Assembly: GCA_050177605.1 (NCBI GenBank)
Contig: JBFXGX010000038.1
Location: 1-12,946 of the forward strand
Length of the DNA: 12,946 nt
Direction: 5' to 3'
From: Candidatus Izemoplasmatales bacterium
Lineage (GTDB): Bacteria > Bacillota_I > Bacilli_A > Izemoplasmatales > Hujiaoplasmataceae
Below are positions 1 through 12,946 of the stretch, in pieces (positions within the stretch are counted from its first letter, which is position 1; every line of letters begins with the position of its first letter). A model generated the notes under the pieces. It worked only from the letters and a program-made list of their open reading frames with translations. It did not search any database and had not been told where the DNA came from. Position numbers and translations under genes: made by a program.

Positions 1-211
1 CACTAATCACAGCAGACAGATCGCATACACACAACTCGGTTTCTTTTAATGCCAATATGATTTTCATTCTTGTGGGATCACTAAATGTTTTGAAGAACAA
101 AGTCAGAAGTGAAATAGATTCATTATCTAGTAAGTTTTTATGGGCTATTTCTATTTTTTCAGGGTGAAGAACATTACATTCACAAAACTCTATTATATCT
201 TTTTGATCCAT
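1..211 (-). CDS. ArsR/SmtB-family metal-sensing repressor, CadC-like (partial, runs off the left edge)
   Basis: Not in the ORF track. Manual translation from ATG at 211 gives MDQKDIIEFCECNVLHPEKIEIAHKNLLDNESISLLTLFFKTFSDPTRMKIILALKETELCVCDLSAVIS. It has the FK..SDPTR.KI and ELCVCDL ArsR/SmtB motifs plus an N-terminal CEC. An AGGAG RBS lies just upstream. Confidence 0.93.
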   Translation of the reverse strand, partial: MDQKDIIEFCECNVLHPEKIEIAHKNLLDNESISLLTLFFKTFSDPTRMKIILALKETELCVCDLSAVIS

Positions 212-221
212 ACTAATCTCC

Positions 222-251
222 TATCTATATGAGCGCTCATTCATATAGATA
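222..251. promoter_or_regulatory. ArsR/SmtB-type operator (inverted repeat)
   Basis: TATCTATATGA-GCGCTCAT-TCATATAGATA has perfect 11-bp arms and an 8-bp spacer. It lies between the -10 and the RBS of the ArsR gene and resembles CzrA/SmtB ATATGA..TCATAT operators. Confidence 0.85.
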
Positions 252-252
252 T

Positions 253-280
253 ATTGTATCACAATAAACTACGGAGTCAA
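253..280 (-). promoter_or_regulatory. sigma-A promoter of the ArsR-family gene
   Basis: On the minus strand: TTGACT (280-275), a 16-bp spacer, then extended -10 TGA-TACAAT (258-253). Confidence 0.7.
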
Positions 281-497
281 TAAAAACAACTTCTTTAGAT
301 TGCTTCATCGTTTTTTATGCATTTTTTTAGCATCGAAACAAATAGATTGTAACGAATATTAGGTGCATTTCAGGTTTTAAGTCATTTTTCCCAACTTATT
401 TCGATGAACAAGAATTTTTTATTATGGTTTTGAGTTAATTATATTGTTTAATCTAAGTAATATTTTCTATGATAGAAAATAAAGACACCTTTAAGGA

Positions 498-532
498 TGA
501 AAAATGCCCATAACCTTGAGCTATGAGCATTT
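498..532 (-). terminator. intrinsic terminator
   Basis: Minus strand reads AAATGCTCATAGC-TCAAG-GTTATGGGCATTT followed by more T. The two mismatches are G.U pairs only on the minus strand. Confidence 0.7.
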
Positions 533-800
533 CATATTGAATCTATCTCGGGATCTGTTTTTACTTGTATGCGGAATATTACCATAACCTAGTGTTCTCT
601 GGGAAGCTGTTCTATATCATAGTATCCAAAGTACCCTTTTGGGCATATATCTTAAATTATTCTTCTTCTAGTTCGATACCAAAACAGTCACACAAAACGA
701 GTCAGTTCGTGTACGTCGGAAACTTATTTTTGGCCATTTTATATTCCCCTATTCCAGACTTTTTCCAGTGTGGGAACATATTTTCACAATATATTTGATA
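532..800 (-). pseudogene. decayed Xre/Cro-C1 HTH regulator remnant
   Basis: Minus-frame translation gives ...HWKKSGIGEYKMAKNKFPTYTN*LVLCDCFGIELEEE* with stops at 704-702 and 659-657. A shifted frame then reads ...EQLPREH*VMVIFRIQVKTDPEIDSI* and ends at TGA 534-532, directly at the terminator. It resembles Xre proteins of the 'GWSEYRLAK...PTI.TL..ICDAFGITL.EF' type. Recognised by eye only. Confidence 0.45.
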
Positions 801-867
801 TTAATGATGGGAAACAAGTTGAATAGCATACACTCATTTGGTTTTTACTTCGATGATTTTCTACTCT

Positions 868-2103
868 TTATTGAGGAAATTGAATTGTTATCTTGGTTCC
901 ATGTCCAATAAAACTATCTATTTGCATGTTTGCACCTATTTTTTGAACTATATCTTTTACGAACTGTAAACCCAAACCACTACCTTTATCGTTCAATTTC
1001 ATTGCTTCTACTGAACGATAAGGTCCTTTTAAGATATTTTGTATTGTTTCGATGGTCATGCCAATCCCTTCATCTTCAACAACCAATTTTCTGTTTTTAT
1101 TATGAACAGAGATTGAGATATTTGATTGAGGATTCGAATAATAAAAAGCGTTGAATAATAGATGTTCAATTAAACGCTCTAGATCTTTATCAGAAATATT
1201 AATTGATAATCTATCTAGTTCCAGCGATATAGTAATTTGTTTACTTTCAAATATTTCCTTGTACTTATTTGCATATTTGTTAATAAATAGGGAAACATCC
1301 TGTATATATGGTAGTTCAACATAGTCAAGTTCGATAAACTTAGGGATTAGGTTCATTATTTTAACTGTTTCTGCTTGAATGTCCAAAAATACATCTTTAG
1401 TTGGATTCAGTTTTTCATTAACTAATGAATCCGCATAAATTCGGATAACTGAAAGGGGTGTTTTGATATCGTGCGCAATACTTTTGATATGAGACTCATA
1501 AACGGATCTTTGTTTTTCTCTTTGGATTTGACCATTCATCAGTTGAAGGTGCAATTGCTTTATTTCTTTATACGAGAAAACCGAACTTTCTGACTCAATA
1601 TTGTTTAAATCCAACTTTAACTTGGTATTTTCATTCCTCAGAAACTTATATAAAATATACATACCAAAGGCAAACAAAATAATGGAGGTTAAATTTAATC
1701 CAATGAATCCATAAAGTATATCTATACCTAATTTGGAGGACTCAAAGTTGACTGCGATATATCCAAGAAGAATGTCATCATAATATACAGGTTCATACTT
1801 TTGCAATCTCGCATCAAAATCATTAGAGAAAATGGTTTGCTCTGTAATGTTTTTGAAATGAATTGTTACATCATTATTATGTGTATAGTGCTCCAAATAT
1901 ATGATTAAAGTTTCGAAGTTCTCTTCAGTTGATAGATGAGCAGTCATATTATATAGTGCATCGTATTGTCTTGCAATTTCTTTTTGAAATTGGTTATTTG
2001 AAAATAAATAAAAGGCAATATTCAGGATAAAAATGGTTGATAGAAATATGAAGAGTACTTTTTTAAAGATTTGAGAAATAAGGAGGCTCTTTATACTATT
2101 CAT
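868..2103 (-). CDS. membrane sensor histidine kinase (HisKA + HATPase_c)
   Basis: Two TM helices flank a ~90-aa extracellular loop. H-box AHDIKTPL, N-box HLLFNAFYY, G1 VEDEGIGM, G2 GSGLGL. Overlaps the response regulator stop by 8 nt. Confidence 0.95.
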   Translation of the reverse strand: MNSIKSLLISQIFKKVLFIFLSTIFILNIAFYLFSNNQFQKEIARQYDALYNMTAHLSTEENFETLIIYLEHYTHNNDVTIHFKNITEQTIFSNDFDARLQKYEPVYYDDILLGYIAVNFESSKLGIDILYGFIGLNLTSIILFAFGMYILYKFLRNENTKLKLDLNNIESESSVFSYKEIKQLHLQLMNGQIQREKQRSVYESHIKSIAHDIKTPLSVIRIYADSLVNEKLNPTKDVFLDIQAETVKIMNLIPKFIELDYVELPYIQDVSLFINKYANKYKEIFESKQITISLELDRLSINISDKDLERLIEHLLFNAFYYSNPQSNISISVHNKNRKLVVEDEGIGMTIETIQNILKGPYRSVEAMKLNDKGSGLGLQFVKDIVQKIGANMQIDSFIGHGTKITIQFPQ

Positions 2104-2776
2104 CCTTTACCCCCACAAACTGATATCCAATCCCATAATGCGTTTTTATATATGATAGTTCGGAAGCAGGATCTATTTTTTTTCTAATGTTTTTTATGAA
2201 AACGTCTATTACACGGTCATAAGCATCACTATCTAAAAAACATTGTTCGATAATCATGTCTCTAGAAAAGACAACGTTAGGATTTGAAAGTAAATGCAAT
2301 AAGACATCATACTCATACTGTGTTAAATTGATTAATTGATTGTGAACAAAAACCTCTCTACTTAAGGGTAGAACTTTTAGATGTGAATGATTAAATGTAT
2401 AGATTGTTGGATGATTAACAACAAGTCTTTTTTCAACATTTTTGAGTTTAGCCATGACCTCATCAATTGAAAAAGGCTTAATCATATAATCATCTGCCCC
2501 AAGTGTGATGACATCGACGCGGTCTTTGATATCAATTTTCGCTGATAATACAACAATATAAACATCTGACACTTTGCGTATTTGTTTGATTAGTTCTTCT
2601 CCTTGTATTCCAGGAAGCATTAAATCTAAGAGAATAATATCAAATTTTTCATGATGAACTGCTGCAAGTGCTTCTTCACCGTTATATACTTGTTTAACTT
2701 CATGTCCATCATTACGTGCATACATCGCTAATAACTGATTGATCTTCGGATAATCTTCAACAATTAATGTTTTCAT
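2096..2776 (-). CDS. OmpR/PhoB-family response regulator
   Basis: Receiver motifs IVED, LLDLMLPG (phospho-Asp), SAK and GADDYMIKPF. Winged-helix C-terminus LTQYEYDVL...SRDMII...RVIDVFIKNIRKKI...IKTHYGIGY. TATAAT at 2805-2800 and a GGAAGTGA RBS upstream. Confidence 0.97.
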   Translation of the reverse strand: MKTLIVEDYPKINQLLAMYARNDGHEVKQVYNGEEALAAVHHEKFDIILLDLMLPGIQGEELIKQIRKVSDVYIVVLSAKIDIKDRVDVITLGADDYMIKPFSIDEVMAKLKNVEKRLVVNHPTIYTFNHSHLKVLPLSREVFVHNQLINLTQYEYDVLLHLLSNPNVVFSRDMIIEQCFLDSDAYDRVIDVFIKNIRKKIDPASELSYIKTHYGIGYQFVGVKDE

Positions 2777-2814
2777 TCAAAATCACTTCCTACGTGAATA
2801 TTATACAACAATAG

Positions 2815-2846
2815 TAATAAAATATGGGTGAGTACGTACCCACCCA
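2815..2846 (-). terminator. hairpin/intrinsic terminator between the secreted protein gene and the response regulator
   Basis: Minus strand reads TGGGTGGGTAC-GTACTCACCCA (2846-2825, one G.U pair) followed by TATTTTATT. Confidence 0.65.
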
Positions 2847-2854
2847 CATCCTAT

Positions 2855-3466
2855 TTATTCATTTGGCTGAACAGGATTTAATAAATGATCCACTATATTT
2901 GTCTTAATTTCTTTTATGCTTTCAACAAGTTCTTGAACTGAAAGATTTGACAGATCCAAATCCATAACAGCTTCCGCGAAAGAATAATCCAAACTATCTC
3001 TTTGGACATCACTCGAATGAATATACAACCATTCATAAGTACTTGCATTATTCTGGTAACCACAATTCACATATGGATCATTTACATCATATCCCATCAT
3101 GTTACCGCCCATCATGCCAAATCGTTGGGTAGAATACTCAATTTGAACATTATCTATAATATCCGATTTAATCTGCTTAATGAGTTCAACAACTTCTGAC
3201 ACGGTTTTTTCTTGGATATCTGAAGTTATTAACTCACTTGCATATCCAGAATCTAATTTTTCTTGATTTTCAGTGGATAGATGAAGATATATCTTTTCAA
3301 AGTTATTAAGACTGTAACTAGATTCCATCATGCCATGTTGGCTAAAATTTAACACAATAAAGTCATTATTATTTTCACTTGAAAATGCATTTACAACGCC
3401 CATTGATAACATGCCTAAAAATGCAACGGCAACGGTTAGTCCGAAAACAATCAAATTTTTTCTCAT
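2855..3466 (-). CDS. hypothetical secreted protein with Met-rich GMM motifs and two internal ~50-aa repeats
   Basis: 203 aa. Sec-type signal peptide (MRKN + hydrophobic stretch + VNA/F). HGMM and GMMGGNMMG motifs. GAGG RBS inside the end of the upstream gene, with a 1-nt gap to the SHOCT gene. Confidence 0.85.
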   Translation of the reverse strand: MRKNLIVFGLTVAVAFLGMLSMGVVNAFSSENNNDFIVLNFSQHGMMESSYSLNNFEKIYLHLSTENQEKLDSGYASELITSDIQEKTVSEVVELIKQIKSDIIDNVQIEYSTQRFGMMGGNMMGYDVNDPYVNCGYQNNASTYEWLYIHSSDVQRDSLDYSFAEAVMDLDLSNLSVQELVESIKEIKTNIVDHLLNPVQPNE

Positions 3467-3467
3467 A

Positions 3468-3797
3468 TTACTTATTCCTCAATTTCTCTATTAGTTTTTC
3501 GTATTCATCAATTGTTATCTCACCTTTTGCAAGGCGTGATTTTAACACTTCAATTGCTTGATCATGTCTACATTCACTCCGATAACTAAAACCGTTTAAT
3601 GCAAAGTAAATCACACCGATCCAAAATATACCCATTGCTAACATACCAAATGGCATACCCCAACCTCCCACCATATGACCATAATAAGGATAATCACTAT
3701 TCTCTGCCCACTGTTGTGAAAAATACCAGAATGCGATAGCAGTTATAATTATTAATCCAATGAAAATAGCTAAAAAAATACCTTGTTTTTTGTTCAT
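3468..3797 (-). CDS. SHOCT-domain membrane protein with Gly/Met-rich loop
   Basis: Two hydrophobic helices joined by YYGHMVGGWGMPFGMLAMG. C-terminal AIEVLKSRLAKGEITIDEYEKL is the SHOCT signature. Start moved from GTG 3806 to ATG 3797 because GAGGTG (3809-3804) is the RBS. Confidence 0.88.
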   Translation of the reverse strand: MNKKQGIFLAIFIGLIIITAIAFWYFSQQWAENSDYPYYGHMVGGWGMPFGMLAMGIFWIGVIYFALNGFSYRSECRHDQAIEVLKSRLAKGEITIDEYEKLIEKLRNK

Positions 3798-3815
3798 CTT
3801 ATTCACCTCGACTAT

Positions 3816-3859
3816 ATGATATCAAACAATTATGAATACAAAATGAATGTGAAAAGAAT
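3816..3859 (-). promoter_or_regulatory. putative OmpR-family direct-repeat box plus extended -10 for the SHOCT operon
   Basis: Plus-strand ATGAAT (3832), ATGAAT (3843) and AAGAAT (3854) have an 11-bp period. The minus-strand extended -10 TGA-TATCAT (3821-3816) lies 10 bp from the proximal half-site. There is no consensus -35. Confidence 0.65.
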
Positions 3860-3860
3860 C

Positions 3861-3888
3861 TTGCATTTTTTAATAACCATGATATAAT
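3861..3888 (+). promoter_or_regulatory. sigma-A promoter of csoR-cueP-copB
   Basis: TTGCAT (3861-3866), a 16-bp spacer, extended -10 TGA-TATAAT (3883-3888), and RBS AGGAGG at 3921-3926. Confidence 0.8.
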
Positions 3889-3895
3889 ATATTTG

Positions 3896-3918
3896 TATAC
3901 CCCTCCCATGGTGGGGTG
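3896..3918. promoter_or_regulatory. CsoR operator, copy 1
   Basis: TATACCCCTCCCATGGTGGGGTG is a C-tract/G-tract pseudo-palindrome with a TAC end, typical of CsoR sites. It lies between the -10 and the RBS of csoR and is 22/23 identical to 10655-10677. Confidence 0.88.
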
Positions 3919-3932
3919 CAAGGAGGAAAACT

Positions 3933-4223
3933 ATGAGTCAATCGCATCAACACAACACAAGACATTTGAATGAGGAAAAAATTAAACAATTATTAAAAAC
4001 CGGGCGAGGTCAAGTGGAAGGCATACTAAAAATGTATGAAGAAGGAAGATACTGTGTAGATATCTCAAAACAGATACTATCAGTTATTGCTTTGCTTCAA
4101 AATGCTAATGCATTAATATTAAACGATCATATTAGTACATGCGTTACAGAAGCTATTTTCGAACAAAAAGGTAAAGAAAAAATTGATGAAATCACTGAAA
4201 TTTTAGTGAAATACTTGAGATGA
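3933..4223 (+). CDS. csoR: CsoR-family copper-sensing repressor
   Basis: GQVEGILKM..EGRYCVDI..QI...HI.TCV, with Cu(I) ligand pattern C41/H66/C70 and Y40. A CsoR-type operator lies directly upstream. Confidence 0.93.
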   Translation: MSQSHQHNTRHLNEEKIKQLLKTGRGQVEGILKMYEEGRYCVDISKQILSVIALLQNANALILNDHISTCVTEAIFEQKGKEKIDEITEILVKYLR

Positions 4224-4789
4224 GGTCTATGATGGTAAAGAAATTACTAATCAGTTTTTCCATATTTATAGCATTTATTGGACTTATTGCTTTTGTAGCA
4301 GCAAATTCACCAAATCGAAATGATATCTTGGCAAAATATGATCTAGATGGTATGACAGTAAAAGATATAGTGACCTATTTAGAGAATGATTTAAATGAAC
4401 CTACAAATTTTAGTGCAGCGATTACTGGAACAAAATTGCTTTTAGGTGATGCGACACATCAGATGGAGTTAGAACTACCTAAAGGTCAGTTTTATCTCTC
4501 ATTTGCACCCTATGTCAATCAGACTCATCCTTGCGCTAATCATAATTTAGTCACCTGTCGTGGTGAGTTAAAAAGCAAATCTTTTGAAGTTAAGATTGTT
4601 GATTCTCAAACAAATACTGTCATCATAGAAAAAACTATTATAAGCAGCTCGAATGGATTTGCCGGTATTTGGTTACCAATAAATAAACGATATCAGATTA
4701 CTGTTTCATATGAGAATTTTTCGGCAACTGACGAAGTTTCAACTTTTACTACATCAAATACATGTCTTACAACACTTAAACTAGCCTAA
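4220..4789 (+). CDS. cueP: CueP-family extracytoplasmic copper-binding protein with N-terminal signal/anchor
   Basis: FYLSFAPYVNQTHPCANHNLVTCRGEL, NGFAGIWLP and C-terminal TCLTTLKL match CueP motifs. The real start may be ATG 4229 or 4232, after GAGGT at 4222-4226. Confidence 0.88.
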   Translation: MRSMMVKKLLISFSIFIAFIGLIAFVAANSPNRNDILAKYDLDGMTVKDIVTYLENDLNEPTNFSAAITGTKLLLGDATHQMELELPKGQFYLSFAPYVNQTHPCANHNLVTCRGELKSKSFEVKIVDSQTNTVIIEKTIISSSNGFAGIWLPINKRYQITVSYENFSATDEVSTFTTSNTCLTTLKLA

Positions 4790-4801
4790 AGGAGGCAAAT
4801 T

Positions 4802-6925
4802 ATGGACAAACATAAACACAATCATCATCACAAAGATAATAAAAATGAGCATATCGACCACAATAAAAAAGCCATGAATCACGAAACGCATGATGACCAC
4901 ATACACCATCATGAAGAAATTCACAACCATAGTCACGGTGAAAGTTACAAAGATGCAGAGCATGAAAGTCATGAAGGGCATCACGATCACCATACTATGA
5001 TGGTTAAAGATTTTAAAAGAAGGTTTTTTATTTCACTAGGATTATTAGTTCCAATTTTAACTCTCTCACCTATGATTCAGGAATTTTTCGATTTGAATCT
5101 AAGGTTTTCTGGAGACTTATACATTCTTTTGACACTCAGCACTTTGTTATTTATATATGGCGGATTACCATTTTTTAAAGGTACTTTTGAAGAGTTGAAA
5201 CAAAAAGCACCAGCTATGATGTCTCTCATTGGCCTTGCTATTGTCGTTGCCTATATCTATAGTGCCTATACCGTCATATTCCAAACCGGTCAAGATTTTT
5301 TCTGGGAATTATCAACACTCATCTCAATCATGCTACTCGGTCACTGGATTGAAATGAAGTCTGTATTAGGTGCATCAAGAGCTTTAGAAGAACTCTTAAA
5401 ACTGATGCCTGAAGAAGCTCACGTCATCGATCAAGATGGTCACATTAATGATATATCAGTCACTCAAGTTAAAGTAGGTATGATTTTATTAGTCAGACCT
5501 GGAGAAAAGGTTCCTATTGACGGAAAAATCACAGAAGGAAAGTCTTCTGTAAACGAATCCATGTTAACCGGTGAATCTGTTCCTGTCGATAAATCACCTG
5601 GAGACGAATTAATAGGTGGTTCAATCAATGCTGAAGGTTCACTGAAATATAAAGTGACACGTATTGGTGATGAGACATTTCTTTCTCAAGTCATTAAACT
5701 CGTCAGGGATGCTCAAAAAACACGTTCAAAAACGCAAAGAATAGCAGATATTGCGGCAAAATACTTATTCTATGTTGCATTACTTGGTGGAATATCTACA
5801 TTTGTTATCTGGATGTTACTGGGTAAAGATGTAGGATTTGCTATGGAAAGAGCAGTTACTGTCGTCATTATTTCATGCCCCCATGCACTTGGATTAGCTA
5901 CACCACTCGTTACTGCTGTTTCATCAAGCATTGGTGCAAAACATGGGTTACTCATTCGGAATCGAGCAAATTTCGAAAATGCACGCAAAATTAACACTGT
6001 TGTATTTGATAAAACAGGCACACTAACTAGAGGTGAATTCGGAATTTCAAAAATTGAAAGCTTTAGTTTGAGTGAAAACGAACTTCTATCATTTGCATAT
6101 GCAATTGAGAATGAGTCCGAACATCCTATAGCAAAAGCAATCGTTAGAGCTGCTAAAGATAAAAAAGTGCAACTTCAAAAAGGTAAAGATATCACAGCAA
6201 TTCCTGGTAAAGGACTTGTTGGTATAGTACAACAATCTACTGTTGAGATCGTAAGTCCGGGTTATATTAAAGAGTTGAAGATACCATTCGATATTAGCGC
6301 ATATGAAGCATTAGCGAATCAAGGCAACACTGTTGTTTTTGTCCTTAAGGATAAAAAACTGATGGGTTATATCGCTTTAAATGATATGATTAGAGAAACC
6401 TCAAAGGAAGCGATTGAATCGCTTAAAGAAATGGGCATTGATTCATACATGCTTACAGGGGATAATCAAAAAGTTGCGAATGAAGTTGCCAAAAAGTTGG
6501 GCATAAAACATGTATTTGCCGAGGTTTTACCTGATCAAAAATCAGATAAGATTGAATCACTAACAAAAGAAGGACGTCTTGTAGCAATGACTGGTGATGG
6601 CATCAATGATGCACCAGCCCTAGCAAAAGCACACCTCGGTATTGCAATTGGTGCAGGTACAGATGTAGCGATTGAAACTGCAGATGTCATACTCGTTAAG
6701 AGTAACCCAATGGACGTCGTAAATATCATAAAGCTTTCTAAGTCAACCTATAAGAAAATGATTCAAAACCTCATATGGGCAACAGGATATAATATTATAG
6801 CTATTCCTTTAGCTGCTGGTGTATTAAGTTCTATTGGTATTCTATTGAGTCCTGCAGTTGGAGCAGTATTAATGTCACTAAGTACAGTCATTGTAGCTAT
6901 CAACGCTCGGTTGCTAAAAATCTAA
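4802..6925 (+). CDS. copB: copper-translocating P1B-3 ATPase with His-rich N-terminus
   Basis: 22 His in the first 64 aa. TGES, CPH transmembrane motif, DKTGT, SEHP, GDGINDAPAL, GYN and MSLS. AGGAGG RBS. Confidence 0.95.
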   Translation: MDKHKHNHHHKDNKNEHIDHNKKAMNHETHDDHIHHHEEIHNHSHGESYKDAEHESHEGHHDHHTMMVKDFKRRFFISLGLLVPILTLSPMIQEFFDLNLRFSGDLYILLTLSTLLFIYGGLPFFKGTFEELKQKAPAMMSLIGLAIVVAYIYSAYTVIFQTGQDFFWELSTLISIMLLGHWIEMKSVLGASRALEELLKLMPEEAHVIDQDGHINDISVTQVKVGMILLVRPGEKVPIDGKITEGKSSVNESMLTGESVPVDKSPGDELIGGSINAEGSLKYKVTRIGDETFLSQVIKLVRDAQKTRSKTQRIADIAAKYLFYVALLGGISTFVIWMLLGKDVGFAMERAVTVVIISCPHALGLATPLVTAVSSSIGAKHGLLIRNRANFENARKINTVVFDKTGTLTRGEFGISKIESFSLSENELLSFAYAIENESEHPIAKAIVRAAKDKKVQLQKGKDITAIPGKGLVGIVQQSTVEIVSPGYIKELKIPFDISAYEALANQGNTVVFVLKDKKLMGYIALNDMIRETSKEAIESLKEMGIDSYMLTGDNQKVANEVAKKLGIKHVFAEVLPDQKSDKIESLTKEGRLVAMTGDGINDAPALAKAHLGIAIGAGTDVAIETADVILVKSNPMDVVNIIKLSKSTYKKMIQNLIWATGYNIIAIPLAAGVLSSIGILLSPAVGAVLMSLSTVIVAINARLLKI

Positions 6926-6936
6926 ATTTATTACAC

Positions 6937-6966
6937 AAAAGCGAGTTGACTAAACTCGCTTTTTTT
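6937..6966 (+). terminator. intrinsic terminator of copB (possibly bidirectional)
   Basis: AAAAGCGAGTT-GACTA-AACTCGCTTTTTTT, starting 11 nt after the copB stop. Confidence 0.9.
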
Positions 6967-6968
6967 AT

Positions 6969-7006
6969 AAAAAATGCCAGAGATCGAAATCAATCTTCTG
7001 GCATTT
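6969..7006 (-). terminator. intrinsic terminator of the copZ-copA-lgt operon
   Basis: AAATGCCAGA...TCTGGCATTT stem. The plus-strand A-run at its left end gives a U tract on the minus strand, downstream of the lgt stop. Confidence 0.8.
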
Positions 7007-7024
7007 CGGTGTTGGTTGTTATGG

Positions 7025-7948
7025 TTATGCAATCACTAAGTCTACTTGATAGGGCAGATTTTTCATCTTATGTCTGCTAAATAACAAATAACCTACACCT
7101 AAAACAACAAAAACAAGTGACATTAATATATTTACTGGAATATTCATAATCATTAGAGCATCTCCATATGCACCGTTAACTCTCATCGGCTCAATGATTA
7201 ATCCTCTACCTAGACCATACCATATCAAATAAAGTCCTAGATTTTCGCCTATTTTGAGCAAACGTTTTTTCTTTAAAGCAATCAGGGTGACAAGTAAAAA
7301 TAGGTTCCATATGCCTTCATATAAAAATGTAGGATGATGAACTACATTACCCAGTGTCATTTGTTCAACAATGAATTTAGGCAATAAATCAATAATCCAT
7401 GCTGATTGGATCGCTGGTCCATATGCTTCATGGTTCATAAAATTACCAAACCTACCAATGATTTGTCCAATGAGAAACCCAATCATTAACGTATCGATGA
7501 GTGGTAATAATTTAATTTTTTTAATCTTACAAAAAATAGGTACAAAAACTAGAGTGGTAATGATTGCTCCATGAATTGCTAATCCACCTTTTGAGATATT
7601 CATTATGTCCAGAAAAGTCTTATAATGTGGAATCGGATCAAAGAGCACATAATAAAGTCTAGCTCCTAAAAGTGCTAAAGGTAACCCAATTAAGAGACCG
7701 TCATAGATAATATCCTTAGGATAATTTAAACGATTGAGTTCATTCTGACTATAATATGCCGCTATAAATACTCCTGTCAAAATGAAAATTGCATACCAAT
7801 AGATTTGAATGCTACCAAAATCAATTGCTACTCTTGAATAGGGGGCGCTACTCTGGCTTCCTATCGCAAGAAACAAGACCATCAAAAAGATGTGAATCAT
7901 GATCATATACTGATGATGTTGCTGTTTTGTGTTATGATGTGTGTGCAT
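7025..7948 (-). CDS. lgt: prolipoprotein diacylglyceryl transferase with His-rich N-terminal extension
   Basis: Motifs YWYAIF, GARLYYV, GGLAIHGA, GQIIGRFGNFMNHEAYG, HPTFLYEG and YGLGRGLIIEPMR. AAGGAG RBS. Overlaps the copA 3' end by 17 nt. Confidence 0.96.
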   Translation of the reverse strand: MHTHHNTKQQHHQYMIMIHIFLMVLFLAIGSQSSAPYSRVAIDFGSIQIYWYAIFILTGVFIAAYYSQNELNRLNYPKDIIYDGLLIGLPLALLGARLYYVLFDPIPHYKTFLDIMNISKGGLAIHGAIITTLVFVPIFCKIKKIKLLPLIDTLMIGFLIGQIIGRFGNFMNHEAYGPAIQSAWIIDLLPKFIVEQMTLGNVVHHPTFLYEGIWNLFLLVTLIALKKKRLLKIGENLGLYLIWYGLGRGLIIEPMRVNGAYGDALMIMNIPVNILMSLVFVVLGVGYLLFSRHKMKNLPYQVDLVIA

Positions 7949-10406
7949 GAACTAGCTCCTTATCACCCTTTACGAATGACTGTTTTTTTAATCTCAATGA
8001 ATTATAGATTACATTAAGAGAACTAATTGACATTGCAGCAGCACCAATCATTGGATGCAATAAACCTAACATCGCAAATGGGATTGCAATCGCATTATAG
8101 AACCATGCCCAGAAGTAGTTTTGCTTAATTTTTCTAAAGATAGCTTTCGATAACTGAATCGAAGTGAGTAATGTATGCAACTCACCAGATACTAAAGTAA
8201 CATCAGCTGCTTCTTTTGCAATATCTGTACCTGTTCCAATGGCAATACCTACATTAGCTTGCTTAAGCGCTGGTGCATCATTAATACCGTCACCGACCAT
8301 TGCGACTAATCCAAATTCGCTCTGGAGTTTTGAAATTTCGTTTACTTTTCCTTCAGGTAAAACATCAGAGATAATTCTTGTTATACCAGCTTTTTTTGCG
8401 ATTGCTTGAGCAGTTCTTGAATTGTCTCCAGTAATCATAGCTGTCGTTATACCAAGGTTTTCGATTGCCCGAATAACATGTACTGCATCAGGTTTTAATG
8501 CATCTGCAACAGCAATGATACCAAGTATCTCTATATCATCTGCTAGAATCATCACCGTTTTAGCTTCATTTTCAAGTTGTTGCATCATTGATTCTAATCC
8601 ATCATAAGAATGACCAATCGATTTGATTAGTTTTCTGTTACCAAAATAATATGTCTTATTATCTAGAATACCTTTTATACCCATGCCAGATATGGCTTCA
8701 AAATCTCTTGGGTTTAATAGCTTTTGATTATTATTTTTTACATCTTCGATAATTGCCATTGCTAATGGATGCTCTGATCCTGTTTCAAGTGATCCAGCGA
8801 CATGCATCATTTGATGTTCACTTATACCTATAGCATGCTTGTCAGTCACTACGGGTTTCCCATATGTTAACGTGCCAGTTTTATCAAAAGCAATGGCTTT
8901 GATATCCTTAAGTGTTTGAACTGCTTCACCGTTGCGAATCAGAATACCTTTTTCTGCGCCAACACCACTACCAACCATTAACGCTGTAGGTGTTCCCAAT
9001 CCAAGTGCACACGGGCACGCTATAACTAACACAGCAGTCGCAGTAATAAATGCTAACGTTAATGGAGTTTGATCTGTGTTAATCCAAGGTAAGATAGGTT
9101 CCATATACTCTAAGATACTCAGATGGAAATTTTGAAAAATTAAAAAAGAACTGAACGTGAGTACTGTTAAAACCATAATTGCTGGCACAAAGTAGGATGT
9201 AATTCTGTCTGCAAATTCTTGTATAGGCACTTTGGACCCCTGACAAGCTTCAACCATCTCAATAACTTGAGATAAGAATGTTTCTTTACCAACTTTAGTA
9301 ACTTCTACTTTGAGCAAGCCATCTTTATTAATGGTTGCTCCGATTACATTGTCACCCACATGCTTTTTGACCGGCATCGATTCACCTGTTGCAATCGATT
9401 CATCAATTAAACTTTTACCTTCAATAATCATTCCGTCTGTTGGTATTTTTTCGCCTGGTCTAATAATCATGATATCTTTAACACTGAGTTCATTCGTTAA
9501 AACTTCGATCTCATTGCCATCGACTAAAATGCGTGCAGTTTTCGCACCTAGTTCCATTAATTTTTTGATGGCTTGGGATGCTTTTCCTTTAGCCTTACTT
9601 TCCAGGAATTTTCCAATCAAGTGAAATGTCATAATTGTTGTTGCCATTTCGATAAATGTTGTGATTGGGAAAAACAATCCTGTGAGACCGATGAGATAGG
9701 GTGGAATAGATCCGAGTGACACAAGGACATCCATATTCGGTTTCAATGATTTAAGAGAGTAATAACTTCCTCTGTGCACGTGACGGCCAATGATAAATAT
9801 GACTGGGAAACCCAGTATGGCAATGATCCAAGTGTATAATGGAATTTCAACAACAAACATGTGAATCAGCATGAGTGACATCATCAAAATAGTTATTGTT
9901 GAACTCAATTGAACTCTTTTTTTAGCGGAATTCATCTTGAGTGTATCAGGATCAACCGATTCATCATTTGTTACTTCGAGACTAATCTTATATCCAATGC
10001 TTTGGATGCGGTGTTTGATATCACTAAAACGAATGACGCGATCGTCATATTGAATGGTAACTTTCTCCGTAGCGAGATTAACATGAGCATCAATAATCCC
10101 ATCCATCTTCAACAGTGTATTATCAATACTGTTTGCGCATGTTGCACAACTCATTCCATCAACTCTGGCAGTCACAGTCTTATGATTGTTTTCGATAGTA
10201 ATGAGTTCATATCCTATCCCCTTAACAGCATTCATTGCAAGATTTGAACTATAACTGTTATCATCAAATTGAATTGTTGCAGTTTCAGTTGCTAAATTCA
10301 CAGAAACATCAATTATCCCTTCAACTTTTCTTAATGCTTTTTCAACATGGTTGACACACGAAGCACAAGTCATACCATTCACTCGATATTTAATATTACT
10401 CGACAT
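7932..10406 (-). CDS. copA: Cu(I)-exporting P1B-1 ATPase
   Basis: Two HMA domains (GMTCASC, GMSCATC). TGES, CPC, DKTGT, SEHP, GDGINDAPAL, FYN and MSISS. Confidence 0.96.
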   Translation of the reverse strand: MSSNIKYRVNGMTCASCVNHVEKALRKVEGIIDVSVNLATETATIQFDDNSYSSNLAMNAVKGIGYELITIENNHKTVTARVDGMSCATCANSIDNTLLKMDGIIDAHVNLATEKVTIQYDDRVIRFSDIKHRIQSIGYKISLEVTNDESVDPDTLKMNSAKKRVQLSSTITILMMSLMLIHMFVVEIPLYTWIIAILGFPVIFIIGRHVHRGSYYSLKSLKPNMDVLVSLGSIPPYLIGLTGLFFPITTFIEMATTIMTFHLIGKFLESKAKGKASQAIKKLMELGAKTARILVDGNEIEVLTNELSVKDIMIIRPGEKIPTDGMIIEGKSLIDESIATGESMPVKKHVGDNVIGATINKDGLLKVEVTKVGKETFLSQVIEMVEACQGSKVPIQEFADRITSYFVPAIMVLTVLTFSSFLIFQNFHLSILEYMEPILPWINTDQTPLTLAFITATAVLVIACPCALGLGTPTALMVGSGVGAEKGILIRNGEAVQTLKDIKAIAFDKTGTLTYGKPVVTDKHAIGISEHQMMHVAGSLETGSEHPLAMAIIEDVKNNNQKLLNPRDFEAISGMGIKGILDNKTYYFGNRKLIKSIGHSYDGLESMMQQLENEAKTVMILADDIEILGIIAVADALKPDAVHVIRAIENLGITTAMITGDNSRTAQAIAKKAGITRIISDVLPEGKVNEISKLQSEFGLVAMVGDGINDAPALKQANVGIAIGTGTDIAKEAADVTLVSGELHTLLTSIQLSKAIFRKIKQNYFWAWFYNAIAIPFAMLGLLHPMIGAAAMSISSLNVIYNSLRLKKQSFVKGDKELVHAHTS

Positions 10407-10410
10407 TTTA

Positions 10411-10638
10411 TTATTCCTCTTCGATGGTCGTTAAGTATTCGACTTGATATCCTGTTTGAACAATTGCCTCAAGATACATATTTGAATTGGGTTTTTCCTC
10501 TTCAGTCAATACTTTTGCAATATGTGTTGAAAAATTAATATCAACATCGATTGCTCCCGCTGATTTTAAAGCTGAAGTAATGCGATTGATGCATCCGATG
10601 CAATGGATATCTCCGATTCTATAAATTAGCGTTGCCAT
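10411..10638 (-). CDS. copZ: CopZ-like HMA-domain copper chaperone
   Basis: 75 aa with IGDIHCIGC (CxxC) and an AIVQTGYQV tail. AGGAGG RBS. Lies 4 nt upstream of copA. Confidence 0.88.
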   Translation of the reverse strand: MATLIYRIGDIHCIGCINRITSALKSAGAIDVDINFSTHIAKVLTEEEKPNSNMYLEAIVQTGYQVEYLTTIEEE

Positions 10639-10654
10639 AAGTAATTCCTCCTTT

Positions 10655-10677
10655 TATACCCCTCCCGTGGTGGGGTG
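10655..10677. promoter_or_regulatory. CsoR operator, copy 2
   Basis: TATACCCCTCCCGTGGTGGGGTG, between the -10 and the RBS of copZ. One mismatch to copy 1. Confidence 0.88.
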
Positions 10678-10685
10678 TCATCTAT

Positions 10686-10714
10686 ACTATATCAAACTAT
10701 TCATTAGATGTCAA
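10686..10714 (-). promoter_or_regulatory. sigma-A promoter of copZ-copA-lgt
   Basis: TTGACA (10714-10709), a 17-bp spacer, then extended -10 TGA-TATAGT (10691-10686). The -35 lies inside the 3' end of the upstream CDS. Confidence 0.85.
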
Positions 10715-11623
10715 TCCTTCATCTTCTAAATAGTAGATGTGTCTAATTCCATCTGTGTTTTCTACATAAGCAGTAATATATGTATCCTTTGATAAGATAA
10801 GATCATTAACAGTTGTTACAAAACCATTATCATTTAGGGTTTTTGGATAGTTTTTATCTGAACTATTCTTACTTAACCCATATCTGTATGAACGACTTAT
10901 AAAATCAGTACAGTAGAATTTGTTTTTTGTGTCCATAATGAAAAGGAAATTATATAATGAACGATTTTCTAAATGTTCATTGGCATATGACATAGTTTGA
11001 TCCAGTTTTTCTTCATCTATATTTTTTACTCTTAATACTACGAATTTTTCTCTGTAATAAGAACCATAATAAGGATATGACAAGTCGTTTTCTCCTCTAA
11101 AATATGGCAACATCCAATAATTAGTAGAAGATTGTCTTACACCAACTGAATAATCATGTGTACCATCTGAAGGGTCTTTGATTATATCAAAGATACTTTC
11201 ATCATCTTTTGGGAAGCCTACAGCTTCAATGAATTGATTGTTACCATTATTCAGTGCAGCGTGTCCTCCAACAAAAAAACTCATCAATTGATGAAAACCG
11301 AATATGTTTGGAAAAGGTGATTCCTGAGTCATAAATATATCCCCTTTTTTCCCAATAAATGGTTCATCTTTGGTTGTATAAAAAAGGCTACGTGTATCCG
11401 CTTTCTCATATTCATTGATTCTTTCGACCGGGTGATACATTCTTATTTCTTCCATCCCATTATCAAAATAGATGGTTACTGTCTCTCCCTCTATACCTCG
11501 TTCTTTAAAATCTCTTATTAACTGATTGACTTTTATATTTTGATTAAGTCCTTGCAAGAATATTGAAACGGATAAAATAAGTACAATTAGAAAAAACCTT
11601 TTACGTATTTTTTTTACTTTCAT
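10697..11623 (-). CDS. membrane-anchored permuted papain-like NlpC/P60 enzyme (YiiX/YebB/YaeF, C92 family)
   Basis: 308 aa from ATG 11623 (GAGGT RBS). Basic N-terminus plus a TM helix. KKGDIF, GHAAL...IEA and a C-terminal YNF...KFYCTDFISRSY place the catalytic His before the Cys, which is the permuted order. Confidence 0.85.
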   Translation of the reverse strand: MKVKKIRKRFFLIVLILSVSIFLQGLNQNIKVNQLIRDFKERGIEGETVTIYFDNGMEEIRMYHPVERINEYEKADTRSLFYTTKDEPFIGKKGDIFMTQESPFPNIFGFHQLMSFFVGGHAALNNGNNQFIEAVGFPKDDESIFDIIKDPSDGTHDYSVGVRQSSTNYWMLPYFRGENDLSYPYYGSYYREKFVVLRVKNIDEEKLDQTMSYANEHLENRSLYNFLFIMDTKNKFYCTDFISRSYRYGLSKNSSDKNYPKTLNDNGFVTTVNDLILSKDTYITAYVENTDGIRHIYYLEDEGLTSNE

Positions 11624-11641
11624 GTTGAATACCTCATAATC

Positions 11642-11674
11642 AATATACAATAATAATGTGAACGAATTATGAAT
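11642..11674 (-). promoter_or_regulatory. second putative OmpR-family box plus -10
   Basis: Plus-strand GTGAAC (11658) and ATGAAT (11669) have an 11-bp period. The minus-strand -10 TATATT (11647-11642) lies 10 bp away, the same geometry as at 3816-3848. Confidence 0.6.
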
Positions 11675-11775
11675 AAATAATAGTACTTCGAATGTGACAA
11701 AGCTGTTAACCAGAAGTTGTTTTAACAAAGCTATCAAATTAATATTTCAGATTTGAAATGAATTATTAGGATAAC

Positions 11776-11805
11776 AAAAAAAGACAGTTCAATAGCAGAA
11801 CCGTC
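11776..11805 (-). terminator. intrinsic terminator
   Basis: Minus strand reads GACGGTTC-TGCTATT-GAACTGTC-TTTTTTT. Confidence 0.85.
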
Positions 11806-11832
11806 ATCTACGGGATGATCGAGTTTAAATTT

Positions 11833-11991
11833 CTATAAATTGTTTTTTTGATAATTCAACGCTATATCTTTGATAGAATTTGGAATAATAGTCTTGACTC
11901 CAAAAAACTCATTAATCTTGTGATGTGTAAATCCAATCGCATCTATTTCGATCGATTGATTTAAATAATCATGATCATCAACTTCAGCATC
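11833..11991 (-). pseudogene. 3' remnant of a gene, possibly a zincin-like metallopeptidase
   Basis: Reads DAEVDDHDYLNQSIEIDAIGFTHHKINEFFGVKTIIPNSIKDIALNYQKNNL* and ends 27 nt before the terminator stem. Y..Q.IE.DA..F resembles the third-ligand helix of HExxH peptidases. Upstream of ~11991 the frame is just the antisense of the recombinase. Confidence 0.5.
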
Positions 11992-12946
11992 AGCGGTACT
12001 TCCACCAAGCACAGGAAACAGTTTAATAATATGATGGATGCTGCAAAGCGTGGTGAAATTGATTTGATCATGACTAAGTCAATCTCACGATTCGCTAGAA
12101 ACACAGTTGATTGCTTAAACTACATCAGAGAGATGCGAGCTATCAATGTCGAGATCTTCTTCGAAAAAGAAAACATCTATTCTTCAGATCCAAAGGTGGA
12201 CTTCCTATTAACCATCATGTCGTCCATCGCCCAAGAGGAAGCAAGAAACGTGAGCGAGAACGTCAAATGGAATGTTCAAAAGCGTTTCAACAATAGCGTT
12301 CCAATTGTGAATCACAATCGGTTCTTAGGTTATACCAAAGACAAACGAGGTGGCAACTTAATCGTTGTTCCTGAAGAAGCTAAAATCGTCCGTGAAATCT
12401 TCCAAATGTATGTGAGTGGAATCGGACCGATGAAGATTGCAAAGCACATGGAATCCTTAGGTGCTACCACCGGTGCTGGTGCAACCAAATGGAGTATGTC
12501 CACAGTCGCAGTTATTCTTAAGAACGAAAAATACATCGGTGATTTGGTTCAACAGAAAACACTCACGGTTGATTACCTTTCACATAAGAAAGTTAAGAAT
12601 AAAGAACTCGCTCCGATGTATCACACCGAGAATGCGCATGAAGCAATCATCGATAGAGAAACATTCCTCCTTGCTCAAAGGATCAGAGAGGATCGTAGCA
12701 AGGTAAAAGTGGGTAAGGATAAGAACCTGGCCAAGTACAATGTAACCTATCCATTCTCAGCATTCATCGTTTGCTCAGAGTGTGGTCGAACCTTAAAGAG
12801 ACGTTATTGGAACTACGGTACACCAGCTCAAAGAGTCATGCAACAATGTGGTGGCTACATCGACGGTAAAGCTCACTGTAAGGCTAAAGCAACATACCAA
12901 GAAATGATTGAAGGTGCAACTGTGAAAATGCTAAACGAGGTGTTTT
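11989..12946 (+). pseudogene. large serine recombinase, 5'-truncated (runs off the right edge)
   Basis: Not in the ORF track. Open frame ISGTSTKHRKQFNNMMDAAKRGEIDLIMTKSISRFARNTVDCL...FEKENI...LLTIMSSIAQEEARNVSENVKW...FLGY...EEAKIVREIFQMY...ILKNEKYIGD...HEAII...CSECG...C...C covers the resolvase C-half, recombinase and Zn-ribbon domains. There is an in-frame TAA at 11962-11964 and no YxRVS catalytic motif. Confidence 0.92.

Follow-up and report, generated by a model that had tools for sequence, protein, structure and literature searches.

A described counterpart of this locus is the lit2-lgt2 module of Listeria and Enterococcus, in which, according to the available part of PMC8275575, lit2 shares a transcript with lgt2 and copper genes. 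The annotated plasmid NC_022046 bears out this precedent, on which an earlier sequence-only reading of the locus had drawn, and a two-component system is encoded on the Listeria plasmid as well. Mollicute lipoproteins are N-acylated, yet no lnt-like gene is known for them in the available text of PMC3850990. Thioester acyl-enzyme chemistry is described for the LRAT/PLAAT enzymes in the accessible portion of PMC7387801.

The window (the whole stretch of 12,946 nucleotides that was analyzed) represents a horizontally mobile island for copper resistance in wall-less, mollicute-type bacteria, under two switches, the second of them proposed. Island DNA is 93–96% identical across >9 kb in four organisms, the likeness to other islands stops at ~11660–11980, and a recombinase fragment that begins at position 42 of the 145-position Resolvase profile flanks the island. 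This is a short contig that may have been assigned to the wrong bin; its GC content matches that of the genome (0.342 vs 0.344), which is 89% complete. The genes are as follows:

868..3806, minus strand: whole SHOCT-unknown-RR-HK operon
868–2103, minus strand: histidine kinase
2096–2776, minus strand: OmpR/PhoB-type response regulator
2855–3466, minus strand: Met-rich exported protein, no known family
3468–3806, minus strand: SHOCT membrane protein
3933..6925, plus strand: whole csoR-cueP-copB stretch
3933–4223, plus strand: csoR (PF02583, 81.1 bits)
4220–4789, plus strand: cueP (PF21172, 161.1 bits)
4802–6925, plus strand: copB, His-rich CopB-type P-type ATPase (TIGR01511, 628.8 bits)
7025..7948, minus strand: accessory lgt, prolipoprotein diacylglyceryl transferase (PF01790, 198.4 bits)
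7932..10406, minus strand: copA, P1B-type Cu ATPase with two N-terminal HMA domains (E1-E2 ATPase, 167.8 bits)
10411..10638, minus strand: copZ copper chaperone (HMA, 32 bits)
10697..11623, minus strand: C92-like gene, 308 aa from ATG, GAGG ribosome site
11971..12945, plus strand: large serine recombinase fragment, cut by the contig end

The co-oriented minus-strand run of C92-like gene, copZ, copA and lgt without an intervening terminator, as first described, was recovered: a consensus scan detected no terminator in either intergenic gap, and its three weak sites all lie inside copA. The copA product also matches TIGR01511 (542 bits) and TIGR01525 (602.5 bits). The noted overlap of lgt with copA amounts to 17 nt, and the lgt product scores 173.5 bits with TIGR00544 (cut-off 118.9). 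A separate lgt in the genome had been raised as a point to check, and two additional lgt genes were found elsewhere. At its N-terminus the island Lgt carries an additional His-rich tail, and it has one more hydrophobic helix; six of seven aligned island-type Lgts share the tail, which the chromosomal Lgt (27% identity) lacks.

The C92-like protein and its family

The C92-like protein is a permuted NlpC/P60 (YaeF/YiiX-like) enzyme that faces outward on an N-terminal anchor. Its K/R-rich N-terminus leads into a hydrophobic helix (helix 2–41 in the AF2 model, pLDDT 90). Pfam C92 (PF05708) matches at 23.3 bits, under the gathering score of 27, and a profile search of PDB sequences with the family returned no match at E <= 1. 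The papain fold proposed from the sequence agrees with the structural matches of the model, which were YiiX (2IF6, Z 12.2), 3KW0 (Z 11.7), TseH, a hydrolase-type effector (Z 8.2), and PLAAT4 (7zot, Z 6.2). His121, E133, Tyr224 and Cys238 are invariant among 44 aligned family members, and the predicted catalytic centre is His121/Tyr224/Cys238; both the anchor and the intact His/Cys pair of the first description are thus real features of the protein. Tyr224 precedes Cys238 by 14 residues, the same spacing as that of LnsA Tyr129/Cys143 (available part of PMC13559823). The suggested likeness to LnsA failed at the level of profiles: the LnsA model NF041769 gave 17.5 bits vs a cut-off of 225, which rules the protein out as a sequence-level LnsA, and the LnsA and YiiX models matched 1 and 13 of the 44 members, respectively, none near cut-offs. 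In the Atlas ranking, the LnsA-like cluster came only 24th (0.87).

The protein belongs to an Acholeplasmataceae family (strong matches assigned by locus titles) with a housekeeping and a copper clade. The housekeeping clade, which includes a family member of A. laidlawii, sits after rnpA-yidC-jag; of 79 loci, 52 have the copy behind yidC-jag, as do 8 of 12 distant loci. Copper-linked copies (18 of 80 loci) form a single clade (SH-aLRT 92, quick tree) with cop genes immediately downstream in 18/18 loci and in at least six gene orders; copies 49–72% identical to the window's protein also directly precede cop genes, in five other gene orders. An lgt is found near the copper-clade gene in 10 of 15 assessable copper loci and is absent within 8 kb from the other 5, as it is from all 62 housekeeping loci. 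The recurrence of a C92-lgt-cop neighbourhood, which had been raised as a point to check, holds in the copper clade fully for copper and only in part for lgt: the conserved linkage is to copper genes, rather than to lgt. In Peloplasma aerotolerans (L017), lgt starts 89 nt directly after the C92-like gene, and no promoter or operator was seen in the gap.

Every sampled genome of three GTDB families contains the gene (f15, 22/22; f20, 6/6; f28, 6/6), and Lit was found in none of them (0/22, 0/6 and 0/6). Lit and a distant family member occur together in six genomes, and distant members behind jag are also present in PBP-bearing bacteria (4 of 5 tested). The ancestral substrate of the family need not have been a lipoprotein.

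Candidate functions of the enzyme

Lipoprotein N-acylation, by analogy with Listeria lit2-lgt2, is the best reading, though a tentative one with somewhat less than an even chance. Lnt, Lit and PBP were all not found in the host genome at its present completeness, and the C92-like enzyme is a good candidate for the so far missing mollicute enzyme by which lipoproteins gain their third fatty acid. Tethered by its N-terminal helix with the catalytic domain outside the cell, it would draw an acyl chain from a membrane phospholipid, carry it as a thioester on Cys238 and move it to the free alpha-amino group of diacylglyceryl-cysteine lipoproteins, the products of Lgt and Lsp. Equivalent roles would be those of LnsA in staphylococci and, by other chemistry, of Lit2 on the Listeria copper plasmid. 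N-acylation would abolish a copper-binding site at the membrane surface, and the copper-clade copy would provide this activity, or augment that of a housekeeping paralogue where present, under envelope or copper stress.

Several observations count against N-acylation, namely a sequence that is not LnsA-like, the lack of a linked LnsB, the missing lgt at 5 of 15 copper loci and at all 62 housekeeping loci, the co-occurrence with Lit in six genomes and the distant members in PBP bacteria. LnsA requires LnsB; the island encodes no LnsB-type partner, just as none had been visible from the sequence, and the genome has its three CPBP genes elsewhere.

Possible, but unlikely, is that the enzyme remodels membrane lipids instead of lipoproteins. 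As a phospholipase A or acyltransferase of PLAAT/LRAT type that faces outward, it would alter outer-leaflet phospholipids or glycolipids, for example by acylating glycolipid head groups, and make the membrane less copper-permeable or copper-reactive. The fold and catalytic centre are common to PLAAT enzymes (7zot, Z 6.2), the protein is membrane-anchored in wall-less cells, and Acholeplasma produces acylated glycolipids. Gene context points the same way, with linkage to copper genes and to an envelope-type two-component operon and not strictly to lgt, and with a housekeeping copy that adjoins yidC and not lgt or lsp. However, lipid remodeling leaves unexplained the accessory lgt in the most widespread island and the direct C92-lgt pair of P. 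aerotolerans, and the published copper precedent, in the available text of PMC8275575, is about lipoprotein N-termini.

Less probable still is a hydrolase (cysteine peptidase or amidase) that would work at the membrane surface, trim or degrade proteins or peptides after their export, such as copper-damaged or mis-metallated proteins, and serve quality control of YidC and Sec clients. Such an activity would suit the Pfam label (permuted papain-like amidase), the match to TseH, the place of the housekeeping copy behind yidC-jag and the distant members in walled bacteria. Against it, the gene is kept throughout the three GTDB families, and its strong matches come from Acholeplasmataceae, which are wall-less, so that peptidoglycan is an unlikely substrate there; the host genome lacks a PBP, as does G158 of f28, the sole genome of the three families checked.

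The CsoR switch and a proposed second switch

The regulatory elements found are:

3820..3847, minus strand: two overlapping one-mismatch copies of the direct-repeat box, 30–41 nt before the SHOCT gene start
3899..3917, plus strand: second, near-identical CsoR-type operator, before csoR-cueP-copB
10658..10676, plus strand: CsoR-type operator, 19-bp C-tract/G-tract inverted repeat, past the -10 element and ahead of the copZ ribosome site
10686..10714, minus strand: copZ-copA-lgt promoter, TTGACA, 17 nt, TG-n-TATAGT (consensus scan, 11/12 positions)
11642..11647, minus strand: -10-like hexamer TATATT with TG directly upstream, read from the sequence, 9 nt past the box
11657..11673, minus strand: direct-repeat box TTCAYA-N5-TTCAYA, 11-bp period, exact match, 50 nt before the ATG of the C92-like gene
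11783..11805, minus strand: terminator-like hairpin and T run upstream of the C92 promoter (consensus scan)

The CsoR operator pattern matches twice in the window vs 0.03 times expected, a count reached by 0 of 200 shuffles. In its strict form it occurs in 15 of 18 copper-linked loci and has no match across 823 kb of housekeeping loci. A promoter and strict operator directly follow the C92 gene in 13 of the 18, C/G-tract palindromes are visible there in three further ones, and in diverged loci the gene is likewise followed by TTGACA and a -10 arrangement. The first switch can be read from the sequence: with a consensus promoter and near-identical operator ahead of each, csoR-cueP-copB and copZ-copA-lgt are both repressed by CsoR, and cytoplasmic copper would therefore induce efflux plus the extra His-tailed Lgt. 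The proposal of an lgt under a CsoR-type operator was borne out. Because promoter and operator stand between the C92 gene and copZ, with the -35 element inside the last codons of the C92 gene, only copZ-copA-lgt comes under CsoR; the C92 gene lies upstream of both elements and outside the control of the 10658–10676 operator, and no CsoR operator was found upstream of it.

The C92 gene has its own control region instead. The direct-repeat box, presumably a binding site for an OmpR/PhoB-type response regulator, occupies the usual -35 position; TATATT would serve as the -10 element, and the hairpin would shield the gene from upstream transcription. Of the 18 exact boxes in 1.07 Mb of related loci, 16 stand immediately ahead of copper-clade genes; 13 of 18 copper-clade loci and 0 of 62 housekeeping loci carry one. 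The window and 11 of 12 related loci have a one-mismatch box at -41 to -49 of the SHOCT-two-component operon. From this conserved cis-element we infer a second switch: by way of the direct-repeat box, which has an 11-bp period and replaces the -35 element, the island's OmpR/PhoB-type two-component system would activate the C92-like gene as well as the SHOCT-unknown-RR-HK operon in which it is itself encoded. The regulator of the Listeria plasmid copper cluster shares 40% identity with the island response regulator.

That the four genes form a single copper/CsoR-inducible operon, with the papain-fold enzyme and Lgt co-transcribed, is thus improbable, and the sequence-only reading has to be amended here. 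The genes share an orientation without a terminator between them, and RNA-library contigs from four studies cover all four and bridge both junctions; since contigs span the C92-copZ junction in four runs, read-through is possible. This RNA support is weak because it consists of contigs only, which cannot prove single transcripts, and the promoter and operator that most copper-linked loci have behind the C92 stop codon, the lack of an operator upstream of the gene and its own box-type promoter all speak against one operon. Of the earlier interpretation, the accessory lgt under CsoR in a mobile copper island stands, as do the Listeria/Enterococcus precedent, the permuted papain fold, the repeated linkage of the clade to copper genes and the lack of Lnt and Lit in the host; a single four-gene CsoR unit and a closer HMM likeness to LnsA than to YiiX do not. 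Very improbable, finally, is a passenger gene that marks the island edge without a role in copper resistance: it is terminal in the shared island, next to where similarity stops, but the 49–72% identical copies still directly precede cop genes, all 18 copper-linked copies are one clade, and the same promoter box precedes the island's two-component operon.

Comparison with known systems

Like LnsA of staphylococcal LnsAB, the C92-like protein is an exported, membrane-associated permuted NlpC/P60 enzyme in which His, Cys and a signature Tyr, 14 residues ahead of that Cys, are essential. The nearest structures are of the same kinds for both (YiiX 2IF6, 3KW0, PLAAT/HRASLS), those for LnsA being named by the LnsAB authors (available part of PMC7387801). 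LnsA is shorter (189 aa in the same text, vs 308 aa), and the C92-like protein has ~80 extra residues between anchor and core. The LnsA signal peptide is cleaved, whereas the N-terminal helix of the C92-like protein may stay on as an anchor; unlike LnsA, the C92-like protein has no linked LnsB-type partner but is linked to copper genes. The best fold matches, YiiX/YaeF (Pfam C92) and BCE_A0238 (PDB 3KW0), share the permuted order with His before Cys; they have no assigned function, and the C92-like family adds an N-terminal membrane anchor and an N-terminal beta region. The permuted papain fold and a conserved polar residue 12 past the catalytic His (here E133) are also common to LRAT/PLAAT (HRASLS) enzymes, which are eukaryotic and cytosol-facing with C-terminal anchors and match the model weakly (Z 6.2). 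Lnt catalyzes the reaction proposed here, with an outward-facing catalytic cysteine such as the C92-like enzyme would use, but its nitrilase-type fold is unrelated and it was not found in the host genome.

The lit2-lgt2 module of the Listeria/Enterococcus plasmids and the island are both mobile copper clusters with an accessory lgt (~41% identical), a copper-responsive repressor, a two-component system and a candidate lipoprotein-tailoring gene. The tailoring slot is filled in Listeria by Lit2, an integral membrane transacylase (TIGR01906/PF07314), and in the island would be filled by a papain-fold enzyme of unrelated fold. The repressor is CopY in the Listeria module and CsoR in the island, where, unlike in that module, lgt is fused into the copZ-copA unit.

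Gene content and regulation of the copper island

The window corresponds to an entire contig (C38) of the host assembly, which comprises 1.94 Mb in 66 contigs and is 89% complete. Gene identities based on Pfam and NCBIfam scores agreed with the sequence-only reading in that a gene for a C92-like protein (a membrane-anchored, permuted papain-fold enzyme) is followed by copZ, copA and lgt. The genes and regulatory elements of the island are as follows.

Features of the copper island and its flanks
2-701, ArsR-type gene, cut by the left contig end
868-2103, minus strand, histidine kinase
2096-2776, minus strand, response regulator, OmpR/PhoB-type
2855-3466, minus strand, Met-rich exported protein of no known family
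3468-3806, minus strand, SHOCT membrane protein
3899-3917, second CsoR-type operator, near-identical to that at copZ, between the -10 element and the csoR ribosome site
3933-4223, plus strand, csoR (PF02583, 81.1 bits)
4220-4789, plus strand, cueP, CueP-family copper-binding protein (161 bits)
4802-6925, plus strand, His-rich CopB-type ATPase
7025-7948, minus strand, lgt, overlapping copA by 17 nt (full-length matches; PF01790, 198.4 bits, cut-off 24.9; TIGR00544, 173.5 bits, cut-off 118.9)
7932-10406, minus strand, copA
10411-10638, minus strand, copZ
10658-10676, predicted CsoR-type operator, 19-bp C-tract/G-tract inverted repeat, directly after the copZ promoter
10714-10686, minus strand, predicted promoter of copZ-copA-lgt (TTGACA, 17 nt, TG-n-TATAGT; 11/12 consensus)
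10697-11623, minus strand, C92-like gene, 308 aa, ATG start, GAGG ribosome site
11657-11673, exact direct repeat TTCAYA-N5-TTCAYA, 50 nt before the C92-like ATG
9 nt downstream of the direct-repeat box, TATATT hexamer
11805-11783, terminator-like hairpin, further upstream of the C92-like gene
11971-12945, large serine recombinase, cut by the contig end

The start of cueP overlaps the stop of csoR. The CueP family is periplasmic according to Pfam, and here it is encoded in a genome without PBP genes.

We scanned genomes for further members of the C92-like family and analyzed the best 80 of the 146 loci. In 18 of these 80, cop genes lie immediately downstream of the C92-like gene (copper-linked loci), whereas the other 62 (housekeeping loci) have neither cop genes nor an lgt within 8 kb. 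The island type C92-copZ-copA-lgt accounts for 12 of the 18 copper-linked loci, three of the 12 being cut before the lgt position, and the remaining six show five further gene orders (L016, L017, L018, L019/L020 and L058). An lgt is present in 10 of the 15 copper-linked loci that could be assessed; in the locus of Peloplasma aerotolerans (L017) it lies 89 nt directly after the C92-like gene, with no promoter or operator visible between the two. Recurrent linkage, which the sequence-only reading had named as a check, holds for the cop genes within one clade, and for lgt in part of that clade only.

The four genes had also been read as a single CsoR-controlled unit, which the positions of the regulatory elements contradict. 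The -35 element of the copZ promoter falls inside the last codons of the C92-like gene and the operator follows that promoter, so that the predicted CsoR-type units are copZ-copA-lgt and csoR-cueP-copB, with the C92-like gene upstream of the switch under a putative promoter of its own that carries a response-regulator-type box. Both elements of a CsoR-regulated copper operon, the repressor and a predicted operator between promoter and first gene, are found in the window, where the operator pattern has two matches against 0.03 expected (none of 200 shuffles reached two). The strict operator pattern recurs in 15 of the 18 copper-linked loci, with no match in 823 kb of control loci. It lies directly after the C92-like gene in 13 of the 18, and three further loci have C/G-tract palindromes, read by eye, in that position. 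No CsoR-type operator was found ahead of the C92-like gene in any of the 18.

The direct-repeat box points to the second switch. Of the 18 exact copies of TTCAYA-N5-TTCAYA in the 1.07 Mb of the 80 related loci, 16 fall in 13 of the 18 copper-linked loci, 39-126 nt ahead of the point where the alignment of the C92-like protein begins, and the exact box is absent between -250 and +60 in all 62 housekeeping loci. Both the window and 11 of 12 loci have a one-mismatch box 41-49 nt ahead of the start of the operon for the SHOCT protein, the Met-rich protein, the response regulator and the histidine kinase. These one-mismatch matches are weaker evidence than the exact ones; at up to one mismatch the window contains four boxes against 0.99 expected, a number reached by one of 200 shuffles. 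A direct repeat with an 11-bp period that replaces the -35 element is the usual arrangement for activators of the PhoB/OmpR type. Because the box is shared and the island regulator is of the OmpR/PhoB type, the C92-like gene would belong to the regulon of the island two-component system, and the box delimits a small, testable regulon of this uncharacterized system. The resulting two-switch architecture is the best-supported part of our reading of the island.

The response regulator is 40% identical to the regulator of a Listeria plasmid copper cluster. In nearly all copper-linked loci, the two-component system is found together with the SHOCT protein, whose outer loop contains His and Met, and with the Met-rich 203-aa exported protein; the latter had no family match, and its Atlas search scores were all 0.82 or lower. 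In strain MO-XQ, the similarity to the window stops inside the direct-repeat box (L006, position 7966), so that this copy has lost the exact box. Two more family members occur in the MO-XQ genome, one of the copper clade (L016) and one of the housekeeping type (L082).

Fold and family of the C92-like protein

The sequence-only reading had called the C92-like enzyme LnsA-like, after the catalytic partner of the staphylococcal lipoprotein N-acylation pair LnsA/LnsB. At the sequence level this does not hold: the window protein scores 17.5 bits with the LnsA model (NF041769, equivalog cut-off 225) and 16.6 bits with the NCBIfam YiiX model (cut-off 216), both noise-level, and NF041769 returned only noise across the whole host genome. 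Among 44 family members, the YiiX model matched 13, the YaeF model two and the LnsA model one (E <= 0.1 for LnsA). The Pfam model Peptidase_C92 (PF05708) gives 23.3 bits, below its gathering score of 27; a precomputed PF05708 hit exists for 27 of 110 homologues, and a distant member (L092) reaches 32.3 bits. The family profile had no hits at E <= 1 among PDB sequences.

In a confident AlphaFold model built on the family alignment (pLDDT 90, pTM 0.89), residues 2-41 form a long helix at the N-terminus, and the alpha/beta domain after it superposes on YiiX (2if6_B; Z 12.2, rmsd 2.3, 144 residues) and on 3kw0_A (Z 11.7, 160 residues); the same two structures are the top Foldseek matches (2if6, E 6e-3; 3kw0, E 8.6e-3), and TseH (Z 8.2) and PLAAT4 (Z 6.2) match more weakly. 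His121, Glu133, Tyr224 and Cys238 are invariant in the 44 sequences, with the His before the Cys as in the permuted order and Tyr224 14 residues ahead of Cys238. The fold matches and this residue pattern together identify a permuted NlpC/P60 enzyme of the YaeF/YiiX branch, which is akin to LnsA in kind and lies outside the LnsA family. Since a K/R-rich N-terminus precedes the hydrophobic helix, the catalytic domain is predicted to face outward.

All source-named organisms among the 110 homologues are mollicutes (Acholeplasmataceae or 'Tenericutes'), and the named carriers include Acholeplasma laidlawii (ABX82020.1), A. oculi, A. granularum, A. hippikon, Alteracholeplasma palmae and Mariniplasma anaerobium. 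A tblastn search of 72,556 plasmids with the C92-like protein gave no match. In a quick IQ-TREE tree, the 18 copper-linked copies form one clade apart from the 55 jag-linked copies (SH-aLRT 92). Three alignment columns in all discriminate the copper clade from the housekeeping clade, none of them by a His, Cys or Met.

Most housekeeping loci share a context in which divergent dnaN and dnaA genes are followed by rnpA, yidC, jag, the C92-like gene, rmuC and a class-II aminoacyl-tRNA synthetase gene; jag occupies position -1 in 52 of 79 loci, and the neighbor names were checked by Pfam on one locus (L022, 5459-10066). Distant homologues (21-31% identical) from other GTDB families of the class follow rnpA-yidC-jag in eight of 12 loci (L090-L101), and four of five tested genomes of distant homologues encode PBPs. 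This synteny and the PBP-bearing genomes indicate that the near-origin position is old and extends beyond wall-less cells. The partnership of the YidC/Jag cluster with a permuted papain gene is likewise old.

Accessory Lgt, host genome and island mobility

A separate housekeeping lgt had been named as a point to check, and the host genome contains two chromosomal lgt genes besides the island copy, both on contig C5 (59230-60003 and 7965-8831). One is located two genes past jag (rnpA-yidC-jag-pth-lgt), and the other lies within a 431-aa open frame, which is long for Lgt. The island Lgt shares ~41% identity with its counterpart on Listeria and Enterococcus plasmids and has ~35 extra N-terminal residues (7844-7948) comprising a His-rich tail and a hydrophobic helix; this extension is present in six of seven aligned island-type Lgts and absent from the chromosomal Lgt. 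The tail may be metal-binding or regulatory, like the His-rich N-terminus of the neighboring CopB-type pump. Complex prediction for the island Lgt and the C92-like protein scored 0.00 in two runs that lacked controls and carries no weight either way.

In the host genome the C92-like family is represented by the island copy only, and the family is absent from 15 other genomes of the host's GTDB family; in three other GTDB families it is present throughout (f15, 22/22; f20, 6/6; f28, 6/6). Searches of the 89% complete assembly found no Lnt and no PBP, and no match to Lit (PF07314) at E <= 0.01. Together with a single Mur-ligase-type gene, the missing PBP fits a wall-less cell within the limits of that completeness.

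Over a length of more than 9 kb, the island matches DNA of Paracholeplasma vituli, strain MO-XQ, strain zrk7 and a Mariniplasma MAG at 93-96% identity, and the similarity stops just upstream of the promoter of the C92-like gene (~11660-11980). Beyond this point, the region 11971-12945 looks like a junction with another element; the serine recombinase aligns to the 145-position Resolvase profile from position 42 onward and thus seems to lack its N-terminal catalytic part. At the left end, the ArsR-type gene matches, at 96% identity, DNA ahead of the C92-like gene in MO-XQ and zrk7; in those strains it is followed by the gene for a second P-type ATPase, which has 29% identity to CopA. The island is a mosaic, possibly with a Cd/Zn-type module aboard. 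Although a contig this short could be misbinned, its GC content is the same as that of the genome.

At least half of the sampled words occur in 20 sequencing runs from 16 studies of landfill, sludge, groundwater and wastewater, one run being possibly the source DNA and not independent. RNA-library contigs from four studies cover all four genes and bridge both junctions; such contigs show neither single transcripts nor transcript ends nor expression levels.

A possible role in lipoprotein tailoring and comparison with known systems

Of the earlier interpretation of the island as a copper-inducible lipoprotein acylation system, the accessory lgt, the copper linkage and the permuted papain enzyme stand, and the single CsoR unit, LnsA membership and strict lgt linkage do not. 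An outward-facing acyl-enzyme that acts on membrane-bound substrates and is tied to copper stress is by far the more probable description of the C92-like protein; lipoprotein N-acylation as its specific mechanism is a tentative proposal that we hold with somewhat more doubt than belief. The kind of enzyme and its placement on the outer face favor N-acylation, as do a host without peptidoglycan synthesis genes, the accessory lgt that travels along (in one case as a direct C92-lgt pair), the published connection of copper with lipoprotein tailoring, and an N-acyltransferase role that is unfilled in mollicutes. Mass spectrometry, as a passage of PMC3850990 states, detected N-acylated lipoproteins in firmicutes and mollicutes for which no lnt-like gene is known. 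The distribution is also mostly complementary to that of Lit (0/40 sampled genomes of families f13, f15, f20 and f28 against 39/40 for the C92-like family), an argument that is soft because related genomes are not independent. Against N-acylation stand the kinship to LnsA, by sequence only at the superfamily level, the absence of an LnsB-type partner, the lack of lgt in one third of the copper-linked loci and in every housekeeping locus, the joint occurrence of Lit and a distant member in six genomes, and the distant members in walled bacteria.

A broader hypothesis, which we consider less likely than not, is that the family including ABX82020.1 is the Acholeplasma-type lipoprotein N-acyltransferase: a single-component, membrane-anchored and LnsB-free permuted papain enzyme encoded by a housekeeping gene fixed after rnpA-yidC-jag, whose copper clade would have been captured by islands, placed under a two-component switch and used to block the copper-binding N-termini of surface lipoproteins when copper rises. 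If true, copper and lipoprotein N-acylation would have become linked independently for a third time. The analysis names a concrete, testable candidate N-acyltransferase, found in A. laidlawii, and gives an experimental handle on an old question. Among the papers listed in our literature search, one result set of which was judged by title, none ties the C92-like family to copper or to Acholeplasma lipoproteins.

Among known systems, LnsA is close in the kind of enzyme. According to an excerpt of PMC13559823, the LnsA system converts diacyl to triacyl lipoproteins with the sn-1 acyl chain of phosphatidylglycerol, and His60, Tyr129 and Cys143 of LnsA are essential; its authors' list of nearest relatives, in the section of PMC7387801 concerned, names YiiX, 3KW0 and the HRASLS/PLAAT enzymes. 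LnsA shares with the C92-like protein, for which outer-face export is predicted, the His/Cys dyad and Tyr, the PPNE fold and the Tyr-Cys spacing of 14. However, LnsA needs the CPBP-family protein LnsB; the window encodes no such partner, and the host genome has three PF02517 genes outside it.

The lit2-lgt2 module is close in setting. In the Listeria and Enterococcus plasmids, the neighbors of lgt are a TIGR01906 (Lit-family) gene, copY, a multicopper oxidase gene and a two-component system; copper induces lit2, which shares a transcript with lgt2 and copper determinants, and the N-terminus of the diacyl lipopeptide is a binding site for copper (both from portions of PMC8275575). The window is likewise a mobile copper cluster with an accessory lgt, and by analogy the C92-like gene would be copper-induced and its product would modify the alpha-amino group of lipoproteins. 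That a copper island of a different bacterial group once more combines an additional lgt with a possible enzyme for N-terminal tailoring strengthens the idea that copper drives lipoprotein acylation diversity. The C92-like protein does not have the fold of Lit/Lit2 (PF07314); the island is a copper island in which an lgt2-type gene is joined by a candidate enzyme for N-terminal tailoring that differs in fold and stands under another switch.
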